A DNA stretch of 64,000 nucleotides from contig PHAI01000002.1 of assembly GCA_002840305.1 (NCBI GenBank), positions 266,707 through 330,706 on the forward strand. Reading direction: 5' to 3'. Numbering within the stretch: the first letter of the stretch is position 1; each line of letters opens with the position of its first letter. The position numbers and the translations under genes were made by a program. Below the pieces are notes generated by a model. The model was not told the origin of the DNA and did not search any database. It was given only the letters and a program-made list of their open reading frames with translations. This document shows, piece by piece, positions 1-64,000 of this stretch. The DNA is from Candidatus Falkowbacteria bacterium HGW-Falkowbacteria-1. Lineage in GTDB: Bacteria; Patescibacteriota; Patescibacteriia; Patescibacteriales; UBA12465.

Positions 1-1553
1 GTAAATTCGCTACGATTAGAGATAGCATTGGCCATACTCTTTATTTCATCAGAAGCGGAAGCCCTGGCTATCACATACCTTCCATTAGCTGGAACTACAA
101 CACCCTTGGGATATATCCCATCACTAAGATTTCCTATTCTAATCATAAGCGAAGGGGTGGCGCTAGTTTTTGTTTTATATAATCTAACGCCGGCCTCTTC
201 TAGGTCAATGGAAAAAGTATTTGGATTGTATATCTCTATATAGTCATCGCTTAAAGTTGAATATACTTTACTAATCAGCAAATTGCTTCTTAAAACTTCA
301 AATGATTCAAGACGAAGAACTGATTCTTCTGGTTCTTTTTCTTCTATATTTTTTTCTAAAGAAACGACATCAACACTCAACTCCGAATTTGAACTATAAC
401 CTTGAACCGCGTAAGTTTTGTCAACTGTAACTAGGCTTTGCAATTTGCCAGACAAACCGCCAGAATTAACTACCTCGGAATTCTCTTTTTTGTCCAATAT
501 GGCGACAAAAGACGTAGAACTTTTTGCTAAAACATTTTCACTACCTTCCTGAACTTGCAGGGCTTGTTGATTTTCGACATTTTCCCTCATATCATCTAAA
601 TCAACGACCACTTCATCGCCTTTAGCAAAAACGGAGGTAATACCTTTAACAATTTTAGCGAGAGATGAAAAAGGGTTATTTATAAAACTCCACTTAAAAA
701 TCATGGCCACCTCAGGAACTCTGCCCCGCACTTCATCATCATTAAATTTGCTACTTATATCTATGTCAACCGTAACATCTTCTAGACTATCTTGCATAAA
801 CTGAGTTAGAGGAAAAAAGAAATATCTTTCATCTTCATATTCAAATCCCGAATTAAAACCGATTAGTTCCGGCAAAGGAATAACAGTCCCTTTATTTTTG
901 AAAATTTTGGAAAACTCTAAATCTTTAGACAAACAATCTCCGTTTTCCTTATTTTGAATACTATAATCATCGAATCCATCAGGCGTGATGTTTATAGCAT
1001 AAAAACGAGGGTCGTATTCCAGGCGAGACAAATCAAGCGGATTTAAAATATCAGCGCTTTCATATATTTTTTCTGTTAAACCAACACAAATCCACTCTCC
1101 ACTATTTGGCCCTTTTTGTTCCTTGAAATCAAAGTCATAAGCCAAATTACTATCAGCTAATTTCTTAGCTAACTGAGCAACCTTGACCCTTTGAACCTCA
1201 TTAAGATTTTTAGGGATTTTAGCCCCAATCAATTCCTCCCCATTGTTTTCATTCAAAAAATACTTAGCCGGAACCTTGATTAAACCATCAGGCAAAGCCT
1301 CCACTATGTAGTCGACACCATCTTCTTTGCCGACATAAATACCGACGTGTCCAGTATAAATATTTTTAATCATCTTGTTTTTAACAACAACCAATTCATC
1401 AGTATTATAACCATACAGATTACCATCGCTAGATGTTCTATAAAGCAGTGTTCCTATTGGCATTGCAAAAGCAAAACTAGCTAAAGAAAAATTCATAAGT
1501 AAAGCGCTAAAAAATAACGCCCACTTATGCTTTTTAAAAAAATTTAAAAGCAT
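1..1553 (-). CDS. Secreted multidomain protein, truncated by the window edge. It has an N-terminal hydrophobic leader, a permuted papain-like (NlpC/P60, YiiX-like) domain and a lamin-tail-domain-like segment.
   Basis: It is absent from the ORF track because it runs off the window. My hand translation starts at the ATG (complement of 1551-1553) and stays open to position 1. It reads MLLNFFKKHKWALFFSALLMNFSLASFAFA..GHVGIYVGKEDG..AYDFDFKEQKGPNSGEWICVGL. Near the edge it reads LLISKVYSTLSDDYIEIYNPNTFSIDLEEAGVRLY, which is LTD-like. Confidence 0.55.
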   Translation of the reverse strand, partial: MLLNFFKKHKWALFFSALLMNFSLASFAFAMPIGTLLYRTSSDGNLYGYNTDELVVVKNKMIKNIYTGHVGIYVGKEDGVDYIVEALPDGLIKVPAKYFLNENNGEELIGAKIPKNLNEVQRVKVAQLAKKLADSNLAYDFDFKEQKGPNSGEWICVGLTEKIYESADILNPLDLSRLEYDPRFYAINITPDGFDDYSIQNKENGDCLSKDLEFSKIFKNKGTVIPLPELIGFNSGFEYEDERYFFFPLTQFMQDSLEDVTVDIDISSKFNDDEVRGRVPEVAMIFKWSFINNPFSSLAKIVKGITSVFAKGDEVVVDLDDMRENVENQQALQVQEGSENVLAKSSTSFVAILDKKENSEVVNSGGLSGKLQSLVTVDKTYAVQGYSSNSELSVDVVSLEKNIEEKEPEESVLRLESFEVLRSNLLISKVYSTLSDDYIEIYNPNTFSIDLEEAGVRLYKTKTSATPSLMIRIGNLSDGIYPKGVVVPANGRYVIARASASDEIKSMANAISNRSEF

Positions 1554-1601
1554 AGCCCCAAAAAAATTAATTTGTATTTAAATCATGGCCAGAGCCATTC
1601 C

Positions 1602-2576
1602 CTATAAATAATACTCTTCCCACTCCTCATCGCTTATATCGGGAAAATCATAATCTCGGCTTGATTGCCTATTTAAAGTATCAGCAATTAAAAACTTGCT
1701 AAATTCATCAGTATTTTCATTTTGATAAAGACCATCCAAGAACATAAGCACCTCTTGATTATCATCTTCCATAATAAAATCAGACAAAATAAAAATTACT
1801 AAACGACGATTTTCAAAACCGGAATTAACATTTAAAAAAATATTTTCCAATACAGGCAGCACCTTCCCATGATCTAGGTCAAAACGGCCAATATCCCCGC
1901 CCAAAGACTTCAAAATTGTTCCTATTATTTTTTGATTATTTTCTTTAATAAGTAAATCTAAATAGTAACCACTCAAATTAGTGCCCAAAGAGCTTAAAAA
2001 ATTTATAGATTTTATTTTATTATTTCCATCTAAAATATTTTCCGAAATATTATTTTTCAAAATTTTAAGATAGCTATCGGATTCTAGATAATTATAAAAA
2101 GAAAAAATTAAAGCTTGTTTTATTTCCAAATCTTCATCGATATTTTCATTATCAATATAAAACTGAGTATCATTCAAGAAATCTTCTAAATAAATATTTT
2201 TATCAAGCGATTCTTCTATTACTTTTATTGACTCTAAGCGCCACCCTAAATTTTCTTCTTGATTAAAAATAGTATTTTTCAATTTTTCATAAACCTTTTT
2301 ATTGTCTATATTAGCCGTTATCTCTTGCTTGTAGCCCAACTGCTGATAAAAACAAACATCACGGCAAACTGGGTTTTTATAAATAGAAATGGCTAAACGA
2401 TTCATAGCTATAATTGATCTAATATTTTGAGGCCAAATTTTACACAAAGAACCATAAATACTAGAAATAAAAAAAATAATTAAAAAAATAGTCAACGAAC
2501 TAATTGATAAAATAAAAATTCTTTTTTTATTAAAAAACTTCTTAATTTTATTACTACTAAAAACAAAATTTTTCAT
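1602..2576 (-). CDS. Hypothetical protein with an N-terminal membrane anchor
   Basis: 324-aa ORF. A hydrophobic stretch (IFILSISSLTIFLIIFFISSIYG) lies near the N-terminus. No family was recognised. Confidence 0.5.
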   Translation of the reverse strand: MKNFVFSSNKIKKFFNKKRIFILSISSLTIFLIIFFISSIYGSLCKIWPQNIRSIIAMNRLAISIYKNPVCRDVCFYQQLGYKQEITANIDNKKVYEKLKNTIFNQEENLGWRLESIKVIEESLDKNIYLEDFLNDTQFYIDNENIDEDLEIKQALIFSFYNYLESDSYLKILKNNISENILDGNNKIKSINFLSSLGTNLSGYYLDLLIKENNQKIIGTILKSLGGDIGRFDLDHGKVLPVLENIFLNVNSGFENRRLVIFILSDFIMEDDNQEVLMFLDGLYQNENTDEFSKFLIADTLNRQSSRDYDFPDISDEEWEEYYL

Positions 2577-3004
2577 AGTTGAAATAAATTATTTGATAAA
2601 AAATTGATTAAAAAAATATGCCTTGAGGCGAACTTACTAAATTAAGTTATCACTAAAAAAGAAATCTAAAATAGTAATAAAAATGAATAAATCCGCCCAA
2701 ACGTTTACTTTTATTATTTTAATAATAAAAATTATTACTTCTCAAACGAAATCAAGGCAAGCATTACTTGTCTAAAATAACAAAAGAGCCCTTACAGCTC
2801 TTTAAATTAAAAATAAAAAATAACCAAACATAATGTTTAGTTATTATATAAAAATCTATCAAACGATATTACTAAGACGATAAATTAAACATTTTTTTGT
2901 AATAATCAGTGAACAGGTTGCTTTTTTCTGCTAAATTACTATTTTTTCCAACTGATTTCCACTGATCAACGGTTGTATATGTCTCACCAATTTTAAACTT
3001 TTCT

Positions 3005-3247
3005 TTAGTTTGATATTATTATTCCCGCTTCTTTATTAAGCTTGGACCTCAAATTATCCTTGTCTTGAGAATTTTCCAATGTATAATCCGGTTTTATATT
3101 TAACATGCCAAAATATCCATCCAACCTTTTATGCACGGCACTTATTCCTTCGGCTGCAATTTCTGTCTCTAAGCCGCCAAAAACTCTATCTTTTGCCTTC
3201 TCATGAATTGCCTTTTTAATTGTCTCAAAGTTTTTCATATCTTGCAA
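3005..3247 (-). CDS. Hypothetical small protein
   Basis: 80-aa ORF on the same strand as its neighbours. No motif was recognised. Confidence 0.35.
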   Translation of the reverse strand: MQDMKNFETIKKAIHEKAKDRVFGGLETEIAAEGISAVHKRLDGYFGMLNIKPDYTLENSQDKDNLRSKLNKEAGIIISN

Positions 3248-3304
3248 ATTAACGAAATTTATCCATTATAAACAAATATCAATTAAATAAAAAACAACCA
3301 CAAA

Positions 3305-3832
3305 TCAATCCATATGAATCAATCTATCTCTCTTGAATTTCTTTTTTTCACCAAAGATCGCGATGCCATGATGAAAATATTTTTTTCCGTCAACGCCAAC
3401 ATCGTGCCACCTTTTTTCTAATTCATCGCACGTCAAATAAGTGCGAACAAAAGAAAACGGATCTTCGAAAATTATTTTGTTTCTCGTATATCCAGCGGCC
3501 ACAACATAATGTCCATCATCCCAATCAGTCTCCCAGTCAACATCCTCCTTCTTAGTCCAGGCCTGTAATGCCAAAATTACAGGGATCTTCTTATTAAGAT
3601 AATCTTTAATATCTTTAATGGACATCTCTCTGGAGGTTGATTTCAAACCATATGCAGACACAGTTTCGACTATGCCCTCGATAGAAGTTCCATCTTCCGA
3701 CGTTTTAGTTCTTTTTATTATATACTCCTCTCTCACTTCTATACCGTAATAAGCCAATACTGCCTGAAGTGCCTTAGCACCACAATCATAACCATAAGTC
3801 TGACGAAGTTGTGGTAAGCCAATATTTTTCAT
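3305..3832 (-). CDS. Papain-like cysteine peptidase, C39-like domain protein
   Basis: An N-terminal Q..YGYDCG motif is the candidate catalytic Cys. A downstream DDGHYVVAAGY is the candidate His. The size and layout fit standalone C39-like peptidases. Confidence 0.6.
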   Translation of the reverse strand: MKNIGLPQLRQTYGYDCGAKALQAVLAYYGIEVREEYIIKRTKTSEDGTSIEGIVETVSAYGLKSTSREMSIKDIKDYLNKKIPVILALQAWTKKEDVDWETDWDDGHYVVAAGYTRNKIIFEDPFSFVRTYLTCDELEKRWHDVGVDGKKYFHHGIAIFGEKKKFKRDRLIHMD

Positions 3833-3857
3833 AAATTATAAGCATTATTTTCACTTA

Positions 3858-4262
3858 CTAAGAAATAATAATTTTTCTTATCTCTTCCAAATCATCCTTG
3901 AGGTCTTTTTTACCAATAAAATCCAACTTCATACCATCATCTTTGTAACGAGGAACAACATGAAAATGCAAATGAAAAACTTCCTGTCCAGCCTCTTTGC
4001 CAGAGTTATTAGCAATGTTCACAGCGTCAGCCCCCAATTTTTCTTTTACTAATTGGGCCATCTTTTTAGAAATTTTAATCAAATGAGACAAAATTTCATC
4101 TGGGCAATCAAGAATGTTTTCGAAATGTTCTTTTGGAATAATAAGTAAATGACCCTTAGACGCCGGGTTTATATTTAAAAAAACCTTAGCCACTTTATCT
4201 TGAAATATTTCTACACTCGGGATTTCCCCTTTAACAATTTTACAAAAAATACAATCTTTCAT
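3858..4262 (-). CDS. HIT family nucleotide hydrolase/transferase
   Basis: CIFCKI N-terminus and the histidine triad FHLHFHVVPR. Confidence 0.85.
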   Translation of the reverse strand: MKDCIFCKIVKGEIPSVEIFQDKVAKVFLNINPASKGHLLIIPKEHFENILDCPDEILSHLIKISKKMAQLVKEKLGADAVNIANNSGKEAGQEVFHLHFHVVPRYKDDGMKLDFIGKKDLKDDLEEIRKIIIS

Positions 4263-4277
4263 ATTTTAAAATTAATA

Positions 4278-4883
4278 TTATAATTCAATATTAGGTTCAA
4301 TTATCTTTTTAGCTTCATCACAACTATGTAAAATCCCGGAGCCATCATCAAATCCACTCCCGCAAGAATTTATAAACAAAAGCCAATCCCGACTCATCAT
4401 ATATGGATAAGTATCTCCACCAGTTTCACATAAATCAAAATCGGCCTTAAACTGTCCCAGCGATACATACCTTGGTTTATTTGGCAGTATAGTAACAACA
4501 TAAGAACTACCATCGCCCTCTTGATATTCAAAATCATAAACTATCTTATTGCCACCACTAAATTTACTAATCAACTCGTCGAAGTATCCTTCTTCATGAT
4601 AAGAACCACAATCTTCGGCTCTTTTTTCTAAGAGACTAGCACTATAATTGAAAGGCTCGGTGATTCTAGAAACAGTAATTGGCTCCCCGTCAGTAGTGTA
4701 ATATAGAGGACCCGACTTTGAGTTTTCTTCGGCTAGTTCTTTTAATGTATTTATACCGGAAATTCCTTTTTGTAAATCGGGCACAGAAGATGTTTGTTTC
4801 TTGGTATTGTTTTTCTGCCATAAATAAAAACCGCCAACAATAATGGCAATAATAACGAGACTTAATAATCCTTTTTTATTCAT
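4278..4883 (-). CDS. Hypothetical membrane-anchored/secreted protein
   Basis: 201-aa ORF with an N-terminal TM segment (LLSLVIIAIIVGGFYLW). No family was recognised. Confidence 0.5.
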   Translation of the reverse strand: MNKKGLLSLVIIAIIVGGFYLWQKNNTKKQTSSVPDLQKGISGINTLKELAEENSKSGPLYYTTDGEPITVSRITEPFNYSASLLEKRAEDCGSYHEEGYFDELISKFSGGNKIVYDFEYQEGDGSSYVVTILPNKPRYVSLGQFKADFDLCETGGDTYPYMMSRDWLLFINSCGSGFDDGSGILHSCDEAKKIIEPNIEL

Positions 4884-4968
4884 AAAGCTTTAAACTTGGC
4901 TAATTAATTAAAATTTGCCATTATTTAGCATAAAGAAAAGTACAAGGTCAAAACAAAAAAACAATTGA

Positions 4969-5199
4969 CTACTTGCTTAAATACTTAAAACGAGGCATTG
5001 ATATTCCATCAACCAACACATCTTCAAAAAACATATTTTTTGGTCTAACCCATAATGAGTTTTTGCCAAATTCTTTTGAATCATAAAGAGCCCTGTAAAC
5101 AACCAATTCCTCAAGACTTTCACTATGTCTTGCAACTCCAATAAGTTCATATTCGCCACCCTTAAAATGTTTATACTTACCCAATTTTATTTCTTTCAT
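4969..5199 (-). CDS. DUF1653 family protein
   Basis: The pattern YKHFKGGEYELIGVARHSESLEELVVYRALY..LWVRP is DUF1653-like. I moved the start to the internal MKEIKLGKY, because the longer ORF overlaps hisS. Confidence 0.65.
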   Translation of the reverse strand: MKEIKLGKYKHFKGGEYELIGVARHSESLEELVVYRALYDSKEFGKNSLWVRPKNMFFEDVLVDGISMPRFKYLSK

Positions 5200-5227
5200 A
5201 AAAAATAGTAAAAGATAAAAAGATAAA

Positions 5228-6514
5228 CTAAAAACTCCAAGAAACAATCTGTTCTTCCCCGCTTTTCATATCTTTTATCTTATAACACTTCTTAGCAAAT
5301 TCGTCTTCCCCAAAAATAACAATCTTGCCAACCCCTTTCTTGTTCGCATACTCCAAGGCCTTACCAATTTTTGTCACATCCAAACCCATTTCAACTTTTT
5401 CTCCTTTGGCTCTCAATTCTTTGGACAAAGAAAAACTTTGATTTATTAAACTCTCACTAAGCAGTGGTAAAAAATAAGTATTCTCATAGAGATTGGTTTT
5501 TGGTAAAATGTCCCAAGATTCCAAAAATATCCTAAAAGTCTCGTCTCCAATAGCGAAGCCAACCGCCGGAAAACTTTTGGAACCAAATATTTCGGCCAAG
5601 CCATTATATCTACCTCCCCCAAACATAGCCCTATTATTTTCAGGGTGATTATCAAATATTTCAAATATCAAACCATCATAATAATCAAAGCCCCTAATAA
5701 CCGAAGGAGAAAACAACAAATACTCTTGATACCCTAAATCAGAGAGTTGTTTTATTAAAGCTCTCATTTCTTTCACGCTTTCCTTATCTAACAATTCTGG
5801 CAATTTTTCAACTAAATCATCAATTGAATCAGCTCTCAAGAAGCTATCAATTCTGTTTGTGTCATCCATTTTTAAGCCCATGTCCATTACGGCTTTATAA
5901 AACTCTTCATCAGATAACTTTTCATATTTGTCCATTAACCTGGTCAAAGAAATTTTTTTATCTTCACCCAAATTTAAAAGATCGAAAAGATCATCTATCA
6001 GTTTTCGACTATTAATTTTTAAAACAAAAGAATTCTTGGGTGGATTAAAAATCAACATCAAATCTATAGCTAATTGAAGTGTTTCCAAGTCGGACAAAGT
6101 CCCATCCTCCCCAAAAATATCACAGTTTAATTGCCAGAACTCTCTATTTCTGCCTCTTTGTGGTCTTTCATTTCTAATAAAATTAGTAATAGAAAATAAT
6201 TTCAATGGCTTTGGACTAGAAGAATAAATTTTGGAAACTAATCTAGAGATACTAGGGGTCATCTCTGGTCTAATAGCTAAATCTCTACCAGCCTGGTCTT
6301 TAAACACCATTAGCTCTTTTATACCTATGTCTTCACCGGATTTAGCTCGATAAATGTCAGCATTCTCTAAAATCGGAGTTAAATATTGAGAAAATCCATA
6401 AGAAAGACAGATTTGTTTCCAATTAGAGAAAATATAATCTCTAATAAAAAACTCCTCTGGCAACCAATCCTTCGTTCCTTTAACTTCCTGATTTGATAAT
6501 ATTATTTTTTTCAT
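5228..6514 (-). CDS. hisS: Histidyl-tRNA synthetase
   Basis: GTKDWLPEE, LAIRPEMTPS (motif 2 region) and FGGGRYNGL (motif 3). 428 aa. Confidence 0.85.
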   Translation of the reverse strand: MKKIILSNQEVKGTKDWLPEEFFIRDYIFSNWKQICLSYGFSQYLTPILENADIYRAKSGEDIGIKELMVFKDQAGRDLAIRPEMTPSISRLVSKIYSSSPKPLKLFSITNFIRNERPQRGRNREFWQLNCDIFGEDGTLSDLETLQLAIDLMLIFNPPKNSFVLKINSRKLIDDLFDLLNLGEDKKISLTRLMDKYEKLSDEEFYKAVMDMGLKMDDTNRIDSFLRADSIDDLVEKLPELLDKESVKEMRALIKQLSDLGYQEYLLFSPSVIRGFDYYDGLIFEIFDNHPENNRAMFGGGRYNGLAEIFGSKSFPAVGFAIGDETFRIFLESWDILPKTNLYENTYFLPLLSESLINQSFSLSKELRAKGEKVEMGLDVTKIGKALEYANKKGVGKIVIFGEDEFAKKCYKIKDMKSGEEQIVSWSF

Positions 6515-6523
6515 AATTTTATT

Positions 6524-7249
6524 TTATATAATCATCTTGTCCTGCAATTTATTCTTAGCCAATATTTGAGCCTCTAATAAACTATCAAAAGTTCCGGCAT
6601 CAACCCAAGCACCGCTCACCATTGCCACATCCAACTCCTTTCTCTCCAAATAAACCTTGTTGACATCAGTTATCTCTAACTCTCCCCTAACTGATGGTTT
6701 TAAATTTTTAGCAATATTTACAACTTGATTATCATAAACATATAAGCCCGTTACGCAATAATTTGATTTCGGCTGTTTCGGTTTTTCTTCTATGGAAATT
6801 GCTTTAAAATTTTTATCAAACTCGACTACACCGAATCTCTCAGGATCTGGAACTTCTCTGGCAAAAATTTTGGCACCGCTTTTAAAATTTTTAATATCAT
6901 CACTAAAGTCATCTTCAAAAATATTGTCGCCCAAGATCATACAAACACTATCTTCATCTATAAAATTTTCTCCAATCAAAAAAGCCTGAGCCAAACCCTC
7001 TGGCTTGTCTTGAATTTCATAAGTAAACTTCACTCCGAACTCCCTTCCACTACCAAGCAGATTTAAATAATGTCCTGCTTGCTCTGGAGAAACAATGATT
7101 AAAATATCTTTAATGCCCGCCCTTATCAATGTATTTAGAGGATAATAGATCATTGGTCTGTTATAAACCGGTAAAAGCTGTTTGGATGTAACCTTGGTAC
7201 AAGGGCGAAGTCTGGTCGCACTTCCACCGGACAATATAATTCCTTTCAT
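6524..7249 (-). CDS. rfbA: Glucose-1-phosphate thymidylyltransferase (short form)
   Basis: [54 protein letters not shown] and [12 protein letters not shown] align closely to RmlA as I remember it. The C-terminal ~50 aa of E. coli RmlA are absent. Confidence 0.85.
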
Positions 7250-7258
7250 AAAATTTTA

Positions 7259-8179
7259 CTATTTATAATTTATTAAATATTCTTTGAGCGCTTCCTTCCA
7301 ATCACGAAGTGCTGGTAATTTTGAATTAGCTAAAACGGAATACTTCGGCCTCTTGGCTGGTCTTGGGAAAGCGTCCGAAGTAACAGGATTGACCCTGATA
7401 TTAATATTCTTTATTTTGAATAATTCTCTAGCAGCATCATACCAAATAGCCGGTTCGCTATTTCTAATATGATATATTCCAAAATCCTTCTTGTCATTTA
7501 AAATATCCCAAGTTTGACTAGCCAAATCGAAGGTATAAGTAAAACAACTAAGCTCTTCGTTAACAACGTTAATTTCTTGTCTGTCCTTGGCAATTTTTAA
7601 CATCAAATCGAAAAAGCTATCCTTAGACTCGTTTGACTTCCCTTTTGGTCCAAAAAGCTTGGAGGTTCTAATTATATAATATTTTAATTTTTTATCCTCT
7701 AGTTTTTTTAATTCTTCCTCGCCCAACAACTTTGATAAACCATACTTATTTACAGGGCAAGGAATATCATCTTCTTTAAACCCGCCTCTTTCCTTAAAAC
7801 TTAAAAGGCAATCATCGCCACAACCATCTTCTTCACAAATATCACCACCAAAAACATAATCAGAAGAATAATGAACTAAAACAGAGTTGTTCTTAATGGC
7901 TGCTTTGCCCAAAAATTTTAAAGTTTCACCATTAATTTTTTTTGCCAGCTTAAATTCATCTTCAAACTCTTCACATCGGTCAACAGCATTATATGAGGCA
8001 GTATTGATTATAATATCAGGTCTTATTCTTGAGATTTTAGGCACTATCGAATCATAATCCAACAAATCCAAGTCTTTTCTATTATAGGCAAAAACCTGAG
8101 TATCAGAAGAATCTCCAATAGTTTTTAACAATTGACCACCTAGATTGCCATCAGACCCTAAAATTAAAACTTTTTTCAT
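7259..8179 (-). CDS. rfbD: dTDP-4-dehydrorhamnose reductase
   Basis: Rossmann N-terminus VLILGSDGNLGGQL and a YGLSKLLGE catalytic YxxxK. It lies between rfbA and rfbB. Confidence 0.75.
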   Translation of the reverse strand: MKKVLILGSDGNLGGQLLKTIGDSSDTQVFAYNRKDLDLLDYDSIVPKISRIRPDIIINTASYNAVDRCEEFEDEFKLAKKINGETLKFLGKAAIKNNSVLVHYSSDYVFGGDICEEDGCGDDCLLSFKERGGFKEDDIPCPVNKYGLSKLLGEEELKKLEDKKLKYYIIRTSKLFGPKGKSNESKDSFFDLMLKIAKDRQEINVVNEELSCFTYTFDLASQTWDILNDKKDFGIYHIRNSEPAIWYDAARELFKIKNINIRVNPVTSDAFPRPAKRPKYSVLANSKLPALRDWKEALKEYLINYK

Positions 8180-8205
8180 AATTACAAAATTATCTTTATC
8201 GAAAA

Positions 8206-9180
8206 CTATTTATTGTTTTGAATTTTTTTCCACCAAACACTATTCTGCCTGTACCAATCTATTGTATTTTCTAACCCTTGAGAAAAACCTATTTCTGGTT
8301 CCCAGGCAAGCTCCTTTTTAGCTTTAGAAAAATCAATTGCATAACGAAGATCATGACCCAAACGATCTTCCACAAATTCTATCATATCTTCTCCCATGGA
8401 CAAAATGTCCAAAATTTTGTGAGTAATTTCTATATTTTTAATTTCATTGTTTCCCCCCAAACAATAAGTTTCACCTATCTTTCCTTTTTCAATAATCATT
8501 TTTACTCCTCGATTATGATCATCAACGTGTATCCAGTCACGAATGTTTTGACCATTTCCGTAAACCGGAACCTTTTTACCTTCAATTAAATTTATTATAA
8601 ACAAAGGGATAAGTTTTTCTGGAAATTGATAGGGTCCATAGTTATTAGAACAGTTTGATACCGTAATCGGCAAATTATAAGTATGAAAGTAGGCTCTGAC
8701 TAAATGATCGGCTGCCGCCTTGGAAGCACTATAGGGAGAGCGTGGATCATAGGGAGTTTTTTCGTTAAATTTCTCATCATCCAAATTCAAGGAGCCAAAA
8801 ACCTCATCAGTCGATATTTGATGAAATCTAATTCCTCCGTTATTTTTAGCCGCCTCCAAAAGCACTCTAGTGCCCTCTATATTAGTCTTTACAAAATCAG
8901 AACTATTTTTTATAGACCTATCAACATGGCTTTCGGCTGCAAAATTTACTATCAAATCAGTTTTCTTGACTAAACTATTCACTAAATCAAAATCACAAAT
9001 ATCACCTTGGACAAATTTATAGTTTGAATTATTAGAAATATCAACTAAATTATCTAAATTACCAGCGTAAGTTAGTTTGTCCAGATTTGTTATCTGATCA
9101 TTTGGCTCGTTTTTTAACCAATATCTAATAAAATTTGAGCCAATAAACCCAGCCCCTCCTGTTACTAAAATTTTTGACAT
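8206..9180 (-). CDS. rfbB: dTDP-glucose 4,6-dehydratase
   Basis: ILVTGGAGFIGSNF, a YSASKAAADHL catalytic motif and RDWIHVDDH. Confidence 0.9.
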   Translation of the reverse strand: MSKILVTGGAGFIGSNFIRYWLKNEPNDQITNLDKLTYAGNLDNLVDISNNSNYKFVQGDICDFDLVNSLVKKTDLIVNFAAESHVDRSIKNSSDFVKTNIEGTRVLLEAAKNNGGIRFHQISTDEVFGSLNLDDEKFNEKTPYDPRSPYSASKAAADHLVRAYFHTYNLPITVSNCSNNYGPYQFPEKLIPLFIINLIEGKKVPVYGNGQNIRDWIHVDDHNRGVKMIIEKGKIGETYCLGGNNEIKNIEITHKILDILSMGEDMIEFVEDRLGHDLRYAIDFSKAKKELAWEPEIGFSQGLENTIDWYRQNSVWWKKIQNNK

Positions 9181-9250
9181 AAACTATAAAAAAATATTAT
9201 ATAAACTCTGTAAACATTATATAATATTTATTTAATTTTTGAAAGCGTTT

Positions 9251-9290
9251 AAAAAATAAAAAACACTTATCGATAATAAGTGCTTTTTTT
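9251..9290. terminator. Bidirectional intrinsic terminator
   Basis: The hairpin cacttat-cgata-ataagtg (9264-9282) is flanked by an A-run upstream and a T-run downstream. Confidence 0.55.
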
Positions 9291-9330
9291 GTACAATTTG
9301 AACAAATATCAAAATTTTTTGAAATATTTA

Positions 9331-10800
9331 TTAAAAAAATCTAGCCAGCATTTCTTTTTTTCTATTATTCGACATTTTACTAAGATCACAATAGTTTGAA
9401 AATCTTTGTCTTAACTCTTTAAAATAGCTATATTTCTTTAAATCCTCTGGTCCAAAAACATCAATCATTTTTTTAAAACCGCTCTCCATTCTCTCTACAA
9501 GTGACAATAATTCCTTTCTGTCAAAAGACTTATTTAACAATTTTTGGCTTATTTTTTCACCAAATTCTTCAAAATCAGAAAAATTATCTATATTCAAGGG
9601 AAAAACAAGACTGCCTTTCAAGCCCGATGATTCCCGACCTATATAAAAATCAACCCTTTGAGCTTCAAGATTCTCTTTGCCCTCTTCGGCTAATTTGCCC
9701 AAAAGCAAATTAAATCTCTTTAGAATACTATTATACTGGCTCCTGCCACTAGTGCTCAAATCTTTGCTAATAGTTTCGAGGCTAGTTTTAAAAAAATGGA
9801 AATTTTTAATAAATCTATTATTATAATCATATCCTGGATTTTTATGATTATCCTCCTTTATTTCTTTGATGTCCTTATTTATATCTATTATAGTTTCCTT
9901 AATTTTTTGCTCTAACTTCTTATGAGCACTCTTTCTTTTGGCTCTCGGAATAAAACCAAGTTCTGGCGGATTATCTATTGCTCCATTCAAAAACTCAACA
10001 ACAGAAGAAAATTCAATTAGTGCCACCTCTCTATTAGCATTTACTACATTCTTTAACTCTCTCTTTAATTTCTGATAGTTTTCTGACTCAAAATTAATCT
10101 TAGCATTTTTAAAATCAAGCTCTGTAAAAATTATTTTATCATTATTAATTTCTATTTCCCTAGTCTTTTTCTCATCATCATGATCAATTTTGATCTTTCT
10201 GTCTCTAAAAACTTCATTTATTTTGCCATTGTTTACAGCCAAGAAAGAAGAAAAGGACTTTTCTAAATTATCAAAATAATCGAGAGTTCTAACCTCGGGG
10301 TTTTTTCGCAACAAACGAGAAGAGGCTTCGGTTAAAAAACTCAACTCCAAATTATCCTCAAAATTTTTTTCTATTTTATTTTTATGTTCTTCTGGTCTCC
10401 TAAGCTTTGTCTTATCTTCGAACCCCACTATGCTCACTATATTTAATTTTTTATCAAAATCTTTGTCATATTTTAAGGCATGAGAAAATTCATTCTTTAA
10501 AATTTTAAATAATTCCTCGTAACCATACTCTTCGGCTAAATCCAAAATGTCAGAATTAACAAAAACCTCTTCTATATTACTTTTATAAAAGCCAACGGGA
10601 TGTTTCTCTATTTTTGATCTGATTTCAAGAATAATTTTCTTTCTTTTTTTCAAAAAATCAGGATCACCCTCGTCAACAAATTCTAATAACTCATTATCCT
10701 TATCTTGACTCTCTGGATTGTCTTGTTTTTCTTCAATATTATTCTCCTCAATCTTTTTATTTAATTCTTGATTTTGATTTTGTCCTTCCAGCACACTCAT
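9331..10800 (-). CDS. Hypothetical Lys/Glu-rich protein
   Basis: 489-aa ORF that is highly charged. No motif was recognised. It sits between rfbB and rfbC. Confidence 0.5.
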   Translation of the reverse strand: MSVLEGQNQNQELNKKIEENNIEEKQDNPESQDKDNELLEFVDEGDPDFLKKRKKIILEIRSKIEKHPVGFYKSNIEEVFVNSDILDLAEEYGYEELFKILKNEFSHALKYDKDFDKKLNIVSIVGFEDKTKLRRPEEHKNKIEKNFEDNLELSFLTEASSRLLRKNPEVRTLDYFDNLEKSFSSFLAVNNGKINEVFRDRKIKIDHDDEKKTREIEINNDKIIFTELDFKNAKINFESENYQKLKRELKNVVNANREVALIEFSSVVEFLNGAIDNPPELGFIPRAKRKSAHKKLEQKIKETIIDINKDIKEIKEDNHKNPGYDYNNRFIKNFHFFKTSLETISKDLSTSGRSQYNSILKRFNLLLGKLAEEGKENLEAQRVDFYIGRESSGLKGSLVFPLNIDNFSDFEEFGEKISQKLLNKSFDRKELLSLVERMESGFKKMIDVFGPEDLKKYSYFKELRQRFSNYCDLSKMSNNRKKEMLARFF

Positions 10801-10874
10801 AATATTATTTTAAAATATAATTATAGAAAAATCACTGTTCACAATTAAAATTATATCACTTTTTGCGAAAAATG

Positions 10875-11324
10875 TCAAATTTTATAAGGAGAACTTTCAT
10901 CTTCCTCCCAACGAATCTCGTCAATTTCCTCATTTTTACCTTTTCCCCTGTAAAGCTTATCAGGAAAATTTAAACAATAAGCATTATTTTGACTTATACA
11001 TTTATAACCATGAACAACTCCAGGCGGCACAATTACTAATCTTGGATTATTTTCACCAACCTCAATTTTTAAATGTTCCCCATTTGTTATACTATTCTCT
11101 CTTCTGTCCCATAAATAAAGCTCGAAAACACCAGGACCAACAAAAACAAAGCAATCACTTTGATATTTATGTTCATGAGGGCCACGAATTACACCCGGTT
11201 TTGTTACACTAATATAAGCCATTTCCGCTTTATAACTTAACTCATCGGAACGATAAATTTCGCTAAGCCAACCACGATCATCTTCATACTTGTTGAGTTC
11301 TTTAATTATAAGATCCTTAATCAT
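10875..11324 (-). CDS. rfbC: dTDP-4-dehydrorhamnose 3,5-epimerase-like cupin
   Basis: The pattern DDRGWLSEIYR..GVIRGPHEH..VPPGVVHGY is RmlC-like. 149 aa. Confidence 0.7.
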   Translation of the reverse strand: MIKDLIIKELNKYEDDRGWLSEIYRSDELSYKAEMAYISVTKPGVIRGPHEHKYQSDCFVFVGPGVFELYLWDRRENSITNGEHLKIEVGENNPRLVIVPPGVVHGYKCISQNNAYCLNFPDKLYRGKGKNEEIDEIRWEEDESSPYKI

Positions 11325-11509
11325 AGTATAAAATTTAATTTTTATGATTTAATTATAACATTTGGCAGGCCTAAATACAACATCATAATCCTCTTGATTT
11401 ATTTTTACCGCTATGATATTATTTAAATCAGCCATCAAAGATATGGCTTTATTATAATTATTATTAAGGAATATCGCAAAAATTTTGACGAAATTACCTT
11501 TGTGCTAAT

Positions 11510-11785
11510 ATGAAAAAAAATATTCACCCAAAATATAACAAAGAGATAAAGGCGAGCTGTGCTTGTGGTCATTCTTTTGTTACTGGTTCTACTGAGGCAG
11601 AAATAAAAACTGAGCTTTGTTCTGCTTGCCATCCTTTTTATACTGGAAAGCAAAAATTAGTTGATACTGCTAATCGTGTTGGCAAATTTAAAGCTAAATT
11701 AGAGCTTAAAGATGATAGTAAAAAAGGAAAAAAAGCCAAGAGGGTTGCTAAGGACAGCAAAAAGAAAGAAGACAAAGACAAATAA
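11510..11785 (+). CDS. rpmE: Ribosomal protein L31 with a Lys-rich C-terminal extension
   Basis: MKKNIHPKY, and Cys pairs CACG / CSAC followed by HPFYTGKQK. Confidence 0.9.
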
Positions 11786-11841
11786 CAAAACAAAATATAA
11801 AATAAATAAAAGCTCTGAACAAGGGCTTTTATTATACAAAC

Positions 11842-12885
11842 ATGAAAAATTTTAATGAAATAAAGGAAAAATTTAAAAGCTTAGAGGAGAAAATGCTCGA
11901 CCCCAAAATAATCGCTGACAGCTCTCAACTAACAAAAATAAACAAAGAACATGCTAACTTAAAAAAGGCCCATGCTCTGATTTTGAGTTTGGAAAAAATA
12001 GAAAATGATATAAACGGCAATGAAGAAATAATAAATTCAGAAAACGACATAGAGTTGAAAAGAATGGCAGAAGAAGAACTAGAAAAACTAAACGAAGAAA
12101 AAAAAGAAATCGAAGAAAAATTAAATGAAGAATTATTCCCCGCTGATCCGAATGATAAAAAAAATGTAATTATTGAAATTAGAGCTGGCGCTGGTGGCGA
12201 CGAAGGCGCACTGTTTACAGCTGAACTATTTAGAATGTATGCCAAATTTGCTGAAAAAATGAATTGGAAAAGTGAAATGCTTAGTTCCAGCGTTATTGGA
12301 ATTGGTGGATACAAAGAAATTATTTTTTTTATCAAAGGAGAGGGCGCTTACGGCTGTCTAAAATATGAAGCCGGAACTCATCGCGTTCAAAGAGTACCAG
12401 AGACAGAAAAACAAGGACGTGTTCATACCTCCACCTCAACCGTTGTTGTTTTGCCTGAAGCTGAAGAAGTAGATATAAAAATAGAGGCCAATGATCTTCG
12501 AATAGATACATTCTGCTCTTCGGGGCCAGGAGGTCAAAGTGTTAACACTACTTACTCGGCAATTAGAATAACTCATATACCAACAAATACTGTTGTTAGT
12601 TGTCAAGACGAAAAATCGCAACATCAAAACAAAGAAAAAGCCATGCAAATCCTACGCTCCAGGTTGCTAGCTAAAGCAGAAGAGGAAAAAGCCATGAAAG
12701 ACTCACAAGAAAGAAAAAGCCAGATTGGTGGTGGTGATAGAAGCGATAAAATTAGAACCTACAACTTTCCTCAAGATAGAATAACCGACCATAGAGTAAA
12801 TAAATCATGGAGTAATACTAACAAAATAATGGAGGGCGAAATTGACGAAATAATAAAAGAATTAAAGAATCTAAATAAAAAATAA
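11842..12885 (+). CDS. prfA: Peptide chain release factor 1
   Basis: [14 protein letters not shown] motif and RVQRVPETE (an RF1-type PxT tripeptide). Confidence 0.9.
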
Positions 12886-12958
12886 AATCTTGTTTTATGC
12901 CGCTTTTTTTGAAAAAAAAGTCGGCGCAAAAAACAAAACCACATACAATCTTAAAAAA

Positions 12959-13837
12959 ATGACTATCAAGGAACACTTAAAACTTCTATACACGGAATTA
13001 AAAAAATCAAAAATTGAAAACCCCAGATTAGAGGCTGAATTAATAATTGAGAACATTCTAAAGGTAAACAAAAAATATTTAATACTAAACCCAAACAAAG
13101 AAATAAATAAAAACAACTTAAACAAAATAAAAAACCATCTAGAAAAAAGACTAAATCTTTATCCGATGGCTTATATAAAAAAAGAAAAATATTTTTACAA
13201 CTTAAAATTTTTCGTAAATAAAGATGTTTTAATTCCTCGCCCTGAAAGCGAATTGATTATTGACGAAATAATAAAAAAAACAAAAGATAATTCAGAGGCC
13301 ACTACGATCATGGACATTGGTACTGGTTCTGGATGTTTAATAATTAACCTAGCCAACATTTTATCCAAAAACAAAAAAATTGATTTCTACGGAATAGATA
13401 TTTGTCAAAAAGCTTTAAAAATAGCGGAAAAAAATGCCAAATTAAACAAAGCAGAAAAGAATGTAAAATTTATCCAAAGTGATTTACTTCAAAAAATAAT
13501 AGACAAGAAAATAAAATTAAAAGAAAAAATAATTATAACAGCCAATCTCCCATATTTAACCAAAGAAGAAATAAAAAATTCGCCCAGCATAAAGTTTGAA
13601 CCAGTAAAAGCTTTGGACGGCGGTAAGGACGGTTTAAGATATTACAAGAAAATATTAAGCCAAGTTAAAAAAATAAAAAATAAAAAAAACCATATAGAAA
13701 TCTACATGGAAATTAGTGATTGGCAAAATAAAGTATTAATTTTAGAAGTTAAAAATATTCTAAAAAACTACAAAGTTAAAATAAAAACAATCAAAGACTT
13801 AACAAAACAAAATAGATTAATATTGGTAAGTTTATAA
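12959..13837 (+). CDS. prmC: Release-factor glutamine N5-methyltransferase
   Basis: DIGTGSGCL SAM motif and NLPY (an NPPY variant). It lies directly after prfA. I chose the start at ATG 12959 (MTIKEHL) rather than TTG 12890. Confidence 0.8.
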   Translation: MTIKEHLKLLYTELKKSKIENPRLEAELIIENILKVNKKYLILNPNKEINKNNLNKIKNHLEKRLNLYPMAYIKKEKYFYNLKFFVNKDVLIPRPESELIIDEIIKKTKDNSEATTIMDIGTGSGCLIINLANILSKNKKIDFYGIDICQKALKIAEKNAKLNKAEKNVKFIQSDLLQKIIDKKIKLKEKIIITANLPYLTKEEIKNSPSIKFEPVKALDGGKDGLRYYKKILSQVKKIKNKKNHIEIYMEISDWQNKVLILEVKNILKNYKVKIKTIKDLTKQNRLILVSL

Positions 13838-13847
13838 TTTTTTAAAA

Positions 13848-13870
13848 AAGAGGCTTAAAATAAGCCTCTT
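13848..13870. terminator. Hairpin between convergent genes
   Basis: Perfect 10-bp stem aagaggctta / taagcctctt with loop aaa. Confidence 0.55.
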
Positions 13871-13877
13871 GCACAAA

Positions 13878-14312
13878 TTACTTTTCGTCAGAAAGCAAGG
13901 AAATGATTTGAAACTCTTTTTCATATCTCTTTAACTCTCCGCTTACCCTTTTTAACTCTTCAGAACAATCATACATTAGGTTCGGATAAGACATCTCCTT
14001 TTCGCTGATCATCGCCCTGTAATTTCTTTTAATTTTCTCTTCAGACAATTTACCAAAAGGCAAAACAAAATAGCCTAAAAGTACAAAAACAAAAAAAAGA
14101 ACACAAAGATAAGAGTGAACAGACTCAAGGTCGCCCAATCCCAAAAACGGCTGTTGTATATATGTTGAAACAAAAATGCCCAAAGAGAAAAGAAAAAGAA
14201 CAAAGAGCAACCATTGTCTAACTCTTTTACCCTCTTTTACTTCTCGCTCAGCTTCTTTCAATAATTTGGCGCGGAACTCTTCAACGCGCAACTCTTCAAC
14301 AACTATTTTCAT
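13878..14312 (-). CDS. Hypothetical membrane protein
   Basis: 144 aa with two central hydrophobic segments. Confidence 0.5.
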   Translation of the reverse strand: MKIVVEELRVEEFRAKLLKEAEREVKEGKRVRQWLLFVLFLFSLGIFVSTYIQQPFLGLGDLESVHSYLCVLFFVFVLLGYFVLPFGKLSEEKIKRNYRAMISEKEMSYPNLMYDCSEELKRVSGELKRYEKEFQIISLLSDEK

Positions 14313-14419
14313 AATACCTCTGATTTTAAAGTTGATACTAAGTTAATTAGCGAAACAGTTTAAAAAAAACAATTTTGCTAATCAACCTAATAAAAACGAA
14401 TTTTAAAGATCAACACCAC

Positions 14420-14448
14420 TTTATAGCATACTTTATATATAAAGTCAA
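14420..14448 (-). promoter_or_regulatory. Sigma70-type promoter
   Basis: On the minus strand: TTGACT, a 17-nt spacer, then TATAAA. Confidence 0.45.
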
Positions 14449-14454
14449 TATTGC

Positions 14455-15579
14455 CTAATATTTTACTTTTGTATTTTCATCTATAAAGTGAACCCAAGTT
14501 TTGCCAGAATTAAAAATAAACTCCTCTCCATTTTCATCATAATACCTGGTCCTTGAATTCTCATCATCTTTCTGCCAATAACCACTGTGACAAACGCCAT
14601 CGGAGCAAATCACTGCTGTATTTTTACTGATTAGTTTAATTTTAAGACGAAGCTCACTGTCTAAAATCTCCGTTTCTACAAACTGCAAAATAACATTGCT
14701 GGCAGAAATCTGATCTCCATTATTATCCAGATGTTTTTTACCGGCCAAATCTTTTAAATATAAATTTGCATTCAAATCATAATCCCAACTAATATCATAT
14801 TGTTTTTGTCCGTTTGAAATATCTATTTCAAAATTAGACAAAGCCAAATTAATACTTGGCAAGTCTTTGTCGTTTTTAAACTGCCAGGATTCGAATTTGG
14901 AATTTTCATAATTTCTATCTTTCAAATATTCTTTAATAAGGCCAAAATTGGCCAAAACATTGTGCGGAGCTAAATAATCTTGATAACGCCTAAAATAATC
15001 ACCATTATAAAATTCATTAAAATCTAATAGCTTCTCCTTGGAAATCCTAGCTAAGGCCTCTGGACTACCTCCACAATGAACAAGCATAGCCCCGTATTCT
15101 TTAGCTATATCTAAAAAATAAGGCCTAGCGCTACGAACTGGTCCAATTTCTAAATTGGGCTGCTCATCATTAACTGCAAAAAAAGCCAAATATCTATTTA
15201 TTCCCCCCTCCGCTGGAATATCATAAACCAATTCGGCTGAAGACAAGCCAAATGCCGGACGAGCATCTGGATGATTATCTATAACGGTCGCCACCAAAAA
15301 CGGAGAAATATCACTTTCACTTGGGACTTCTTTGCCGTCTATTAACCGATAAAAACAATTTAAGCAAGCATCATCAGACAAAATATTTTCTTCTTGCAAA
15401 GACTGCTCATCATTAAAAACCTCTTCCGAGCTATTTTTGACAAACAAAAACAAAAAAACTAAAACCAATAAGACAACAGGGGGAATTAAAAAATAAAAAA
15501 GCCTTTTTGGCTTACTCATTTTATTAATTTTATTGATTTCTTCGCCAATTCTTTTTTTAACAAAAATTATCTTAGACAT
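14455..15579 (-). CDS. DUF3048 domain protein (YerB-like)
   Basis: The pattern VIDNHPDARPAFGLSSAELVYDIPAEGGINRYLAFF..PVRSARPYF is characteristic of DUF3048. There is an N-terminal TM segment. Confidence 0.7.
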   Translation of the reverse strand: MSKIIFVKKRIGEEINKINKMSKPKRLFYFLIPPVVLLVLVFLFLFVKNSSEEVFNDEQSLQEENILSDDACLNCFYRLIDGKEVPSESDISPFLVATVIDNHPDARPAFGLSSAELVYDIPAEGGINRYLAFFAVNDEQPNLEIGPVRSARPYFLDIAKEYGAMLVHCGGSPEALARISKEKLLDFNEFYNGDYFRRYQDYLAPHNVLANFGLIKEYLKDRNYENSKFESWQFKNDKDLPSINLALSNFEIDISNGQKQYDISWDYDLNANLYLKDLAGKKHLDNNGDQISASNVILQFVETEILDSELRLKIKLISKNTAVICSDGVCHSGYWQKDDENSRTRYYDENGEEFIFNSGKTWVHFIDENTKVKY

Positions 15580-15585
15580 AAATTT

Positions 15586-16800
15586 CTAAAGTTTTTTTAT
15601 TTCTTCTAGTGTTTCTTTCGCGCATTTTTTCCAAGAAAAGTCTTTGGACCGATTAAGACCCTTGATAATCAATTCTTCTTTCTTGACCGAATCATTTAAA
15701 AGTAATTCTATTTTTGAAAGTAAATCATTAGAATCTAATCTTCTAAAAAATAAGACTGAATCAACTCCTATTTCTTTAAAAACTTCAATATCAGAAGCTA
15801 TTACTGGCACGCCACAAGCCATGGCTTGAAGCAAAGGGATACCAAAGCCTTCATGCAGAGAAGGAAAAATAAAAATTTCAGCTCCACTAAAAATATAAGG
15901 CATATCCTTCTCTTCCACCCAGCCGAGCATTATAACATCATTAAACAAATCTAATTCGGATATCATATATTTGAACTCATCATAACCAAAACCAATATTC
16001 CCAATGAGAACTAATTTCTTTTTACTCTCTTTATTTTTTTCTTTAAAGGAATGGAAAGCTTCAAGCAAAATATTTATATTTTTTTTCTTTTCTATTCGTC
16101 CGGCATACAAAAAAAATGATTGGTTTATACCATAGCTACTAAGAACTTCTTTAATTTTATCTTTATCTTCTATTTTCTGATATAAAGAGTTATTATAGCC
16201 ATTATAAACCATGGCTATTTTTTCACTTTTAATCTTATAAAAATTAAGTATTTCGTTTTTTGTAAAATTTGAAACTGTAATTATTTTTTTTGCTCTTTTT
16301 AAGGCAAATTTAGTTGACCAGTTTAAATAATCTGAAGACTCAAGTCTATATCTTCCATTGGTAAGGATTTTAATAAAAAATTTTATAATTCCCCTCGTTG
16401 AATCTGAGTCGAAAGAAACAACATCGCCACCATAAAGACGCTTGTCTCGCTTAAAGGCAATATCGTGAATGGTCGTTATAGTTTTTTTTGGGAAAAAAAA
16501 TGGAATAGCATGAGCCGGAACAAACAAAACATCAGGAGCGGAAAAAATCATCTCCAAACTTAATCTGCCTAATGTCCAAAAAAATTTAAAAGGCCAATTA
16601 AGAACTTTTATTTTTACATGTTTATTTTCTTCTAAATTTAAATCTTTTAAAAAATATTCCGACAAAGACTTATCGGAATATAAAATGTACTTGTTTTCTT
16701 TATCTATCTCAATTAGATTTTTAATCAAATAATAGGAGTACCATTCGGTCCCTGTTTTAAAATCTCTATTAGCTCTTGATGCATCTATCCCTATTTTCAT
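15586..16800 (-). CDS. Glycosyltransferase, GT-B fold (family 4-like)
   Basis: C-terminal EGFGIPLLQAMACGVPVIASD motif. Confidence 0.8.
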   Translation of the reverse strand: MKIGIDASRANRDFKTGTEWYSYYLIKNLIEIDKENKYILYSDKSLSEYFLKDLNLEENKHVKIKVLNWPFKFFWTLGRLSLEMIFSAPDVLFVPAHAIPFFFPKKTITTIHDIAFKRDKRLYGGDVVSFDSDSTRGIIKFFIKILTNGRYRLESSDYLNWSTKFALKRAKKIITVSNFTKNEILNFYKIKSEKIAMVYNGYNNSLYQKIEDKDKIKEVLSSYGINQSFFLYAGRIEKKKNINILLEAFHSFKEKNKESKKKLVLIGNIGFGYDEFKYMISELDLFNDVIMLGWVEEKDMPYIFSGAEIFIFPSLHEGFGIPLLQAMACGVPVIASDIEVFKEIGVDSVLFFRRLDSNDLLSKIELLLNDSVKKEELIIKGLNRSKDFSWKKCAKETLEEIKKL

Positions 16801-16835
16801 AAAAATAAAACATCGCTTGAATAAAAAAAGCGATG

Positions 16836-17849
16836 CTATTTAGTGGCCAGAATACTTCTTTTATAAGAATCCAAATTATCCAAAGCTATTCCGGTTCCCT
16901 TAGCGACGCAAAGAAGTGGATCGTCAGCAATATAAGCTGAAACTCCTAATGCTCTTGAAAAAAGTTGATCAATATTTTTGAGCAACGCCGTCCCTCCAGT
17001 CAAAACGATTCCCTTGTCTATTATATCAGCCACCAATTCTGGCGGAGTTTGTTGTAATATTTTTTTGGCAGTATTTAAAATTGTTTCTAATTCTCCAGAA
17101 ATGGCCGCAGTAACATCATTGCTATTAACTTCTACAGTTCGAGGAAGCCCACTGACACCATCTCTACCATTTATATCCATAACAAGTTTGTTGTCATCAT
17201 CTAAAAATAAAGCTGAACCAACTTTAATTTTCATTTCTTCAGCCGTTCTCTCTCCAATAACTAAATTATATTTTTTTCTAATATATTCTAAAATTGCTAA
17301 ATCCAATTTATTGCCACCGACCCTAACGGAAGTTGAAGAAACAACACCACCCAAAGATATAACGGCCATCTCAGAAGTCCCTCCACCGATATCAACGACC
17401 ATGTGACCATTGGCAGAGCTGATTGGAATATTGGCCCCAATAGCGGCCGCCACAGGCTCTTTAATGATATACGCAGCTTTGGCTCCAGCAGCAATCGTGG
17501 CTTCTATTACGGCCCTTCTTTCAGTTGATGAAATTCCAGCGGGAACAGCCACCATAACTTCTGGTCTAAAAATTCTAACCTTGCCTAAAGTTTTGTTTAT
17601 AAAATAACGAATCATGGCTTCGGTTGTGCGATAGTCAGCAATGACTCCATCTTTTAGCGGTTTCAAAGCTATGATAGTATCTGGTGTTCTGCCTAGCATA
17701 TCTTTAGCATCGTTTCCGACAGCCAAAATCTTGTTATCATCGATAGAAACAGCAACAACACTAGGTTCGTTAATAACCACGCCTCTTTTTGGCAAATAGA
17801 CCAAAGTATAGGTTGTGCCCAAATCAATTCCGATTCTTTTAGCAAACAT
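16836..17849 (-). CDS. mreB: Actin-like rod-shape protein MreB (orphan copy)
   Basis: IGIDLGTTYT, NEPSVVAV, VDIGGGTSE and VLTGGTALL. Confidence 0.85.
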   Translation of the reverse strand: MFAKRIGIDLGTTYTLVYLPKRGVVINEPSVVAVSIDDNKILAVGNDAKDMLGRTPDTIIALKPLKDGVIADYRTTEAMIRYFINKTLGKVRIFRPEVMVAVPAGISSTERRAVIEATIAAGAKAAYIIKEPVAAAIGANIPISSANGHMVVDIGGGTSEMAVISLGGVVSSTSVRVGGNKLDLAILEYIRKKYNLVIGERTAEEMKIKVGSALFLDDDNKLVMDINGRDGVSGLPRTVEVNSNDVTAAISGELETILNTAKKILQQTPPELVADIIDKGIVLTGGTALLKNIDQLFSRALGVSAYIADDPLLCVAKGTGIALDNLDSYKRSILATK

Positions 17850-17879
17850 AATTTTATTATCAGCTTTAAATATAAGTAT

Positions 17880-17908
17880 ATATTAGCTCTTAAGCTGTTT
17901 TTAGTCAA
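17880..17908 (-). promoter_or_regulatory. Sigma70-type promoter for mreB
   Basis: On the minus strand: TTGACT, a 17-nt spacer, then TAATAT. It lies between the RT stop and the mreB start. Confidence 0.45.
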
Positions 17909-17927
17909 TAGATTTTAATAAAAAACC

Positions 17928-18944
17928 TTATAATTCTCTAGTTTCTTCGCGATTCTTACTGTTTGCTAGCCTCAATATCATTAACTTCAATTTATAAGAA
18001 TTACCATGTTTAATTAACCCTAAATAAGAATTCAAAGAATCTTTTTTATTACTTTCTTTTAATTTATAAATCATTCTTCTTTTTGTTGATCTTCTTAAAA
18101 CTTTATACTCGGGAAAATTAATCCACCCCAAAAAATCAAGACCAGAAGAAACTGTTTTGACAAACGTTTTTTGAGGATGAATTTCTAATTTTAAATTTAA
18201 AAATAAAAATTCTTTAATCGGATTAATTTTATTCTCTAACCATTCCTTATTATCTGACATTATTACAAAATCATCGGCATAACGAATATAAAATTTGGCC
18301 TTAATTTTATGTTTTATAAATTGATCAAATATATTAAGATAAATATTGGCAAAAAGCTGAGAAGTGAGATTTCCCAATGGCAAACCCTTACCTTTTTTAA
18401 CTTGAAAGCTATAAATAATATTTTGCAAAAGACAAATAATATTTTCATCAGCAATATATTCATTTAAAATACCAAGCAATACTTGATGATCAATACTAGC
18501 AAAAAATTTTCTAATATCTCCTTTTAGCACCCAACAATTTTTGGTATTATTTTTACTAATTTTCAAAAAAAATTTATTAAATCTTGATACAGCTTTGTGC
18601 GTACCCTTATTTAAACGACAAGAATAACTATCAAATATAAAAATTTTATCGAAAAATGGATATAATTTACGATAAATAGCATGATGAAGTAATCGATCGC
18701 GAACATTAGCTTTATGAATATCTCTAATTTTTGGATCAAAAACTTTAAATGCCTTATAGCCACCGTGATTATATTTATGATATAATAGATCGTAATGTAA
18801 ATTTAAAAGATTGCCCATTAAGCTTATTCCAAACAATTGAACATCACGACGTCCACGCTTGCCATTTAGAAATTCGCCCCAAGCGCTTAACAAGTTATCT
18901 AAATCTATAATATCTTCAAATTTATGAGTCAATTTAATTTTCAT
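17928..18944 (-). CDS. DGR reverse transcriptase
   Basis: 338 aa. LPLGNLTSQLFANIYL is the DGR-typical [I/L]GxxxSQ motif. YIRYADDFVIM is the YxDD catalytic box. There is no maturase/endonuclease tail. It is adjacent to TR/VR. Confidence 0.9.
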   Translation of the reverse strand: MKIKLTHKFEDIIDLDNLLSAWGEFLNGKRGRRDVQLFGISLMGNLLNLHYDLLYHKYNHGGYKAFKVFDPKIRDIHKANVRDRLLHHAIYRKLYPFFDKIFIFDSYSCRLNKGTHKAVSRFNKFFLKISKNNTKNCWVLKGDIRKFFASIDHQVLLGILNEYIADENIICLLQNIIYSFQVKKGKGLPLGNLTSQLFANIYLNIFDQFIKHKIKAKFYIRYADDFVIMSDNKEWLENKINPIKEFLFLNLKLEIHPQKTFVKTVSSGLDFLGWINFPEYKVLRRSTKRRMIYKLKESNKKDSLNSYLGLIKHGNSYKLKLMILRLANSKNREETREL

Positions 18945-18957
18945 ACATCTAATTCTA

Positions 18958-18970
18958 CCCCCCCCCCCCC
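18958..18970. repeat. C13 (G13 on the minus strand) homopolymer
   Basis: I counted it directly: ccc at 18958-18960 plus ten c at 18961-18970. It lies between the RT start codon (18944) and the annotated avd start (19021). Confidence 0.95.
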
Positions 18971-19020
18971 TAAATTTACAACTAGCCCCACTCCTTCAAA
19001 AAAGCAAAGATACATATCTT

Positions 19021-19338
19021 TTGTGGTATTCTTATTTTAAAACATTACCCAAAGAACATCGTTTTAGTCTTGGTATTAAAATAGATAACCTTTTTGTAGA
19101 AATAATAGAATTTATTTCTGGAGCATTATATACAAACAAAGATGAAAAAATATTTTATATAAAAACTGCTATCAGAAAAAATGATGCTTTAAAATTACTA
19201 CTTTTAATTCTTTGGGAAACTAAATCAATAGATAATAAAAAATATTTAATGCTTTCCGAAAAAATCAATGAAATAGGTCGTATGCTCGGAGGTTGGGCTG
19301 GGCAAATTATAAAACAAAACTCCTCTATAAAAAAATAG
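19021..19338 (+). CDS. avd: Avd-like accessory variability determinant (four-helix bundle). The N-terminus is probably incomplete as annotated.
   Basis: LPKEHRFSLG..., a helical heptad character and a C-terminal EIGRMLGGWAGQ resemble Avd / 23S-IVS four-helix proteins. The only start is TTG. It lies on the opposite strand to RT, TR and VR. Confidence 0.7.
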   Translation: MWYSYFKTLPKEHRFSLGIKIDNLFVEIIEFISGALYTNKDEKIFYIKTAIRKNDALKLLLLILWETKSIDNKKYLMLSEKINEIGRMLGGWAGQIIKQNSSIKK

Positions 19339-19350
19339 AGGAGTTTTTTT
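19319..19350 (+). terminator. Intrinsic terminator after avd
   Basis: Stem actcctcta (19319-19327) pairs with tagaggagt (19336-19344). The loop is taaaaaaa and a T7 run follows. It abuts the TR boundary at 19351. Confidence 0.6.
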
Positions 19351-19484
19351 GAAACTTGCGAGAGCACAAAAGCAAACCCGTTATCACGATCCCACCTACT
19401 GCCAGAATTGTCATAGTTCGTATTCAGCCAGGAACCACTGCCATCGCGATTAGCGTTGAGCAATAAAGGATCGCCGTCAGAATT
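19351..19484 (-). repeat. DGR template repeat (TR)
   Basis: It is 134 nt and aligns without gaps to 19833-19966. It contains 28 adenines in the minus-strand sense. In frame it encodes NSDGDPLLLNANRDGSGSWLNTNYDNSGSRWDRDNGFAFVLSQV, which is AAY-rich. Confidence 0.9.
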
Positions 19485-19725
19485 ATGCAAAACACCGCCT
19501 ATTACACCGCCCTTTGAATACTCAAACAGGCTGAATATTATTCGGCATCATAATGCCATAGTGTTTTGCACCAAGTTTCGTTATATAGCATCAATATTTC
19601 ACTCTACCTACAGCCTTGGCCGAAGATATTCTCAAAATAATAACGCTCATCACAGTGGCCACCAACCTTGATCAATGACATATTCACTTTGACTGATTCT
19701 ATTTTAACATATTTACAAAATTTAT

Positions 19726-19764
19726 AAAAAAATAGCCTCGGCTTGCTTATGCAATCCGAGGCTA
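19726..19764 (-). terminator. Intrinsic terminator of the DGR target gene
   Basis: tagcctcgg (19733-19741) pairs with ccgaggcta (19756-19764), with an inner ttgc/gcaa pairing. On the minus strand a T7 run follows (A-run 19726-19732 on plus). Confidence 0.7.
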
Positions 19765-19765
19765 A

Positions 19766-19830
19766 AAATCAAAGGGCTAAAGGCCAAGACCTAAAGACTC
19801 AAAGAGTCAAAAAATCAAAAGACTAAGAAC
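19766..19830. repeat. Degenerate ~8-nt periodic repeat array
   Basis: The plus strand reads ggctaaag gccaagac ctaaagac tcaaagag tcaaaaaa tcaaaaga ctaagaac. It lies between the terminator hairpin and the target stop codon. Confidence 0.4.
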
Positions 19831-20443
19831 CCGAAACTTGCGAGAGCACAAAAGCAAACCCGCCACCACGAACCCACCTACTGCCAGAACCGCCACAGTC
19901 CGCATCCAGCCAGGAACCACTGCCATCGCGACCAGCGCTGAGCAATAAAGGATCGCCGTCAGAATCCTTAATAGGTTCGTGCATAACAACAATCCAATAT
20001 AAGCCCATAGCTTCAAGTTCTTTATCAGAGAATTTCTCCCTAAAAAGACAGGCCGCTTCGGCATTTGGTGTGGAAAGTTTGCGATTTTTAGCTTCTTTGC
20101 GGATGTTTTTAGTTATCCTATCGTTGTCGCTAAAAATCTCTCCCTTAAGGACAGCAATTTCATAAGTTACACCATTTGTTGGTTTAAAACTTTTTGAGCA
20201 TAAAATGCTCTTTGCATAATCACTGACGCGGAAGTCTTTACTTTCTAAACGTATAATCCACTGTTCGCCGGTTGCACCATCACTGGTAAGCGAAAAATAA
20301 ATTATACCATTTTCTTCACGCCATTTTTTTTCTGGCTCACTAACCAATGTTTCACCTCGTAAGAAACGAAGGGCACTTTCCATACCACCAAGTTTATTCA
20401 CAATGGCCTCAATTTGTCCTAAATTCAATTCTCCGTATTTCAT
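19823..20443 (-). CDS. DGR variable (target) protein, with a C-terminal CLec-like variable region and no signal peptide
   Basis: 206 aa. The C-terminus DSDGDPLLLSAGRDGSGSWLDADCGGSGSRWVRGGGFAFVLSQVSGS is encoded by the VR. The N-terminus MKYGELNLGQIEAIVNKLGG is hydrophilic. Confidence 0.85.
   Translation of the reverse strand: MKYGELNLGQIEAIVNKLGGMESALRFLRGETLVSEPEKKWREENGIIYFSLTSDGATGEQWIIRLESKDFRVSDYAKSILCSKSFKPTNGVTYEIAVLKGEIFSDNDRITKNIRKEAKNRKLSTPNAEAACLFREKFSDKELEAMGLYWIVVMHEPIKDSDGDPLLLSAGRDGSGSWLDADCGGSGSRWVRGGGFAFVLSQVSGS
19833..19966 (-). repeat. DGR variable repeat (VR)
   Basis: It has 15 mismatches to TR, and every one is at a TR adenine (14 A->G, 1 A->T). They affect 12 codons. 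The 3'-most 30 nt (19833-19862) are identical to TR. Confidence 0.9.
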
Positions 20444-20594
20444 AACAATAAGTATTTGCAGACTGTTTGTCTGTGTTTCTGCTGTCCGCAGTGGGAACTA
20501 TAACTATTATTAATTACAGCTAAAAAATAACTAAAAACATAATTATCTCTTAGCTGTAACTAATTTTTTGAGCTTTTCAAGGTACTAACTGCAT

Positions 20595-20623
20595 ATTATA
20601 TCATATTTGAAATATTTTGTCAA
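20595..20623 (-). promoter_or_regulatory. Consensus sigma70 promoter of the DGR target gene
   Basis: On the minus strand: cTATTGACA, a 17-nt spacer, then TATAAT (tgtcaa at 20618-20623, attata at 20595-20600). It predicts a leader of about 145 nt. Confidence 0.6.
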
Positions 20624-20629
20624 TAGCAA

Positions 20630-20655
20630 CAAAAAAACCAAGCTTGAAACTTGGT
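20630..20655 (-). terminator. Terminator of the ABC efflux operon
   Basis: Stem accaag / cttggt (20637-20642 / 20650-20655), followed by T7 on the minus strand. Confidence 0.55.
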
Positions 20656-20683
20656 GAGGAATATAGTAAATTTAACAATAAAA

Positions 20684-21946
20684 TTACTCCTTTCTCAAGG
20701 CATCAACTGGATTGAGTTTAGCTGCTTTTCTGGCCGGAAATATTCCAAAAATAATACCAAAAACAATAGCAAATACAATGGAAACAATAAAAGCTTTTAA
20801 TGGTAAAACTAGTTTCCAATCAAGACCAAAATAATTAGCCCCTAAATAAATTAAAAAAGAAAAAGCTACCCCCAAGATCATCCCTAAAAAAGCACCTATA
20901 AGGGTTATGAGAACCGATTCTGTCAAAAATTGCCTCATAATATCATCAAATTTTGCGCCGACCGCCTTTCTCAGCCCTATTTCGGGTGTTCTTTCGGAAA
21001 CTATGACATACATAACATTTAAAATTCCTACACCACCCACGAGCAAGGATATGGCAACAATTAAAAGCAGTAATATCGTTAATCCATCAGTTATGGTTTT
21101 GCTGGTATCTAACATTTCTTTCATGGTGGTGACTCTAAAATCATCTTTATCGGCATCTGAAATATTGTGATTATCTCTTAAAATATCAGTCATTATTTGT
21201 GCTGTTTCTTCCGCCATATTAGGGTTTTCTACCTGATGTACCATATACATATAATAATCTGTCCCCAGTATCTTCTTTTGCAAAGTTTTTATTGGTAAAA
21301 TTATTGCATCATCAAAACTAAATCCCATATTAGCACCTTTCTTTTTTAAAACTCCAACTACCTTATATTTACTCTTTTTAATAGTAATAATTTTATTTAT
21401 AGGATCCTGATCTTTAAAAATATCTTCGGCGGCATTACTACCCAAAACAACAACTTGAGATAAAGATTTGTCATCATCATCACTAAAAAAATACCCACTG
21501 GCGATTTCCGATTTATCAATTTCTATATAACTAGCACTAACCCCAAAAAGAAATCTTCCCTTAGACTCATTAGCGTAAGAAACCGTTTCTTGCCCCAAAA
21601 CAGCACCGTAGCCATCAATTACATTAGGGATTTTTTTTAAGTCCTCCAAGTCTCTTTCTTTCATGCTGGTTATTTGGGCGCCTCCCGCAACCGCCCTGGC
21701 GCTTTCCGTTTCAGCCTGCATTCCGGTTTTAGTATTTGGCACCCTTATCTCAGTTTGAACAATATTTGTACCAAAAGATTCTATTTGACCGATAATTAAA
21801 CTTCTTATTCCTTCTCCGGCTGAAAAAACAATTACAATGCTAGCTATACCAATAAGCATGCCCAAAACAGTGAGACCAGTTCTCATCTTGTTTTTAAGCA
21901 TCAACTTCAATGATAGTTTTGCAACTTCTATTATTCTCATAAACAA
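20684..21946 (-). CDS. ABC transporter permease, MacB/FtsX type
   Basis: N-terminal TM segment, a large extracytoplasmic domain and a C-terminal FtsX-like 3-TM module. It ends ARKAAKLNPVDALRKE. Confidence 0.85.
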   Translation of the reverse strand: MFMRIIEVAKLSLKLMLKNKMRTGLTVLGMLIGIASIVIVFSAGEGIRSLIIGQIESFGTNIVQTEIRVPNTKTGMQAETESARAVAGGAQITSMKERDLEDLKKIPNVIDGYGAVLGQETVSYANESKGRFLFGVSASYIEIDKSEIASGYFFSDDDDKSLSQVVVLGSNAAEDIFKDQDPINKIITIKKSKYKVVGVLKKKGANMGFSFDDAIILPIKTLQKKILGTDYYMYMVHQVENPNMAEETAQIMTDILRDNHNISDADKDDFRVTTMKEMLDTSKTITDGLTILLLLIVAISLLVGGVGILNVMYVIVSERTPEIGLRKAVGAKFDDIMRQFLTESVLITLIGAFLGMILGVAFSFLIYLGANYFGLDWKLVLPLKAFIVSIVFAIVFGIIFGIFPARKAAKLNPVDALRKE

Positions 21947-21956
21947 TAAAATCTAA

Positions 21957-23213
21957 TTACTCATAACTGAGAGCTTCAACCGGTTCTAATTTACTAGCTT
22001 TTTTGGCTGGATAAATACCAAAGATTAAACCAATCAAGGCCGAGACTGAAACTGCTAAAAATATTGAAAAAAAACTGACTTTGAAGCTCCAACTATAACC
22101 CAAATAAACAACAATGAGGGAAATAATCCAAGACAAAATAATTCCCAAAATTATACCAATTATTCCTCCTATTAAAGTTAAAAAGACTGCCTCCATTAAA
22201 AACTGTGTGGTTACGTTTTTATTTGATGCTCCTAATGCTTTTCTAAGACCAATTTCTCTAGTCCTCTCATTTACACTAATAAGCATAATATTCATAATCC
22301 CTACGCCACCAACAACAAGAGACAAGCTTGCCATCATAGCCAAAAAATAACGAAGAGCATCCGTTACCGTCCTCATTAAGTCCAAAAGTTCAGCGGCGGT
22401 TCTAACGGTAAAGTCGTCGCTGTCACCACTCTGATCACTTATACCATGACTATCTCTCAAAAAAATCTCTATTTCAGAAACAGCTTGATTAATATCAACC
22501 GATTCTTCTGTTTTAATGACCAACTTATTGAAATAATTTATAGCTAATATACTTTTTTGTACCGTTTTAGCTGGCAAAAAAATCATATCATCAACATTTT
22601 GGAAAAGAACTTGCCCTCTCTCTTCTATAACTCCAATAACCTCAAATATCCGATTTTTTAATTTAATTTTTTCTCCAATTGGATTTGTTTCTCCAAACAA
22701 TTCTTGTTTAACAGTATATCCAAGAACTACCACTTTGCTCAAATTATTGTCCTCTTCTCTGCTAAAGAATCTACCGCTTTCTAGGGAAGTCTTATTTAAA
22801 TCCAAATAAGAACTGCTAACGCCCTCCATATTAACTCCATAAGAATTTCCTCGCCAAGAAGCAATAGCAGAACTGGTAATTGAAGCAGACAAATATGAGA
22901 TACCAATTAGTTCTTGGTTACTTTCTAAAAGTTTTAGATCATTATCATCTAAAGATGTTACTACTATGCCCATGACAGATGTCGGTGGGCCACTATCATC
23001 TGACTTGCCAGGAGTAACAGCTATAAGATTGGTTCCAATGCCCTCTATCTGCCCCAGAATTAAACTCTGAGCTCCAGCACCAACAGATATTATTACAATA
23101 ACAGAAGCCACACCAATAATAATACCAAGCATAGTCAAAAAACTCCTGGCCTTATTGCTAGTCAAAGATCTTATCGATGTTTTAAATATTTGTTTTATAG
23201 AAAGAAAAATCAT
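21957..23213 (-). CDS. ABC transporter permease, MacB/FtsX type (second copy)
   Basis: Same architecture as the first copy. It ends AKKASKLEPVEALSYE. Confidence 0.85.
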   Translation of the reverse strand: MIFLSIKQIFKTSIRSLTSNKARSFLTMLGIIIGVASVIVIISVGAGAQSLILGQIEGIGTNLIAVTPGKSDDSGPPTSVMGIVVTSLDDNDLKLLESNQELIGISYLSASITSSAIASWRGNSYGVNMEGVSSSYLDLNKTSLESGRFFSREEDNNLSKVVVLGYTVKQELFGETNPIGEKIKLKNRIFEVIGVIEERGQVLFQNVDDMIFLPAKTVQKSILAINYFNKLVIKTEESVDINQAVSEIEIFLRDSHGISDQSGDSDDFTVRTAAELLDLMRTVTDALRYFLAMMASLSLVVGGVGIMNIMLISVNERTREIGLRKALGASNKNVTTQFLMEAVFLTLIGGIIGIILGIILSWIISLIVVYLGYSWSFKVSFFSIFLAVSVSALIGLIFGIYPAKKASKLEPVEALSYE

Positions 23214-23259
23214 AAAAGAAAAAATAAGTCATCTGTGCGGATATTAAAAGACTCAAAGA

Positions 23260-23973
23260 CTACTTCAAGGTCTCTCCGTTTGCTGCAAAACGTCTATTCT
23301 TTATATTCTCATCACTAACGATTATGCCATCTTTTATTCTAATAATTCTTTTGGCGTGTTCAGCAGTAAAAGTCTCGTGAGTTACTAAAATTATAGTATT
23401 GCCGGCATCGTTTAATTTTTGCAAAATCTCCATAACCTGAATACCAGATTTAGAATCTAAATTACCAGTTGGTTCGTCGGCGAATATAACAGAAGGCTTA
23501 TTAACCAAGGCCCTAGCAATGGCTACTCTTTGTTTTTCTCCTCCAGAAATTTGATTAGTATAATAATCAAGTCTATGACCGAGACCAACACTACGTAAAA
23601 CGTCACTCGCTCTTTCCTTCATATTTCTTTTATTATCGGAATAAGTAAGTGGTAAAATAACGTTATCCAAAACTGTTGTTTTAGGAAGTAGATTAAATGC
23701 TTGGAAAACAAAACCTATTTTTTTATTACGTAAGTCGGCCAACTTATCATCAGAAAGAGACGAAACATCCTTGTCTTCTAGTTTATAGATACCAGAGCTA
23801 GACCTATCTAAAAGCCCCAAAATATGCATCAGAGTTGATTTACCGGATCCAGACGGCCCCATAATAGAAACAAACTCTCCGAAATCAATATTAAAAGAAA
23901 CGCCATGGAGAACTTTGGTTGCTAATTCACCAGAACCATATTCTTTTTTTAAATTTTCAACCCTAATTAACAT
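23260..23973 (-). CDS. ABC transporter ATP-binding protein (MacB/LolD-like)
   Basis: Walker A GPSGSGKST, signature LSGGEKQRVAIARAL and Walker B VIFADEPTGNLD. Confidence 0.9.
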   Translation of the reverse strand: MLIRVENLKKEYGSGELATKVLHGVSFNIDFGEFVSIMGPSGSGKSTLMHILGLLDRSSSGIYKLEDKDVSSLSDDKLADLRNKKIGFVFQAFNLLPKTTVLDNVILPLTYSDNKRNMKERASDVLRSVGLGHRLDYYTNQISGGEKQRVAIARALVNKPSVIFADEPTGNLDSKSGIQVMEILQKLNDAGNTIILVTHETFTAEHAKRIIRIKDGIIVSDENIKNRRFAANGETLK

Positions 23974-23984
23974 AATCTTGTATT

Positions 23985-25898
23985 TTAATTGCCATTTTTA
24001 ATAGCAGTAATTATTTTATCACCCTCTTTTATGTCGCCAGAAATTATTTCATACATAGCCTGGTCACCACCCATACCAACTTCAACCTCAACTTCATTAA
24101 TCTTGGAACCACTTAAAACTCTTACAATTTTTTTGCCATCATCTTTTTCTATTATAGCTCTAAAAGGAACAGAAAAGACATCATTTTTTTCATTACTAGT
24201 AATAACAACATTAGCGGTCATACCAGCCTTAACTATTAAGTTGTTTTTTATTAATTCGTCTTCAGAAAAAACAACTTTAGTTTTATAGTAAATAATGTCG
24301 GAAATGGAAGTAGCGGCCGGCTCAATAAAATATACCTTACCAGAGACTTTGTTGTCAGAATTAAAAGCATCAAAACTTATTTCTGCTTCGTTACCAATTT
24401 TTATCTTAGAAATATCTGATTCGGAAATGAATAGTTCTACTTCGAAATCATTTTCAGTAAGCAAAACCATAAAAGGAACGCTATTTAAAACCTGTTCGCC
24501 TATTTCGTAATTTATTTTAACTACTTTACCGCTAATTGGTGCTTGCAACTTATTTTCTTCTATTTGTTTGTTTATAGCATCTAACGATGAGCTCGCCTGA
24601 TCAACTTGCGCCTGAACTAATTTAAGATCCTCGCTCCTAGCTGGTGATTTTAACTTATCTAGCTGTAGTTTATAAACTTCATAAGACTTTGAAGCTGAGT
24701 CAAACTTTGAATTAGCAAGAATCAACTGCTGATTACTACTAATTTTAAGCAAGGCAAAACTATCCTCTGCCGCCGAAATAGCGTCCGACAAAGCAATCTC
24801 GGCTTTGTAAACAGCGTCTTGAGCATTAGAAAAATTAATATCCTTGTTTAATATAGAGCTGTTTAAAGCAGATAAAGAATTTAAATTGGAACTAATGGCC
24901 GCATTGACCAAGCTAGTATGCGAACTAACGGAAGACTTAAAACTATCAAGAGATGCTTGCGGAAAAGATGATGAAATTATTGAATTCTCCAAAGCATTAA
25001 AGCAACTGTTTAGAGTCTTAAAAGCTTGACTCAAAAAACTAGACATACTACTAGCGGCTTGATTAGCTAAATTTTTTTCATAACTAACCCTTAAAAGTGC
25101 CAAGTCTAATTCAAGGCCAGAAACCATAGAAACTGCTAAATCATAATTCTTGCTTGTTTCATCCTTATAATAAGAATTTTTAACACTAAAAACCTCCTTT
25201 ACATCTTCATCGTCAACAATTCTCTTCACAGCGTCCAGGGCCGACTTACCAACCGTCAAATTATAGTCCAAAGAACTAACCAAAGAATTATAAGAATTAT
25301 TTACATTCTGTAAGCCAGTTTTTTCAGTATTAGATAAATTCAATCTAGCAGAATCAACTGCCTGTTTTATAGATAGTGGGTTTTCACTATTTGAAGATTT
25401 TAAATCACTCAAATTTTTTTCAGCTTGAGACAAGTTTTCACTAACAATTTTTTCACTTTGGTCTAGGTCTTTCTTGGCCGACTCATAAGCAAGCTTAGCT
25501 TGAGAAACCTGAGCTTCTAAAATTCTAACCTCCTCTATTGAAGCCCCCTTTACAAGTTTTTCTCTATTAGCGCTAGCTATATTTAAAGAAGCTAAGACTT
25601 CATCTTTTTTGATTAATAAGGAAGAATAATCAAGTTCTGCCAATATCTGACCACTATCAACCTCATCACCTATTGAAACATTTAGATTATTTAATCTTCC
25701 TGCTTGCATAAAATTCAAGTTTAACTCCTTGCTAGCACGAACAGCCCCAACCTCACTAACAGTTTGCACTAATTTCTGTTTTTTTAAATCAATAGTTACG
25801 TATTCGGTTTTATCCTTTTTCGATAAAACAAAAAATAAAACCACTAACAAAAAAGCGGCAATAGAAAATATTATAATAATTTTTTTCCTTTTCTTCAT
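23985..25898 (-). CDS. HlyD/MacA-like periplasmic adaptor with an unusually long Ser/Ala-rich coiled coil
   Basis: N-terminal TM segment, a lipoyl-like region (GQILAELD .. APISGKV) split by about 350 aa of coiled coil, and a C-terminal beta-barrel region. 637 aa. Confidence 0.7.
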   Translation of the reverse strand: MKKRKKIIIIFSIAAFLLVVLFFVLSKKDKTEYVTIDLKKQKLVQTVSEVGAVRASKELNLNFMQAGRLNNLNVSIGDEVDSGQILAELDYSSLLIKKDEVLASLNIASANREKLVKGASIEEVRILEAQVSQAKLAYESAKKDLDQSEKIVSENLSQAEKNLSDLKSSNSENPLSIKQAVDSARLNLSNTEKTGLQNVNNSYNSLVSSLDYNLTVGKSALDAVKRIVDDEDVKEVFSVKNSYYKDETSKNYDLAVSMVSGLELDLALLRVSYEKNLANQAASSMSSFLSQAFKTLNSCFNALENSIISSSFPQASLDSFKSSVSSHTSLVNAAISSNLNSLSALNSSILNKDINFSNAQDAVYKAEIALSDAISAAEDSFALLKISSNQQLILANSKFDSASKSYEVYKLQLDKLKSPARSEDLKLVQAQVDQASSSLDAINKQIEENKLQAPISGKVVKINYEIGEQVLNSVPFMVLLTENDFEVELFISESDISKIKIGNEAEISFDAFNSDNKVSGKVYFIEPAATSISDIIYYKTKVVFSEDELIKNNLIVKAGMTANVVITSNEKNDVFSVPFRAIIEKDDGKKIVRVLSGSKINEVEVEVGMGGDQAMYEIISGDIKEGDKIITAIKNGN

Positions 25899-25931
25899 AA
25901 AATATAAATAAAAAAATATAAAATATCAAAA

Positions 25932-26381
25932 CTAATCCATGATCAACAAATCTTCTGTCTCTTCATCATCTTTTTCATCATCTGCTGATAGAGATTCTCT
26001 TCTCATAACTCTCATTACCTTCCCAGAAAAAACATAAATATCAAATTCGTTTTTCATAAAATAGTAGTTGGCTCCCAATCCAACGCCCCTTGCCCTACCA
26101 TCTTCATCGCTTAAATCGGTAAAAATAAATATTTCGGCATTACTTATCTCTGAGTCAGATTTTATTCTTCTTATCAATTCTTGACCATCTATTTCTGGGA
26201 GAACCATATCTAAAATGATCGAATCTGGTTTAAACTTTCTAATTTTGCTTATCAATTCTTCAAGATCCTCCTTGGAATCACTAATATCAAGTTCAAAATC
26301 ATTGGAGGCAAAAATATCTCTCAAACCATACAAAATGTTCAAATCATCTTCAATTATAAATATTTTGTTTAAATTTTTCAT
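25932..26381 (-). CDS. Receiver-only response regulator with an acidic tail
   Basis: IFIIEDD, PDSIILDMVLPEIDG (phospho-acceptor Asp region) and a C-terminus DDEKDDEETEDLLIMD. I chose the start at MKNLNK. Confidence 0.7.
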   Translation of the reverse strand: MKNLNKIFIIEDDLNILYGLRDIFASNDFELDISDSKEDLEELISKIRKFKPDSIILDMVLPEIDGQELIRRIKSDSEISNAEIFIFTDLSDEDGRARGVGLGANYYFMKNEFDIYVFSGKVMRVMRRESLSADDEKDDEETEDLLIMD

Positions 26382-26459
26382 AATTTTATTCGCTTCGCCA
26401 TAACTATGTAAACACAAAATGTTTTCACATGGGCGAAGACTAAGAATTAAAAATAAAGC

Positions 26460-27443
26460 TTATTTCAATAAATTATTAATATTAAGTAGTCCATTTTGAG
26501 CACCATAAGAAGAAATAACCGAAGCTGCGTTTTTGGCTGCCAAGTTCATTGCTTTTTTATAGTCACCTTCAAACAATATAAAAAAGGCTGAAAAAGTAGA
26601 ATTAAAAGCATCTCCAACACCAGTAGTGTCAAGATGTTTTTTTTCTCTTACTACTTTCTGATGATAAAAATTTGAACCATCAAAAAAATAAGCCCCTTCC
26701 AAGCCATCGGTTATTACTAAATTTTTTGGCCCCAAACCTTTTATAAGTTTCAATAAATTATCAATATTACTCAAATATTTATTATTGTACTTTTTAAATC
26801 CTTTAGATTTCCTCACCAACTCCAAGGCTTCGTCTCTGTTCAACATTAAAATCTCAGTTTTATTAATAAACTTAGCAATTCTATCGGAACCATGAGATAT
26901 TTCTTGCAATCCAGGGTTCCAATAAACCTTTTTGTCCAAAGAAAACACCTTATTCAAGAACTTCAACCAATTTTTAGGCAAAGAAGTCAGATAAATTCTA
27001 TCGGTATTTTTTAATTTCTCAGTTTTTTTATTATCTATAGTTAGATTATCGTTAGATCCTCGATAAGTAAAAATTATTCTATCTTTTCCATTATTTAAGA
27101 CAAAAGAAAAACCTGAACCAATTTTTTTATCGATACTCAGCAAAGAATTATCAACCTTATTTTTTTTAAAATTTTCCAATATTTTAAGGCCCCTGTCATC
27201 GTCACCAAGGTTAACCATGCTTGCAACATTGAAACACAAATTAGATAAATTAACGGCCACATTAGCAGCTCCACCACCAAAAAGATTAAAAGATTTCTCG
27301 ACCTTAATCTTGGCCCCCTGTTCAAAAGCTAAAAGTTCTTGCTTCAAAAGGTCTTTTTTGTTTTTTAAAAGCACCCCATCTTTTGTATAGAAAACAATGT
27401 CTTCGGTCGCACCACCAATTGTAATAAAATCAAATTTTTTCAT
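26460..27443 (-). CDS. PfkB-family carbohydrate kinase
   Basis: GGGAANVAV and DTTGVGDAFNS motifs. Confidence 0.8.
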   Translation of the reverse strand: MKKFDFITIGGATEDIVFYTKDGVLLKNKKDLLKQELLAFEQGAKIKVEKSFNLFGGGAANVAVNLSNLCFNVASMVNLGDDDRGLKILENFKKNKVDNSLLSIDKKIGSGFSFVLNNGKDRIIFTYRGSNDNLTIDNKKTEKLKNTDRIYLTSLPKNWLKFLNKVFSLDKKVYWNPGLQEISHGSDRIAKFINKTEILMLNRDEALELVRKSKGFKKYNNKYLSNIDNLLKLIKGLGPKNLVITDGLEGAYFFDGSNFYHQKVVREKKHLDTTGVGDAFNSTFSAFFILFEGDYKKAMNLAAKNAASVISSYGAQNGLLNINNLLK

Positions 27444-27471
27444 AAATTTACTATAATTATAGCATAAAAAC

Positions 27472-27999
27472 CTATTTTAACAAAATAAATTTTTTATTTT
27501 TTTCGTTCTCAAGACCTAAAAAATAAAAAGAAAAAATTATGGCTAATAAAATAAAAATTAATTCCTTTAAAAAATTTAAAAATAAAAATCCATTGAACCA
27601 AGCAATGCCTTCTATTTTATCAGCAAACAAATATAAAATTAAATAAAGAAACAAATAATAAAAAAAACTAAAAAAGAATCCAATCGCTGCAAAAGAGTAA
27701 ATCGATCTGTTGGTAAAAAGATTAAGCAACAAGAAATTAACAATAAATATTGTAACCAAAATTACCAAAGAATAAATACCGAAAGGATAAAAAGAAAAAA
27801 TATCAAACAAAAAACCAACAAAAAAACCAATTAACAAACAAAAACGAAAATCATATATAATAAAAACATATATCAAGAAGAATAGAACAATATTAAAACT
27901 GGCGAAAAAATTATCCAAACCATTTATAAAAGATATTTGAAAAACAAAAAAAACCAAAGCCAAAAAAAATAATTTAAATATTTTCCAGAATTTCAACAT
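27472..27999 (-). CDS. mreD: Probable rod shape-determining protein MreD
   Basis: 175-aa polytopic membrane protein immediately after mreC. The call rests on position and topology only. Confidence 0.5.
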   Translation of the reverse strand: MLKFWKIFKLFFLALVFFVFQISFINGLDNFFASFNIVLFFLIYVFIIYDFRFCLLIGFFVGFLFDIFSFYPFGIYSLVILVTIFIVNFLLLNLFTNRSIYSFAAIGFFFSFFYYLFLYLILYLFADKIEGIAWFNGFLFLNFLKELIFILLAIIFSFYFLGLENEKNKKFILLK

Positions 28000-28002
28000 A
28001 TT

Positions 28003-28809
28003 TTAATCAGGCAAAATTATAGCCACTTCATTTAAATTTTTTAAGTCAAAAAAAGGTTCAACCACAATATCCTGCCAAATGTCATTTTCTTTTTTTTCAA
28101 TATTCACAACCTGCCCGACATATAGCCCTTTTGGAATATTTTTTTCTAAACCAGAAGTAAAGACGATATTACCAACCTCAACATCTTCGTTTTGAGCCAC
28201 AAAACTAAGAACTACCGATAAACCCAAATCGCCCTCTGCCAGACCAGAGCTATTACCATTATTATTCAAAGCTACTGCAAATTTGCAAAAACTATTATTA
28301 GATAAACATATCTTGGAATAATTTTGCTCGACTTCGATCACCTTCCCAACCAAAATGCCAAACTCATTCACAACGGCTAAGCCAGGTATTACCCCGTCTG
28401 CCTCACCCTTGTTTATAACTAAATTTTGGTTAGTACTGGAAAAATTTAATAAATTATCCTGCCAAACAATATCGGCCAAAAGATGATTATTGAAATTATT
28501 ATCTTCAAAAAAATTAAAAAAATTTCTTAATTGTTCATTTTCTTTCTTTAAAGAACTAAGCAAGGACAAGTCTGCTTTTTCCTGAGAAAGCGCAGACTCT
28601 AGCTCTTCTATCTTTTCGAGTAAAACTGTTTTGCTTTGATTTTTAGATAAAGTTTCGCCAGACTTCTTTCTAATCCTTGTAGTAAAAAAGTTGAAACCAT
28701 CACCGATAGCTTTGTTTATCGGATTAAGGAAACCAATAAAATTTAAAAAAATAAGCAGCCCAAACACTGCCAAAATTATTTTATATATTTTTTTATCTTG
28801 CTTAATCAT
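28003..28809 (-). CDS. mreC: Rod shape-determining protein MreC
   Basis: N-terminal TM segment, a coiled coil (LKKENEQLRNF) and a beta-rich C-terminus. It lies between mreB and mreD. Confidence 0.75.
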   Translation of the reverse strand: MIKQDKKIYKIILAVFGLLIFLNFIGFLNPINKAIGDGFNFFTTRIRKKSGETLSKNQSKTVLLEKIEELESALSQEKADLSLLSSLKKENEQLRNFFNFFEDNNFNNHLLADIVWQDNLLNFSSTNQNLVINKGEADGVIPGLAVVNEFGILVGKVIEVEQNYSKICLSNNSFCKFAVALNNNGNSSGLAEGDLGLSVVLSFVAQNEDVEVGNIVFTSGLEKNIPKGLYVGQVVNIEKKENDIWQDIVVEPFFDLKNLNEVAIILPD

Positions 28810-28821
28810 AAAAACTAAAAC

Positions 28822-29871
28822 TTATATGATAGAACTAACTTTTTTCAATAATTCGTCATTTGAAAAAAGCATTCCAGCTCCTCTAACCATGGCCGTCAAA
28901 GGATCTTCGACCACGACAACTGGTATTTTTGTGGCTTTGGCGATGAGTCTGTCTAGACCATAAAGCAGTGCGCCTCCACCACTCAAGTAAAGTCCATGCT
29001 CATAAATATCAGAAACTAATTCTGGCGGTGTTTCTTCTAATGTTAACTTAATATTATCTACTATCTTTATAATAGTTTTTTTGATTGCTTCTCTTACCTG
29101 AGAATCTGAAATAATTAAAGCAGTCGGCAAACCAGTGGCTAAATCGCGACCTCTTATTTCCATTTCCCTTTCCTCTTCGAAAGGCAAAACAGAGGCTAAA
29201 TTTATTTTTATTTTTTCTGCCAATTGTTCGCCAATCAAGATATTAAAATTATCCCTAATATAATCGGTAATATTGTTGTCTAGCTCGTTCCCAGCAAAGC
29301 GAAGCGACTTCCAAGAAACAACGCCCGCCAAAGAAATTACAGAGATATCAGTCGTCCCTCCCCCAATATCAACAATCATATTAGCTCTGGGGCTGTCGAC
29401 TGGAAGACCAGCCCCCAAGGCGGAAGCCATAACTTCTTCAACTAGATAAACTTTTCTAGCTCCGGCTGATTTAGCAGCATCTTCCACGGCCTTCTTTTCC
29501 ACCTCAGTAATATCTAAAGGTATCCCAATAATAACTCTAGGGCGAGGCATAAAAGAAAAATTTTCACTATGAACCTTGTTGATAAAATGCTTTAACATTT
29601 TCTCAGTTATTTCAAAATCGGATATAACTCCATCAACTAAAGGTTTGATAACCTGAATATGCGCAGGTGTTTTTCCGAGCATCTTTTTAGCTTCATGCCC
29701 AATCTCTAAAATCTCAGTTGTTTTATTATTTATAGCAACAACACTAGGCTCATTTATAATCAAACCTTTATTATTTACAAAAACTAAGGTATTTTTTGTC
29801 CCTAAATCAATAGCAATGTCATATCCCAAGCGACCAAAACCTCTAAAATTTCTAAATATTTTATTTAACAT
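28822..29871 (-). CDS. mreB: Rod shape-determining protein MreB (operon copy)
   Basis: IAIDLGTKNT, NEPSVVAI, VDIGGGTTD and YLSGGGALL. Confidence 0.85.
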   Translation of the reverse strand: MLNKIFRNFRGFGRLGYDIAIDLGTKNTLVFVNNKGLIINEPSVVAINNKTTEILEIGHEAKKMLGKTPAHIQVIKPLVDGVISDFEITEKMLKHFINKVHSENFSFMPRPRVIIGIPLDITEVEKKAVEDAAKSAGARKVYLVEEVMASALGAGLPVDSPRANMIVDIGGGTTDISVISLAGVVSWKSLRFAGNELDNNITDYIRDNFNILIGEQLAEKIKINLASVLPFEEEREMEIRGRDLATGLPTALIISDSQVREAIKKTIIKIVDNIKLTLEETPPELVSDIYEHGLYLSGGGALLYGLDRLIAKATKIPVVVVEDPLTAMVRGAGMLFSNDELLKKVSSII

Positions 29872-31102
29872 ATGATTTTAAGAAATTTAATAAATCGTTT
29901 TTATCAACCATGACTGGTTCTTTTTCTGATCTTTTTTTAATCTCAATTTGATTTAAATTAATATTTTTTTGACTAACAATCAAACGATAAGGACAACCAA
30001 TCAAATCGGCATCATTTAGTTTTTCTCCCAAACTGGAATCTTCGCGATCATCATATAAAACTTCAAAACCAGCAGAAACTAGTTCTTTATAAATCTTTTC
30101 GGCCTCCTCATTTTGCTTAAAGGATACTAAATGGATACTAAAAGGAGCGACAGATTTAGGCCAAATCATACCTTTTTCGTCATTATAAATCTCAACAATT
30201 GTGCCTAAAATTCTACTAGGACCAATACCGTAACAACCCATAATAACATCCTGGGTCTTACCGTCTTTATCCGAATAATTAAAGTTAAACGGTTTAGAAA
30301 ATTTAGTTCCCAACTTGAAAATGTTGCCAACTTCAACTGCTTTTTTTTCCTCCAAATCACTTGAGCCACATTCAGGACAATTTGTTTGCTCTTCTATTAT
30401 TTCTTTATTAATAGCTACTTTACATTTTTTACAGACATAAATCAAATCTTCACCAGCATTAGTCACGGTTTGAAATTCGTGAGAATATTTAGAAAAAGCT
30501 CCTCCAGAGGCATAAGTAATATGAGTAATATCACCCAAACCAAGCCTAGAATATATTTTAAAATAAGCTTCTTTTACTTTTTCATAATAAGAGTCTAAAT
30601 CTTCTTGAGAAACATGAAAAGAATATAGGTCTTTCATCAAAAATTCTCTACCCCTGATAAGTCCAGCTTTAGCTCTTTTTTCATTTCTAAATTTAGTTTG
30701 AATTTGATAAACAGCAAAAGGTAAATTTTTATAAGAAGTACAAAATCTCTGAGCTAGCGGTGTAACAATTTCTTCATGAGTCGCTCCCAATGCATACTCC
30801 TTTTCATCTGAACCAGTTAATTTAAATAAAGCGTCAAAGTTTGCCCAACGATCAGTAGTCTCCCAAACACTCTTGGGAGTAAGAGCCGGCATTAAAACTT
30901 CCTGTCCGCCAACAGCGTTTATTTCCTCTCTGATAATATTATTTATTTTGTTTAAAACCCTAAGGCCTAATGGTAAAAAAGTATAAATTCCAGCACCGAC
31001 TTTATCAATAAAACCAGCCCTAATTAAGGTCTGAGCATTAAAAGAAGTCTCGTCCTTAGGGGTGGTTTTACTTGTTTTTGTAAATAATATGGATTGTTTC
31101 AT
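29861..31102 (-). CDS. proS: Prolyl-tRNA synthetase, lacking the INS editing domain
   Basis: TPKDETSFNAQTLIRAGF, GREFLMKDLYSFH (motif 2), GCYGIGPSR (motif 3) and an anticodon-binding C-terminus. I chose the start at MKQSILF. Confidence 0.85.
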   Translation of the reverse strand: MKQSILFTKTSKTTPKDETSFNAQTLIRAGFIDKVGAGIYTFLPLGLRVLNKINNIIREEINAVGGQEVLMPALTPKSVWETTDRWANFDALFKLTGSDEKEYALGATHEEIVTPLAQRFCTSYKNLPFAVYQIQTKFRNEKRAKAGLIRGREFLMKDLYSFHVSQEDLDSYYEKVKEAYFKIYSRLGLGDITHITYASGGAFSKYSHEFQTVTNAGEDLIYVCKKCKVAINKEIIEEQTNCPECGSSDLEEKKAVEVGNIFKLGTKFSKPFNFNYSDKDGKTQDVIMGCYGIGPSRILGTIVEIYNDEKGMIWPKSVAPFSIHLVSFKQNEEAEKIYKELVSAGFEVLYDDREDSSLGEKLNDADLIGCPYRLIVSQKNINLNQIEIKKRSEKEPVMVDKNDLLNFLKSYVK

Positions 31103-31180
31103 AAATACATCAAAAAACCCAAACAATTCAAAGAATTATGGGTATTATAATAATATACAAAAAATAAGCTTTTGTAAATA

Positions 31181-31759
31181 CTAAGATTTCGACATTTTTT
31201 TAAGTGCTTCTTTGATTCTTGCACCAACATCAGATATTCTAGAATCGACTTGATTCAAAGCATCTCTGGCCTCAGAAATTGAATAACCAAGACTAATTAG
31301 AGCATTGATTTCATCACCACCAAACGACTTGTCAACTGACAAATCATAATCACCCATATTCTTAAGCAATTTATCTTTTAATTCCAAAACCAACCTCTCG
31401 GCCGTTTTTTTACCTATTCCGGATACCTTTACTAATAAAGCCGAATCTCCCCTAACAATTGATTCTTTAATATCGGAAATACTGGCTATAGACAAAACAT
31501 TCATGGCGGATTTCGGACCAACTCCAGAAACCGATAAAAGCATTTCAAAAAGATCTAATTCTTCTATTGATTTAAACCCATACAAATCGGAAGAGTCCTC
31601 TTTGACACTATGATAAGTATAAACCTCAATGTCAGTATTCTTCTTTGAATCATCATAAAAACTATCACCCACATAAACTTTGTAACCGATATTATTTACC
31701 AGCAAAATAACACTGCCTGATAATTTATTTAAAATTTTTCCCTTTAAAAAACTAATCAT
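31181..31759 (-). CDS. ruvA: Holliday junction branch-migration protein RuvA
   Basis: MISFLKGKI, GYKVYV, and HhH motifs GVGPKSA and GIGKKTAERL. Confidence 0.85.
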   Translation of the reverse strand: MISFLKGKILNKLSGSVILLVNNIGYKVYVGDSFYDDSKKNTDIEVYTYHSVKEDSSDLYGFKSIEELDLFEMLLSVSGVGPKSAMNVLSIASISDIKESIVRGDSALLVKVSGIGKKTAERLVLELKDKLLKNMGDYDLSVDKSFGGDEINALISLGYSISEARDALNQVDSRISDVGARIKEALKKMSKS

Positions 31760-31764
31760 AATTT

Positions 31765-33000
31765 TTATTTTATTTTTCTTCTTAAAACCGCTAGCTCCGG
31801 TATATTAAATTTACTTTTTACTTCCAAAACAATTTCCTGACCACCACCTCCGCCATGAGCTTCTAGAATTTCATTGCCTGATTTAAAATCAATTATTTTT
31901 TTAACATTAAATTTTATAATACTGTATTCTGGCAAAACTATTTCCACTAAATCGCCAACTTTAATAGTATTGTGCACTTTTATTTTTAAAATATTCGGAT
32001 TTCCGTTCTTCTTAACTGAGATAACTTGTCCACAAAATTCCCAATCAGAAATAAAATGAGAATCTGAGGTGTTTTGTTCGGCTTTATCTTCCAATAAAAA
32101 ACCATTAGTATAGCCCCTGTGAGTTACCTTGTTTAATAATTCTTTATATAAAAAATCTGCTTTTTTGGGATCGTTAATAGCCTTTTTATACATGGCAACG
32201 ATATTGGCCAGATAATAAATGCTCTTGGCTCTGCCTTCTATTTTTAAACTACTTACCCCAGCTTTTATTAAATCACCGACATGTCTAATTAAGCACAAAT
32301 CTTTGGAATTTAATAAATAAGTGCCATGTTCTTCTTCCACCAATTCTAATATATCTTCATGCCCCTTGGCCTTAATAAAAACATCATACTCCCAACGACA
32401 AGGCTGAACACAATCACCTAAATTGGCGCTACGACCCACAAAGTCTTTGGACAAAAAGCAACGTCCGGAATAAGACATGCACATCGCCCCATGAACAAAA
32501 TACTCTAACTCCATCTTCGGACAATGCTTATTAATTTCTTTGATTTCTTTTAGTGTCACTTCTCTGCCTAAGATTATTCTTTTTACTCCTTGTTTCTGCC
32601 AAAATTTAACCGCTTCATAATTAGTGCAATTAGCCTGGGTTGATAAATGAATATCAATTTTTGGACAAAGTCTTTTAATTAAAGAAATTAATCCTGGATC
32701 AGAAACGATTAAGGCGTCTGGTTTAATATTATTCAATTCCTTTAAATAAGGTTTAATCTTTTCTAAATGCTTATTGTGAGCAAAAATATTAACCGTAACA
32801 TAGACTCTTTTTTTATGTTCATGAGTCATCTTTATGGCCTCTTTTAAAGTCTTCAGATTAAAATCGTTAATTCTAACTCTCAAAGAAAAATCTGGAATAC
32901 CCAAATAAACAGCATCAGCGCCATAGGCAATTGCCGTTTTCATCTTTAAAATATTACCAGCCGGAGCTAATAATTCAATTTTTTTTCTATTTTTTACCAT
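31765..33000 (-). CDS. Peptidase U32 family protein
   Basis: ELLAPAGN, E..VHGAMCMSYSGRC and GRSANLGDCVQPCR, which are U32 signatures. Confidence 0.85.
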   Translation of the reverse strand: MVKNRKKIELLAPAGNILKMKTAIAYGADAVYLGIPDFSLRVRINDFNLKTLKEAIKMTHEHKKRVYVTVNIFAHNKHLEKIKPYLKELNNIKPDALIVSDPGLISLIKRLCPKIDIHLSTQANCTNYEAVKFWQKQGVKRIILGREVTLKEIKEINKHCPKMELEYFVHGAMCMSYSGRCFLSKDFVGRSANLGDCVQPCRWEYDVFIKAKGHEDILELVEEEHGTYLLNSKDLCLIRHVGDLIKAGVSSLKIEGRAKSIYYLANIVAMYKKAINDPKKADFLYKELLNKVTHRGYTNGFLLEDKAEQNTSDSHFISDWEFCGQVISVKKNGNPNILKIKVHNTIKVGDLVEIVLPEYSIIKFNVKKIIDFKSGNEILEAHGGGGGQEIVLEVKSKFNIPELAVLRRKIK

Positions 33001-33103
33001 ATTATACTAATAATATAACACATCTTTTTTGTTTTGTCATTCCCATTTCTACTATATAATTTGCTAAAAAACAAAAACTATTTTATAATACTTAAAAAAT
33101 AAT

Positions 33104-33373
33104 ATGATTGAAGAAAAAAAAGAGAATATAAGAAAAGAAAAAGAATCCAGAGAAATATGGTTATCAGTATCAGAATCAGCCAAAATGGCTGGAGTCGAAA
33201 GTAAGACCATCAGAAGGGCTATAAAAAATAGAAAAATAAAATATAAAGTAAACGGCAATCGATACGCCATCAAAATGGTATCTCTGATAAACTTTGCCAA
33301 AAGTTCTCCAAAATTAAGAAACAAATTTTATAGTTGTGGAATTGGACAATATACAGAAAATCTAAAACTATAA
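33104..33373 (+). CDS. Small helix-turn-helix DNA-binding protein (putative)
   Basis: WLSVSESAKMAGVESKTIRRAIKNRKI is HTH-like. I preferred it over the overlapping antisense 86-aa hydrophobic ORF. Confidence 0.4.
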   Translation: MIEEKKENIRKEKESREIWLSVSESAKMAGVESKTIRRAIKNRKIKYKVNGNRYAIKMVSLINFAKSSPKLRNKFYSCGIGQYTENLKL

Positions 33374-33409
33374 ATAAAAAATTCAATTTAAAGACAGTTC
33401 TCTCGGAAA

Positions 33410-33447
33410 TAAAAAAAAAGAACGAACCAGCAGGCTCGTTCTTTTTT
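33410..33447. terminator. Bidirectional terminator
   Basis: Stem aagaacga / tcgttctt (33418-33425 / 33436-33443), with an A-run before it and a T-run after it. Confidence 0.55.
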
Positions 33448-33461
33448 AATTCTTTCCTCTA

Positions 33462-33734
33462 TTATATAATAGCGTCTTTAGCAGCTTTTGATACTCTAAA
33501 TTTCACAACTTTCTTAGCTGGAATTTGAATCTGCTCACCTGTGGCAGGATTTCTGCCCATTCTAGCCTTACGATCAATCTTAACTAGTTTACCGAATCCA
33601 GGTAAAACAAATTGACCATCCTTTTTGACTGTTTTATAAGCCAAATCTGTTAACTTGTCCATGAAGCTAACAACATCCTTTTTACTTAAGCCTGTTTGTT
33701 CGGCTAAAGTAGTCATCAATTGAGCCTTTGTCAT
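33462..33734 (-). CDS. hup: HU family DNA-binding protein
   Basis: MTKAQLMTTLAEQTGLSKKD..GFGKLVKIDRKARMGRNPATGEQIQIPAKKVVKFRVSKA. Confidence 0.9.
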   Translation of the reverse strand: MTKAQLMTTLAEQTGLSKKDVVSFMDKLTDLAYKTVKKDGQFVLPGFGKLVKIDRKARMGRNPATGEQIQIPAKKVVKFRVSKAAKDAII

Positions 33735-33953
33735 AATTTTTAATTGGTTTTAAATAATTGAATTAATTAAAATCAATTGTTAAAAATTAATTATATTCTA
33801 ATAACTAATTGGAAAGAATTAATTATTATGCTTATATTATAGCATTTTTAAAAAATAAGGCAACATTAAGTCAATCTATTGATTTTTTAATTTATTTATT
33901 GTAAAATATCTAGAACAAAAACAAATGGAACTTTAAAAAGAAAGGAGCAGAAA

Positions 33954-34604
33954 ATGATAGCAAACAAAGAAATAAAAGGTGGTTTTAAAGGGGATAGATT
34001 TGTTGGTATCTTACCCAAAATAATCCCAGAATCAATATCAAAAAAATTTTGGAAAGTCAGCGATTTAAAAAAGAAAAGCGAGGTGCATTTCCTTCCTAGC
34101 GATTTATCCGGAGAAAGTGATGATATCTTTGTGGTTTGGTTAAATGGACTATCCATAGCTGAACAAATAGAGAAAACGGGAGGAACTATAAATGTCTACA
34201 GTGACGAACCAGAAAAAAAAGATTTTGGTTATAGAGCCAATAGATTTTGGCTTCAAGAAAAAAAAATAATAAGCGAAATAACACACAAAAAAAGTCTGGC
34301 CGGTTATTACTTAGTTAAAATTGGAAGTTCCGACACAAAAGACAACGGCTGGGAGGAACAAAATCGCCTCATTTCCGACAACTCATGGAGAAGAGCCGAA
34401 GCTAATGAAACTGGAGAAATATTACAAACCATATTTTCGATAACCGAACTTCGGTATTTTGAAAAAAAAATGCATATTTCTAAAAAAATAGGTGGAAAAA
34501 TTTTAGCTATCGGTAATTTTCAAAAAAATCGTGGCCTGGAGGTATGGTTTGGAAGCAAATATGCTTTCGAGCACGACACCGACATAATACTAATAAAAGT
34601 ATAA
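33954..34604 (+). CDS. Hypothetical protein
   Basis: 216-aa ORF. No motif was recognised. Confidence 0.45.
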   Translation: MIANKEIKGGFKGDRFVGILPKIIPESISKKFWKVSDLKKKSEVHFLPSDLSGESDDIFVVWLNGLSIAEQIEKTGGTINVYSDEPEKKDFGYRANRFWLQEKKIISEITHKKSLAGYYLVKIGSSDTKDNGWEEQNRLISDNSWRRAEANETGEILQTIFSITELRYFEKKMHISKKIGGKILAIGNFQKNRGLEVWFGSKYAFEHDTDIILIKV

Positions 34605-34637
34605 AAAAACACAACAAAAAGAGCAACTGCTCTTTTT

Positions 34638-35690
34638 TTATTGCTCTAATTCACTTTTATACTCTAATTCATAAATATGGAAAATAGTCGTTACCAAGGC
34701 AACAATAAGTGGTCCAATAACTACCCCCCAAAAACCAAAAATTATAACCCCGCCCATTATAGAAAATATTATAAAAATAGGATTCACTTCTGATCGACCT
34801 TTTATAATATAAGCCCTAATTAATTCATCAATGTTGCTCACAACCAACCAACACCAAGCAACAACAAAAACCCCTTGCCAAGGATCTCCCGACAAAACCA
34901 AATAAATAGCCACCGGAATATAAAAAATGGAAGAACCAATATATGGAATTAGAGACAAAAAGGCCATCACAACAAAAACAAATATAAAAGGCCACCCTAT
35001 AATCAAAAATCCAAGAGCCCCAATCAACCCCTGCGCCAAGGCTGTCACAAAGATAGAAATCAGCGTTACGCGCGAAACTTGTTTAAACTTTTTAATTAAT
35101 TCTAAATCATATTTATTCGGAAGTGGCGACCACAAAATCATTTTTTTCATCATTCTGTCACCATCAACAAAAAAGAAAAACATGGTTAAGAGTATTATCA
35201 CTAAAGAAAAAACAAAATTAGTAGTACCTTTTATAAAAACGGTGGCGCCATTCACTAGTAAATCACTGACATTTTTAGTCATATCAATGATTGTTTTCTT
35301 TATCTCCTCACTCCCCACCCCTGAAAGATTGAATCTGTCAAAAACCTGGTTCTGCAAAACGTCAGTTTTAGACAATATTTCGCTGACAGTATTAAACGCT
35401 ACTGGTGCTTTTTTGCCAGTATAAACAATTAAATTTATCACTGGAACTATTACCAAAAGCAACAACAAAAAACACATCAAAAATGAAGCTAGGTATTTTC
35501 TGTTAAAAAGAATACTCTTTAATTTATCATAAGGTCTATAAAAAACAGAAGATAAAACAGCTGCTATTATTATCTCAACCAAAAAAGGTCTAAATAATAT
35601 AAAAACCAAAAATAATGCTAAAAAAATTAAAAAAAACAAAAAAGCTTTATAATTTATTCTATCGCGCTTAGAATTCATAAACTTCTCCAT
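34638..35690 (-). CDS. AI-2E family transporter (PerM/UPF0118)
   Basis: Polytopic membrane protein of about 350 aa. The region LIGALGFLIIGWPFIFVFVVMAFLSLIPYIGS is typical of the family. Confidence 0.75.
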   Translation of the reverse strand: MEKFMNSKRDRINYKAFLFFLIFLALFLVFILFRPFLVEIIIAAVLSSVFYRPYDKLKSILFNRKYLASFLMCFLLLLLVIVPVINLIVYTGKKAPVAFNTVSEILSKTDVLQNQVFDRFNLSGVGSEEIKKTIIDMTKNVSDLLVNGATVFIKGTTNFVFSLVIILLTMFFFFVDGDRMMKKMILWSPLPNKYDLELIKKFKQVSRVTLISIFVTALAQGLIGALGFLIIGWPFIFVFVVMAFLSLIPYIGSSIFYIPVAIYLVLSGDPWQGVFVVAWCWLVVSNIDELIRAYIIKGRSEVNPIFIIFSIMGGVIIFGFWGVVIGPLIVALVTTIFHIYELEYKSELEQ

Positions 35691-37032
35691 ATTCTGGTAT
35701 GATAAAATTTGTCTTAATTTTTTTGGAAGCCTCTGTCTTAAGTTTTATATTCGCCTCTTCTTCTCCGTGAACCACAAAAATATACTGTGGTTTAGGACTC
35801 TTTATTTTTTTAAGCCACGACAAAAGAGCATCGTGATCAGCATGTGCAGAATAAGAATTAACTATGGACACTTTGGCTCTAACTGGAATGTTGACATTAT
35901 CAACAACAACAGTTTTGTGACCCGTTAGTAATTTCCTGCCCACAGAACCCTGGACCTGATAAGCGACCAACAAAACATGACTATTTGGATCATCTAAATT
36001 GAATTTTAAATGATACTGAATTCTTCCACCAACACACATTCCCCCGCCAGCTAAAATAATTTTTGGTGGTCTTAAATCATTTATAACTCTTGACTGTTGA
36101 GATGTTAAAGTAAATTCCAAACCTGGAAAATCAAACAAATCATCTCCGGAAACAATTAATTTTGTTGAATCTTTGTCATACAAATATTCATAATTTTTAT
36201 ATATTTCCGTAGCCTTAATAGCCAAGGGACTGTCTAAAAAAATAGGAACGTATGGAATTTTCTTATTCTCCACTAAATCGTTCAACTCATAGAGTATTTC
36301 TTGCACTTTTTCTAAAGCAAAAATAGGTATCATTAAGACCCCCTTCTTCTCTACACATTCAATGATGGCCTGTCTTATTTTCTTTATCCCCTCTTCCCTC
36401 GGCTCATGATTATAACCAGCATAAGTCGATTCTACAAAAACTAAATCAGCCCCATCAGCAAACTCTAAATCTTTTATAATTCTAGCCGGGGAATTACCAA
36501 GGTCACCAGAAAAAACAATCTTCTTCTCCGTTTTGCCTTCCTTTACCCAGATTTCGTAGAAACTAGACCCCAAAATATGACCAGAATTTTTAAGCCTAAC
36601 TCTTATATCGCTAGCCAACCTGAATTCTTCGTGATAAGGCAACTCTTTAAATAGTCTAGAAACAAGCATTACATCATCTTCAGAATAAAAAGGATTTACT
36701 CCGTGACTTAACGCTTCGGAAGAAATAATTTTCGCCGAATCAGCCAGCATTAACATAGTCAAATCCCTGGTAGCAGCTGTGCAATAAATTTTCCCTCTAA
36801 AACCATCCTTGTAAAGCTTTGGGATTCTTCCACAATGGTCAATATGAGCGTGAGACAAAAGAACAAAATCGATTTTACTTGCATCAAAAGCAAAATCATC
36901 AAAGTTTCTGCTAGAAACGAAACTTTCTCCTTGAAACATTCCGCAATCAAGCAAGAATTTTGTTTTTTCTGTTTCTATGAGAATACACGAACCAGTAACC
37001 TCTCGGCAAGCGCCGTGAAAAGATATTTTCAT
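35668..37032 (-). CDS. MBL-fold beta-CASP RNA-metabolising hydrolase
   Basis: LLSHAHIDHCG (HxHxDH) and a beta-CASP-like C-terminal half ending in SAHADHDAL and VHGE. Confidence 0.8.
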   Translation of the reverse strand: MKISFHGACREVTGSCILIETEKTKFLLDCGMFQGESFVSSRNFDDFAFDASKIDFVLLSHAHIDHCGRIPKLYKDGFRGKIYCTAATRDLTMLMLADSAKIISSEALSHGVNPFYSEDDVMLVSRLFKELPYHEEFRLASDIRVRLKNSGHILGSSFYEIWVKEGKTEKKIVFSGDLGNSPARIIKDLEFADGADLVFVESTYAGYNHEPREEGIKKIRQAIIECVEKKGVLMIPIFALEKVQEILYELNDLVENKKIPYVPIFLDSPLAIKATEIYKNYEYLYDKDSTKLIVSGDDLFDFPGLEFTLTSQQSRVINDLRPPKIILAGGGMCVGGRIQYHLKFNLDDPNSHVLLVAYQVQGSVGRKLLTGHKTVVVDNVNIPVRAKVSIVNSYSAHADHDALLSWLKKIKSPKPQYIFVVHGEEEANIKLKTEASKKIKTNFIIPEYGEVYEF

Positions 37033-37105
37033 AAAGAAATAAGTAAATTATTCTATAAATAATATAACATAAATATCAATAAAAAACTAACCAAACAAAA
37101 AAATT

Positions 37106-37138
37106 TCAAAAAAAGAAGATGTTTTTATTATCTTCTTT
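37106..37138 (-). terminator. Terminator after the dCMP deaminase gene
   Basis: Stem aaagaagat / atcttcttt (37112-37120 / 37130-37138), with a T-run on the minus strand. Confidence 0.55.
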
Positions 37139-37148
37139 CCGAATATAT

Positions 37149-37709
37149 TTATTTTTGACAACAATTGCCAGAAGAGCAACAATTGCCAGAAGAACCAGAA
37201 GAATAAGTTTCTTTGTCATCCAACAAATCACCCTTCGTCCAATCATCTGCCCAATCTTTTATTTTATGTTTTTTAAATTTGCCATCAACCCTGCTTACAA
37301 TTACTTCGTCCAAACCAGAATTAATAATCATCTTTTTACAAATAAAACAGGGGTAAGCGTCTATAGTCTGAACATCATTATCATCAACGACTTTTTCTGA
37401 ATATAAATACATCGTTCCTCCCAAAAGACTTACACCAGCTCTAGCTGAATTTATAATAGCATTTTGCTCGGCATGAACACTGCGACACATTTCGTATCTT
37501 TGACCAGACGGGATGTTTAATTCTGTTCTCAAACAATTTCCCCTTTCAAAACAATCCTTGGTCTTTCTGGGCGCACCATTATAACCAGTTGATATAATCT
37601 GATCATCTTTTACTATAATTGATCCGTGTCTAGCCCGAAAACAAGTTGATCTCTTGGAAATCTCCTTGGCTATATTCATATAATATTCAATCTTTGAAAT
37701 TCTGCTCAT
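37149..37709 (-). CDS. dCMP deaminase (ComEB-like) with a Cys-rich repeat tail
   Basis: VHAEQNAI and PCFICKKMI zinc ligands. The C-terminus is SSGSSGNCCSSGNCCQK. Confidence 0.85.
   Translation of the reverse strand: MSRISKIEYYMNIAKEISKRSTCFRARHGSIIVKDDQIISTGYNGAPRKTKDCFERGNCLRTELNIPSGQRYEMCRSVHAEQNAIINSARAGVSLLGGTMYLYSEKVVDDNDVQTIDAYPCFICKKMIINSGLDEVIVSRVDGKFKKHKIKDWADDWTKGDLLDDKETYSSGSSGNCCSSGNCCQK
37161..37196. repeat. Tandem 18-nt repeat (2 units) inside the dCMP deaminase 3' end
   Basis: acaattgccagaagagca followed by acaattgccagaagaacc. On the minus strand these encode (SSGNCC)x2. Confidence 0.9.
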
Positions 37710-37722
37710 ACTTTTTTATTTA

Positions 37723-38250
37723 TTATTTAAAATCTATTTTACCCTGTATATATTCTGGCGCACCTTTTTTTCTTTGTCTTGTCGCCTCGCCTCTTTTAGG
37801 TTCTCTCCCCTTGTCAGTCATACCCCTGACGGCTGTTGGCTCTTTTGACATTTGAGAATAACGAACAATATCTCCTCCACCTTTTATTAATTCCTCTGAC
37901 AGTTTAAAATTTATATCGCTCAGATAAGCATACTCATCTTTTGAGTATTCTGGATCGCCACTCTGCCTAAGCTCCTTTGCTCTTTGTAGCATTTCAAGTT
38001 CCCTCAACTTTGAGTCTATCTTTGTTCTATTTTTTTCATAATACTCCTCCATCTTCATTCTCTTCTTAATCTCACCAGCGGCCTTCCTAAAACAAGTCGA
38101 CCAATCTTCTGCATCCAAATCACCCAAATTATTTTTAATAGCAATTTTCACAGAATAAGAAAGTTCATATTTATTTTTTTTAATAAAAGATTCTGCGTCT
38201 TCTATGATTTTTTCAAGTTGTTTGTTATTTATAAAAAAGCCCTTGCTCAT
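37723..38250 (-). CDS. Hypothetical protein
   Basis: 175-aa charged ORF. No motif was recognised. Confidence 0.45.
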   Translation of the reverse strand: MSKGFFINNKQLEKIIEDAESFIKKNKYELSYSVKIAIKNNLGDLDAEDWSTCFRKAAGEIKKRMKMEEYYEKNRTKIDSKLRELEMLQRAKELRQSGDPEYSKDEYAYLSDINFKLSEELIKGGGDIVRYSQMSKEPTAVRGMTDKGREPKRGEATRQRKKGAPEYIQGKIDFK

Positions 38251-38312
38251 AAAATTAAATTAAATTAAATTTATAATATAATATTAACAACAAACAGAAC
38301 TCTTTTCAACCG

Positions 38313-38341
38313 TTGACAATAAAATGGCTCTATGTTATAGT
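38313..38341 (+). promoter_or_regulatory. Consensus sigma70 promoter
   Basis: TTGACA (38313-38318), a 17-nt spacer, then TATAGT (38336-38341). Confidence 0.6.
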
Positions 38342-38347
38342 ACTAAA

Positions 38348-38547
38348 TCAGCATCGTTTTAGTTCAAAGAGTGGAGAGCGCTCGTCGGCAGAACGCCGTC
38401 TTAAGCAAAGACCAAAAATCAAGGCCTAACCGCTAAAATTTGCGAAAATTGTGTTGGTTTTTAAGACAAAACCATAGACGGAAATCCCGCTTCGAAACGG
38501 AAAACATGGATGCTCGGGGGAATCTCAAATGATTCCCCCCTTTTTTT
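38348..38547 (+). ncRNA. Candidate structured small RNA or cis-leader of about 200 nt, class unresolved
   Basis: It is bounded by the promoter above and a strong terminator. The 5' AGCATCGTTTT (38350-38360) pairs with the 3' AAAAC-atg-GATGCT (38501-38514). Internal hairpins include CGGC-agaac-GCCG and GTCTT-aagca-AAGAC. There is no ORF. Confidence 0.4.
38516..38547 (+). terminator. Intrinsic terminator
   Basis: gggggaatc - tcaaat - gattccccc followed by T7. Confidence 0.75.
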
Positions 38548-38650
38548 AAAAAAACAAGCTTTCTTTTATCCTCCACTTATACTATAATATAAGTAGTATT
38601 GATAAAATATAACAAATTATAAGACACAAATTATCGCTAATTTTAAAAAT

Positions 38651-39364
38651 ATGATGAAAAAAAACAAAAAATATGGCTCCTTAACTATTGTGACAACAAT
38701 AATTTTAGTTTTAGGATTCTTAATTCTTTATTATCTTAGGCCAAACAACCAAAAAAAAGAAATCCCATTATCGCCCGAACAAACCGTCAATCTCTTTTAC
38801 GATCAGTGGATAGAAAATAAAACTGAAACAATAAATTCTGCTTCATACAAAGACAATAAGTATCTAAACGCGTTGGCAGAAGAAGAAATAAAAAGAACAA
38901 TTGAATCAACTGCCAATTCTGACAAAAAATTAGACCCAGTCCTTTGTGGACAAAATAAACCAGAAAATTTCTCTCTAGAATTAATAAACAAAAACAAAAG
39001 CAAATCTCAAATTATAGTAAGGACTGACCATTCTGGAGTCATAAAAGAAATACTAGTTGAATTAGTAAACGAAAACAATGTATGGCAAATAAACAAAATA
39101 GACTGCTCGATAGGAGAAAAAAACGATTTATCTTCTGAAGATCAACAGGCCATATCTGAATATTTTGCAAAAAATATTTCCGAACTCTCACCAGAAAAAG
39201 AAGTATTAGGAGGTAAATTTTATATAACATCACTCGACTTTATAGATGAAAATAATTTAATAATTGAATACGAAGACGGCCACATAGCATTAAGTGCCGA
39301 GGTTAATTTTCAGTATCTTGATTCAGAAAATATAGAGATAAATGAATTTAATATAATGAATTAA
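38651..39364 (+). CDS. Hypothetical membrane-anchored protein
   Basis: 237 aa with an N-terminal TM segment (LTIVTTIILVLGFLILYYL). Confidence 0.5.
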   Translation: MMKKNKKYGSLTIVTTIILVLGFLILYYLRPNNQKKEIPLSPEQTVNLFYDQWIENKTETINSASYKDNKYLNALAEEEIKRTIESTANSDKKLDPVLCGQNKPENFSLELINKNKSKSQIIVRTDHSGVIKEILVELVNENNVWQINKIDCSIGEKNDLSSEDQQAISEYFAKNISELSPEKEVLGGKFYITSLDFIDENNLIIEYEDGHIALSAEVNFQYLDSENIEINEFNIMN

Positions 39365-39390
39365 GAATTACAAAAAAACGGACTCAAAAC

Positions 39391-39421
39391 AAAAAAGACT
39401 AATTCCATGATTAGTCTTTTT
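39391..39421. terminator. Bidirectional terminator between convergent genes
   Basis: 10-bp stem aaagactaat / attagtcttt with loop tccatg. An A-run and a T-run flank it. Confidence 0.6.
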
Positions 39422-39440
39422 AAAAACTCATACAAAAATA

Positions 39441-40310
39441 TTAAGCAGCTAAAGCGAAATCCCTATTGTAGATCTCGACGAAACGATCTAAAATTATTTG
39501 ACTTTTTTCATATAGAGGATGCTCTTTTTCCATTTTTTGAAGAAATGGAATTATAACATCTTTGATTACTGGAGAATATTTTTTTAATAACTTAGATTTT
39601 TTTGGTCCATCATTTAAAAGATGGTTTTTAGAAGTATTATTTAATAGATCAGCGCATTTTATTACACCGACACCATAATCACTAAGCTCTAATAAACTCT
39701 GGAAATAATCTTTATACATTTTGTTTTTAATAAGCTGTCTTTTTTCTAAAGAAATTTCCTCTTCACAAGAGTCTATCAGGGAGTCAAAGTCTGGTTTCGA
39801 CAAACGACGAACTCTTTCAGCGACTGGAGAACCAAAGTTATCTCTTATTTCTAAAAAGGCTATTTCTCTAATTTCCTCAGAGAACTTATTGACAAAACTT
39901 TGCAAACTAAGAATATTATGGGTATTAACAAAAAAATTGTTCTTCTCAACATAGAAAGCAAATAATCTTTCTGACTGGTCCTCCAAAGAATCATGGAGTA
40001 ATGCTGTTATAATTAAATCCCTATCATAAATTTTAAAATTTTCAACAATACTGCTGGCAACCTCCACTGGATGATTAATGTAAGCTTTTCCATCAGGCTG
40101 AACTTGGTCTTCGTGAATTTCCTGAGCCAAAGAAAATGCTTTACTTATAAGATTGAAGTCATCTAAAGAAAAGTTATCCTCAATTAAACTTAAAAATTTT
40201 TTTGACATCTCAAGTTCTTTAAGTTCCATTGGTCTTTTTATGTCAACGCTCTCTGGGTCTAATTCTTCTACATCGGAACTAAAAAAATTTGATTCTTTTA
40301 TCTCACTCAT
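39441..40310 (-). CDS. HD-domain protein, RelA/SpoT-hydrolase-like (possible small alarmone hydrolase)
   Basis: YINHPVEVA..ITALLHDSLED is the HD signature of the SpoT/Mesh1-type hydrolase domain. No synthetase domain is present. Confidence 0.55.
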   Translation of the reverse strand: MSEIKESNFFSSDVEELDPESVDIKRPMELKELEMSKKFLSLIEDNFSLDDFNLISKAFSLAQEIHEDQVQPDGKAYINHPVEVASSIVENFKIYDRDLIITALLHDSLEDQSERLFAFYVEKNNFFVNTHNILSLQSFVNKFSEEIREIAFLEIRDNFGSPVAERVRRLSKPDFDSLIDSCEEEISLEKRQLIKNKMYKDYFQSLLELSDYGVGVIKCADLLNNTSKNHLLNDGPKKSKLLKKYSPVIKDVIIPFLQKMEKEHPLYEKSQIILDRFVEIYNRDFALAA

Positions 40311-40321
40311 AAATTTATAAA

Positions 40322-41716
40322 TTAAAAATCAGCATTTTTTGGAGTACGAGGAAACGGAATCACATCTCTAATGTTGGCCATACCAGACAAATACATAATA
40401 GCCCTTTCAAAACCCAAGCCAAAACCAGCATGTTTAATTGAACCATATTTCCGAAGATCCATATACCACCAATAATCCTCCTCTGACAAACCCATCTCTT
40501 TTATTCTATTTTTTAAAACATCATATCTCTCTTCCCTTTGACTACCGCCTATAATTTCCCCTATCCCGGGAACCAACAAATCCATAGCAGCAACTGTTTT
40601 CCCGTCATCATTTTGACGCATATAAAAAGCTTTAATATCTCTTGGGTAGTCACTTATAAAAACTGGTTTCCCGTAAATTTTTTCACTTATATATCTCTCG
40701 TGTTCAGTTTGTAGGTCCATTCCCCATTCAACCGGAAAATTAAATTTTTCACCGCTCTTCTTAAGTAAATCTATAGCTTCAGTATAGGTTATTCTAGCAA
40801 AATCTGAACTTAAAATATTATTTAAACGGTCCAATAACGACGTATCTATAAATTTATTAAAAAACTCCATTTCCTCGGGAAGCTCTCTCAAAATATAAGT
40901 AATTAGATATTTCATCATTTTTTCCGCCAAATCCATATCATCTTTAAGCTCGGCAAAAGCCATCTCAGGCTCAACCATCCAAAATTCACAAGCATGACGA
41001 GTAGTATTTGAATTTTCGGCTCTAAAAGTAGGTCCAAAAGTATACACTCTATTTAAACCAGCAATCATAGCTTCAGCTTCTAACTGACCGCTTACAGTTA
41101 ATCCTGTTTTTTTGGAAAAAAAATCTTGTTTATAATCAATTTCACCTTTCTCATTTTTAGGAATGTTTTTATCCAAATCAAAAGTTGTAACAGCAAACAT
41201 TTCCCCGGCTCCCTCGCAATCACTGCCAGAAATTATTGGAGTATGCGCATAAAAAAAACCTTCTTCTTGAAAAAACTTATGAATAGCGTAGCTCAAAACG
41301 GATCTTAAACGAAAAACGGCCGAAAAAGTATTGCTACGCCCGCGCAAGTGAGCTATTTCTCGCAAAAATTCAAAACTATGTTTCTTTTTTTGTAAGGGAT
41401 AGTCAACTGACGCTAAATTTAAAATTTTAATACTTTCAGCTTTAAGCTCAAAAGATTGGCCGGCAGCAGGAGATTCGACTAAAGTACCTTCAACCTCCAA
41501 GGAAGAGCCAATAGTTATTTTCTCAACTTCTTCAAAATTTGACAATTTATTATCAAAAACGATTTGCAAACCCTTAAAAAAAGTACCATCGTTTATTTCA
41601 ATAAAACCAAAATCCTTGGACGTTCTAAGTGTCCTAACCCAGGCCCCTAATTTTATCTGCTTGTTTAAATAATCACCAGGCTGGCGATATAAACTTTTAA
41701 TTGAAATGTATCTCAT
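40322..41716 (-). CDS. asnS: Asparaginyl-tRNA synthetase
   Basis: It is near-colinear with E. coli AsnRS as I remember it: [39 protein letters not shown] and [24 protein letters not shown]. Confidence 0.93.
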
Positions 41717-41809
41717 ATAAAAAATAAAAAATAATCTATTATAACAATATATAATACTTGATAAATTTTAGCAATAAACAAGCTTTCTTGACCCACAACG
41801 CCCGCGTAT

Positions 41810-42376
41810 CTAGAGTACGCTTCTTTTTAAATGAAAAATGTATAAAGCGCTACTGAAGCAAAGTGTCGCAATTATAATAAACAAAGCCTGAAAACCAAAA
41901 AAAGTGACTAAACCACCGCCAACTATAGCTCCCAAAGCTGTTGTAAAATAATTAGTTGATTCCCATGCTCCCCATTGTGTCCCAGATTTATGACCATCAA
42001 TATGTTTAGAAAACACAGCGTCAAACGCTGGCGAATAAATCGCCTCACCAAGACCAATGATTGCCTGAACTATAAACAAAAAAACAATAGAATTAACCCA
42101 AAAATACAACAAGAAACCAGTGCCCATTATTAAATACCCTCCTACAATAATCAGTTCATTTTCTTTTATTTTGTCGCTATACTTTCCAGATATCAACGTT
42201 GTCAGACCGGCTACGAAGGCAAAAATACCTCCAGCGATACTAGCATCCATCAAATCCCCCCCTACCTTTTCTACAAATAAAGCATAAATAGGTCCTAACA
42301 TAGCTCCGGCCATAAGTATCATGGCATTAGTTAAAAGCAATATGCGTAGGGCTTTATTAAAAAATATTCCTTTCAT
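41810..42376 (-). CDS. Half-size (6-TM) MFS-like membrane protein
   Basis: 188 aa with six hydrophobic segments and a GKYSDK loop that resembles the MFS motif A region. Confidence 0.45.
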   Translation of the reverse strand: MKGIFFNKALRILLLTNAMILMAGAMLGPIYALFVEKVGGDLMDASIAGGIFAFVAGLTTLISGKYSDKIKENELIIVGGYLIMGTGFLLYFWVNSIVFLFIVQAIIGLGEAIYSPAFDAVFSKHIDGHKSGTQWGAWESTNYFTTALGAIVGGGLVTFFGFQALFIIIATLCFSSALYIFHLKRSVL

Positions 42377-42471
42377 ATTTTATTTTAAATATAATTATAA
42401 TCAATTTATCAAAAAATCATTACTCTACATTCTAATATTTTTATACGCATTATGCAAGAATAGACATTATT

Positions 42472-43770
42472 CTAAGTATTTTCATTGTAAAAATCCTTGA
42501 AACCGTTCAAATAAGACAGCGACAAAATAAAAAATAAAACCAGCAAACCAAAGGGCAGGCTCCATAACCAATGATCAAAAATCATAAATATAAAAATTCC
42601 CAAGAATAAAGAAAAATTAATAAAATAATAAGGCCCTTTGGCAGATTTCATAAAGGAATGCCCTAAAAACCAAACAAAAAAAATAAAACCCCAAATACCT
42701 ATTTCTGACAAAACAAGTAAAAAGACATTATGAACCGGCTGAGCTTGATAAGATTTTAAATCTGGATTTAAACTCAAAAGTTTTTGATGATAGGCGCCGT
42801 ATCCAACCCCCAACCATAAATTGCTTTTTATAATATCGCTTGAACTATAAATTTGTTCGACTCTTTCACTGTTTGAAATAATCTCCAACCTAGAATTAAG
42901 ATTAAAACGATTTAAAATAAAAGGTTTAAAAATTGTAAAAAATAAAATCAGAAAAAATAACGAAAAAGAGAATATTGGTAAGTATTTTTTTAAATTTTCT
43001 TTCTTGTTTTCAAATAGTAACAATATAAAGATTAAAAACATTGATAAAACAAAGGCCATCCAAGCGCTCCGAGAAAAAGAGGTTAAAAGTGACAAAAGCA
43101 AGATAAAATAAACTGAATATAAAATAATTTTCTGCCAAAATTTAAATTTGAACTTAAAAACAAGTAACAAACAAAAAATCAAAGCAAAAAAAACCAAGGC
43201 CGCAAAAATATTAGGATGATCCTGCCCTCCATAAGAACGAACCAAGCGACCAAAATCGCCCTCCAAAACTGAAACACCTAAAACAGAAGGATCGTGAACT
43301 GATATTCCTAGATATTTATTAGAAAAAGTTTTTTGAATAAAAAATTGGCCCAAACCAATAATTGATTGCAAAAAAATACTGAAAATAAAAATAACTATTA
43401 GCTTTTTAAAATTAAACTTAAAATTTAGAACTATAAAAAACAATGCAATTGCTAACAAAAATAAAAAGTATCTAAAAAGAGACAAGTCGAAGAAAGAGGA
43501 AACAAAAATAGAAACAAAAATAAATAGATCTAAGCCTATTAAAACCAAATAATGCTTAGGTATATCAAAATCTGACGAAATTTTTCTATATTTAAAAAAA
43601 TAAAGAAAAAAAACAACCACTAAAATTGCTAAAATTAAATAATTTAGAAAAATAGCAATTTCGTTATAATTTGTTTCTGCCGAAAATAAAATATATTTAG
43701 TCTGAAACGGCAAAACGAAAACAAAAATATAAAACAAATATTCAATTATTTTTTCGATTTTATTTTTCAT
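42472..43770 (-). CDS. O-antigen ligase/polymerase-like (Wzy_C) membrane protein
   Basis: About 12 TM segments and a large loop with SFSRSAWMAF and HNVFLLVLSEIG, typical of O-antigen ligase family proteins. Confidence 0.65.
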   Translation of the reverse strand: MKNKIEKIIEYLFYIFVFVLPFQTKYILFSAETNYNEIAIFLNYLILAILVVVFFLYFFKYRKISSDFDIPKHYLVLIGLDLFIFVSIFVSSFFDLSLFRYFLFLLAIALFFIVLNFKFNFKKLIVIFIFSIFLQSIIGLGQFFIQKTFSNKYLGISVHDPSVLGVSVLEGDFGRLVRSYGGQDHPNIFAALVFFALIFCLLLVFKFKFKFWQKIILYSVYFILLLSLLTSFSRSAWMAFVLSMFLIFILLLFENKKENLKKYLPIFSFSLFFLILFFTIFKPFILNRFNLNSRLEIISNSERVEQIYSSSDIIKSNLWLGVGYGAYHQKLLSLNPDLKSYQAQPVHNVFLLVLSEIGIWGFIFFVWFLGHSFMKSAKGPYYFINFSLFLGIFIFMIFDHWLWSLPFGLLVLFFILSLSYLNGFKDFYNENT

Positions 43771-44732
43771 AAAAACTTTTCTAAGGATTTTTTGAATCTA
43801 TCTATAAACTCAGGTCTTTTATCTTCTAAAAATAATTTTATAATATTGTTCTCAAACACAACTCCACTCGACCGCCCTCTTTTTTCCTTTAAACTTTTAG
43901 GCATTATTTTTAATTGTATTTTTTTAGATATTTTTTCTACCCAATTACTTCCATCCCCCTTGTCATTCCCGCACCCCCCCTTGTCATCTCGACCGAGCCC
44001 GCCGTAGAAGGGCGAGCGGAGAGATCCGTTTCTTTTGTCATTCCCGCCATAGGAATAGGAATCCCATATTTTCAAGTTTGGCAAGTAATTTTCAACCCAC
44101 TTATTTTCCATTTTAAATCTATCAAATATTTTATTTTTATTTACCAAAACCTCCAAGCCAACAATCCAGTAAACAAAATAAAAATCGTCTTGGTTGTATA
44201 AATATTTTTCCAAATTCAAACTATCTTCACTAATATAAAAACTAAGACAAATTTTATCCTTTTTTGTTTTTTTATTAGGTCTAATATTCAAAAACTTAGC
44301 AAAAAATACGCAAAAAAAACGAGTCAAAAAAATCTTATTTTTAGAACTAATGATAAATAAATCAATATCTCCATTATCTTTTAAATTGTGACTACTAATT
44401 ATATTGGAAACGGCCACGCCTTTAACAAAGGGCAAAAAAGATATTAACTGAGAAAATCTCTTGGCTATTTTTACTTTTCTCTTAAAATAATTGTACTTTT
44501 TAAATCGCTCTCCGACAATTTCTTCCCTGCCAGATAAAAAATAAAAACCATTTTTAATTTTTACCTTATCGTTCATTGATTCTAAAATGTCTGATAATTC
44601 AGCCAAGTCTATTTTAACGCTTAAATACTTATATATTTCGAATAGAGTTAATGGTTGATTAAATAAATCAAAAAACACCATGGTTTTAATAATGGCCGAT
44701 TTCAATTCTTCTGATTTTATCTGATTATTCAT
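43767..44732 (-). CDS. Hypothetical protein carrying an in-frame GC-rich repeat insertion
   Basis: The ORF is continuous through the GC-rich block. NGDIDLFIIS hints at a nucleotidyltransferase fold, but the evidence is weak. I chose the start at MNNQIKSEE. Confidence 0.45.
   Translation of the reverse strand: MNNQIKSEELKSAIIKTMVFFDLFNQPLTLFEIYKYLSVKIDLAELSDILESMNDKVKIKNGFYFLSGREEIVGERFKKYNYFKRKVKIAKRFSQLISFLPFVKGVAVSNIISSHNLKDNGDIDLFIISSKNKIFLTRFFCVFFAKFLNIRPNKKTKKDKICLSFYISEDSLNLEKYLYNQDDFYFVYWIVGLEVLVNKNKIFDRFKMENKWVENYLPNLKIWDSYSYGGNDKRNGSLRSPFYGGLGRDDKGGCGNDKGDGSNWVEKISKKIQLKIMPKSLKEKRGRSSGVVFENNIIKLFLEDKRPEFIDRFKKSLEKFL
43951..44066. repeat. GC-rich short-repeat block (three degenerate units starting TTGTCAT...)
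   Basis: tgtcattcccgc occurs at 43961-43972 and again at 44036-44047. A ttgtcatctcgaccgagc..gcggagagatc unit lies at 43981-44025. The local GC is far above the flanking sequence. Confidence 0.7.
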
Positions 44733-44739
44733 GTTTGCT

Positions 44740-45831
44740 TTACTCAACGCCCGGTCTATCAATTTCCAACACCTCCACCTCACTCTTACCATCACCTATG
44801 CGAGCAATATCTTTGTCTATTTTTTTAAACTCTTTGTAGGCGCTGTTATAATGGTTAACCGATGTCGACATGCTACCTCCAAGTTTTTTCATAAAATCTT
44901 CATAGGAAAGCAAATGTCTACCCAAACTTTCTACATTTTTTCTAATATTTTTTGCACCTTCTTCTATTTGCATCGCCCTAAGGCCTTGCAAAATTGTCTG
45001 GAGATAAGCCGCAAAAGTTGTTGGTGAAACTATTATTACTTTTCTCTCATTATAAGCATAATCAATTAAGCTTCTAGTGTTAACTTTGACCGCACCAACT
45101 TCATTTATAAGCAAATCGTAATAAATGGCTTCGGCCGGTATGAACATCAAGGCAAAATTCATGGTCCCCTCTTTCACTTTTATATACTTTGAGGTTTCAT
45201 CTATTCTTTTTTTTAAATCATTTCTAAATTCTTTTTCCAGGACCAATTTTCTATCGGAGTTATCCTCATTTACTATTCGATTATAATTATCCAAAGAAAA
45301 TTTAGCATCAACAGGAATTAGTCCATCTTTGGTTATAATAACGGCATCAACTATACCACCATCTTCAAACGGATATTGAAGTTTATAGGCCGTTGGTGGC
45401 AAAATATTTTCCAAAACCAATTTCAGCCCTGCTTCACCCAAATTGCCCCTCTTTTTTTGATTAGTCAAAACTTTTTCTAAATTATTTAATTGCTCAGAAA
45501 AACCAATTACCTGCTTATTAGTTTCGTCTAGTTTGGTCAATTTTTCTGTGATCTGAGAGATTAATTTAGCCGATTGCCCTGTTATGCCCTGCACCATCTG
45601 AGCCGATTTGCTCATACTTTCCTGACTGACACGATTAGTTTCACTTAATTTTCTGTCTAATTCTTGGCGAAGAGAATCATTTTGTCTGCTAAGTTCACTT
45701 ATTTTTTCAAATAAAACCAAAAGTTTGTCATCAGAATCTTTGTTGGCACTATTTTTAAAAAATAAATAAATTAGCCCAGCCATTAAAAGAACTAGCAGAA
45801 TTAATAAAAAAATTATTGAAAAATTTAACAT
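44740..45831 (-). CDS. rmuC: DNA recombination protein RmuC
   Basis: N-terminal TM segment, a long coiled coil and a C-terminal nuclease-like core (VDAKFSL..FALMFIPAEAIY). Confidence 0.8.
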   Translation of the reverse strand: MLNFSIIFLLILLVLLMAGLIYLFFKNSANKDSDDKLLVLFEKISELSRQNDSLRQELDRKLSETNRVSQESMSKSAQMVQGITGQSAKLISQITEKLTKLDETNKQVIGFSEQLNNLEKVLTNQKKRGNLGEAGLKLVLENILPPTAYKLQYPFEDGGIVDAVIITKDGLIPVDAKFSLDNYNRIVNEDNSDRKLVLEKEFRNDLKKRIDETSKYIKVKEGTMNFALMFIPAEAIYYDLLINEVGAVKVNTRSLIDYAYNERKVIIVSPTTFAAYLQTILQGLRAMQIEEGAKNIRKNVESLGRHLLSYEDFMKKLGGSMSTSVNHYNSAYKEFKKIDKDIARIGDGKSEVEVLEIDRPGVE

Positions 45832-45938
45832 ATTAATTATTATTTATTATTATCTCCCTTTATCTTAACAAAAAATGACAAATAAAACAAAATAGGCCTC
45901 TCGACCTATTTTGAAAACTATTTAACGTTTAAATAAAT

Positions 45939-48494
45939 TTAAATAAAAGTAACACTAGAGACCATATCGTCGCTATTCTTAAATCGCATTATTCTGACAC
46001 CTTGAGTATCTCTTCCTAGCTCATTAACTGATTTAAACGGCAACCTGATAACTTGACCCTTGTCAGAGATAATAATTAAATCCTTGCCCTCCATAGAATC
46101 TTTGTTTAGGACAAAAGCATTACTAATTTTTCCAGTTTTGTCAGTAACCTTGGCAGTCCTGATACCACTACCTCCACGACCTTGGGTTTTGTATAAACTC
46201 AAATCAGTTCTTTTGCCGAAACCCTTATCCATAATAGTAGTTATCTGATAGCTCCTCTTTACTTCTTTGTCGGTCTTAATAATACCCATTCCAACCACTA
46301 TGTCATTTCCTTTTAATTTTATTCCTCTCACACCAGAGGCATTTCTGCCCATGTCGCGAACTTCTGTTTCTTTGAATCTTATGGCTTGACCGTTGGTTGT
46401 TATCAAACTGATATGATCAGATCCAGACGTTGGTTTACACCAAATAAGGCGATCATTGTTTTTTATTTTTATAGCTATCAAGCCGCTACGACGAACATTA
46501 GAGAAAGCATCGGTTTTCACTTTTTTAACCAACCCCTTCTCAGTAGCAAAAAACAAATAACTATAATTTGCAATTTTATCTAAGGGTAAAATAGATGTCA
46601 CTTTTTCACCGTTTATTAATTGTAAAAAATTAACAATCGGAGTTCCCTTGGCAGTTCTTGAAGATTGTGGTATTTCATGAGCCTTTAACTGAAAAGTTCT
46701 ACCTTTAGTAGTAAAGAATAAAATATCATTATGAGTTTGGGTAATGAACATAAACTCGACAGAATCTTCTTCTTTTGTTGTGAGCCCGATAACACCCTTT
46801 CCTCCTCTGGCCTGAACCTTGAATGTATCTGGCTCCAACCTCTTGATGTAACCGTCTCTAGTCATCATTACCATAGTATCTTCATTTGGAATAAGATCTT
46901 CAATGTTAAAATTCTTTACACCATGAGAAACGACCTGCGTTCTTCTATCGTCACCGAATTTTTCTGCTAATTCATTTATTTCATCTTTTATAATTAATCT
47001 CATTTTAGCTTTAGAGCTTAATATGGCCTCTAATTCCTTTATCAATTTCAACTTCTCCTTTAATTCATCTTCTATTTTAATTTTCTCCAAATTAGCCAAA
47101 CTCTGCAACTTCATCTCCAATATAGCAACGGACTGCTTCTCTGAGAGTTCAAATTTCTTTATCAAATTATTTCTAGCGTCTTCTCTATCGGACGAAGCTT
47201 TAATGGTCTTAATAACTGCATCAATATTATTTAAAGCTATCATTAACCCCTCTAAAATATGAGCTCTGTCTTTGGCCTTATTTAATTCAAACTCTGCTCT
47301 CCTGCGCACAACTGATTCTCGATGCTTTATATATTCTTCCAAAACCATTTTTAGAGTCAATACTTTTGGTTGAATGCCTCCAACTAAGGCCAAAATATTG
47401 ACATGAAAAGTGGTTTGCAAAGAAGTGTTTTTATACAAACTATTTAAAATCTTCTTAGGATAAGAGTCCTTCTTTAAATCAATTGCGACACGAACGCCGT
47501 CTTTATCTGATTCATCTCTAAGACCTTTAACTCCTTCCAATTTTTTATCTTTAACCAAATCAGCAATTTTTTCTACCAACGTCGCCTTATTTACTTGATA
47601 AGGCAACTCACTGATAATTATTTGAAAATTACCATTTTTATCTTCTTTAATATCAGCTCTACCCCTGATAACTATACCGCCCTTACCAGTAGCATAGGCG
47701 TTTAAAATATCTCTTTTGTCATAAATTATGCCTCCCGTAGGAAAATCTGGACCTTTAACAAACTCCATCAAGTCTTCAACTGTCGCTTCTGGATTATCTA
47801 TCAAATGATTTATGGCCGAAATTAATTCTCTTAAATTGTGTGGAGGAATATTAGTGGACATTCCAACGGCGATTCCCATACCACCATTCAACAAAAGATT
47901 TGGTAGTTTGGCCGGCAAAAACTGTGGCTCTTTTTGTGAACCATCATAATTAGGAGAAAAATCAACCGTATCTTTATCAATATCAAATAACATCTCTTCG
48001 GAAATAGCTGATAATTTTGCCTCGGTATAACGCATGGCAGCGGCACTGTCTCCATCCATTGAACCAAAGTTTCCCTGTCCTCTAACTAGTGGATATCTCA
48101 TAGAAAAATCTTGAGCCATCCTAACCATTGAATCATAAACAGCAGAATCTCCATGAGGATGATATTTACCCAAAACTTCTCCGACTACAGTGGCCGATTT
48201 TCTAAATTTGGCCGAGGCCCTAAGACCGATATCCCACATAGCATACAATATACGCCTGTGAACCGGTTTTAAGCCATCTCTAACATCCGGCAAAGCACGC
48301 GAGACTATCACGCTCATAGCATAGTCCAAATAAGAACTACTCATTTCAGAAGTTATAGATTGATCCAATACTAAACCATATTCAGTTTGACGACGTTCAC
48401 CAACAAGCCCCGTTACTTGGTTCTCCTGGTTTTCATCCTCTCCCCCTACCGTGGCCTTAGCATCACTAGATTCATTTTTATTTTTTTTATCCAT
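45939..48494 (-). CDS. gyrA: DNA gyrase subunit A
   Basis: [31 protein letters not shown] and AAAMRYTEA (active-site Tyr), plus C-terminal beta-pinwheel repeats. Confidence 0.95.
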
Positions 48495-48546
48495 AAAGCT
48501 ATTTAAAATAATCTTATAAATTTTTTACTGATTCGGAAGTTTAATT

Positions 48547-49002
48547 TTATTCCAATTTTCCTTCCAGCTCTTCAATCCTTTTTTTTAAATTGTTTATATT
48601 TTCTTCACTCTCTCCCAATGCATCTTTTTGAATGCTTTCATCTAATTCTTTTTTATCGTTTATACTTTTTTCTTCTTCTATTTTTTCGCTAACTGCCTTC
48701 TCCATTATTAGACCCAACACAGAAGAAGTAGCACTAATATTATTCTCATCTATTTTGCTATCCATAAGAACAGAAAATTCTTCCAAAGTTTTATCCAAGT
48801 CATCTTTGGCAGTATCTTTGATAGTAAAAAGATCAAGACTACTTCCCTCGGCAGCTTTGCTATTAGCAAAGAAAATGTCATTAAAATCAGAAATCCAAAT
48901 AAAAAAAACAGCCAAAGTTGCAACGACAACAAAAATCATTAACCAAAATCTCTTGTCTTTTTTCTTTATAACATTTTTAAATTTTTCAAAATTCTCTAAC
49001 AT
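48547..49002 (-). CDS. Hypothetical membrane-anchored coiled-coil protein
   Basis: 151 aa with an N-terminal TM segment (FWLMIFVVVATLAVFFIW). Confidence 0.45.
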   Translation of the reverse strand: MLENFEKFKNVIKKKDKRFWLMIFVVVATLAVFFIWISDFNDIFFANSKAAEGSSLDLFTIKDTAKDDLDKTLEEFSVLMDSKIDENNISATSSVLGLIMEKAVSEKIEEEKSINDKKELDESIQKDALGESEENINNLKKRIEELEGKLE

Positions 49003-49041
49003 ATAAAAAACAAAAATAAACTTTTTAAGTACTCCAAAAAA

Positions 49042-49653
49042 TTATTCTTTATAACCATCTAAATTAACATCATATAGAATTTGTTCGGCTATTAAACGAT
49101 AAGCGATGGTTTCGCTTTTGTCGAACCAAATAGAGATTTCTCTTTCTGCCTCTTCTGGTAAATCAGAACAATGAACTAAATTTCTGACTGCTCTTTGATC
49201 TAAGTTGGACAATTCATAAGAATCAAGCGTAAAGTCGCCCCTAATTGTTCCAACATCAGAAGTTGTCGGTTCTGTTCCACCGACGATTTTTTTAACAATA
49301 GCTATTGCTTGGTTGCCTTCAAAAATCATTGGAACTATCGGACCACAAGTCATGAATTTAACTAAAGCTCCAATAATATCTCTTCCGTATTCAACAGCCT
49401 CTTTTTCTATTGGTAAACCAGCTTTTTGACGATTATCAACAACCATTTGTCCCTTTTTTAAAAACCACTCCTCGTCCTTATTGTAATGCTTCCAGCACTG
49501 ATCTTCAGTGGCCATAATCATTTTTAAGGCTACCATTTTTAAACCTGTTCTCTCAATTCTCTTTATAGTCTCCCCTATTAAAGACCTTTGGATAGCATCT
49601 GGTTTTAGAATAACAAACGTTCTTTGTTTTTTAGGATTTTCGTTCATAAACAA
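49042..49653 (-). CDS. ndk: Nucleoside diphosphate kinase (long form with an insertion)
   Basis: TFVILKPDAIQR, GTIRGDF and NLVHCSD (active-site His). Confidence 0.8.
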   Translation of the reverse strand: MFMNENPKKQRTFVILKPDAIQRSLIGETIKRIERTGLKMVALKMIMATEDQCWKHYNKDEEWFLKKGQMVVDNRQKAGLPIEKEAVEYGRDIIGALVKFMTCGPIVPMIFEGNQAIAIVKKIVGGTEPTTSDVGTIRGDFTLDSYELSNLDQRAVRNLVHCSDLPEEAEREISIWFDKSETIAYRLIAEQILYDVNLDGYKE

Positions 49654-49762
49654 AATTTAAAGCAAATTTAAATACTGAAAATCTTTTATTTTTAATTTTT
49701 AAAAAAAATAAAACAAAATTCTTAAAAAATCAAAAACAAAAGAACAAATATTTAAACCCGAC

Positions 49763-50413
49763 TTATTTTATATTATTAAAAATTATTAACTTCATATCTT
49801 CACTAGGCAAATCTCTCTTGCTGATTTTTAATTTTTCCTCAAAATTTGGAGCTATGCCTATCTCTTTGATAAATTTATCTATACCATCAATATCTATTTT
49901 TGAGCCTTCAGTCTTGTAATGCATAGGAATGACAATTCTCGGCTCAATCTGAGATATCGCCTCCACGGCTTTTTTGGCATCTAAAGTATATCTTCCTCCT
50001 ACTGGTATAAACAAAATATCAATACCTCCTATTTTCTCGAGCTGTTTATTGTCTAAAGCGTCACCCAAATCACCTAGATGAGCCAAACTTATACCCTCAA
50101 TGTCAAAACGAAAAATAATATTCTCGCCTCTCTCGGTGCCTTTTTTTTCATCATGGTAAGATTTAATTCCTTCAATAATTACACCTTTAATGTCATACTC
50201 ACCAGCACAATCTACAACAAAAGGCTTTCCTCGAAGAGCTGAAACATTAGCATGGTCTGGATGACTATGACTAACAGAAACTATATCAGCTTCAACGTTT
50301 GGCACTTTTAAACCAACCGAAGAATCAAAAGGATCAGTAATAAGCGAAACATTTTCACCGTTTATTTTTTCCTCTATCTTAAAGCAAGAATGACCGAAGT
50401 AATTTATTATCAT
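49763..50413 (-). CDS. MBL-fold metal-dependent hydrolase (UPF0173-like)
   Basis: YFGHSCF, VSHSHPDH and a length of about 216 aa. Confidence 0.75.
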   Translation of the reverse strand: MIINYFGHSCFKIEEKINGENVSLITDPFDSSVGLKVPNVEADIVSVSHSHPDHANVSALRGKPFVVDCAGEYDIKGVIIEGIKSYHDEKKGTERGENIIFRFDIEGISLAHLGDLGDALDNKQLEKIGGIDILFIPVGGRYTLDAKKAVEAISQIEPRIVIPMHYKTEGSKIDIDGIDKFIKEIGIAPNFEEKLKISKRDLPSEDMKLIIFNNIK

Positions 50414-50543
50414 AAAAAAGCAATATTAATTTTTATATTCTTTACCCTAATAAAACATACAAAAAGCTAATTTCTTAGCTTTTTAATACTCATTCATCTA
50501 CCCTTATAATAGCAAAATTTAATTTTAAGGTCAACATATATAA

Positions 50544-50575
50544 ATAAAAAACCCGTTGTTTTGTAACAACGGGTT
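50544..50575 (-). terminator. Terminator of the 385-aa island gene
   Basis: 11-bp stem aacccgttgtt / aacaacgggtt with loop ttgt and a T-run on the minus strand. Confidence 0.7.
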
Positions 50576-50595
50576 GTAAAAATTGCGCTAAATTC

Positions 50596-51753
50596 TCAAT
50601 TAGTATCAGAGGTTATTACCCCTTGACGAATTGTGAATTTTCCTTTTTGACGACGAGATACTGGTAATTCCGCTATAAAAAAGCGGTTAGTATTCGTCGT
50701 GCCTGCTGGCCTGTACATAAAAGATACATTACCGGCTGGCAAGGAAAAAGCTGTGTATCGCTCAGATGCAATCAAGGCTCGTTCGTTCTTATCTGAAAAA
50801 ACGCGACTACCAACTTCGTCCATTGTAGCCCCCCAGAAAAATTCTAATCCGGGAGACACAAATGTCCTCAAGAAAATAGTCTTTTTTCTACCAGAACCAA
50901 AGACTGTGTTATCCTTTGATCCCAATATTCCAGACAAGTCTTGAGGGACAACAGTGAGTATTACTCCGCTGCTGTCAACCGAAGCTCTTAATTTTTTTCT
51001 GGTTCCATCTTGGTTCCAGACTTGAACCCAACCATAATTAGGAATTTTTATTTCAAAGTCGAAATCATAATTCCCTGGTTCAGGCGCCTCTACAACTTTT
51101 GCGTTAACACTTTTAAGAGTGCCCTCAATGTTAACAGCCTCGCCACCTTCCACTAAAAATTTTGCATCACCCAAAGAAATAAACATTGGATAATTGATTT
51201 TAGTTTTCAAGGTGACTCTAGGAAGAGGACGAAGACCTAAGGCTTTGTCGGTTAACTCAAACTTTAAACTATGCCCAACATCGCCAGCGTTTTTATCAAG
51301 TAACTGTTCGGCTCCTAATAATTGGCCGGAAACAATTTTTGAAATTTGTTGTCCGCCATCGTTATAGGTGACCATAAACGCCAAGTGCAAAGCTTCTGTT
51401 GGTTTACTGGCAACAGGTTTCTTGTCTTTTTTATAGGTAAAATATATAACCTGCGCTGGAAAAGAAATCTCTGCATCAGCAGATTTCATTTCGTAACCGC
51501 TTGCCGAAGCAACGGGCACTGCCCAAATTCTCTCCTTCAAAAGGCTTTTATAAACGCCACTGTTTAGCGGCATAATTGTCAAATCCTTTATTCTAGAGCT
51601 GTTAGTCACTGTGATAAAAGCACTTGCGCCTCCGGCCGGCTTGTCGGTTCTAAACCAAGGATTCTGCGTCCACTCCTGAGCTTTAAGCTCAGAAAAGCAC
51701 ATTGCCACCATTAATATGGTTGGCACCAATAAGTAACGAAACATCTTTTTCAT
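50596..51753 (-). CDS. Hypothetical secreted beta-rich protein (island gene 1)
   Basis: A signal-peptide-like N-terminus MKKMFRYLLVPTILMVAMCFSELKAQE. No family was recognised. Its GC is higher than the flanks. Confidence 0.55.
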   Translation of the reverse strand: MKKMFRYLLVPTILMVAMCFSELKAQEWTQNPWFRTDKPAGGASAFITVTNSSRIKDLTIMPLNSGVYKSLLKERIWAVPVASASGYEMKSADAEISFPAQVIYFTYKKDKKPVASKPTEALHLAFMVTYNDGGQQISKIVSGQLLGAEQLLDKNAGDVGHSLKFELTDKALGLRPLPRVTLKTKINYPMFISLGDAKFLVEGGEAVNIEGTLKSVNAKVVEAPEPGNYDFDFEIKIPNYGWVQVWNQDGTRKKLRASVDSSGVILTVVPQDLSGILGSKDNTVFGSGRKKTIFLRTFVSPGLEFFWGATMDEVGSRVFSDKNERALIASERYTAFSLPAGNVSFMYRPAGTTNTNRFFIAELPVSRRQKGKFTIRQGVITSDTN

Positions 51754-51858
51754 GATCTTCTTATTTTTAAGTTAAACATTCATTTTCCTTCAAAAATATA
51801 TTGTTTGCAATACTGCGCTTGCAATACCACAAAATGTCAAAGTTCTAACAAACATATA

Positions 51859-51887
51859 ACTATATCACATATAAAAAAATTTGTCAA
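51859..51887 (-). promoter_or_regulatory. Consensus sigma70 promoter of island gene 1
   Basis: On the minus strand: gTATTGACA, a 17-nt spacer, then TATAGT. Confidence 0.6.
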
Positions 51888-51949
51888 TACCCTGACAAAC
51901 GCCCAACAAAAAAGAAGAAGGTAACCGATTTTTAATTTACAAAAAATTA

Positions 51950-51988
51950 AAAAAAATAAAAAAGGCAGTGGATTTGTTCCTCTGCCTT
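51950..51988 (-). terminator. Terminator of island gene 2
   Basis: Stem aaggcag / ctgcctt (51962-51968 / 51982-51988), followed by a long T-run on the minus strand. Confidence 0.55.
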
Positions 51989-52010
51989 ATTGTGAAATTT
52001 TTTTTGCCCT

Positions 52011-52472
52011 TTAGAAAGGCGACTCTTCTTCGTCTCCGAATAGGCCACCACCTTCAACCGCACCAGTTGTGTCAGCTACTTGAACAGAAATCGATTTTAA
52101 ACTATCAATTTCATGTTTCAGCCTTTTCTGCTCAGCCTCTATTTTGGAGGCTCGAGAATTGGCATAACCTGCACTGCGAACTGCCTTGTCGGCTTTGATA
52201 GCAACGCTGTCGACTCTTTTGTTTAGGTTGATAATCTCCTGAAAAATTTCAGGAATTTTAACCGTATCAATAACTGTCACAGTACTGTCAACCACCACAA
52301 GAGCGTTATTGACGCGAACAACAGTGTTGTTAACACCCATGATTTGGTCAAACAGCATTTTGTTTCCTGTTTCAACTCGATTTCCCAAATTGGAAATTCC
52401 AACAAATAAAACAATGCCTACTATAAGGGACAGGGCTATAGCGCCAATGCCCAGCACACGGTCTGTGTTCAT
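52011..52472 (-). CDS. Hypothetical membrane-anchored coiled-coil protein (island gene 2)
   Basis: 153 aa with an N-terminal TM segment (LGIGAIALSLIVGIVLFVGI) and an acidic tail. GGAGG lies 7 nt upstream of the ATG. Confidence 0.55.
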   Translation of the reverse strand: MNTDRVLGIGAIALSLIVGIVLFVGISNLGNRVETGNKMLFDQIMGVNNTVVRVNNALVVVDSTVTVIDTVKIPEIFQEIINLNKRVDSVAIKADKAVRSAGYANSRASKIEAEQKRLKHEIDSLKSISVQVADTTGAVEGGGLFGDEEESPF

Positions 52473-52521
52473 GATTTATCCTCCATTTTTAAGTTACTAT
52501 TAATAAAACAACTAACCAAAT

Positions 52522-52550
52522 ATATTAGCATACAAAAAAAAATTTGTCAA
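52522..52550 (-). promoter_or_regulatory. Consensus sigma70 promoter of island gene 2
   Basis: On the minus strand: cTATTGACA, a 17-nt spacer, then TAATAT. The -35 box overlaps the stop codon of island gene 3. Confidence 0.55.
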
Positions 52551-52963
52551 TAGCCAGACCTAAGTCTCTTCATTTCCGTAAAAACGCTATCTTGCACTGA
52601 CAACAAGTGGCTATAAACAGCTTGCAATACCCCGTCGTACTCATTCAATCTTTTTATGACTTTAGCACTCTTCCTTTTTTCTTCTTCCAATGAGATGCTT
52701 ATTTTACTGTTCTGTTTTTCTAAGCTTTCTATTCTACTCAACATCTCTTCTTTGTTGAAGTCACTCTTGGGCCTAGAGACAAGAACGGGCTCTCCCTTTT
52801 TAACTTTATGCACAACAGGGACAAAAGGCTCTACTTTCTTAATACCATCAAGCTTGGCATAGAAAGCGCTCGATTCATCGTTCATCTTATTCATTTTAAG
52901 AACAAGAAAGACCACAAAAACAGTGGCCAGAACAAAAAAAATAGTTAAAAGACTCTTTTTCAT
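52547..52963 (-). CDS. Hypothetical membrane-anchored coiled-coil protein (island gene 3)
   Basis: 138 aa with an N-terminal TM segment (LLTIFFVLATVFVVFLVL). Confidence 0.5.
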   Translation of the reverse strand: MKKSLLTIFFVLATVFVVFLVLKMNKMNDESSAFYAKLDGIKKVEPFVPVVHKVKKGEPVLVSRPKSDFNKEEMLSRIESLEKQNSKISISLEEEKRKSAKVIKRLNEYDGVLQAVYSHLLSVQDSVFTEMKRLRSGY

Positions 52964-53035
52964 GATATATAGTGTTTTTAGTTTTTAATGTGCAAAATAA
53001 ATACAAAAAAAATTGTATTTTTAAAAAATCTTTTT

Positions 53036-53064
53036 ATTGTACAATAAAAAAAATATAATGTCAA
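53036..53064 (-). promoter_or_regulatory. Consensus-like promoter of island gene 3
   Basis: On the minus strand: cTATTGACA, a 17-nt spacer, then TACAAT. Confidence 0.55.
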
Positions 53065-53080
53065 TAGTGACTATTGACAT
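53058..53080. repeat. 23-bp perfect palindrome containing both -35 boxes of a divergent promoter pair
   Basis: atgtcaatagt-g-actattgacat, read directly from the sequence. Confidence 0.95.
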
Positions 53081-53102
53081 AAATAATATAATATGCTATA
53101 AT
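53074..53102 (+). promoter_or_regulatory. Perfect consensus sigma70 promoter of island gene 4
   Basis: TTGACA (53074-53079), a 17-nt spacer, then TATAAT (53097-53102). Confidence 0.65.
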
Positions 53103-53232
53103 CCAAAGTTAGTACAAAAGGTTACTATAAATTGATCATTGAAAAACAATTAAAATTTCCAGTGAGATTAAAACTCGCTTTTTATTTTACTAGAAATTTT
53201 AATTAAATTATGTACCTAAAAAAACAGAAATC

Positions 53233-53784
53233 ATGGGAGAAATCAAAAAAATTACGCCTCTCGACTACATTTATGAGGGAGAAGAAATGGTTGGTGTAAA
53301 AACCACCGAATATGGCGAACTACGAATAAGCTATTGGGAAGAAAAGGAGATTCGCTCTTTTGACAATGTTGAATTCAAAATCCCGTCCATGTTTGGAAAA
53401 TTTATGAAATTCGTGCCAGAAAGAGTTCGTCTCTGGAAAAATGGCGAATTTCAAAAAATGTTGCCCCACTGGATGTACGGAGTTTTTGTAAAAGGAGTTG
53501 AAAAGGATGTCTTGGTAACGAGATGCTACTACCACTCCGACCCCAGCAAAACATCAGAGAACCTTCCATTTGGACAAACAGTTGTTGGTTCGCTAGAAAT
53601 GAAATTTTCCACAAACACTAAGACTGGTGAAAAAAAATTAATTTTAAATTTTGTCTACGGTGGTTCCCGAGAAAAAGCTCAAAAAAGAGTTATAATCGAC
53701 GGTAAGCCGGACGAAACAAAACCAAATTTTCAAATAACAGTCCCCGGCTCTGGTGGAAAAAAAATAACGGTTGTTAATATTTAA
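53233..53784 (+). CDS. Hypothetical soluble protein (island gene 4)
   Basis: 183-aa ORF with no TM segment or signal peptide. No family was recognised. Confidence 0.5.
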   Translation: MGEIKKITPLDYIYEGEEMVGVKTTEYGELRISYWEEKEIRSFDNVEFKIPSMFGKFMKFVPERVRLWKNGEFQKMLPHWMYGVFVKGVEKDVLVTRCYYHSDPSKTSENLPFGQTVVGSLEMKFSTNTKTGEKKLILNFVYGGSREKAQKRVIIDGKPDETKPNFQITVPGSGGKKITVVNI

Positions 53785-53807
53785 AAACAACCGTTAAAAA
53801 AACCTAT

Positions 53808-53838
53808 AAGCAGCAAAGAACATCTTGCTGCTTTTTTT
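53808..53838 (+). terminator. Terminator (probably bidirectional) between island gene 4 and glyQS
   Basis: Stem aagcagcaa / ttgctgctt with an 8-nt loop, followed by T7. Confidence 0.65.
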
Positions 53839-55231
53839 ATTTTTCTATTTTATCTTTAAAATAAGAAACTAAATTTTTTATATCTATTCTTTCTTGTACC
53901 ATAGTATCTCTGTCTCTAATTGTAACGCTTTCATTTTCTAAACTGTCAAAATCAACAGTTAAACAATAAGGCGTACCTATTTCATCTTGGCGACGATATC
54001 TCTTACCAATATTACCATTATCATCAAATTCGCATTTCCAAATTAATTTTAATTCATCAAAAATATCTTTAGCTTTTTTAACCAATTCTGGTTTATTTTT
54101 AAGCAATGGGAAAATGGCTATTTTAATAGGGGCCAATTTAGGTGAAATTTTCAAAACAATTCTAGCGCCATCGCCTTCGCCTTCCTCGGTATAAGCTTCA
54201 GACAAAATGGCCAAAAATGTTCTTCCTACCCCGGCTGAAGTTTCTACTATATGAGGAACGAACTTTTCACCGCTTGTTACATCAAAATAAGACAAATCTT
54301 GACCAGAATGTTTGCTATGTTGACTCAAATCATAATCACCACGAGCATGAACGCCTTCTAATTCCTTAAAACCAAAAGGATAATTGTATTCAATATCATA
54401 AGCCTCTTTAGCATAAAAAACTAAATTTTCATGTTTGTGCCATTTTAAATTCTTCTCTTTAATACCCAGGTCCAAATAAAACTTCCAGCGTGTTTCCTTC
54501 CACTCATTATAATACTTCTCTTGGGTATCCGGTTTGATAAAGTATTGCATTTCCATTTGTTCAAATTCGCGAGTTCTAAAAATGAACTGTCTGGCAGTTA
54601 TTTCGTTCCTAAAAGCTTTGCCAATTTGAGCGATACCAAAAGGAACCTTTACTCTAGCGGAATCCAAAACATTTTTATAATTTACATAAATCCCCTGACA
54701 AGTTTCTCCCCTAAGATAAGTTGGCTCCTTACTCCAGTCACCAGTAAAGTTTCCTAGATTTGATTGAACCAATAAATTAAATTTTTTACCAGGAGTAAAA
54801 TCCTTGGCGCCACAATTTGGACATTTTATTTTATCTTTATTCTTATCAAAAATTTCATTAATTTCATCTTCGCTCATCTTTTCATCGGCAAAAATACCAG
54901 CATCCTCAAGTAGCGAGTCTAGCCTTAAGCGAGAATGACATTTTTTACATTCGGTTAACGGGTCAGAAAAGCCTTTGACGTGCCCAGAGGCTTCCCATAT
55001 TTTAGGACTCATAAAAATGGCCGAATCAAGACCAACTACATCATCACGAAACTGAGTCATGGCCCTCCACCAGGCATTTTTAATATTATTCGCCAATTCA
55101 ACACCATAGGGGCCAAGATCATAAACAGCTGAAAAGCCGTCATAAATTTCTGAGGACGGAAAAACAAAGCCCCTTCTTTTACATAAAGAAACAATTTTTT
55201 CCATTTTATTATCTTGATTTTTGTTTGTCAT
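53837..55231 (-). CDS. glyQS: Glycyl-tRNA synthetase (dimeric class II type)
   Basis: IVSLCKRRGFVFPSSEIYDG, GLRGETCQGIYVNY-like motif 2 and SAGVGRTFLAIL motif 3. I chose the start at MTNKNQ (55231), which avoids overlap with argS. Confidence 0.88.
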   Translation of the reverse strand: MTNKNQDNKMEKIVSLCKRRGFVFPSSEIYDGFSAVYDLGPYGVELANNIKNAWWRAMTQFRDDVVGLDSAIFMSPKIWEASGHVKGFSDPLTECKKCHSRLRLDSLLEDAGIFADEKMSEDEINEIFDKNKDKIKCPNCGAKDFTPGKKFNLLVQSNLGNFTGDWSKEPTYLRGETCQGIYVNYKNVLDSARVKVPFGIAQIGKAFRNEITARQFIFRTREFEQMEMQYFIKPDTQEKYYNEWKETRWKFYLDLGIKEKNLKWHKHENLVFYAKEAYDIEYNYPFGFKELEGVHARGDYDLSQHSKHSGQDLSYFDVTSGEKFVPHIVETSAGVGRTFLAILSEAYTEEGEGDGARIVLKISPKLAPIKIAIFPLLKNKPELVKKAKDIFDELKLIWKCEFDDNGNIGKRYRRQDEIGTPYCLTVDFDSLENESVTIRDRDTMVQERIDIKNLVSYFKDKIEK

Positions 55232-55236
55232 ATGTT

Positions 55237-56904
55237 TCAAATTTCCTCTAAACTCTCTATGCCCAAAAGTTTTAAAGCATTTTCTAATAATAAAGAGCAA
55301 GAGTATATAAAAATTAATCTAGCCTTTTTTAAATTATCCTCTGTCTGCAAAATATTAATTTTCTGATAATAATCATTAAATAGTTTGGCAAAATCAAAAA
55401 GATACTTAGCAATCTCACTAGGGTCATTGTCTTGCCCTGTCTTATAAACAATATCAGAATATTTAGCCATTTCCAAGGCTATCTTTTTTTCTATATCACT
55501 TTGCAATAAATCAAGACTGTATTCAACGCTCTCCGCAAAGTCAGCTTTTCTCAAGATGCTCTTCATCCTAACCAAGGTATATAAAATATACAGTGCACTA
55601 TAACCATCAAATCTTAAAGCCTCTTCTATATTGAAAGTTATCGTTTTGTTAGCGCCAACTTTTAACATCTCAAATTTTAAAATAGCCACGGCTAATTTTT
55701 GACAATTATTTTTTATTTTTTTATCGTCCCAGTCTTCATGCCTCTTTTTACTCTCTAATATTAGCTTATCAAAAATTTGATCAAAAAGATCTTTAAGCAA
55801 CACAACTTTGCCAGAACGAGAAGACATCATACCCTCTGGAAGTTTAACGAAATCATAAGCTAAATGAGTAAAATCATTTTTATAACCAGCTAACTCCAAA
55901 ATTTTAAACAATTGCTTAAAATGGAGACTCTGCCGAACATCAACTACAATAAAAGATTTTTTCAAGTCAGGAAAATCTTGATCCTTCTTTTCGGCTAGTG
56001 CTAAATCAGCTACGGCATACAAAGATGTCCCGTCGCTTCTAACGACTGGCAAAACACCCAACCCATATTCTTCCAAATCAGCAATTATGGCGCCTTGACT
56101 CTTTTTAAATATTCCCTTCTTTAAAAAATCGTCAACAATTTCTACTCCCCTCTTGGTAAAATCACTTTCAAAATAAGTTTTATAAAAATTTATATCCAAA
56201 AGAGAATAAATATCTTCAAATTCTTTCATGCTCAAATCCCTAGTCTTTTTCCACAAATCATAGTTTTCACCATCTTCCTTTTCTATCTCTATCATTATCT
56301 GACTAATTTCTTCTTTCAAGTCTGGATTCTTGTCAATCTCTGACACGGACCAAGCATAACACTGGCCTATATTTTGACTGTAATTTTGCTTATAAGCCCA
56401 AACTGTTTTGGCAGTGTTTATACCTAAATCATTAATGAAAGATACCGGATAAGAATCGAAACCGTTGGCCTTAGAAATTTTAACCAAAGAATCACCGAAG
56501 ACAATATTTCTCAAATGACCAATGTGAATTTCTTTATGAGTATTGGCGTTCGAATATTCAAAAATAATTTTTTGATTTTGGCCATCCTGATTATACCCTA
56601 AATCATTCTTATTATTTAAGACGTAAGAAATGGTTTCATTAAACAAAAACTTTTTATCAAGAAAAAAATTGAGATAAGGGCCGCTTGCTTCTATCTTTTC
56701 AAAAATAAAATTCAATTCATTATCATTTAAAATCTTCTCCCTAAAATCGTTTGCCAATTCCTGCACGTTTATTTTTCTTTCCTTGGACAAAGAAAAAAGA
56801 GGCAAAGAAATATCGCCCATTTCACTATTTGGTGGATAAGCAAAAATATCAATATTAATTTTCAATTTTTTGCCTATTAGTTGTTTTATTTCCTTCAAAA
56901 TCAT
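55237..56904 (-). CDS. argS: Arginyl-tRNA synthetase
   Basis: SNANTHKEIHIGHLRN (HIGH) and MSSRSGKVV (a KMSK-like motif). 555 aa. Confidence 0.9.
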   Translation of the reverse strand: MILKEIKQLIGKKLKINIDIFAYPPNSEMGDISLPLFSLSKERKINVQELANDFREKILNDNELNFIFEKIEASGPYLNFFLDKKFLFNETISYVLNNKNDLGYNQDGQNQKIIFEYSNANTHKEIHIGHLRNIVFGDSLVKISKANGFDSYPVSFINDLGINTAKTVWAYKQNYSQNIGQCYAWSVSEIDKNPDLKEEISQIMIEIEKEDGENYDLWKKTRDLSMKEFEDIYSLLDINFYKTYFESDFTKRGVEIVDDFLKKGIFKKSQGAIIADLEEYGLGVLPVVRSDGTSLYAVADLALAEKKDQDFPDLKKSFIVVDVRQSLHFKQLFKILELAGYKNDFTHLAYDFVKLPEGMMSSRSGKVVLLKDLFDQIFDKLILESKKRHEDWDDKKIKNNCQKLAVAILKFEMLKVGANKTITFNIEEALRFDGYSALYILYTLVRMKSILRKADFAESVEYSLDLLQSDIEKKIALEMAKYSDIVYKTGQDNDPSEIAKYLFDFAKLFNDYYQKINILQTEDNLKKARLIFIYSCSLLLENALKLLGIESLEEI

Positions 56905-57099
56905 AAAGACTATTCAATTAGTGCTAACAAAATTGTATATTATTTGAAACGTTTTGTCTACACTGGCCATCTTTATTTTTCCCGCTTATACACCCTCTTA
57001 AAAGCAAGGGCCAACAACATGGTTTTTATGTTGTATATTTTTAAAAATATGTTATAATTTATATATAATGAAAATATTTAAAAATTAAAATTTAAAACT

Positions 57100-58110
57100 A
57101 TGGTCTCTTATAGAACGATTTTAAAACAAGCCTGGAGAATTTCCTGGAAAAATAAATTTCTATGGTTTTTCGGGTTTTTTGCTTCCCTTATTAGCTTTGG
57201 TGCTGAGTTTAAAATTATCTCCAGATCAATAAGTCAAGAAACTGGCTTCAAAATGTTAAACAATATCGGCATGTTTATAAAGACTGGTATTTTTTCCAAA
57301 AATGCTCTAAACAATGCTCTCGAATTAATAAAAACAGACCTAGGCTCATTTTTAGCCTTAATCTTATTTTTACTTTTAATCTTGGCCGTTTTCTTGTTCT
57401 TTGTTTGGTTGGCTACTGTTTCCCAAATATCTATTATTGACGCTGTTAAAAAGATAACAAAAAACGTCAAGGAAAAAATAACAATAAAAAATCAACTAAA
57501 CAAAGCCAACGCAAAATTTTGGCCAGTTCTATGGATGAATCTAATCATGAGTGTAATGATAAATGGAATAACTCTTTTGATCAGTATTTTGTTGATATTT
57601 ATACTGCTTCAAAATAAACCAATCTTCCTCTTTCTATACGGAATCATCTTTATTGCCTTTATTCCAATAATCTTATTCCTATCTTTTATAATTAAATATT
57701 CTATCGCCTACGTAGTAATTGACGGCAAGAGCTTTTCATCAGCCCTAAAAAAGGGTTGGAAATTATTTAGAGACAACTGGTTGATAAGCATAGAAATGGC
57801 GATAACATTGTTTTTTATAAACATCGTGGCCATGTTAGCAGTTTCAACCTTAGCATTTTTAGGTCTAATATTTATAATAGGGATAGCCATGACTTCTACT
57901 ATTTTTATTATTTCTTCGCAAATTATTTTCTGGTTCTTGATAACTATTGCAATTCTACTTGCTGTAGCAATAATGATTGTAGGTGGGTCAATAATTAACA
58001 CCTTCCAAATAAGCACCTGGACGGATTTATTTATAAAGTTAAAAGAAAATAAAGTTAGTGGTAAATTAGAAAGAATTTTCTCCGAAGGAAATACCCCAAA
58101 TAAACTATAA
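57100..58110 (+). CDS. Hypothetical polytopic membrane protein
   Basis: 336 aa with about 6-7 TM segments. Its stop lies 3 nt before the start of the ATPase gene. Confidence 0.55.
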   Translation: MVSYRTILKQAWRISWKNKFLWFFGFFASLISFGAEFKIISRSISQETGFKMLNNIGMFIKTGIFSKNALNNALELIKTDLGSFLALILFLLLILAVFLFFVWLATVSQISIIDAVKKITKNVKEKITIKNQLNKANAKFWPVLWMNLIMSVMINGITLLISILLIFILLQNKPIFLFLYGIIFIAFIPIILFLSFIIKYSIAYVVIDGKSFSSALKKGWKLFRDNWLISIEMAITLFFINIVAMLAVSTLAFLGLIFIIGIAMTSTIFIISSQIIFWFLITIAILLAVAIMIVGGSIINTFQISTWTDLFIKLKENKVSGKLERIFSEGNTPNKL

Positions 58111-58113
58111 AAT

Positions 58114-61100
58114 ATGAGTGGATTCAATTCAATTTCCAGTTTGTTAAACAAGGATGAGGAGGCAAATGAAGACAGTGCGCAAGGCAAATTTGCGGTCAAA
58201 CAAAAGGAAATAGAACTAAAAGAAGTGGAAAGACAAACTCAGACCAAGGCTTCGACCTTGGGTCTTTCTTATGTTGATTTGTTTGCCTTTCCGGTGAGCC
58301 CAGAAGCTATTGCTCTAATACCAGAAGAAGAGGCCGAAAAAGAAAAACTTGTTTGTTTTTATTACGATGGTGAAAATATAAGAGTAGGAACGACCAGGCC
58401 AGAAAATCCAAAAATAAAAGAAATGGAAGAATATTTAAACAAAACCTACTTTACAACAAGCAAGGCATATTTGATATCCGAAAATAGTTTTAAATGCGCC
58501 ATGGATGTTTACAAGACAATACCAAAGGTAAGCAAAGTAACTGGTGGCGTGGAGATAAAAGAAGAAGACCTAGAAAGATTTAAATCGGATATCAAGGATT
58601 ATAAAAGTTTAAACGAAAAAATAAACACTGTTAATATATCCGAAGTTGTAACACTCGTATTGGCAACAGCTTTAAAAGTTGGTTCCAGTGATATCCATAT
58701 TGAATCTGAAGAGAATGGAATAGTTGTAAGACTCAGGATTGACGGCGTCTTACAAGAAGCTGCTACGATCGACAAAATCAAATGGAAAAGAATAATATCC
58801 CGCATGAAAATACTGGCTGGAGTAAAAATAAACATAGAAGACAAGCCACAAGATGGTAGATATTCTATTTTTTTAAAAAATGAAAGAGTTGATGTTAGGT
58901 CTTCCTTCTTGCCGACCTCTTATGGCGAAAGCGTGGTTATGAGACTTTTAAAATCAAGCTCAGTTGGATTATCATTTGAGGATTTAGGTATTATGCCCCA
59001 GGCCTACGAAATATTAAAAAAGGAAATTGAAAAACCAAATGGCTTAATTCTTACAACTGGTCCGACTGGAAGCGGAAAAACAACCACTCTTTATGCTATT
59101 TTAAACAAGTTAAACCAACCAGGAACAAAAATTATAACCTTGGAAGATCCAATAGAATACCAACTAGAGGGTGTAAACCAAAGTCAAATAAACGCCAAAA
59201 AGGGCTATACTTTTGCCAACGGTCTAAGATCAATACTTAGACAAGATCCGGACATAGTTATGATTGGCGAAACTAGAGACCTGGAAACAGCTGAAATTTC
59301 AGTTCAAGCCAGTTTAACTGGACACTTAGTTTTATCAACACTACACACCAACGATTCTGCCGGAGTAATACCTCGCTTAATTGACATGGGAATAAAACCG
59401 TATTTTCTTGTCCCCTCTATAAACGCCGTGATAGGACAAAGATTGATTAGAAAAGTTTGCCCTAAATGTAGGGAGGTACATCAATTAAATGAAGATGAAG
59501 AATTATTAGTAAAAAAAATATTAGGAGTAATATCTCCTAAATCAGGGCTAAGCATCCCAACGACACTACCATCTTTATACAAAGCTGGGGCTGGTTGCGA
59601 ACATTGTAACGGTCTAGGATATAAAGGAAGAATCGGTATCTACGAAGTATTTACCATGGACGATAAATTAAAGCAATTAACCATAGACAATGCTCCATCT
59701 TTTAAAATACTACAACAAGCTATAGAAAATGGAATGATAACCATGCTTCAAGACGGAATACTTAAGTCATTAAAAGGATTAACCACCTTAGAAGAAGTTT
59801 ATAGGGTCATCGGAGACTTTGATTATGTCAACGAATTGTATGACGTAGCTATTTCAAAAACAATGGGAAGAGGAATCAAAATTAAAGCAGAAGATTTAGA
59901 AAAAGCAAAAAATTTAATAAAACAACCAGAGTCTATACAAGGACTAATGAGAGAGGTGCCAACCAAAGAAATAATAGGAATCTTGATGTCCTTGGCTATA
60001 AAAAGTGATGCCGGAGATCTTCACGTTGAACCAACGGAAAAAAATGTAAAGATTCGTTTTAGAATAGACGGAGTTTTGCACGATATATTTGAATTACCAA
60101 AGGATAATTATCTCCCACTTTTGGGTGAAATTAAAATATTAATTGGAGTAGAGACTAATGTCAAAAAATCAACCATAGATGGGCGCTTTACTATTTTTAT
60201 GCCAGATTCAAAACTTGATTGTCGTGTTTCTATTATATCTGGGGGTTTTGGAGAAACAGTGGTAATAAGATTACTAACTGGAGCCGGAGAAGCTTTGGAT
60301 GTAGAAAAATTGGGCTTATCAAAATATGCTTTGCCAGTTCTTAAGAGGTCAATGGTCAAAACCAGGGGAATACTTTTAACTACTGGTCCGACAGGAAGTG
60401 GTAAAACAACAACATTGTATAGCGTATTAAAAACAATAAACACCCCCGACGTTAAAATAATAACCGTTGAAGATCCGATAGAGTACCAAATGGAAGGAAT
60501 TATTCAAACTCAAATTGACAGTGAGGGTGGATACACCTTTGCAGCCGCCATGAGATCGCTGCTTAGACAAAACCCAAACATCATGATGATTGGAGAAATA
60601 AGGGACAAGGAAACGGCTGAGATAGCAATTGAGGCTGCTCTTACTGGACACTTAGTTCTGTCAACTATCCATACCAACAGTGCGGCTGGCGCTGTTTCTC
60701 GTTTTTCCGGCTTAGGTGTTGAAAGACAAATGCTAGCCAACGCTCTAGAATGCTCCATCGGACAAAGATTGGTTAGAAAAATATGCCCATTCTGCGAAAA
60801 AGAAGAGTTAGTCTTGGACGATATAAAACTAGCTGAAATAAAAAACATATTAGACAGTATAAAAAACCCAGATGTCATAATTCCAAGTCAAATGAAATTC
60901 TACAGAGGCAAAGGCTGCGACAAATGTAATAATATAGGTTATAAAGGCAGACTTGGATTATACGAAGCACTAGAAGTAAGCGACGATGTAAGAAAAATAA
61001 TAAACACTGAATCAGCTAGCGATAAAGAAATCGAAGAGGCGGCCATCAAAAATGGCATGGTAAGCGTTATCCAAGATGGAGTGTTAAAAGCTTTGGAAGG

Positions 61101-61140
61101 ATTAACAACAATCGACGAAGTGTTTAGAGTTGCTAAGTAA
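58114..61140 (+). CDS. Tandem-fused double PilB/GspE-type secretion/pilus ATPase
   Basis: Module 1 (aa 1-567) has an N-terminal GspE_N-like domain. It also has Walker A GPTGSGKTTT (nt 59059-59082), DPDIVMIGETRD, TGHLVLSTLHTN and CPKC..CEHC. Module 2 (aa 568-1008) repeats all of these: GPTGSGKTTT (nt 60385-60408), NPNIMMIGEIRD, TGHLVLSTIHTN and CPFC..CDKC. Confidence 0.85.
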   Translation: MSGFNSISSLLNKDEEANEDSAQGKFAVKQKEIELKEVERQTQTKASTLGLSYVDLFAFPVSPEAIALIPEEEAEKEKLVCFYYDGENIRVGTTRPENPKIKEMEEYLNKTYFTTSKAYLISENSFKCAMDVYKTIPKVSKVTGGVEIKEEDLERFKSDIKDYKSLNEKINTVNISEVVTLVLATALKVGSSDIHIESEENGIVVRLRIDGVLQEAATIDKIKWKRIISRMKILAGVKINIEDKPQDGRYSIFLKNERVDVRSSFLPTSYGESVVMRLLKSSSVGLSFEDLGIMPQAYEILKKEIEKPNGLILTTGPTGSGKTTTLYAILNKLNQPGTKIITLEDPIEYQLEGVNQSQINAKKGYTFANGLRSILRQDPDIVMIGETRDLETAEISVQASLTGHLVLSTLHTNDSAGVIPRLIDMGIKPYFLVPSINAVIGQRLIRKVCPKCREVHQLNEDEELLVKKILGVISPKSGLSIPTTLPSLYKAGAGCEHCNGLGYKGRIGIYEVFTMDDKLKQLTIDNAPSFKILQQAIENGMITMLQDGILKSLKGLTTLEEVYRVIGDFDYVNELYDVAISKTMGRGIKIKAEDLEKAKNLIKQPESIQGLMREVPTKEIIGILMSLAIKSDAGDLHVEPTEKNVKIRFRIDGVLHDIFELPKDNYLPLLGEIKILIGVETNVKKSTIDGRFTIFMPDSKLDCRVSIISGGFGETVVIRLLTGAGEALDVEKLGLSKYALPVLKRSMVKTRGILLTTGPTGSGKTTTLYSVLKTINTPDVKIITVEDPIEYQMEGIIQTQIDSEGGYTFAAAMRSLLRQNPNIMMIGEIRDKETAEIAIEAALTGHLVLSTIHTNSAAGAVSRFSGLGVERQMLANALECSIGQRLVRKICPFCEKEELVLDDIKLAEIKNILDSIKNPDVIIPSQMKFYRGKGCDKCNNIGYKGRLGLYEALEVSDDVRKIINTESASDKEIEEAAIKNGMVSVIQDGVLKALEGLTTIDEVFRVAK

Positions 61141-61168
61141 AATATAGCCCTTAATTTAAAACAAAAAT

Positions 61169-61750
61169 ATGATAGATAAAAAATTTATTAGCGCCTTAAG
61201 GAAAAACTATTTAGAAAAAAACAGTCAAAGAAGACAAATAATCAGCTCTTCTAATATTGTTCTAAATAATTCCAAAAAGGCGATATTCGCTCTTCACCGA
61301 CAAGACTTTGACTTAGCTGAAAATAACATGAAAGAGTCTGAAAATATAATCAAAAAAATTGAAAAAAGTTTTGGAGCAGACAGAGTGAAGGAAGAGGGCG
61401 CATATTTAGCATCCTTGGAAGAATATACTGAAGCAAAACTATTCTTACAATTTTTAAAAACAGGCAAAATATCAAAAATAAAAGAACTAAATATACCCTC
61501 AGAAGCTTATATCGGCGGTCTTTGTGACTTAAGCGGAGAGCTCATAAGAAAAGCTACCAACGAGGCTATAAACAAAAACTTCCAAGAAATAAAAAAAATA
61601 AAAGAAATTATTAATGACATTCTAAATGAATTAATAGATTTTGACGTTATCGGTTATATGAGAACAAAATATGACCAAGCAAGAGGAAACCTAAAAAAAA
61701 TAGAACAAATGGACTACGAAATAAGCTTGAGAGAAAATTTTAAGAAATAA
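61169..61750 (+). CDS. Translin-family-like protein (tentative)
   Basis: The helical 193-aa protein has YIGGLCDLSGELIRKA and MRTKYDQARGNLKKIE, which resemble the prokaryotic translin-like family. The call is from memory only. Confidence 0.4.
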   Translation: MIDKKFISALRKNYLEKNSQRRQIISSSNIVLNNSKKAIFALHRQDFDLAENNMKESENIIKKIEKSFGADRVKEEGAYLASLEEYTEAKLFLQFLKTGKISKIKELNIPSEAYIGGLCDLSGELIRKATNEAINKNFQEIKKIKEIINDILNELIDFDVIGYMRTKYDQARGNLKKIEQMDYEISLRENFKK

Positions 61751-61764
61751 TAAAAAAAGATAAA

Positions 61765-62253
61765 ATGAGACTAGCTATAATATCTGATATACATGACAAC
61801 CTGGCCAATGTTGGCCTTTTTTTAAAAATAATAGAAAACGATAACATAGAAAAGATAATTTGTTGTGGGGATGTTTGCAATTCTGAAACCTTAGAATACC
61901 TAAGTAAGAATTTTATCAAAGAAATAATCTTGATTAGAGGAAACATGGAAATATACAAAGAAGACGAAACGGCTAATTACAAAAATATAAACTATTTGGG
62001 AAGATATGGAAATATAAATTTAGATAATATTGAAATAGGAATTTGCCACGAACCATTATTTATGAACAATCTACTACAAGAAAACAAAAAACTAAACTTT
62101 ATTTTTTATGGACATACTCACAAACCATGGATATCAATGAGAGAAAATGCCACACTAATAAACCCTGGAACACTAAGCGGCGTTTTTCAAAAAGCAAGTT
62201 TTGCTATTTTTGACACTAAGACGAAAGATATAAAATTAAAAATACTACAATAA
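61765..62253 (+). CDS. YfcE/MJ0936-type metallophosphoesterase
   Basis: AIISDIHDN, CCGD, RGNME and GHTHKP. Confidence 0.8.
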   Translation: MRLAIISDIHDNLANVGLFLKIIENDNIEKIICCGDVCNSETLEYLSKNFIKEIILIRGNMEIYKEDETANYKNINYLGRYGNINLDNIEIGICHEPLFMNNLLQENKKLNFIFYGHTHKPWISMRENATLINPGTLSGVFQKASFAIFDTKTKDIKLKILQ

Positions 62254-62303
62254 ATATAAAAAACCCGTCCCCGCCTATTCAAGGCTCCGGTGTAATAAAA
62301 AAT

Positions 62304-63077
62304 ATGGAAACATTTAAAAAAACAGCCCTTAAGGCCGCAGAACTATCAGCAAAAAAATTAATAAATATATACAACAACTTTGAAAGATCAAGTATAAAAA
62401 TGAAATCGTCACATGAAATAATTACTAGCGCCGACCTGCTGTCAGAAAAAATAATCATCTCTGAAATCAAAAAAAATTTTCCAAAACATCACATATTATC
62501 CGAAGAAACGGGAGATAATAATAAAAAATCTGATTACCTTTGGATAATAGATCCAATAGACGGCACTACTAATTTTTCAATGAAAAATCCTCTCTGGGCC
62601 ATTTCTATAGCCTTGGCCTATAAAAACGAGATTATCCTAGGGGTAGTTTTCGCCCCTATTCTTAAAGAGGTTTACGTTGCGCAAAAAAATAAGGGATCTT
62701 TTCTGAACAATAAGAAAATTAAAGTCTCCAAAATTAAAGGAGAAAAAGTTTTGAACACTTTTTGTCATGGAAGTAAAACTGAAAACATAAAAAAGGCTAT
62801 AAAATACTACAACAAACAAAAATTAAACAATTTTGATTGCCGTCAACTCGGTAGCGCTTCAATTGAATTAGCCTATGTTGCTTGCGGAAGAATAGAATCA
62901 ATAACAATCCCTGGGGCGCATTCTTGGGATGTCGCGGCTGGAGCTCTAATCGTAAAAGAGGCTAACGGAAAAGTAAGCGACTTTAAAAATAAAAACTGGG
63001 ATCTATCCAGTAAAGACATAATAGCTTCAAACGGCTTAGTGCATCAACAAATTATTGACACCGTCAAAAATCTTTAA
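62304..63077 (+). CDS. Inositol monophosphatase family protein
   Basis: EETG, WIIDPIDGTTNF and WDVAAG motifs. Confidence 0.85.
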   Translation: METFKKTALKAAELSAKKLINIYNNFERSSIKMKSSHEIITSADLLSEKIIISEIKKNFPKHHILSEETGDNNKKSDYLWIIDPIDGTTNFSMKNPLWAISIALAYKNEIILGVVFAPILKEVYVAQKNKGSFLNNKKIKVSKIKGEKVLNTFCHGSKTENIKKAIKYYNKQKLNNFDCRQLGSASIELAYVACGRIESITIPGAHSWDVAAGALIVKEANGKVSDFKNKNWDLSSKDIIASNGLVHQQIIDTVKNL

Positions 63078-63091
63078 CAAAAAATAATCGA

Positions 63092-63907
63092 CTATAAGTC
63101 GATTATTTTTTTTATCTCTGATATTTTTTTTCTAGTTTCTTCTTCTGCGTTTCTCATTATGGCTTGAAAAACATCTTTGCTGAAATAAGTTCTTATTCCA
63201 GAATCTTTGGAAAAATTAGAAGAATCTGGATTTATAACCACATCAGAATCTTTTAATGTATTTTTGCTTAAATTAAACAAGGTTATTTCTATGGATCTCA
63301 TAATAACTTTAGAAAAATCTAGCTGTTTATGAAAAAGGCGATACTCATTATAAAGATCAACAGAGATAACAACATCGGCTCCCATTTTTCTAACAACATC
63401 ATCGGGAACGGGATTACTCATCCCTCCATCAACCAAAAATTTATCTTTAAACTTCAACGGAGAAAAAGCCAATGGTATAGAAATGCTAGCCCTAACTGCT
63501 GTTGCCAGGTCACCTTCGTTGAAAATAAAAGAAGACCCAGAAACCAAATCAGTAGAAATTATAGATAAAGGAATTTTTAAATCGCTAAAGCTAGATTTCA
63601 CAAATAGCTTTCTAAAATCATTTTCAAATGTTTTCCCGCTCAAAAAACCATCATTGAAACTAAGATCCCTTAAATAAGAGTATTTTTTTTCTTGTTGTTT
63701 TAAGAAATCGTCCGAAGTTTTTTTAATATCTTTAAAAAGACAATAATGAGCCCCAACCAATGATCCCACGCTACTTCCGGCCACAAAATCGATTGGTATG
63801 TCATTCTCCAACAAAACTTTTATTACCCCAATATGAGCGGACCCCCTAAAACCACCGCTACCCAAGGCTAAACCAACTTTTTTTCTTTTTTTATTATTGC
63901 TTTTCAT
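63092..63907 (-). CDS. Patatin-like phospholipase
   Basis: GSGGFRG oxyanion motif, the GSSVGS nucleophile elbow and DGG (catalytic Asp). Confidence 0.85.
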   Translation of the reverse strand: MKSNNKKRKKVGLALGSGGFRGSAHIGVIKVLLENDIPIDFVAGSSVGSLVGAHYCLFKDIKKTSDDFLKQQEKKYSYLRDLSFNDGFLSGKTFENDFRKLFVKSSFSDLKIPLSIISTDLVSGSSFIFNEGDLATAVRASISIPLAFSPLKFKDKFLVDGGMSNPVPDDVVRKMGADVVISVDLYNEYRLFHKQLDFSKVIMRSIEITLFNLSKNTLKDSDVVINPDSSNFSKDSGIRTYFSKDVFQAIMRNAEEETRKKISEIKKIIDL

Positions 63908-63913
63908 AATAAC

Positions 63914-64000
63914 TTATTTATTAAATACTTCCTTAAGATATTTACCAGTATACCCTTTTTTGGCCTTAATGATATCAACTGGAGTCCCACAGGCAACTAG
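63914..64000 (-). CDS. uvrA: Excinuclease ABC subunit A, C-terminal tail only (5' part outside the window)
   Basis: My hand translation gives LVACGTPVDIIKAKKGYTGKYLKEVFNK*, which matches the conserved UvrA C-terminus (GTPE...SYTGxYLK). Confidence 0.6.
   Translation of the reverse strand, partial: LVACGTPVDIIKAKKGYTGKYLKEVFNK

Follow-up and report, generated by a model that had tools for sequence, protein, structure and literature searches.

At the 5' end of avd in a DGR of a Falkowbacteria-like CPR genome, the assembled sequence carries 13 consecutive C residues, and the question raised by this locus is whether the length of the run has been miscalled or whether slipped-strand variation switches Avd, and with it the DGR, on and off. 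The original prediction posed both possibilities; the conserved reading frame, a C12 allele and the tracts found throughout the family support the switch. The run lies at nt 18958–18970 of the window (the whole 64 kb stretch of DNA that was analysed), as had been claimed, and no other C or G run in that stretch exceeds 7, the next-longest C run being C7 and the longest G run 5. The window has a GC content of 32.5%, and by our own estimate the chance expectation for a 13-nt run is about 1e-5. As CCC makes up only 8.9% of proline codons in the Falkowbacteria-1 genome, the occurrence of four in succession indicates selection on the DNA itself.

The surrounding genes are arranged in the order target/VR – TR – (avd, opposite strand) – RT, with the following elements:

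17928–18944, minus strand: DGR reverse transcriptase (RT), 338 aa (Pfam RVT_1, E=2e-25)
19316–19347, no strand assigned: 13-bp hairpin with T runs on both sides, at the avd 3' end and just after the TR
19351–19483, minus strand: template repeat (TR), 133 nt
19833–19965, minus strand: variable repeat (VR), 3' end of the target gene

The target gene (nt 19823–20443) specifies a protein of 206 aa. TR and VR are 89% identical over 133 nt, and all 14 differences fall at TR adenines. The hairpin looks like a two-way terminator, and an Rfam scan of nt 17500–20800 returned only sub-threshold chance matches. The element meets the RT, TR/VR, Avd and gene-order criteria for an Avd-containing DGR of architecture B3. 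It resembles the Bordetella phage BPP-1 DGR (bAvd-bRT) in its RVT_1 reverse transcriptase, its Avd four-helix bundle and its adenine-only TR/VR differences, and the CPR 'B3' DGRs in having avd inverted between TR and RT, a TR-(avd)-RT layout reported for 90% of CPR DGRs (Wu et al. 2018, PMC5758913). Unlike both, the start codons of avd and RT overlap head to head here by 21 nt, so that the beginning of avd is antisense to RT codons 1–7.

The reading frames at the avd start are best described from four segments:

18924–18957, plus strand: avd 5' segment, from the conserved ATG up to the tract, MSQFNFHTSNST
18958–18970, plus strand: poly-C tract (G13 on the RT strand), a frameshift-prone simple repeat in avd codons 12–16
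18971–19338, plus strand: avd body, helix 1 through the stop codon (bAvd PF22296, AlphaFold, Foldseek)
19038–19040, plus strand: TAA stop, at which the frame from ATG 18924 closes in the C13 allele, after 38 codons

In the C13 allele the avd body is in the +1 frame relative to ATG 18924. The frame beginning at that codon, MSQFNFHTSNSTPPPPKFTT..., runs to the stop at nt 19038–19040, and the avd frame is open upstream to nt 18928 (VNLIFIHLILPPPPLNLQLAPLLQ...) without an ATG, GTG or TTG, its first canonical start being TTG 19021 (105 aa). All of this is as originally described, except that 8 residues, not about 9, precede the LPKEH turn in the 105-aa form. The NCBI record sidesteps the broken frame by annotating a 133-aa product (P0001) from a non-canonical ATT at nt 18937.

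More than 50 homologues (135–144 aa, dozens of them 136–138 aa; 54–76% identical) share a common N-terminus, M-x-Q-x-N-x-H-x-S-N-S-T-P-P-P followed by QL-PLLQK. Judged by these conserved N-termini, the true start of avd is ATG 18924, and the fused 137-aa ORF is, on the same comparative grounds, the ancestral gene. Avd matches the Pfam family bAvd (PF22296) with E=1e-12 and 48.9 bits (cut-off 40). Comparison of the extended product with Avd profiles had been proposed as a check, and the N-terminal extension does contribute, supplying bAvd profile positions 5–14 in the Pfam alignment and, in the AlphaFold model, the larger part of helix 1. This model is a four-helix bundle (pLDDT 86.7) in which the product of nt 18924–18957 is disordered and helix 1 covers residues 22–38 of the 137-aa form, making it 17 residues long and shorter than the 25–35 that had been expected. 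TTG 19021 corresponds to residue 33, and by this model a protein started there would be without 11 of the helix's 17 residues. A PDB sequence search with the Avd family profile gave no match, so a structure search was needed to reveal the similarity to bAvd: Foldseek aligned the model to 4dwl (TM 0.88, rmsd 1.5), and the fold match to 4dwl and to the DGR RNP 8ub7 spans all four helices.

Two other ways of starting the gene were considered. The annotated ATT 18937 has no comparative support, as it is not conserved and homologues use the ATG in the other frame. An alternative genetic code (TGA = Gly), under which the avd frame would extend further upstream, was rejected because the neighbouring genes are intact under table 11 (MreB, 337 aa; a glycosyltransferase, 404 aa; FtsX-type permeases) and because homologues use the other-frame ATG.

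Removal of one C had been predicted to join the two frames into a 137-aa protein, and exactly this protein was found in a public sequence collection. The C12 allele was counted in three ENA contigs; in contigs L163 and L164 it is flanked by sequence identical to the window, with 0 mismatches over 3034 + 3368 nt of flank (6402 nt in all, VR included). C13 is carried by the NCBI (P0001), JGI (L002) and Logan (L001, L165) assemblies. Both alleles are present for the same genome on identical flanks, which meets the criterion of repeat-length polymorphism used for contingency loci. The same data leave room for an artefact, in which an intact gene with a true C12 tract has been miscalled as C13 and the homopolymer error has spread through assemblies of the same reads. 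Given the identity of the flanks, the alleles could derive from one population or even from one set of reads, and the ENA, JGI, NCBI and Logan assemblies may share theirs; C12 and C13 could then reflect the treatment of noisy homopolymer reads by different assemblers. Stutter in Illumina sequencing and PCR rises at 12–13-mers, to which both alleles belong, and without the reads it cannot be excluded that the difference seen here is partly one of homopolymer calling. Set against this, C13 appears in three separately made assemblies and C12 in three contigs, where a homogeneous population should have given one consensus. Further evidence against an artefact comes from the family, and overall we regard it as quite unlikely.

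The wider occurrence of the tract was surveyed in 139 non-redundant relatives, scoring C runs of at least 7; phylogenetic independence cannot be assumed for these loci. A homopolymer at the equivalent position of homologous DGRs had been proposed as a check, and 117 of the 139 have one, with lengths from C7 to C19, mostly 9–10. At 54 of the tract loci the gene is in frame and at 63 it is not; restoring the frame would need a −1 change in 34 of the latter and +1 in 21, with 6 ambiguous and 2 lacking an upstream ATG. The Avd body is intact and of normal length in 59 of these 63 loci, the remaining 4 reaching a contig end, and in 50 no canonical start codon lies between tract and helix 1. Among loci without a C run of at least 5, 11 of 13 are in frame (Fisher p=0.016). 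Out-of-frame alleles include tracts of C7–C10, where Illumina consensus is reliable (e.g., the curated groundwater MAGs L008, L031 and L061). These findings, and the near-constant frame of tract-free relatives, speak against miscalling, and the conserved, variable family tract would stand even if C13 were wrong here. The C12 allele and family-wide tracts, about half of them out of frame, make a genuine hypermutable switch the better reading than a single error of assembly. Decay to a pseudogene was also rejected as an explanation, as the out-of-frame alleles keep full-length, stop-free Avd bodies and the RT, TR and VR are intact at the present locus.

Close relatives differ at the tract. In clusters of sequences at least 90% identical, its length varies in 7 of 8 and both frame states occur in 4 of 8, and in three pairs (L017/L018, L097/L140 and L098/L143) the flanks are 100% identical and the tract is the sole difference. 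The C run is replaced at the same avd site by (CAAC)x7.8 in L078 and by a GA repeat in L042; the latter is visible in the sequence itself, although TRF did not report this short repeat. In L062/L138 the three prolines are encoded as CCG CCG CCG, without a homopolymer, so conservation acts partly at the protein level. Two further properties of contingency loci are met: the repeats exceed the mutability threshold (a G/C run of about 7–8 or more), and their length changes switch the frame.

The same counts allow another interpretation, that RNA polymerase or ribosomes slip on the run and every allele makes some in-frame Avd. Genomic length would then drift near-neutrally, and the tract would set a low, noisy level of Avd with no heritable ON and OFF states. 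A homopolymer permits perfect re-pairing, and the four proline codons would stall ribosomes; CCC-C sites are prone to +1 shifts and poly-proline is known to stall translation. Frames at the tract loci are near random, the tracts are long (up to 19), and the out-of-frame alleles are very common with bodies as intact as if still expressed. The in-frame share is 46%, compared with 33% if frame were irrelevant (p=0.003), and as this excess is only moderate, an irrelevant tract length with transcriptional or ribosomal slippage supplying Avd also fits. The excess itself nonetheless counts against slippage during expression, as do several other features: both directions of shift would be required, neither a fixed slippery geometry nor a stimulatory element is conserved, C7–C8 tracts, some of them out of frame, are on the short side for transcriptional slippage to be efficient, and the (CAAC)n and GA repeats are classic DNA-level switches rather than slippage sites. 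Systems such as prfB, dnaX and the IS transposases likewise use a slippery homopolymer to join two frames of one protein, but with a fixed length and direction, whereas at avd close relatives differ in both and many alleles are in frame. The criterion for programmed frameshifting or slippage, a fixed direction of shift across homologues, is not met, with lengths of 7–19 and shifts of −1 (34 loci), +1 (21) or none (54). Expression slippage is considered unlikely as the main explanation, but it is not exclusive of a DNA switch and the two can coexist.

On the opposite strand the tract is a G13 run 13 nt upstream of the RT start codon (ATG, nt 18944), as originally noted, and an effect on RT had been suggested. 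Several hexamers lie nearby:

18911–18916, plus strand: TATCTT, −10-like, 7 nt before the avd ATG and within RT codons 10–12
18952–18957, minus strand: TAGAAT, −10-like, abutting the 3' side of the G run, with 7 nt between it and the RT ATG (motif scan)
18976–18981, minus strand: TTGTAA, −35-like (weak inference)

TAGAAT is inferred, without transcript data, to be the promoter of a probably leaderless RT mRNA. A TANNNT hexamer directly follows the G run in 71 of 117 relatives (61%, compared with a background of 2.1%), with the ATG 7 nt further on in most. The spacer from TTGTAA to TAGAAT, which includes the G run, is 18 nt with G13 and would shrink to 17 nt with G12; the relatives show no clear conservation of a −35 element. 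TATCTT is inferred to be the promoter of a leaderless avd mRNA; TANNNT occurs at −13 to −8 of the avd ATG in 77 of 115 relatives, a count confounded by RT coding. The G run was also considered as the RT Shine-Dalgarno sequence and rejected, its conserved 13-nt spacing being too long and the TANNNT hexamer with 7 nt to the ATG fitting a −10 element and leaderless start better. As the G run adjoins a conserved −10-like hexamer on its upstream side, RT transcription may also be tuned by the length of the tract, a secondary inference; the suggested effect on RT gains support in this way, but the effect itself has not been shown.

The tract could then exist mainly for RT, as a promoter spacer, extended −10 or G-rich ribosome-binding region, its passage through the avd frame being a by-product and avd either starting at a non-canonical codon (ATT 18937) or being dispensable. 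The run stands exactly 13 nt from the RT ATG in 54 loci, the adjoining hexamer is found in most loci, the scan places the run between TTGTAA and TAGAAT, and the NCBI annotation of the ATT product agrees with such a start. Yet in some clades (e.g., L065, L047 and L058) the RT start is 30–45 nt or more away and the run is still at avd codons 3–6, so its position follows avd rather than a set distance from RT. A distance of 13 nt is long for a Shine-Dalgarno sequence, the ATT is unconserved, homologues use the other-frame ATG, and (CAAC)n or GA repeats would be unfit as a G-rich RT element. A tract serving chiefly RT is very unlikely on this evidence, although a role in RT expression is compatible with an avd switch.

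We consider it probable that a conserved slipped-strand contingency tract toggles Avd, and hence DGR activity. C13 would be one allele of a conserved hypermutable tract whose length is altered by slipped-strand mispairing during replication and determines whether ATG 18924 is in frame with the Avd four-helix body. C12 would be the ON state, giving the 137-aa Avd, and C13, the allele in the window, the OFF state, in which translation would end after 38 codons and the sole canonical internal start, TTG 19021, would yield a protein missing the greater part of helix 1. cDNA synthesis by the Bordetella phage DGR needs Avd along with RT, and if this holds here the tract would stochastically toggle adenine mutagenesis of the target gene within a population. 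Only consensus assemblies were available, and replication slippage, its reversibility and switching within a population are inferred from them, as are the loss of Avd in the OFF state and its consequence for the DGR. Loss of Avd function in particular rests on the residues missing from the modelled helix 1 and on analogy with Bordetella, and the requirement of the CPR RT for Avd is extrapolated from the phage.

The proposed arrangement resembles the Campylobacter jejuni phasome and Neisseria pilC, lgt, hpuA and hmbR in having a G/C homopolymer of about 8–13 nt near the 5' end of an ORF, in a genome that is AT-rich or otherwise unremarkable. In those loci changes of ±1 shift the frame and related strains differ in length (PMC6321876, PMC3786947). 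They mostly control surface structures, restriction-modification methyltransferases and receptors of host-associated pathogens, whereas the avd tract controls an accessory protein of a hypermutation retroelement in uncultivated groundwater CPR bacteria. It is also unlike them in being conserved over a clade so broad that Avd identity falls to about 52%, and in that switching has not been demonstrated. In its position just upstream of a −10 element, where length could alter promoter geometry, the tract recalls the C-stretch of Bordetella fim (PMC1891110) and N. meningitidis opc/porA, and the divergent genes with overlapping control regions recall the (TA)n repeat of H. influenzae hifA-hifB; unlike these repeats, it also codes for the divergent gene, its −35 is uncertain and there are no transcription data. 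In the literature searched, no repeat tract or on/off switch was described for bAvd or B3 DGRs, and no published description was found of a DGR or Avd with phase variation, a homopolymer or a frameshift, although an earlier mention by Paul et al. (2017, Nat Microbiol), the principal paper on CPR DGRs, is not excluded.

It should be costly for a working target protein to be exposed to adenine mutagenesis constitutively. To our knowledge, the natural control of DGR activity is largely unknown. If the proposed switch is real, a hypermutable tract at the avd start of most CPR-type DGRs would amount to bet-hedging through stochastic ON and OFF states. A bolder and doubtful, though possible, extension is that one repeat acts as a master stochastic switch of hypermutation in much of the Candidate Phyla Radiation, working through both avd frame and RT promoter geometry to give heritable, reversible 'diversifying' and 'frozen' states; this would be a case of second-order evolvability, with one hypermutable site gating another hypermutation system. 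There are also practical consequences. About half of tract-bearing avd genes are mis-annotated, as truncated, with a non-canonical start (as in the NCBI record here) or as missing, and DGR surveys that demand an intact Avd will undercount or misclassify tract-bearing elements. Counted in metagenomic reads, the fraction of tracts that are in frame could gauge the share of cells with an active DGR, and could be compared with VR heterogeneity in the same samples.

The window carries a complete diversity-generating retroelement (DGR) on the minus strand, with the accessory gene avd lying between the template repeat (TR) and the reverse transcriptase (RT) gene. Its parts are as follows.

17928–18944, minus strand: RT gene (Pfam RVT_1, E = 2e-25)
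18958–18970, plus strand: run of 13 C (G13 on the minus strand)
between TR and RT, plus strand (opposite to RT): avd (Pfam bAvd, E = 1e-12)
19316–19347: 13-bp hairpin, perfectly paired (AAAACTCCTCTAT...ATAGAGGAGTTTT), flanked on either strand by T runs
19351–19483, minus strand: TR (TR/VR comparison)
19823–20443, minus strand: target gene, containing the variable repeat (VR)
19833–19965, minus strand: VR, 133 nt (TR/VR comparison)

All 14 differences between TR and VR fall at TR adenines. The element follows the "B3" architecture, TR-(avd)-RT, which accounts for 90% of CPR DGRs (Wu et al. 2018, PMC5758913). The same sequence is present in Candidatus Falkowbacteria HGW-Falkowbacteria-1 as well as in JGI and Logan assemblies. 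A 111-aa minus-strand ORF (19155–19490), antisense to the 3' part of avd, holds the TR region and resembles the C-terminal end of the target protein (DGDPLLLNANRDGSGSW...); probably it is a by-product of TR/VR homology and not a gene.

In the 64 kb of the window, at a GC content of 32.5%, no other C run exceeds 7 (C7 occurs twice, at 42256–42262 and 43974–43980) and no G run exceeds 5. The frame statements of the original prediction were all confirmed. Counting canonical starts only, avd opens at TTG 19021 and specifies 105 aa; its frame is open back to 18928 without an ATG, GTG or TTG, and translation of the neighbouring frame from ATG 18924 gives MSQFNFHTSNSTPPPP as it enters the C run and meets a stop at 19038–19040. 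On the minus strand, G13 does lie 13 nt upstream of the RT start (18944).

By homology, the true avd start is ATG 18924. Searching proteins with the fused 137-aa product gave 456 relatives, every one of them from a CPR/Patescibacteria-type source. Dozens are 135–144 aa long with 100% query coverage, and in these the N-terminus is plainly a homologue of the window's out-of-frame segment (e.g. MNQFNLHTSHSTPPQQFQLVPLLQK, MTQLNLHASNSTPPPTNLQLIPLLQR, MTQLNFHTSNSTPPPPPPINLQLIPLLQK). The N-terminal extension counts for the fold as well: with it, the Pfam bAvd match starts at profile position 5 instead of 15. An AlphaFold model of the 137-aa protein (52-sequence alignment, pLDDT 86.7) has residues 1–19 disordered, followed by helices at 22–38, 43–68, 72–98 and 104–136, and superposes on Bordetella phage bAvd (4dwl; TM 0.88, rmsd 1.5 Å) and on the Avd chains of DGR RNP cryo-EM structures (8ub7). 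TTG 19021 corresponds to residue 33, so the annotated 105-aa product is missing 11 of the 17 helix-1 residues. From the tract to helix 1 the window has no ATG, GTG or TTG; many relatives have TTG where it has TTA. In the closest distinct relatives (92% identity; loci L003/L085 and proteins P0002, P0003, P0123 and P0124) the tract is interrupted (ACCTCCCCCC) and out of frame, and a body-frame TTG right after it gives a 120-aa Avd (MQLAPLLQ...) with full helix 1, possibly a tract-independent start that is absent in the window (TTA).

Because of the tract, this single gene has received four different gene models. The GenBank protein (PKM91527.1, the same as P0001) is 133 aa (MFIHLILPPPPLNLQ...) and begins at a non-canonical ATT at 18937; the calls are 105 aa in JGI and Logan, and 137 aa in ENA, where the allele is C12. 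An exact-sequence look-up in a public collection found the predicted C12 product, 137-aa MSQFNFHTSNSTPPPLNLQ... (P0121), on three ENA contigs. Two were retrieved, L163 (a 568-kb contig, ERZ27239243) and L164 (ERZ27239241), and both have C12. In the flanks they match the window at every position compared, 3034 + 3368 nt for L163 and 35 + 511 nt for L164, and the compared identical flanks take in the VR. The NCBI, JGI and Logan assemblies have C13, so both alleles of this genome are on record. Either the population is mixed or sample-dependent, or the reads are ambiguous at the tract; shared reads between assemblies are not excluded. L164 is a 558-nt stand-alone contig carrying only avd: it starts 1 nt ahead of the ATG and stops inside the TR. 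Its break at the TR is what the TR/VR repeat would lead one to expect, and the one beside the tract might be an assembly-graph fork from tract heterogeneity. In L163 the gene caller cut the RT to 321 aa (2005–2970), presumably avoiding overlap with the 137-aa avd, and RT N-termini in such overlapping loci may be systematically mis-annotated.

The tract was then compared across 160 loci encoding relatives (80 loci from species-representative genomes and 80 from metagenomes), each anchored on the Avd body.

Tract classes over 139 non-redundant loci, with the frame of the Avd body relative to the upstream ATG
C run of at least 7 (7–19, mode 9–10): 117 loci, 54 in frame, 63 out of frame
C5–C6: 9 loci, 6 in frame, 3 out of frame
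No C run of at least 5: 13 loci, 11 in frame, 2 out of frame

Homologous DGRs thus carry a homopolymer at the same place in 117 of 139 cases. The in-frame share of tract loci, 46%, is far below the 95% of an ordinary gene (p about 1e-49) and only moderately higher than one third (p = 0.003); tract and tract-free loci differ in frame state (Fisher p = 0.016). The tract-free exceptions are L076, with a short in-frame ATG start, and L053, with a different arrangement. Decaying pseudogenes are ruled out, since the Avd body is stop-free and of normal length in 59 of the 63 out-of-frame loci (the other four run off the contig); 50 of the 63 have no canonical start from tract to helix 1. Restoring the frame requires −1 in 34 of these loci and +1 in 21 (ambiguous in six; two have no upstream ATG). 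Fixed-direction programmed frameshifting fails its defining test, as the shift needed goes either way and tract lengths are many. Slippage of RNA polymerase or ribosomes along the run, which would make genomic length nearly irrelevant, is compatible with the frames only: it fits their near-random distribution and conflicts with the enrichment of in-frame alleles and with the non-homopolymer repeats found at the tract site of two relatives, (CAAC)x7.8 in L078 and a GA repeat in L042. The tetranucleotide (2533–2563) and dinucleotide (about 2470–2490) repeats are both in frame in their assemblies. Of the Pro codons in the long ORFs of the window, CCC is the least used (8.9%), and a Pro run of CCC only therefore indicates selection at the DNA level; L062 and L138 encode PPP as CCG CCG CCG, without a homopolymer, so the Pro motif has some value at the protein level too.

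In close relatives the tract evolves faster than the sequence around it. Tract length is the sole difference within three pairs whose flanks are 100% identical: C8 and C9 (L017/L018), C9 and C10, in and out of frame respectively (L097/L140), and C7 and C8, again in and out of frame respectively (L098-L099/L143). Among eight clusters with Avd bodies at least 90% identical, seven have more than one tract length and four have both frame states. Short out-of-frame runs (C7–C10) occur in curated Illumina groundwater MAGs (e.g. L008, L031, L061), and consensus errors are unlikely at such lengths. A pure miscall of C13 in the window genome, the other option of the original prediction, is possible and gives no account of the family-wide pattern.

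The tract may also serve RT expression. The distance between run and RT ATG is exactly 13 nt in 54 loci, and on the RT strand the six bases right after the G run are T (80%), A (71%), n, n, A (64%) and T (68%). TANNNT follows directly in 71 of 117 loci (background 2.1% per position), in many variants (TAGAAT, TAGTAT, TATTAT, TACTAT, TAACAT, TACTCT, TACACT), with the ATG 7 nt further on in most of the 71, the geometry expected of a putative −10 box for a leaderless RT mRNA. A consensus scan of the window gave TTGTAA, an 18-nt spacer containing G13, and TAGAAT; with C12 the spacer would be 17 nt. Across the family, conservation of a −35 element is not clear. A mirror-image pattern exists on the avd side, with the end of TATCTT 7 nt upstream of ATG 18924 and TANNNT at −13 to −8 in 77 of 115 loci, weaker evidence because this stretch also encodes conserved RT residues. 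The two starts overlap head to head by 21 nt (18924–18944), as in many relatives; avd codons 1–7 (MSQFNFH) are antisense to RT codons 1–7 (MKIKLTH), and the His-7 codon of either gene is the reverse complement of the other gene's ATG. The hairpin at 19316–19347 overlaps the avd stop, 4 nt past the TR end. It has the look of a bidirectional terminator serving both TR and avd, which would separate the TR transcript from RT, and the predicted signals suggest three transcription units in the locus, all by inference from sequence patterns. In clades where the RT start is 30–45 nt or more from the run (e.g. L065), the run is still at avd codons 3–6, so its primary association is with avd; RT expression is likely a second role and not the sole one.

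The best-supported interpretation is that the C run is a slipped-strand contingency tract toggling translation of full-length Avd, in which C13 of the window would be the OFF allele and C12 of other assemblies the ON allele. In the Bordetella phage system, cDNA synthesis requires Avd together with RT; by analogy, the OFF state should silence adenine mutagenesis. DGRs and repeat-mediated phase variation are each well known. A repeat tract in avd, or phase-variable DGRs, were not described in the literature searched, which did not extend to Paul et al. 2017, and Wu et al. 2018 (PMC5758913) do not mention a repeat tract in avd. The avd tract is of genuine interest to those who study DGRs and CPR bacteria, and the proposed switch can be tested directly on existing read data.

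Follow-up and report, generated by a model that had tools for sequence, protein, structure and literature searches.

A predicted structured leader RNA upstream of TR in a B3-type DGR of the CPR bacteria

The ~240 nt that precede TR in the DGR described here are, on comparative sequence evidence, a conserved folded RNA. The DGR lies on the minus strand of the window, the whole 64-kb stretch of DNA that was analyzed, and it is probable, in our estimation, that it is expressed from separate units, with an independent TR RNA whose leader serves as a permuted priming domain. Judged from its sequence and gene order, the cassette belongs, as a quite ordinary example, to the DGR clade of the CPR (Patescibacteria) and has its standard B3 layout. 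Comparative sets of ~55–71 relatives were used for the question of transcription, and 77 loci for the orientation of avd and RT.

Cassette Layout and Relatives

By its DGR-clade RT, its adenine-specific TR/VR pair, its in-frame 3′ VR and its Avd, the cassette is a DGR, and it is complete: read along the minus strand it comprises the target gene with VR, a terminator, ~240 nt, TR, an inverted avd and RT. The elements listed by the initial annotation are all present, in the order given there and to within a few bases. The description of this architecture as atypical is not borne out. The arrangement is B3 of Wu et al. (2018; PMC5758913, Figure 5 and text), a TR-(avd)-RT order in which avd runs counter to the other two, which makes up 90% of the CPR DGRs in that study; a common and well-described orientation, named in the initial annotation as what would speak against its view, is what the B3 literature reports (PMC5758913). 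The layout is thus already known as the CPR standard, published in 2017–2018. A comparison of synteny, proposed earlier as a check, gave the same answer, with an avd homolog on the opposite strand immediately upstream of RT in 76 of the 77 related loci that have upstream sequence. The order VR – spacer – TR – (avd) – RT was found in 55/55 loci with a detectable VR/TR pair, and the gap between VR and TR in these 55 pairs is 255–431 nt.

An inversion of avd, whether by assembly error or by a recent event, would make this a rearranged, mis-assembled or decayed cassette, and the one point that speaks for such a reading is the difference from the layout of the Bordetella phage. We give it practically no credence and reject it. 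The same arrangement recurs in the 76 genomes just mentioned, which were independently assembled; two other assemblies, L118 (Logan SRR3546449) and L119 (JGI 3300029821), are base-for-base identical to the window across 5 kb; the ORFs are all intact; and VR differs from TR at adenines only. Mis-assembly or inversion at avd, raised at the outset as a possibility, is excluded by the two independent assemblies together with the shared layout.

Target Gene, VR and TR

The target gene (20443 to 19823, minus strand) is an ORF of 206 aa with VR at its 3′ end and no Pfam domain. The protein matches no Pfam family, and a sequence search of PDB returned no CLec relative and, for the N-terminal part, only a weak Ig-like match. 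Repeat comparison pairs VR (19966 to 19833, 134 nt, minus strand; repeat family D1) with TR (19484 to 19351, 134 nt, minus strand) at 89% identity. The 15 mismatches all lie opposite TR adenines (14 A>G and one A>T), and among the 55 relatives A>N accounts for 949 of 1009 VR/TR mismatches. VR is in frame (frame 0) from ORF offset 477 and ends 8 nt ahead of the target stop codon. No variation of VR was found among assemblies of the same genome, both other assemblies being identical to the window with VR included.

Between VR and the terminator lies a degenerate array of ~8-nt units (19832 to 19765, minus strand) with the cores YTTTRR, CTTTGA and CTTGG. Arrays of a similar kind follow VR in essentially all 55 relatives, where CCTTTG and CTTTGA (37 each) lead the 6-mers, followed by CCTTGG (24). 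The array is followed by T1, the predicted intrinsic terminator of the target gene (19764 to 19726, minus strand; inverted repeat I13), with its stem at 19764–19733 and a T7 run, which agrees with the hairpin and T-run placed earlier between VR and TR. Of 56 loci, 43 have a terminator-like site ahead of the TR promoter, at a distance of no more than 75 nt.

TR Promoter and Structured 5′ Leader

The initial annotation could find no convincing TR promoter in 19485–19725. A consensus scan, followed by alignment across relatives, located a candidate in this interval: an extended -10 element, TGTTAAAAT, at 19709 to 19701, which is conserved in relatives and lies just past the target-gene terminator. 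The predicted promoter of the TR RNA (19728 to 19701, minus strand) includes, in addition, a -35-like TTTATA (19728–19723) and a 16-nt spacer. In the alignment the -10 box reads TAnnnT in 55/56 relatives and the fuller TGnTAnnnT in 33/56, against a background of 1.6%.

Downstream of the promoter, covariation and a covariance model, R1, define a structured 5′ leader of ~210 nt (19694 to 19485, minus strand), the sequence of which is conserved among the aligned relatives. Along the minus strand, the leader is predicted to contain hairpins A (19679–19658) and B (19627–19606), both with the loop motif YGGYUAMGGYUU; two adjoining strands, S1 (19579–19572; GAAACUUG) and S2 (19571–19560), which pair with partners at the two ends of TR; a further hairpin (19557–19544); and a helix enclosing GAGUAUUCAA (19533–19505). 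The 12 nt directly 5′ of TR (19496–19485) form S2′, the partner of S2.

The fold is well supported by compensatory change, RNAalifold placing such pairs at 34 of 38 in the leader. In alignment A3, compensatory changes occur at 45/55 base pairs and 93.6% of cells are paired, compared with 71% after shuffling and 39–49% after sliding, and none of 500 shuffles reached so high a value; pairing statistics were computed also on A4, a leader alignment of 71 sequences. R1 has exactly one strong match in the 64-kb window (19472–19701, minus strand; 168 bits, E=1e-43). It matches 71 of 80 related loci, at one site each, which without exception precedes TR and is on the RT strand, and 16 of these 71 loci are from outside the set used to build the model.

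This region had been described as some 240 nt without a convincing ORF. The absence of a consistent ORF stands, while the region is not empty, being occupied by the conserved structured RNA. A coding role was considered and rejected on finding that stop-free stretches in relatives turn up on either strand and in differing frames, and a plus-strand ORF at 19456–19671 has no Pfam match. A search of Rfam (4227 families) with the window region, at a permissive E-value, and with 27 related loci gave no family match to the leader. The sole hit, a weak and partial one of RT-7 to 19580–19635, reached 21 bits where the gathering score is 116.8; relatives lack it, and it was set aside as chance. Literature searches found no described leader RNA of a CPR DGR.

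avd and the Hairpin that Follows TR

The avd gene (19021–19338, plus strand; 105 aa, TTG start) was identified by a match to Pfam bAvd (PF22296; E=1.3e-12; 48.6 bits, where the curated cut-off is 40). It is convergent with TR and divergent from RT, and no conserved avd promoter could be defined in the intergenic alignment of relatives. The last avd codons and the stop codon contain a hairpin with a 13-bp stem and a U-tract (19311–19350, both strands; inverted repeat I10, 19313–19350), which directly adjoins the 3′ end of TR, as had been noted earlier. Terminator prediction picks it out on the minus strand too, and it is the predicted terminator of the TR RNA. In the window a T-run is present on the avd strand too, which makes the hairpin bidirectional. 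Its conservation next to TR, suggested earlier as a point to check, was examined in relatives: the hairpin followed by TTTTGTTTT is found on the TR strand in 52/56 loci, as against only 3/56 on the avd strand.

Duplexes that Clamp TR

Comparison among relatives shows TR to be clamped by two predicted duplexes, one between S2 and the 12 nt 5′ of TR and the other between S1 and the 3′ end or flank of TR. Covariation is seen at 10/12 positions of the S2:S2′ helix. In the window S1 pairs with S1′, the last 8 nt of TR (19358–19351, minus strand; CAAGUUUC), at -9.1 kcal/mol; across loci the cognate S1 duplex has a median of -7.9 kcal/mol, versus -5.1 for non-cognate combinations (Mann-Whitney p=2e-14). 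Most relatives pair S1 with the first bases past the TR 3′ end, and in a fixed register the S1 6-mer is fully complementary to the TR 3′ flank of its own locus in 41/55 loci, versus 17% of non-cognate flanks. The matches extend to 20 of 29 distinct S1 sequences, for example AATACA/TGTATT, CATACG/CGTATG and ATTTTC/GAAAAT. The window employs a shifted register, with the last 8 nt of TR in place of the flank, and so fails the fixed-register test. When the whole RNA of the window is folded, S1:S1′ is stacked on S2:S2′, at a minimum free energy of -123.2 kcal/mol (z=-4.8).

A systematic column scan recovered the AAAUGAAG/CUUCAUUU duplex. Two other pairings were tried and dropped. One, between the conserved GAGAGU of a leader loop and the ACUCUC that follows TR at many loci, had been considered by eye and was missed by the systematic scan. 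The other, snap-back priming of the terminator U-tract on an A7 run, is feasible in the window; the A-run is unconserved in relatives, and it was not retained as a general mechanism.

A leader that is a real structured RNA need not be a priming domain: it could be regulatory, stabilizing, or a scaffold for Avd and RT, with priming and the cDNA stop located 3′ of TR in the manner of BPP-1. For many DGRs, those of CPR bacteria among them, Handa et al. (bioRxiv 10.1101/2023.10.23.563531) predicted Avd-binding stem-loops downstream of TR, together with stop duplexes between upstream and downstream sequence, and were that to hold here the hairpin at 19350–19311 would have a different or additional role. 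Its stem-loop (19350–19316) sits exactly where such an element is expected, and the identical 12-nt loop motif of hairpins A and B resembles a repeated protein-binding site. Against this, the U-tract that follows the hairpin in 52/56 loci should end the RNA and leave no Sp-like 3′ domain, the 12 nt 5′ of TR pair with the leader rather than with downstream sequence, and the strand next to S2 covaries with the TR 3′ flank, in the same order and polarity as the two BPP-1 duplexes. We consider a non-priming leader unlikely.

RT, Its Promoter-Like Site and the Poly-G Tract

The DGR reverse transcriptase (18944 to 17928, minus strand; 338 aa; RVT_1, E=2e-25) carries the motif LGNLTSQ, within LPLGNLTSQ, which fits the DGR-clade pattern [ILV]GxxxSQ. 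Among solved structures it matches best bRT of the Bordetella phage (8ub7; residues 10–296, E=1.7e-39), a full-length homolog, and among more than 8000 homologs the named ones belong to CPR phyla. Ahead of the gene lies a promoter-like site (18981 to 18952, minus strand) composed of TTGTAA, an 18-nt spacer that includes G13, and TAGAAT. The RT ATG is only 7 nt past TAGAAT, and the RT mRNA is therefore probably leaderless. Many relatives share the layout of a G-run, TAnAAT, 6–7 nt and ATG; a -10-like box is conserved 6–25 nt ahead of the RT ATG; and one lineage that lacks the G-run has a textbook TGTTATAAT, 7 nt and ATG. The conserved box and this lineage point to a promoter-like region that belongs to RT itself.

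The G13 is the RT-strand reading of a C13 simple repeat (18958–18970, C on the plus strand) in the intergenic region between avd and RT. The tract is kept as G8–G14 in ~70 relatives, while three have (AG)n or (CT)n instead. Among contigs with identical RT and flanks its length differs by ±1 in two of five groups (G9 versus G8 and G9 versus G10) and is invariant in the other three, differences that may reflect assembly error, homopolymers in metagenome assemblies being error-prone. Literature searches found no homopolymer tract at DGR RT promoters. The tract may be a phase-variation switch.

These features bear on whether TR and RT share a transcript, initiated at the TR promoter or by read-through from the target gene, that runs antisense across avd and down-regulates it by pairing or transcriptional interference. 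TR and RT share a strand and are separated by only 406 nt; intrinsic terminators are seldom 100% efficient; and the 3′ ends of the TR RNA and the avd mRNA would overlap by ~40 nt, so that some antisense interaction is unavoidable. Set against these points are the hairpin and U-tract on the TR strand, kept in 52/56 loci despite being encoded within avd codons, and the promoter-like box ahead of RT, with the TGTTATAAT of one lineage. Wu et al. (PMC5758913) noted, moreover, that the placement of DGR components on different strands implies at least two transcription units, and that co-transcription of TR and RT is not obligatory. Of the options offered by the initial annotation, the antisense co-transcript is accordingly disfavored, and we judge it rather improbable, while the conserved promoter, the TR-strand terminator and the RT promoter region favor a TR RNA of its own that stops at the hairpin and on which RT acts in trans.

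Proposed Transcription and Priming

Under the arrangement that we favor, of at least three separate units with a priming leader, the first unit would be the target gene, ending at T1. The second would be a non-coding TR RNA of ~385 nt that starts ~7 nt past the extended -10 element, comprises the structured leader and then TR, and stops at 19350–19311, antisense to the 3′ end of avd; its start, end and independence we infer from the conserved sequence elements. As a third unit, avd and RT would be expressed divergently from the 76-nt region that holds C13/G13, and RT and Avd would act in trans on the TR RNA. A nucleotide of the leader, where S1 has its 3′ end, would then prime cDNA synthesis, which would run through TR and halt at S2:S2′. 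In effect the 'Spacer' domain would have shifted from the 3′ to the 5′ side of TR, which makes room downstream of TR for a convergent avd.

A broader proposition, which we put forward tentatively and hold at somewhat less than even, is that in the CPR, the most abundant natural DGR lineage, the cis-acting DGR RNA may be a circular permutation of the Bordetella one, with its primer/stop domain in a ~210-nt 5′ leader absent from Rfam and apparently undescribed, an independent transcript that ends in avd, and an RT promoter with a conserved, hypermutable poly-G tract, through which phase variation would perhaps turn the hypermutation machinery itself on and off. We know of no biochemical work on the B3 class, and the comparison yields for it, and hence for most CPR DGRs, a testable transcript map and an RNA model. 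If the leader is a permuted Bordetella Spacer, this would explain why an inverted avd is tolerated between TR and RT, would define the minimal RNA for reconstituting a very compact DGR (RT of 338 aa and Avd of 105 aa), and would show the RT-Avd-RNA architecture to be robust to permutation. The conserved poly-G tract, for its part, suggests an extra layer of control over targeted hypermutation.

Comparison with Known Systems

Poly-G/C tracts in the promoter spacers of Neisseria porA and opc, and a (TA)n tract in the overlapping divergent hifA/hifB promoters of Haemophilus influenzae, mediate phase variation by simple sequence repeats. Such promoters share with the window a homopolymer of a hypermutable kind that is flanked by a -35-like and a -10-like box, within the short stretch that serves two divergent genes, and, as in these systems, the length of the DGR tract differs between species (8–14); the differences of ±1 between near-identical strains, read from assemblies in which homopolymers are error-prone, may be a further likeness. 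They differ in what is controlled, a surface antigen in the known cases, whereas here it would be the mutator machinery (RT and perhaps avd), in CPR hosts.

The B3 DGRs of CPR bacteria (Wu et al., 2018, NAR 46:11, PMC5758913) arrange TR, a reversed avd and RT just as the window does, strand for strand, with the target gene likewise upstream on the RT strand, so that the gene order of the window shows no difference from theirs. The class corresponds to DGR clade 2 of Roux et al. (2021; PMC8144416). Its hosts are of the same group, the named relatives of the window RT being from Komeilibacteria, Falkowbacteria, Yanofskybacteria and others, and CPR DGR targets reportedly lack a recognizable domain, as does the target of the window. 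In the literature on B3 DGRs no description was found of a TR promoter, a 5′ leader, a TR-strand terminator inside avd, or a poly-G tract.

With the DGR of the Bordetella phage BPP-1 the window shares a homologous RT, the presence of Avd and adenine-specific mutagenesis. The BPP-1 DGR RNA consists of the 3′ segment of avd, TR and the Spacer (Handa et al., 2018, 2024; PDB 8ub7-8ube; Rfam RT-10, Weinberg et al., 2017). The window and its relatives match neither RT-10 nor other RT motifs of Rfam at the gathering score, and there is no sequence similarity. In BPP-1, Sp 53–56 pairs with TR 118–121, the neighboring Sp 59–70 pairs with a segment just upstream of TR, and priming occurs at Sp A56 (Handa et al., bioRxiv 10.1101/2023.10.23.563531). 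In both RNAs a single strand would thus pair, in the 5′ to 3′ direction, with the 3′ end of TR and then with ~12 nt immediately upstream of TR. BPP-1 carries this strand downstream of TR, in its 140-nt Spacer, and the window carries it upstream of TR, in the 210-nt leader; all three of avd, TR and brt point the same way in BPP-1, whereas avd of the window is convergent and its TR RNA would end ~40 nt past TR. No structured Spacer is found 3′ of TR on the same transcript in the window, where what comes after TR is a terminator hairpin and avd in antisense. The two duplexes of a BPP-1-type RNA are found with their strand in the 5′ leader, a likeness of function and not of family. By this analogy S1:S1′ and S2:S2′ would be the functional counterparts of the TR:Sp duplex, which serves priming in BPP-1, and of the avd:Sp duplex, at which its cDNA stops.

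Cassette Anatomy and Architecture Class

The window, which has a GC content of 32%, encodes a complete DGR at 17928-20443, with the minus strand as its main strand. A target ORF of 206 aa (20443->19823, minus) bears at its 3' end the variable repeat (VR; 19966->19833, minus), which is 134 nt long and in frame with the ORF, and its copy, the template repeat (TR; 19484->19351, minus), lies 482 nt downstream. VR and TR differ at 15 positions, all 15 of which are adenines in TR. The avd gene is on the plus strand (19021-19338; Pfam bAvd, E=1.3e-12, exceeding the curated cut-off), and the RT gene returns to the minus strand (18944->17928; RVT_1, E=2e-25). The RT contains LGNLTSQ, a motif typical of DGR RTs; among solved structures its best match is to the Bordetella phage bRT (8ub7; E=1.7e-39, almost full length), and its named relatives belong to CPR/Patescibacteria phyla. 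One hairpin follows the target gene (19764-19733, minus, then T7) and another lies 3' of TR (19350-19313), so that every ORF, the VR/TR pair and both hairpins of the initial annotation are present. The avd ORF starts with TTG and is about five codons short at its N-terminus (19021-19035) compared with its relatives, in which Avd has an ATG start and opens M-x-x-Y-K-L-W; no start codon occurs among the homologous codons upstream in the window. The flanking genes (14455-17849 and 20684-25898) are of chromosomal housekeeping types, with MreB and glycosyltransferase genes on one side and MacB/FtsX-type ABC permeases, an ABC ATPase and an HlyD-like protein on the other, and include no phage or plasmid signs.

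The inversion of avd between TR and RT was initially regarded as atypical, possibly reflecting a rearranged cassette. The order TR-(avd)-RT, with parentheses marking the reverse strand, is however a published class, architecture B3, and DGRs with components on different strands have at least two transcription units and do not require co-transcription of TR and RT (Wu et al., 2018, PMC5758913). Eighty related loci from different species-level genomes were collected with an RT alignment (A1), their RTs being 56-69% identical to that of the window. Sufficient upstream DNA is available for 77 of them, and in 76 of these the gene immediately upstream of RT encodes an Avd homologue and is on the opposite strand. 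Every locus with a scan-detected VR/TR pair (55/55) has VR followed, after a gap of 255-431 nt, by TR on the RT strand, then by reversed avd and RT. Two further assemblies match the window identically across 5 kb. The shared layout and the identical assemblies together exclude mis-assembly or a private rearrangement; the orientation is both common and well described, and the cassette is a real but ordinary member of its class. Across the 55 related VR/TR pairs, substitutions of A (n=949) go to G in 58% of cases, to T in 23% and to C in 19%, and the share of A>G in the window, 14 of 15 substitutions (19351-19484 vs. 19833-19966), is an extreme of this clade-wide bias.

Probable Boundaries of the TR RNA

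Four features are conserved in the aligned VR-TR spacers: a post-VR repeat array, a terminator, a -10 box and about 200 nt of strong conservation running up to TR. A promoter box TAnnnT is present in 55/56 loci, in the extended form TGnTAnnnT in 33/56 (background 1.6%), and in most loci lies about 230-240 nt upstream of TR. The window has the extended -10 sequence TGTTAAAAT at 19709->19701 (minus), which a consensus scan also finds. The conserved box and this match indicate that TR has a promoter, in the interval (19485-19725) where none had been thought convincing. The post-VR array (19832-19765, minus) consists of four to eight degenerate units, each about 8 nt long, with the core YUUURR (CTTTGA / CTTGG / CTTAG), and is kept in kind between VR and the target-gene terminator in essentially all of the 55 related loci. 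The repeat period is not divisible by 3, and the array of the window lies downstream of the stop codon. By analogy with the IMH and hairpin of the phage, one might speculate that it serves as a VR-end recognition element.

At the other end, a GC-rich hairpin and U-tract (consensus ...GGGAGAG UUUUGUUUU) occur on the TR strand 0-20 nt past TR in 52/56 loci, overlapping the final ~10 codons and stop of avd; close to the C-terminus of Avd, Lys-Gln-Asn codons coincide with the U-tract. Since they lie inside avd codons, hairpin and U-tract are maintained despite coding constraint on the other strand, a case of dual constraint on a single piece of DNA (19311-19350 with the avd 3' end). The hairpin had been assigned to avd as its terminator. 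In the window its 13-bp stem (19347-19316) lies between A7 and U-tracts, and both convergent transcripts could therefore terminate there; among relatives, however, a terminator-like tail on the avd strand is found in only 3/56 loci. A TR-RT co-transcript, also considered initially, is argued against by the TR-strand hairpin and U-tract directly 3' of TR in those 52 loci. Promoter and terminator together favour a separately transcribed TR RNA, about 385 nt long, on which RT would act in trans, the first of the options originally proposed.

A Structured Leader and Its Long-Range Duplexes

The ~240 nt upstream of TR, described initially as lacking a convincing ORF, indeed contain no consistent reading frame, and comparison among relatives identifies this leader as a conserved structured RNA. 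RNAalifold predicts 38 pairs over 55 leaders, 34 of them with compensatory changes. On a cleaner alignment of 30 leader sequences (A3), 93.6% of cells are paired under a structure of 55 pairs, compared with 71% for column shuffles (0/500 at the observed value) and 39-49% for slid partners, and 45/55 pairs show changes on both sides. A covariance model built on A3 (R1) has a single strong hit in the 64 kb of the window, at 19472-19701 (minus; 168 bits, E=1e-43), and matches 71/80 loci, 16 of them outside the model-building set, at one site each, always on the RT strand just upstream of TR. The nine loci without a match are those lacking upstream sequence and one with a truncated RT; structure statistics on the 71-sequence alignment are equally strong. 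The leader reaches the gathering score of no Rfam family, either in the window or in 27 relatives. A weak partial match to RT-7 (RF03028) at 19580-19635 (minus) reaches 21 bits, where the gathering score is 116.8, is absent from the relatives and is probably due to chance.

The 5' half of the leader holds two similar hairpins (19658-19679 and 19606-19627, minus) with covarying stems and 12-nt loops sharing YGGYUAMGGYUU. The near-identical loops look like an internal duplication and may constitute a repeated protein-binding site. The 3' half is closed by a 12-bp helix between S2 (19571-19560) and S2' (19496-19485), the latter, its 3' strand, ending exactly at the TR start. A column scan of the leader against the TR 3' region revealed a second helix, between a conserved A-rich strand adjoining S2 on its 5' side (S1; consensus AAAUGAAGA) and the bases immediately after TR (consensus UCUUCAUUU), with 3-4 pair types per column. 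The median duplex energy per locus is -7.9 kcal/mol for cognate and -5.1 kcal/mol for non-cognate combinations (p=2e-14). In a fixed register, 41/55 loci have an S1 6-mer complementary at every position to the flank of the same locus, vs. 17% for non-cognate flanks, and 20/29 distinct S1 sequences are matched (e.g., AUAACA/UGUUAU, CAUACG/CGUAUG, CUUUCU/GGAAAG). The register is shifted in the window, where GAAACUUG (19579-19572), abutting S2, pairs perfectly with the final 8 nt of TR, CAAGUUUC (19358-19351). An unconstrained minimum-free-energy fold of the whole 385-nt RNA (-123.2 kcal/mol, z=-4.8) recovers the S1 helix stacked on S2:S2', both leader hairpins and the terminator. Covariation thus demonstrates the S1 and S2 helices, from which their roles, discussed below, may be proposed.

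Expression of RT and the Poly-G Tract

The avd and RT starts diverge from a 76-nt region containing a C13 run (18958-18970; G13 on the RT strand). Along the RT strand, TTGTAA is followed by an 18-nt spacer, with G13 as its last part, and then by TAGAAT. TAGAAT, a -10-like box, ends 7 nt before the RT ATG, and no Shine-Dalgarno sequence is present (18944-18957). The tract is conserved as a repeat rather than as a sequence: in ~70/77 relatives G8-G14 occupies the equivalent position, directly before a TA-rich -10-like box and ~10-25 nt upstream of the RT start, and three relatives have (AG)n or (CT)n instead. One related lineage has lost the tract and has TGTTATAAT, 7 nt and ATG, an arrangement that supports both the RT promoter assignment and a leaderless RT mRNA; the RT message is probably leaderless. 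Among five groups of contigs with the same RT and identical flanks, two vary in tract length (G9 vs. G8 and G9 vs. G10), homopolymer lengths in assemblies being unreliable, and three are invariant. These features fit a slipped-strand phase-variation switch on expression of RT, and possibly of avd, and the promoter of a mutator RT may itself be phase-variable. No literature linking DGRs with such homopolymer tracts was found.

Comparison with the Bordetella Phage DGR RNA

In the phage DGR RNA, Sp (the 3' Spacer RNA) positions 53-56 pair with TR 118-121 at the TR 3' end, cDNA is primed from Sp A56, and the same Sp strand, two bases on, pairs with 11 nt just upstream of TR to form the avd:Sp "cPRT Stop" duplex (Handa et al., bioRxiv 10.1101/2023.10.23.563531). 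The survey in that study took in 40 nt on the upstream side of TR and 100 nt on its downstream side (Handa et al., bioRxiv 10.1101/2023.10.23.563531). It would miss S1 and S2, and the post-TR hairpin would consequently be read as an Avd-binding stem-loop, a role that the terminator hairpin may have in addition. Both the RNA model and the RT promoter tract may be new. In the window, as in the phage, one strand forms both duplexes, and their 5'->3' order is the same. Here that strand belongs to the leader and connects to TR via the TR 5' side, whereas the phage strand connects via the TR 3' side. Because a single leader strand forms both duplexes in the phage order, we infer that CPR DGRs have a permuted form of the phage RNA. 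The leader would then take the place of the Spacer, with cDNA primed at the 3' end of S1 and its synthesis stopping at S2:S2'. Such a permutation would also explain the room between TR and RT for an inverted avd.

Follow-up and report, generated by a model that had tools for sequence, protein, structure and literature searches.

A conserved four-gene block between an MBL-fold hydrolase gene and glyQS in Falkowbacteria probably encodes abundant, mostly cell-envelope proteins

The stretch of 64,000 nucleotides analysed here (the window) belongs to HGW-Falkowbacteria-1 and carries, between the gene of an MBL-fold hydrolase (Lactamase_B_3, E 1e-53) on one side and glyQS on the other, four open reading frames, hereafter genes A to D (locus tags CVU82_03110 to _03125). 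Gene A (50596-51753, minus strand; CVU82_03110, PKM91559.1) encodes 385 amino acids, gene B (52011-52472, minus strand; CVU82_03115) 153, gene C (52547-52963, minus strand; CVU82_03120) 138 and gene D (53233-53784, plus strand; CVU82_03125) 183. The ORF list and the domain match place the four genes where the original prediction had seen them. It had also assigned them to no family, and in this too it was right: Pfam, NCBIfam, PHROGs and PADLOC all gave no family assignment, nothing matched phage or defence genes, and remote-homology searches and structure prediction still yielded neither a family nor a usable fold. Relatives form only 3 clusters among 1.84 billion representatives, and none was found on viral contigs. 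The spacers of the block are long (182-269 nt, where the median is 42 nt), and it contains no mobility genes, being devoid of integrase, transposase, tRNA and repeat boundary.

A scan of the 64-kb window for sigma-70 promoters, with matches scored out of 12, returned six sites of at least 11/12, three of which lie at the A-D block. The promoter of A (51859-51887, minus strand; TTGACA-17-TATAGT with a TG-extended -10, 11/12) has its hexamers and spacer almost unchanged in lineages L002 and L004. The promoter of B (52522-52550, minus strand; TTGACA-17-TAATAT with TG, 10/12) overlaps the end of gene C, whose TGA stop falls inside the -35 TTGACA, and reaches 12/12 at the equivalent position in L004, as does that of C (53036-53064, minus strand; TTGACA-17-TACAAT, 11/12 in the window). 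The promoter of D (53074-53102, plus strand; TTGACA-17-TATAAT with TG, 12/12) is kept in L002, L004, L008 and L014; it stands back-to-back with that of C, and the -35 boxes of the two make up a 23-nt palindrome (53058-53080). The expectation of a near-consensus promoter for each gene is borne out, with three at 11/12 or better and the fourth, that of B, at 10/12 with a TG extension. Of the non-coding sequence, these promoter cores are conserved best, and promoters of the same type precede the MBL, HU and DGR-target genes. Two of the transcripts would begin with a structured leader. That of A (51754-51852, minus strand; about 100 nt; MFE -20 kcal/mol, z = -2.4) has near its 5' end a 13-bp hairpin (51804-51833) that is kept in L002 and not in L004, and that of D (53109-53232, plus strand; about 125 nt; MFE -20.3 kcal/mol, z = -3.0) was equalled in stability by 0 of 200 shuffles, its length being kept across lineages and its sequence only in part.

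Each gene had also been credited with a terminator of its own, which holds after A, B and D and fails between C and B, where no terminator was found, so that there are three for four genes. The intrinsic terminator of A (50550-50575, minus strand) is an 11-bp stem followed by a T-run, the stem AACCCGTT...AACGGGTT being kept in L004, L002 and L014. Counterparts in the same three lineages exist for the terminator of B (51949-51988, minus strand; an AAGGCAG...CUGCCUU stem, then a U-run), which the pattern scan overlooked owing to its loop size, and for a bidirectional one (53808-53833) common to D and the convergent glyQS. The relative positions of promoters (10-12/12) and terminators are unchanged in all three, and this conserved layout supports separate, strong transcription units, as originally proposed. 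Transcripts that start at C probably continue into B, which would be served by its own promoter too.

The features of the proteins agree with the prediction of one secreted, two anchored and one soluble product. An AXA-type signal peptide (ELKA|QE), kept in orthologues, stands at the N-terminus of the A product, whose mature form (360 aa, 39.7 kDa, pI 9.4) is free of cysteine; the C-terminal third is basic (pI 10.2), and the last 115 residues are so across all lineages (pI 9.6-10.4). B and C carry a single N-terminal hydrophobic segment each, and significant heptad periodicity (residues 72-135 of B, p<0.0005; residues 68-138 of C, p=0.0035) confirms them as N-terminally anchored coiled-coil proteins. 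In B (pI 5.2; 4.8-5.2 across lineages) the transmembrane anchor is followed by a V/T-rich segment, the heptad-periodic helix and an acidic tail (GDEEESPF), and its orthologues likewise end in acidic tails; its topology under the positive-inside rule is ambiguous. C is basic (pI 9.6), with the periodic helix at its C-terminus. D (pI 9.1) has neither signal peptide nor transmembrane or other hydrophobic segment, in keeping with a soluble protein; it is all-β and contains an invariant LVTRCYYH motif. The AF2 model of A is β-rich (pLDDT 56), and since confidence in the two models is low (pLDDT 56 and 62), "β-rich surface protein" is a coarse description of it. Fold searches with the predicted structures gave nothing usable: the neighbours of A in Foldseek (multi-Ig surface proteins and pilins) and the best neighbours of D (OB-fold SSBs) are non-significant. 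A profile of A had no sequence match in the PDB, and no wall-binding or S-layer domain (SLAP, SLH, CWB2 or other recognised type) was detected.

The slot between MBL hydrolase and glyQS, with collinear housekeeping flanks, holds the block in at least five diverged lineages (L001/2; L004-7/L013; L016; L011/L012/L014; and L008-10, in which D is the only member), as part of a collinear stretch of some 18 genes, and gene order and orientation are kept in all of them. D, found in all lineages examined, is better conserved and more widely retained than any other member and persists where B and C are replaced. Orthologues of the four proteins are 27-56% identical against 66-90% for the flanking proteins (orthologues of A, 74%, 37% and 27%; of B, 48% and 42%). 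Between L001 and the window, synonymous changes have reached saturation (dS 1.4-2.2), and dN/dS was taken from the unsaturated pair L004/L016, where it is 0.08 for A, 0.04 for B, 0.35 for C and 0.02 for D; ratios of this size (0.02-0.35) mean purifying selection on all four, with evolutionary rates that vary 15-fold within the block, C being the fastest.

The block had been described as GC-rich, at about 40-45%. The excess is real and significant, the interval being the highest-GC 3.3-kb stretch of the window (top 0.2% of positions), but its GC is 36.5% against a window mean of 32.5%, with 300-nt peaks of 43-44%; by gene, the values are 41.2% (A), 42.6% (B), 37.2% (C) and 37.9% (D), against a gene mean of 33.2% (SD 4.0). 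The DGR locus is, as predicted, the only other part of the window with comparable GC. Ranked by GC at third codon positions, A-C take the first three places among the 51 genes of the minus strand, and D leads those of the plus strand (Mann-Whitney p=0.0005). Nearly all of the GC3 excess of A-C is the choice of C over T at two-fold NNY codons (42.3% C-ending, compared with 17.4% in the remaining genes of the minus strand, p=3e-10), with no significant shift in A-C at NNR and four-fold sites. The bias repeats in L004 (A-C, p=0.008; D, p=0.004) and, for D, in L008 (p=0.0004); the strand effect on this measure is strong (40% vs 17%), D in the window does not differ significantly from other plus-strand genes (p=0.38), and an A-like gene in L011 has no GC3 excess (0.246). 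Next after the block genes in the NNY-C ranking comes the gene of HU, a classic abundant protein, which is monocistronic, its promoter being TG-extended and its terminator its own. Thus the codon profile does differ from the background, as had been expected, but a difference confined to NNC over NNT, with HU next in line, fits expression-linked codon bias and points to expression level instead of foreign origin. One part of the GC excess would come from this codon choice and another from amino-acid composition, Val, Thr, Gly and Pro being enriched and Ile, Leu, Asn and Asp depleted.

Taken together, these data favour, with a probability of about 0.6, a vertically inherited gene cluster of a narrow Falkowbacteria clade that is strongly expressed, fast-evolving and mostly devoted to the envelope. 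Strong expression, which we infer only from codon bias, the promoters and how the genes are laid out, would be driven by a near-consensus, mostly TG-extended sigma-70 promoter for each gene, and the products are probably abundant cell-envelope proteins. The idea of a cell-surface module would apply to A, with its signal peptide, and to B and C, with their N-terminal anchors and coiled-coil ectodomains, and not to D, a putative cytoplasmic basic β-protein that has the expression signature and synteny in common with the others and may be functionally separate. A would be a Sec-exported, basic, cysteine-free, β-rich surface protein of 40 kDa that builds an abundant outer coat or adhesive layer, and B and C would be bitopic membrane proteins with extracytoplasmic coiled coils, that of B ending in the acidic tail. 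In this conjectural, S-layer-like tethering model the basic C-terminal domain would hold A at the surface through the acidic tails of membrane-anchored stalk proteins or through anionic wall polymers. The pairing of A with an anchor is suggested by charge complementarity, the anchors being acidic (B as above; poly-Glu tails in the substitutes of L008/L011) and the C-terminus of A basic, and by one co-variation event: in the lineage where B and C are swapped for another anchor, the C-terminal third of A is unalignable, with its N-terminal two-thirds conserved.

It is conceivable, if rather unlikely, that there is no module and that a permissive slot simply holds unrelated, individually expressed, lineage-specific genes, D in particular acting on its own in the cytoplasm, for example by binding nucleic acid. 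The individual promoters, the terminators that most of the genes possess and the 15-fold spread of rates would suit such a collection, and so would D, cytoplasmic, basic, far more constrained than the rest, retained without B and C and with OB-fold SSBs as its best, though non-significant, fold neighbours. Order and orientation kept in all lineages and a codon and promoter signature common to all four argue against it, and the complementary charges of A and its anchors, together with their co-variation, suggest that at least these are linked.

Less probable still is that A polymerises into a surface filament, either a donor-strand pilus of the CPR Pam type or another adhesive fibre, with B and C at its base. 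Pam pilins (PamA/PamB), specific to CPR and exported by Sec, are two-domain β-proteins of 39-55 kDa, very divergent in sequence and among the most abundant proteins of the cell (10.64898/2026.03.03.709456). A is likewise CPR-restricted, β-rich, apparently exported and abundant, of similar size and too divergent for ordinary homology searches, and pilins are among its non-significant Foldseek neighbours. The operon logic of the block is however different: PapD/FimC-like chaperones, which have two β-domains and C-terminal TM helices, are missing, as is any paralogue resembling a tip pilin or a terminator, and mature A, being Cys-free, has no cysteines to pair, the neighbours of A being instead α-helical proteins with N-terminal anchors and a cytoplasmic protein devoid of signal peptide. 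The profile of A also lacks a PDB match, and Pam homologues are reported mainly from Saccharimonadia and Microgenomatia (10.64898/2026.03.03.709456).

The original prediction had read the block as an accessory, possibly horizontally acquired island; on that view, higher GC and autonomous promoters would be remnants of a foreign donor. High GC, near-orphan proteins and long spacers could be so explained, but the same slot and collinear flanks recur in at least five lineages beyond synonymous saturation, the GC3 excess is limited to NNY codons and kept in orthologues, which is the reverse of amelioration, mobility genes and viral-contig relatives were not found, and the promoters are of the organism's own type; acquisition from outside is largely refuted by the conserved slot and the codon signal in saturated orthologues, and we regard it as very improbable. 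Hardly any weight can be given either to B and C as PilN/PilO-like or FlaF/FlaG-like parts of a type IV filament machinery with A as an associated secreted factor, an idea that draws on their paired bitopic TM and coiled-coil architecture, on an IMG label for B ("archaellum component FlaF") and on a PilB-like, tandem-domain T2SSE ATPase of 1008 aa (58114-61140), conserved 4.3 kb off in every lineage, with its DUF7544 partner, but that conflicts with the lack of any PilN, PilO, archaellin or FlaF HMM match to B and C even at E<=1, with ectodomains that are heptad-periodic helices and contain no globular domain, with the non-conserved Gly ahead of the hydrophobic segment, because of which there is no class III signal peptide, with the two aminoacyl-tRNA synthetase genes lying in between, and with the very strong individual promoters, which are atypical of assembly-platform genes.

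For the favoured reading, that of an inherited envelope set, the closest parallels presumably are Gram-positive S-layer genes of the Lactobacillus slpA type, a comparison drawn from general knowledge and not from homology. As in these, A would be a single Sec-exported, basic protein of about 40 kDa (pI 9.4) with no cysteine, a strongly basic terminal domain and very fast divergence among relatives. The gene of A forms a monocistronic unit in which a near-consensus promoter and a structured leader (~100 nt) precede a reading frame with expression-type codon bias, and a strong terminator closes it. As differences, no SLAP, SLH, CWB2 or other recognised wall-binding domain was detected in A, a lattice is putative, and we know of no counterpart at slpA loci of the adjoining membrane-anchored coiled-coil proteins. 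B recalls the Braun lipoprotein (Lpp) and other coiled-coil tethers in being short, mostly heptad-periodic helix, membrane-anchored at its N-terminus and apparently very highly expressed, and it could similarly set the distance between membrane and outer layer; it differs in having a TM helix and no lipobox (B has no Cys) and an acidic C-terminal tail in place of the Lys for peptidoglycan linkage, and in sequence it matches Lpp no better than noise (E=0.93). Pressure from phages, hosts or partners may shape an exposed, variable N-proximal loop of A. In a same-strain variant, the most variable segment of A is affected by an in-frame deletion of 69 nt.

Between the gene of an MBL-fold hydrolase and glyQS lie four orphan genes, exactly where the original prediction placed them: A (50596-51753, minus strand, 385 aa), B (52011-52472, minus strand, 153 aa), C (52547-52963, minus strand, 138 aa) and D (53233-53784, plus strand, 183 aa), whose products are identical to PKM91559.1-PKM91562.1 (CVU82_03110 to _03125) of Candidatus Falkowbacteria bacterium HGW-Falkowbacteria-1, from the Patescibacteria. 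This block had been read as an accessory, possibly horizontally acquired island. It is instead a native, conserved locus, and the horizontal-transfer interpretation is wrong.

Context look-ups of the few homologues place the block in the same slot between MBL and glyQS, with collinear flanks, in at least five other diverged lineages, represented by the loci or contigs L001/L002, L004-L007 with L013, L016, L011/L012/L014 and L008-L010, the last of which showed only D, adjoining a contig break at a transposase. The co-occurrence across related genomes that had been proposed as a check is observed, with only D in L008-L010 and with B and C replaced in L011. On the left the collinear run comprises Wzy_C, RmuC, GyrA, a 151-aa transmembrane (TM) protein, NDK and MBL, and on the right, after the block, GlyRS, ArgRS, DUF7544, a 1008-aa T2SSE ATPase, Translin, Metallophos, Inositol_P and Patatin. 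Because synonymous sites between the window and L001 are saturated (dS 1.4-2.2), this synteny is old; the patchy distribution of an island is not what is seen. No mobility genes were found among the four ORFs with Pfam and PHROG, and PADLOC gave no defence matches for the block. A phage or prophage origin is rejected, given the lack of any PHROG match and of any relative in 2.9 million viral contigs. The mechanically called glyQS ORF (53837-55300) has a TTG start, a length of 487 aa and a 64-nt overlap with the end of argS; as its orthologues have 460-464 aa, translation probably begins at the ATG at 55231 (464 aa).

The GC content of the block interval is 36.5%, with 41.2, 42.6, 37.2 and 37.9% in genes A to D, vs 32.5% for the window and a gene mean of 33.2% (SD 4.0). 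This makes it the most GC-rich 3.3-kb stretch of the window (top 0.2% of positions), the locus of the diversity-generating retroelement (DGR), likewise predicted to be GC-rich, ranking second; the direction of the claimed deviation is therefore right, while its claimed size (40-45%) is too large for the interval. The proposed codon-usage profile also separates the block from the background, since GC3 of its genes is 0.36-0.42 vs a mean of 0.283 (SD 0.043; Mann-Whitney p=0.0005), with A, B and C ranking 1-3 of 51 minus-strand genes and D first among plus-strand genes. The nature of this excess decides how it is interpreted. It consists almost wholly of C over T at two-fold codons ending in a pyrimidine (NNY), of which 43.7% end in C in the block vs 20.9% overall (p=4e-10), and 42.3% in A-C vs 17.4% in the other minus-strand genes (p=3e-10). 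No significant shift was seen in the block genes for G-ending two-fold purine codons (NNR) or at four-fold sites, and the remaining GC difference lies at codon positions 1 and 2, in an amino-acid composition with more Val, Thr, Gly and Pro and less Ile, Leu, Asn and Asp. In AT-rich bacteria, translational selection usually shows itself as such a preference for NNC; consistent with it, the minus-strand gene that ranks next after A-C encodes HU, a classic abundant protein.

Across the whole window, the C-ending share of NNY codons is 40% in plus-strand genes vs 17% in minus-strand genes, and comparisons of GC3 or codon bias in this genome consequently need strand stratification. Since plus-strand genes are high in NNC as a class, the bias of D does not reach significance among the genes of the window (p=0.38), but it does so in L004 (p=0.004) and in L008 (p=0.0004), two independent lineages. 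The codon bias of the block is of the expression type. Its excess of GC3 and NNC is kept in orthologues despite saturated dS, which argues for maintenance by selection, as a foreign signature would decay; the general, ameliorating deviation of an acquired island does not describe an excess so retained and limited to NNY codons. For genome scans, a local rise of GC in AT-rich DNA can reflect how strongly genes are expressed and does not have to be a sign of horizontal transfer.

Each gene of the block also has its own strong-looking promoter. Only six matches of at least 11/12 to the sigma-70 hexamers occur in the 64-kb window, half of which are the promoters of A, C and D, that of A being 11/12 with the extended -10 element TG; the promoter of B is 10/12 and TG-extended, and its -35 hexamer holds the TGA stop codon of C. 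Of the own promoter and own terminator foreseen for every gene, the former thus holds and the latter only in part: A, B and D are each followed by an intrinsic terminator (50550-50575 for A; 51949-51988 for B, where folding confirmed it; 53808-53833 for D, working in both directions and shared with glyQS), and none was found between C and B, so that the block forms three or four transcription units and not four fully insulated ones. The leaders of A (~100 nt, z = -2.4) and D (~125 nt, z = -3.0) fold more stably than shuffled controls, and Rfam gave nothing credible on the block including its leaders. Spacers in the block measure 182-269 nt vs a window median of 42 nt, and the HU gene is organised likewise, from a TG-extended promoter through a leader to a terminator of its own. 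Promoters and terminators occupy equal relative positions in L004, L002 and L014, the promoter cores being the best-conserved non-coding sequence. In the divergent C/D promoters (53058-53080), both -35 boxes belong to a perfect palindrome of 10+10 nt around a 3-nt centre (ATGTCAATAG TCA CTATTGACAT), which is less symmetric in L002 and spread apart in L004; being so poorly kept, it probably results from the back-to-back arrangement of the promoters rather than serving as an operator.

Purifying selection acts on all four genes, which marks A-D as real and constrained: comparison of the unsaturated pair L004/L016 gives a dN/dS of 0.079 for A, 0.044 for B, 0.35 for C and 0.024 for D, with flanking genes at 0.02-0.08. 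At greater distances their divergence far outpaces that of the neighbouring genes: between the window and L004, flanking proteins are 66-90% identical, A 37%, B 42%, C 37% (partial) and D 56%, and between the window and L011 flanking proteins are 78-87% identical, A 27% and D 46%, B and C being replaced. This fast divergence accounts for their orphan status. A occurs in 6 clusters among 5.8 billion proteins and its profile in 3 representatives among 1.84 billion; D occurs in 5 clusters among the 5.8 billion and in 2 of ~185,000 GTDB species representatives. As anticipated, no family could be assigned, with only sub-threshold coiled-coil noise from Pfam, NCBIfam, PHROGs and PADLOC, no recurring family in a weak-family scan over all A and D orthologues (DUF4165 matched weakly, only in the three closest A sequences), nothing significant in PDB sequence searches with the four proteins, and no match at E<=1 for the A profile against PDB chains; no paper naming this genome's proteins was found in the literature. 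The AF2 models, built on shallow alignments, reach a pLDDT of 56 for A (below 50 in its C-terminal third) and 62 for D. Foldseek of the A model against the PDB returned nothing with TM >0.15, and the low-confidence models gave no TM >0.25 against PDB and BFVD; viral matches at E<0.001 had TM ~0.2 and were taken as meaningless. In a search for transcript-shaped contigs, the short ones proved genomic.

The four proteins are constrained and fast-diverging, and export or anchoring signals are present in A-C. A carries a Sec signal peptide, whose AXA site is conserved; a lipoprotein is ruled out, as the signal-peptide Cys is not conserved. Mature A is 39.7 kDa, with a pI of 9.4, Cys-free and, in the AF2 model, β-rich, and the last 115 residues stay basic throughout the lineages (pI 9.6-10.4), also where no sequence similarity is left. 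B combines a TM anchor and a V/T-rich segment with a strongly heptad-periodic helix, the core of which is conserved (ADKA...ANSRAS...LEAEQ...IDSLKS), and an acidic tail; C likewise has a TM anchor, together with a linker that contains Pro and a C-terminal helix that is heptad-periodic. D, which lacks an export signal, is a basic all-β protein in which the motif LVTRCYYH is invariant; its only structural hint, short of significance, is a likeness to the OB fold of SSB proteins. The predicted surface location is plausible for A-C and does not extend to D, and a surface module made up of the whole block is a candidate. In two lineages a single TM-anchored protein, with a poly-acidic tail in L011, replaces B and C; its long C-terminal poly-Glu/Asp run is flanked by CDC motifs, e.g. 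...DCDCEEEE(E)nCDC. In L008, an IS-like ORF pair (an HTH ORF and a DDE-type fragment) adjoins the replacing gene at the contig end, in the position expected for an A-like gene. The regions concerned are L008 1-958 and 1106-1723, L011 7334-7852 and L014 5301-5801. Gene A of the near-identical strain L003 (99.6-100% DNA identity over ~20 kb) is 69 nt shorter through a clean, in-frame deletion of residues 88-110, which lie in the most variable alignment segment (window 51426-51492 vs L003 10260-10261); this may be a genuine indel polymorphism of the population, affecting an exposed loop, or may stem from the metagenome assembly.

The products of the block would be abundant envelope proteins, among which A could form a surface coat or adhesive layer, held via its basic C-terminal domain by the acidic tails of membrane-anchored coiled-coil proteins, or by anionic wall polymers. 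Such tethering fits the lineage with a different acidic-tailed anchor, in which the C-terminal third of A is also different and its N-terminal two-thirds are conserved; the variable, indel-prone loop of A would likewise fit an exposed surface on which phages or partner cells may exert pressure. D may stand apart as an abundant protein of the cytoplasm. A more specific reading, which we consider unlikely, is that A, B and C constitute an undescribed coat or host-attachment apparatus of a Falkowbacteria subclade, in which abundant β-protein A docks via its basic C-terminus on poly-acidic coiled-coil stalks, docking domain and stalk co-evolving as a replaceable pair, and D is a dedicated cytoplasmic partner, e.g. 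a new-fold export or regulatory factor.

The block is no demonstrable member of the S-layer or Pam pilus families. S-layer proteins are exported, abundant, Cys-poor, 40-200 kDa in size and made from a strongly expressed monocistronic gene, and A, if as abundant as presumed, shares these features (signal peptide, 39.7 kDa, no Cys in the mature protein, 11/12 TG promoter, own terminator, codon bias). In gene design and bulk properties it is nearest to the slpA-type S-layer genes of Gram-positive Lactobacillus, but it lacks their domains: no wall-anchoring domain (SLH, SLAP or CWB2) matched A or its orthologues in Pfam at E<=1, the only match being the non-recurrent, weak DUF4165. The subunits of Pam pili, from the candidate phyla radiation (CPR), are abundant, exported, β-rich and highly divergent, as well as similar in size to A, whose abundance is presumed from its sequence features, but they are encoded in an operon with PapD-like chaperones and tip and terminator subunits (10.64898/2026.03.03.709456). 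These components, all with signal peptides, the PapD/FimC-like chaperones with C-terminal TM helices, are absent from the block, where B and C are heptad-periodic helices with an anchor at the N-terminus and D is without a signal peptide. For B, the archaellum label FlaF (IMG, single source) finds no support, as no archaellin or FlaF-FlaG HMM matched at E<=1 in Pfam and NCBIfam and the ectodomain is heptad-periodic, unlike the β-sandwich soluble domain of FlaF/FlaG, and a class III (pilin/archaellin) signal peptide is ruled out, as the glycine is not conserved. PilN (PF05137) and PilO (PF04350) gave no match to B or C at E<=1, and with 153 and 138 aa there is no room for their globular domain. 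Braun lipoprotein Lpp, with its lipobox Cys, trimeric coiled coil and C-terminal Lys, differs from B, which has no Cys, an acidic tail and a non-significant PDB profile match (E=0.93).

CPR bacteria (Patescibacteria) are thought to live attached to other cells, and their surface proteins are mostly unidentified hypotheticals. With promoter strength, codon-class-specific bias, synteny and relative rates, sequence alone can tell a foreign island from surface genes that are native, highly expressed and evolving fast. Hypothetical envelope genes confined to one lineage are frequent among CPR genomes, and the value of the present ones lies in testable candidates and in caution about GC bumps: CVU82_03110 to _03125 and their orthologues are concrete candidates for major envelope proteins of one Falkowbacteria clade, checkable in existing metatranscriptomes and metaproteomes, as one related lineage was found in 70 blocks of the assembly collection.

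Elsewhere in the window, the DGR (17928-20623) comprises a reverse transcriptase (RVT_1, E 2e-25; 17928-18944, minus strand), a TR/VR pair of 133 nt, 89% identical (19351-19483 and 19833-19965), and a 206-aa orphan target gene (19823-20443, GC 42.4%) with the VR at its 3' end, a 12/12, TG-extended promoter (20623-20595) and the fifth rank in C-ending NNY codons among minus-strand genes. The 151-aa protein encoded between gyrA and ndk (48547-49002) makes a third small protein that is anchored N-terminally and acidic in its C-terminal part; it is fast-diverging (42-69% identity), with ordinary GC (29%), no strong promoter and no significant heptad periodicity in its C-terminal region (p=0.32). 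At 57100-61140, the 1008-aa protein, in which an MshEN domain accompanies a tandem of two T2SSE (PilB-like) ATPase domains, is an unusual fused type IV filament ATPase, preceded by the DUF7544-like membrane protein; the pair is 77-81% identical and in the same position in all related lineages.
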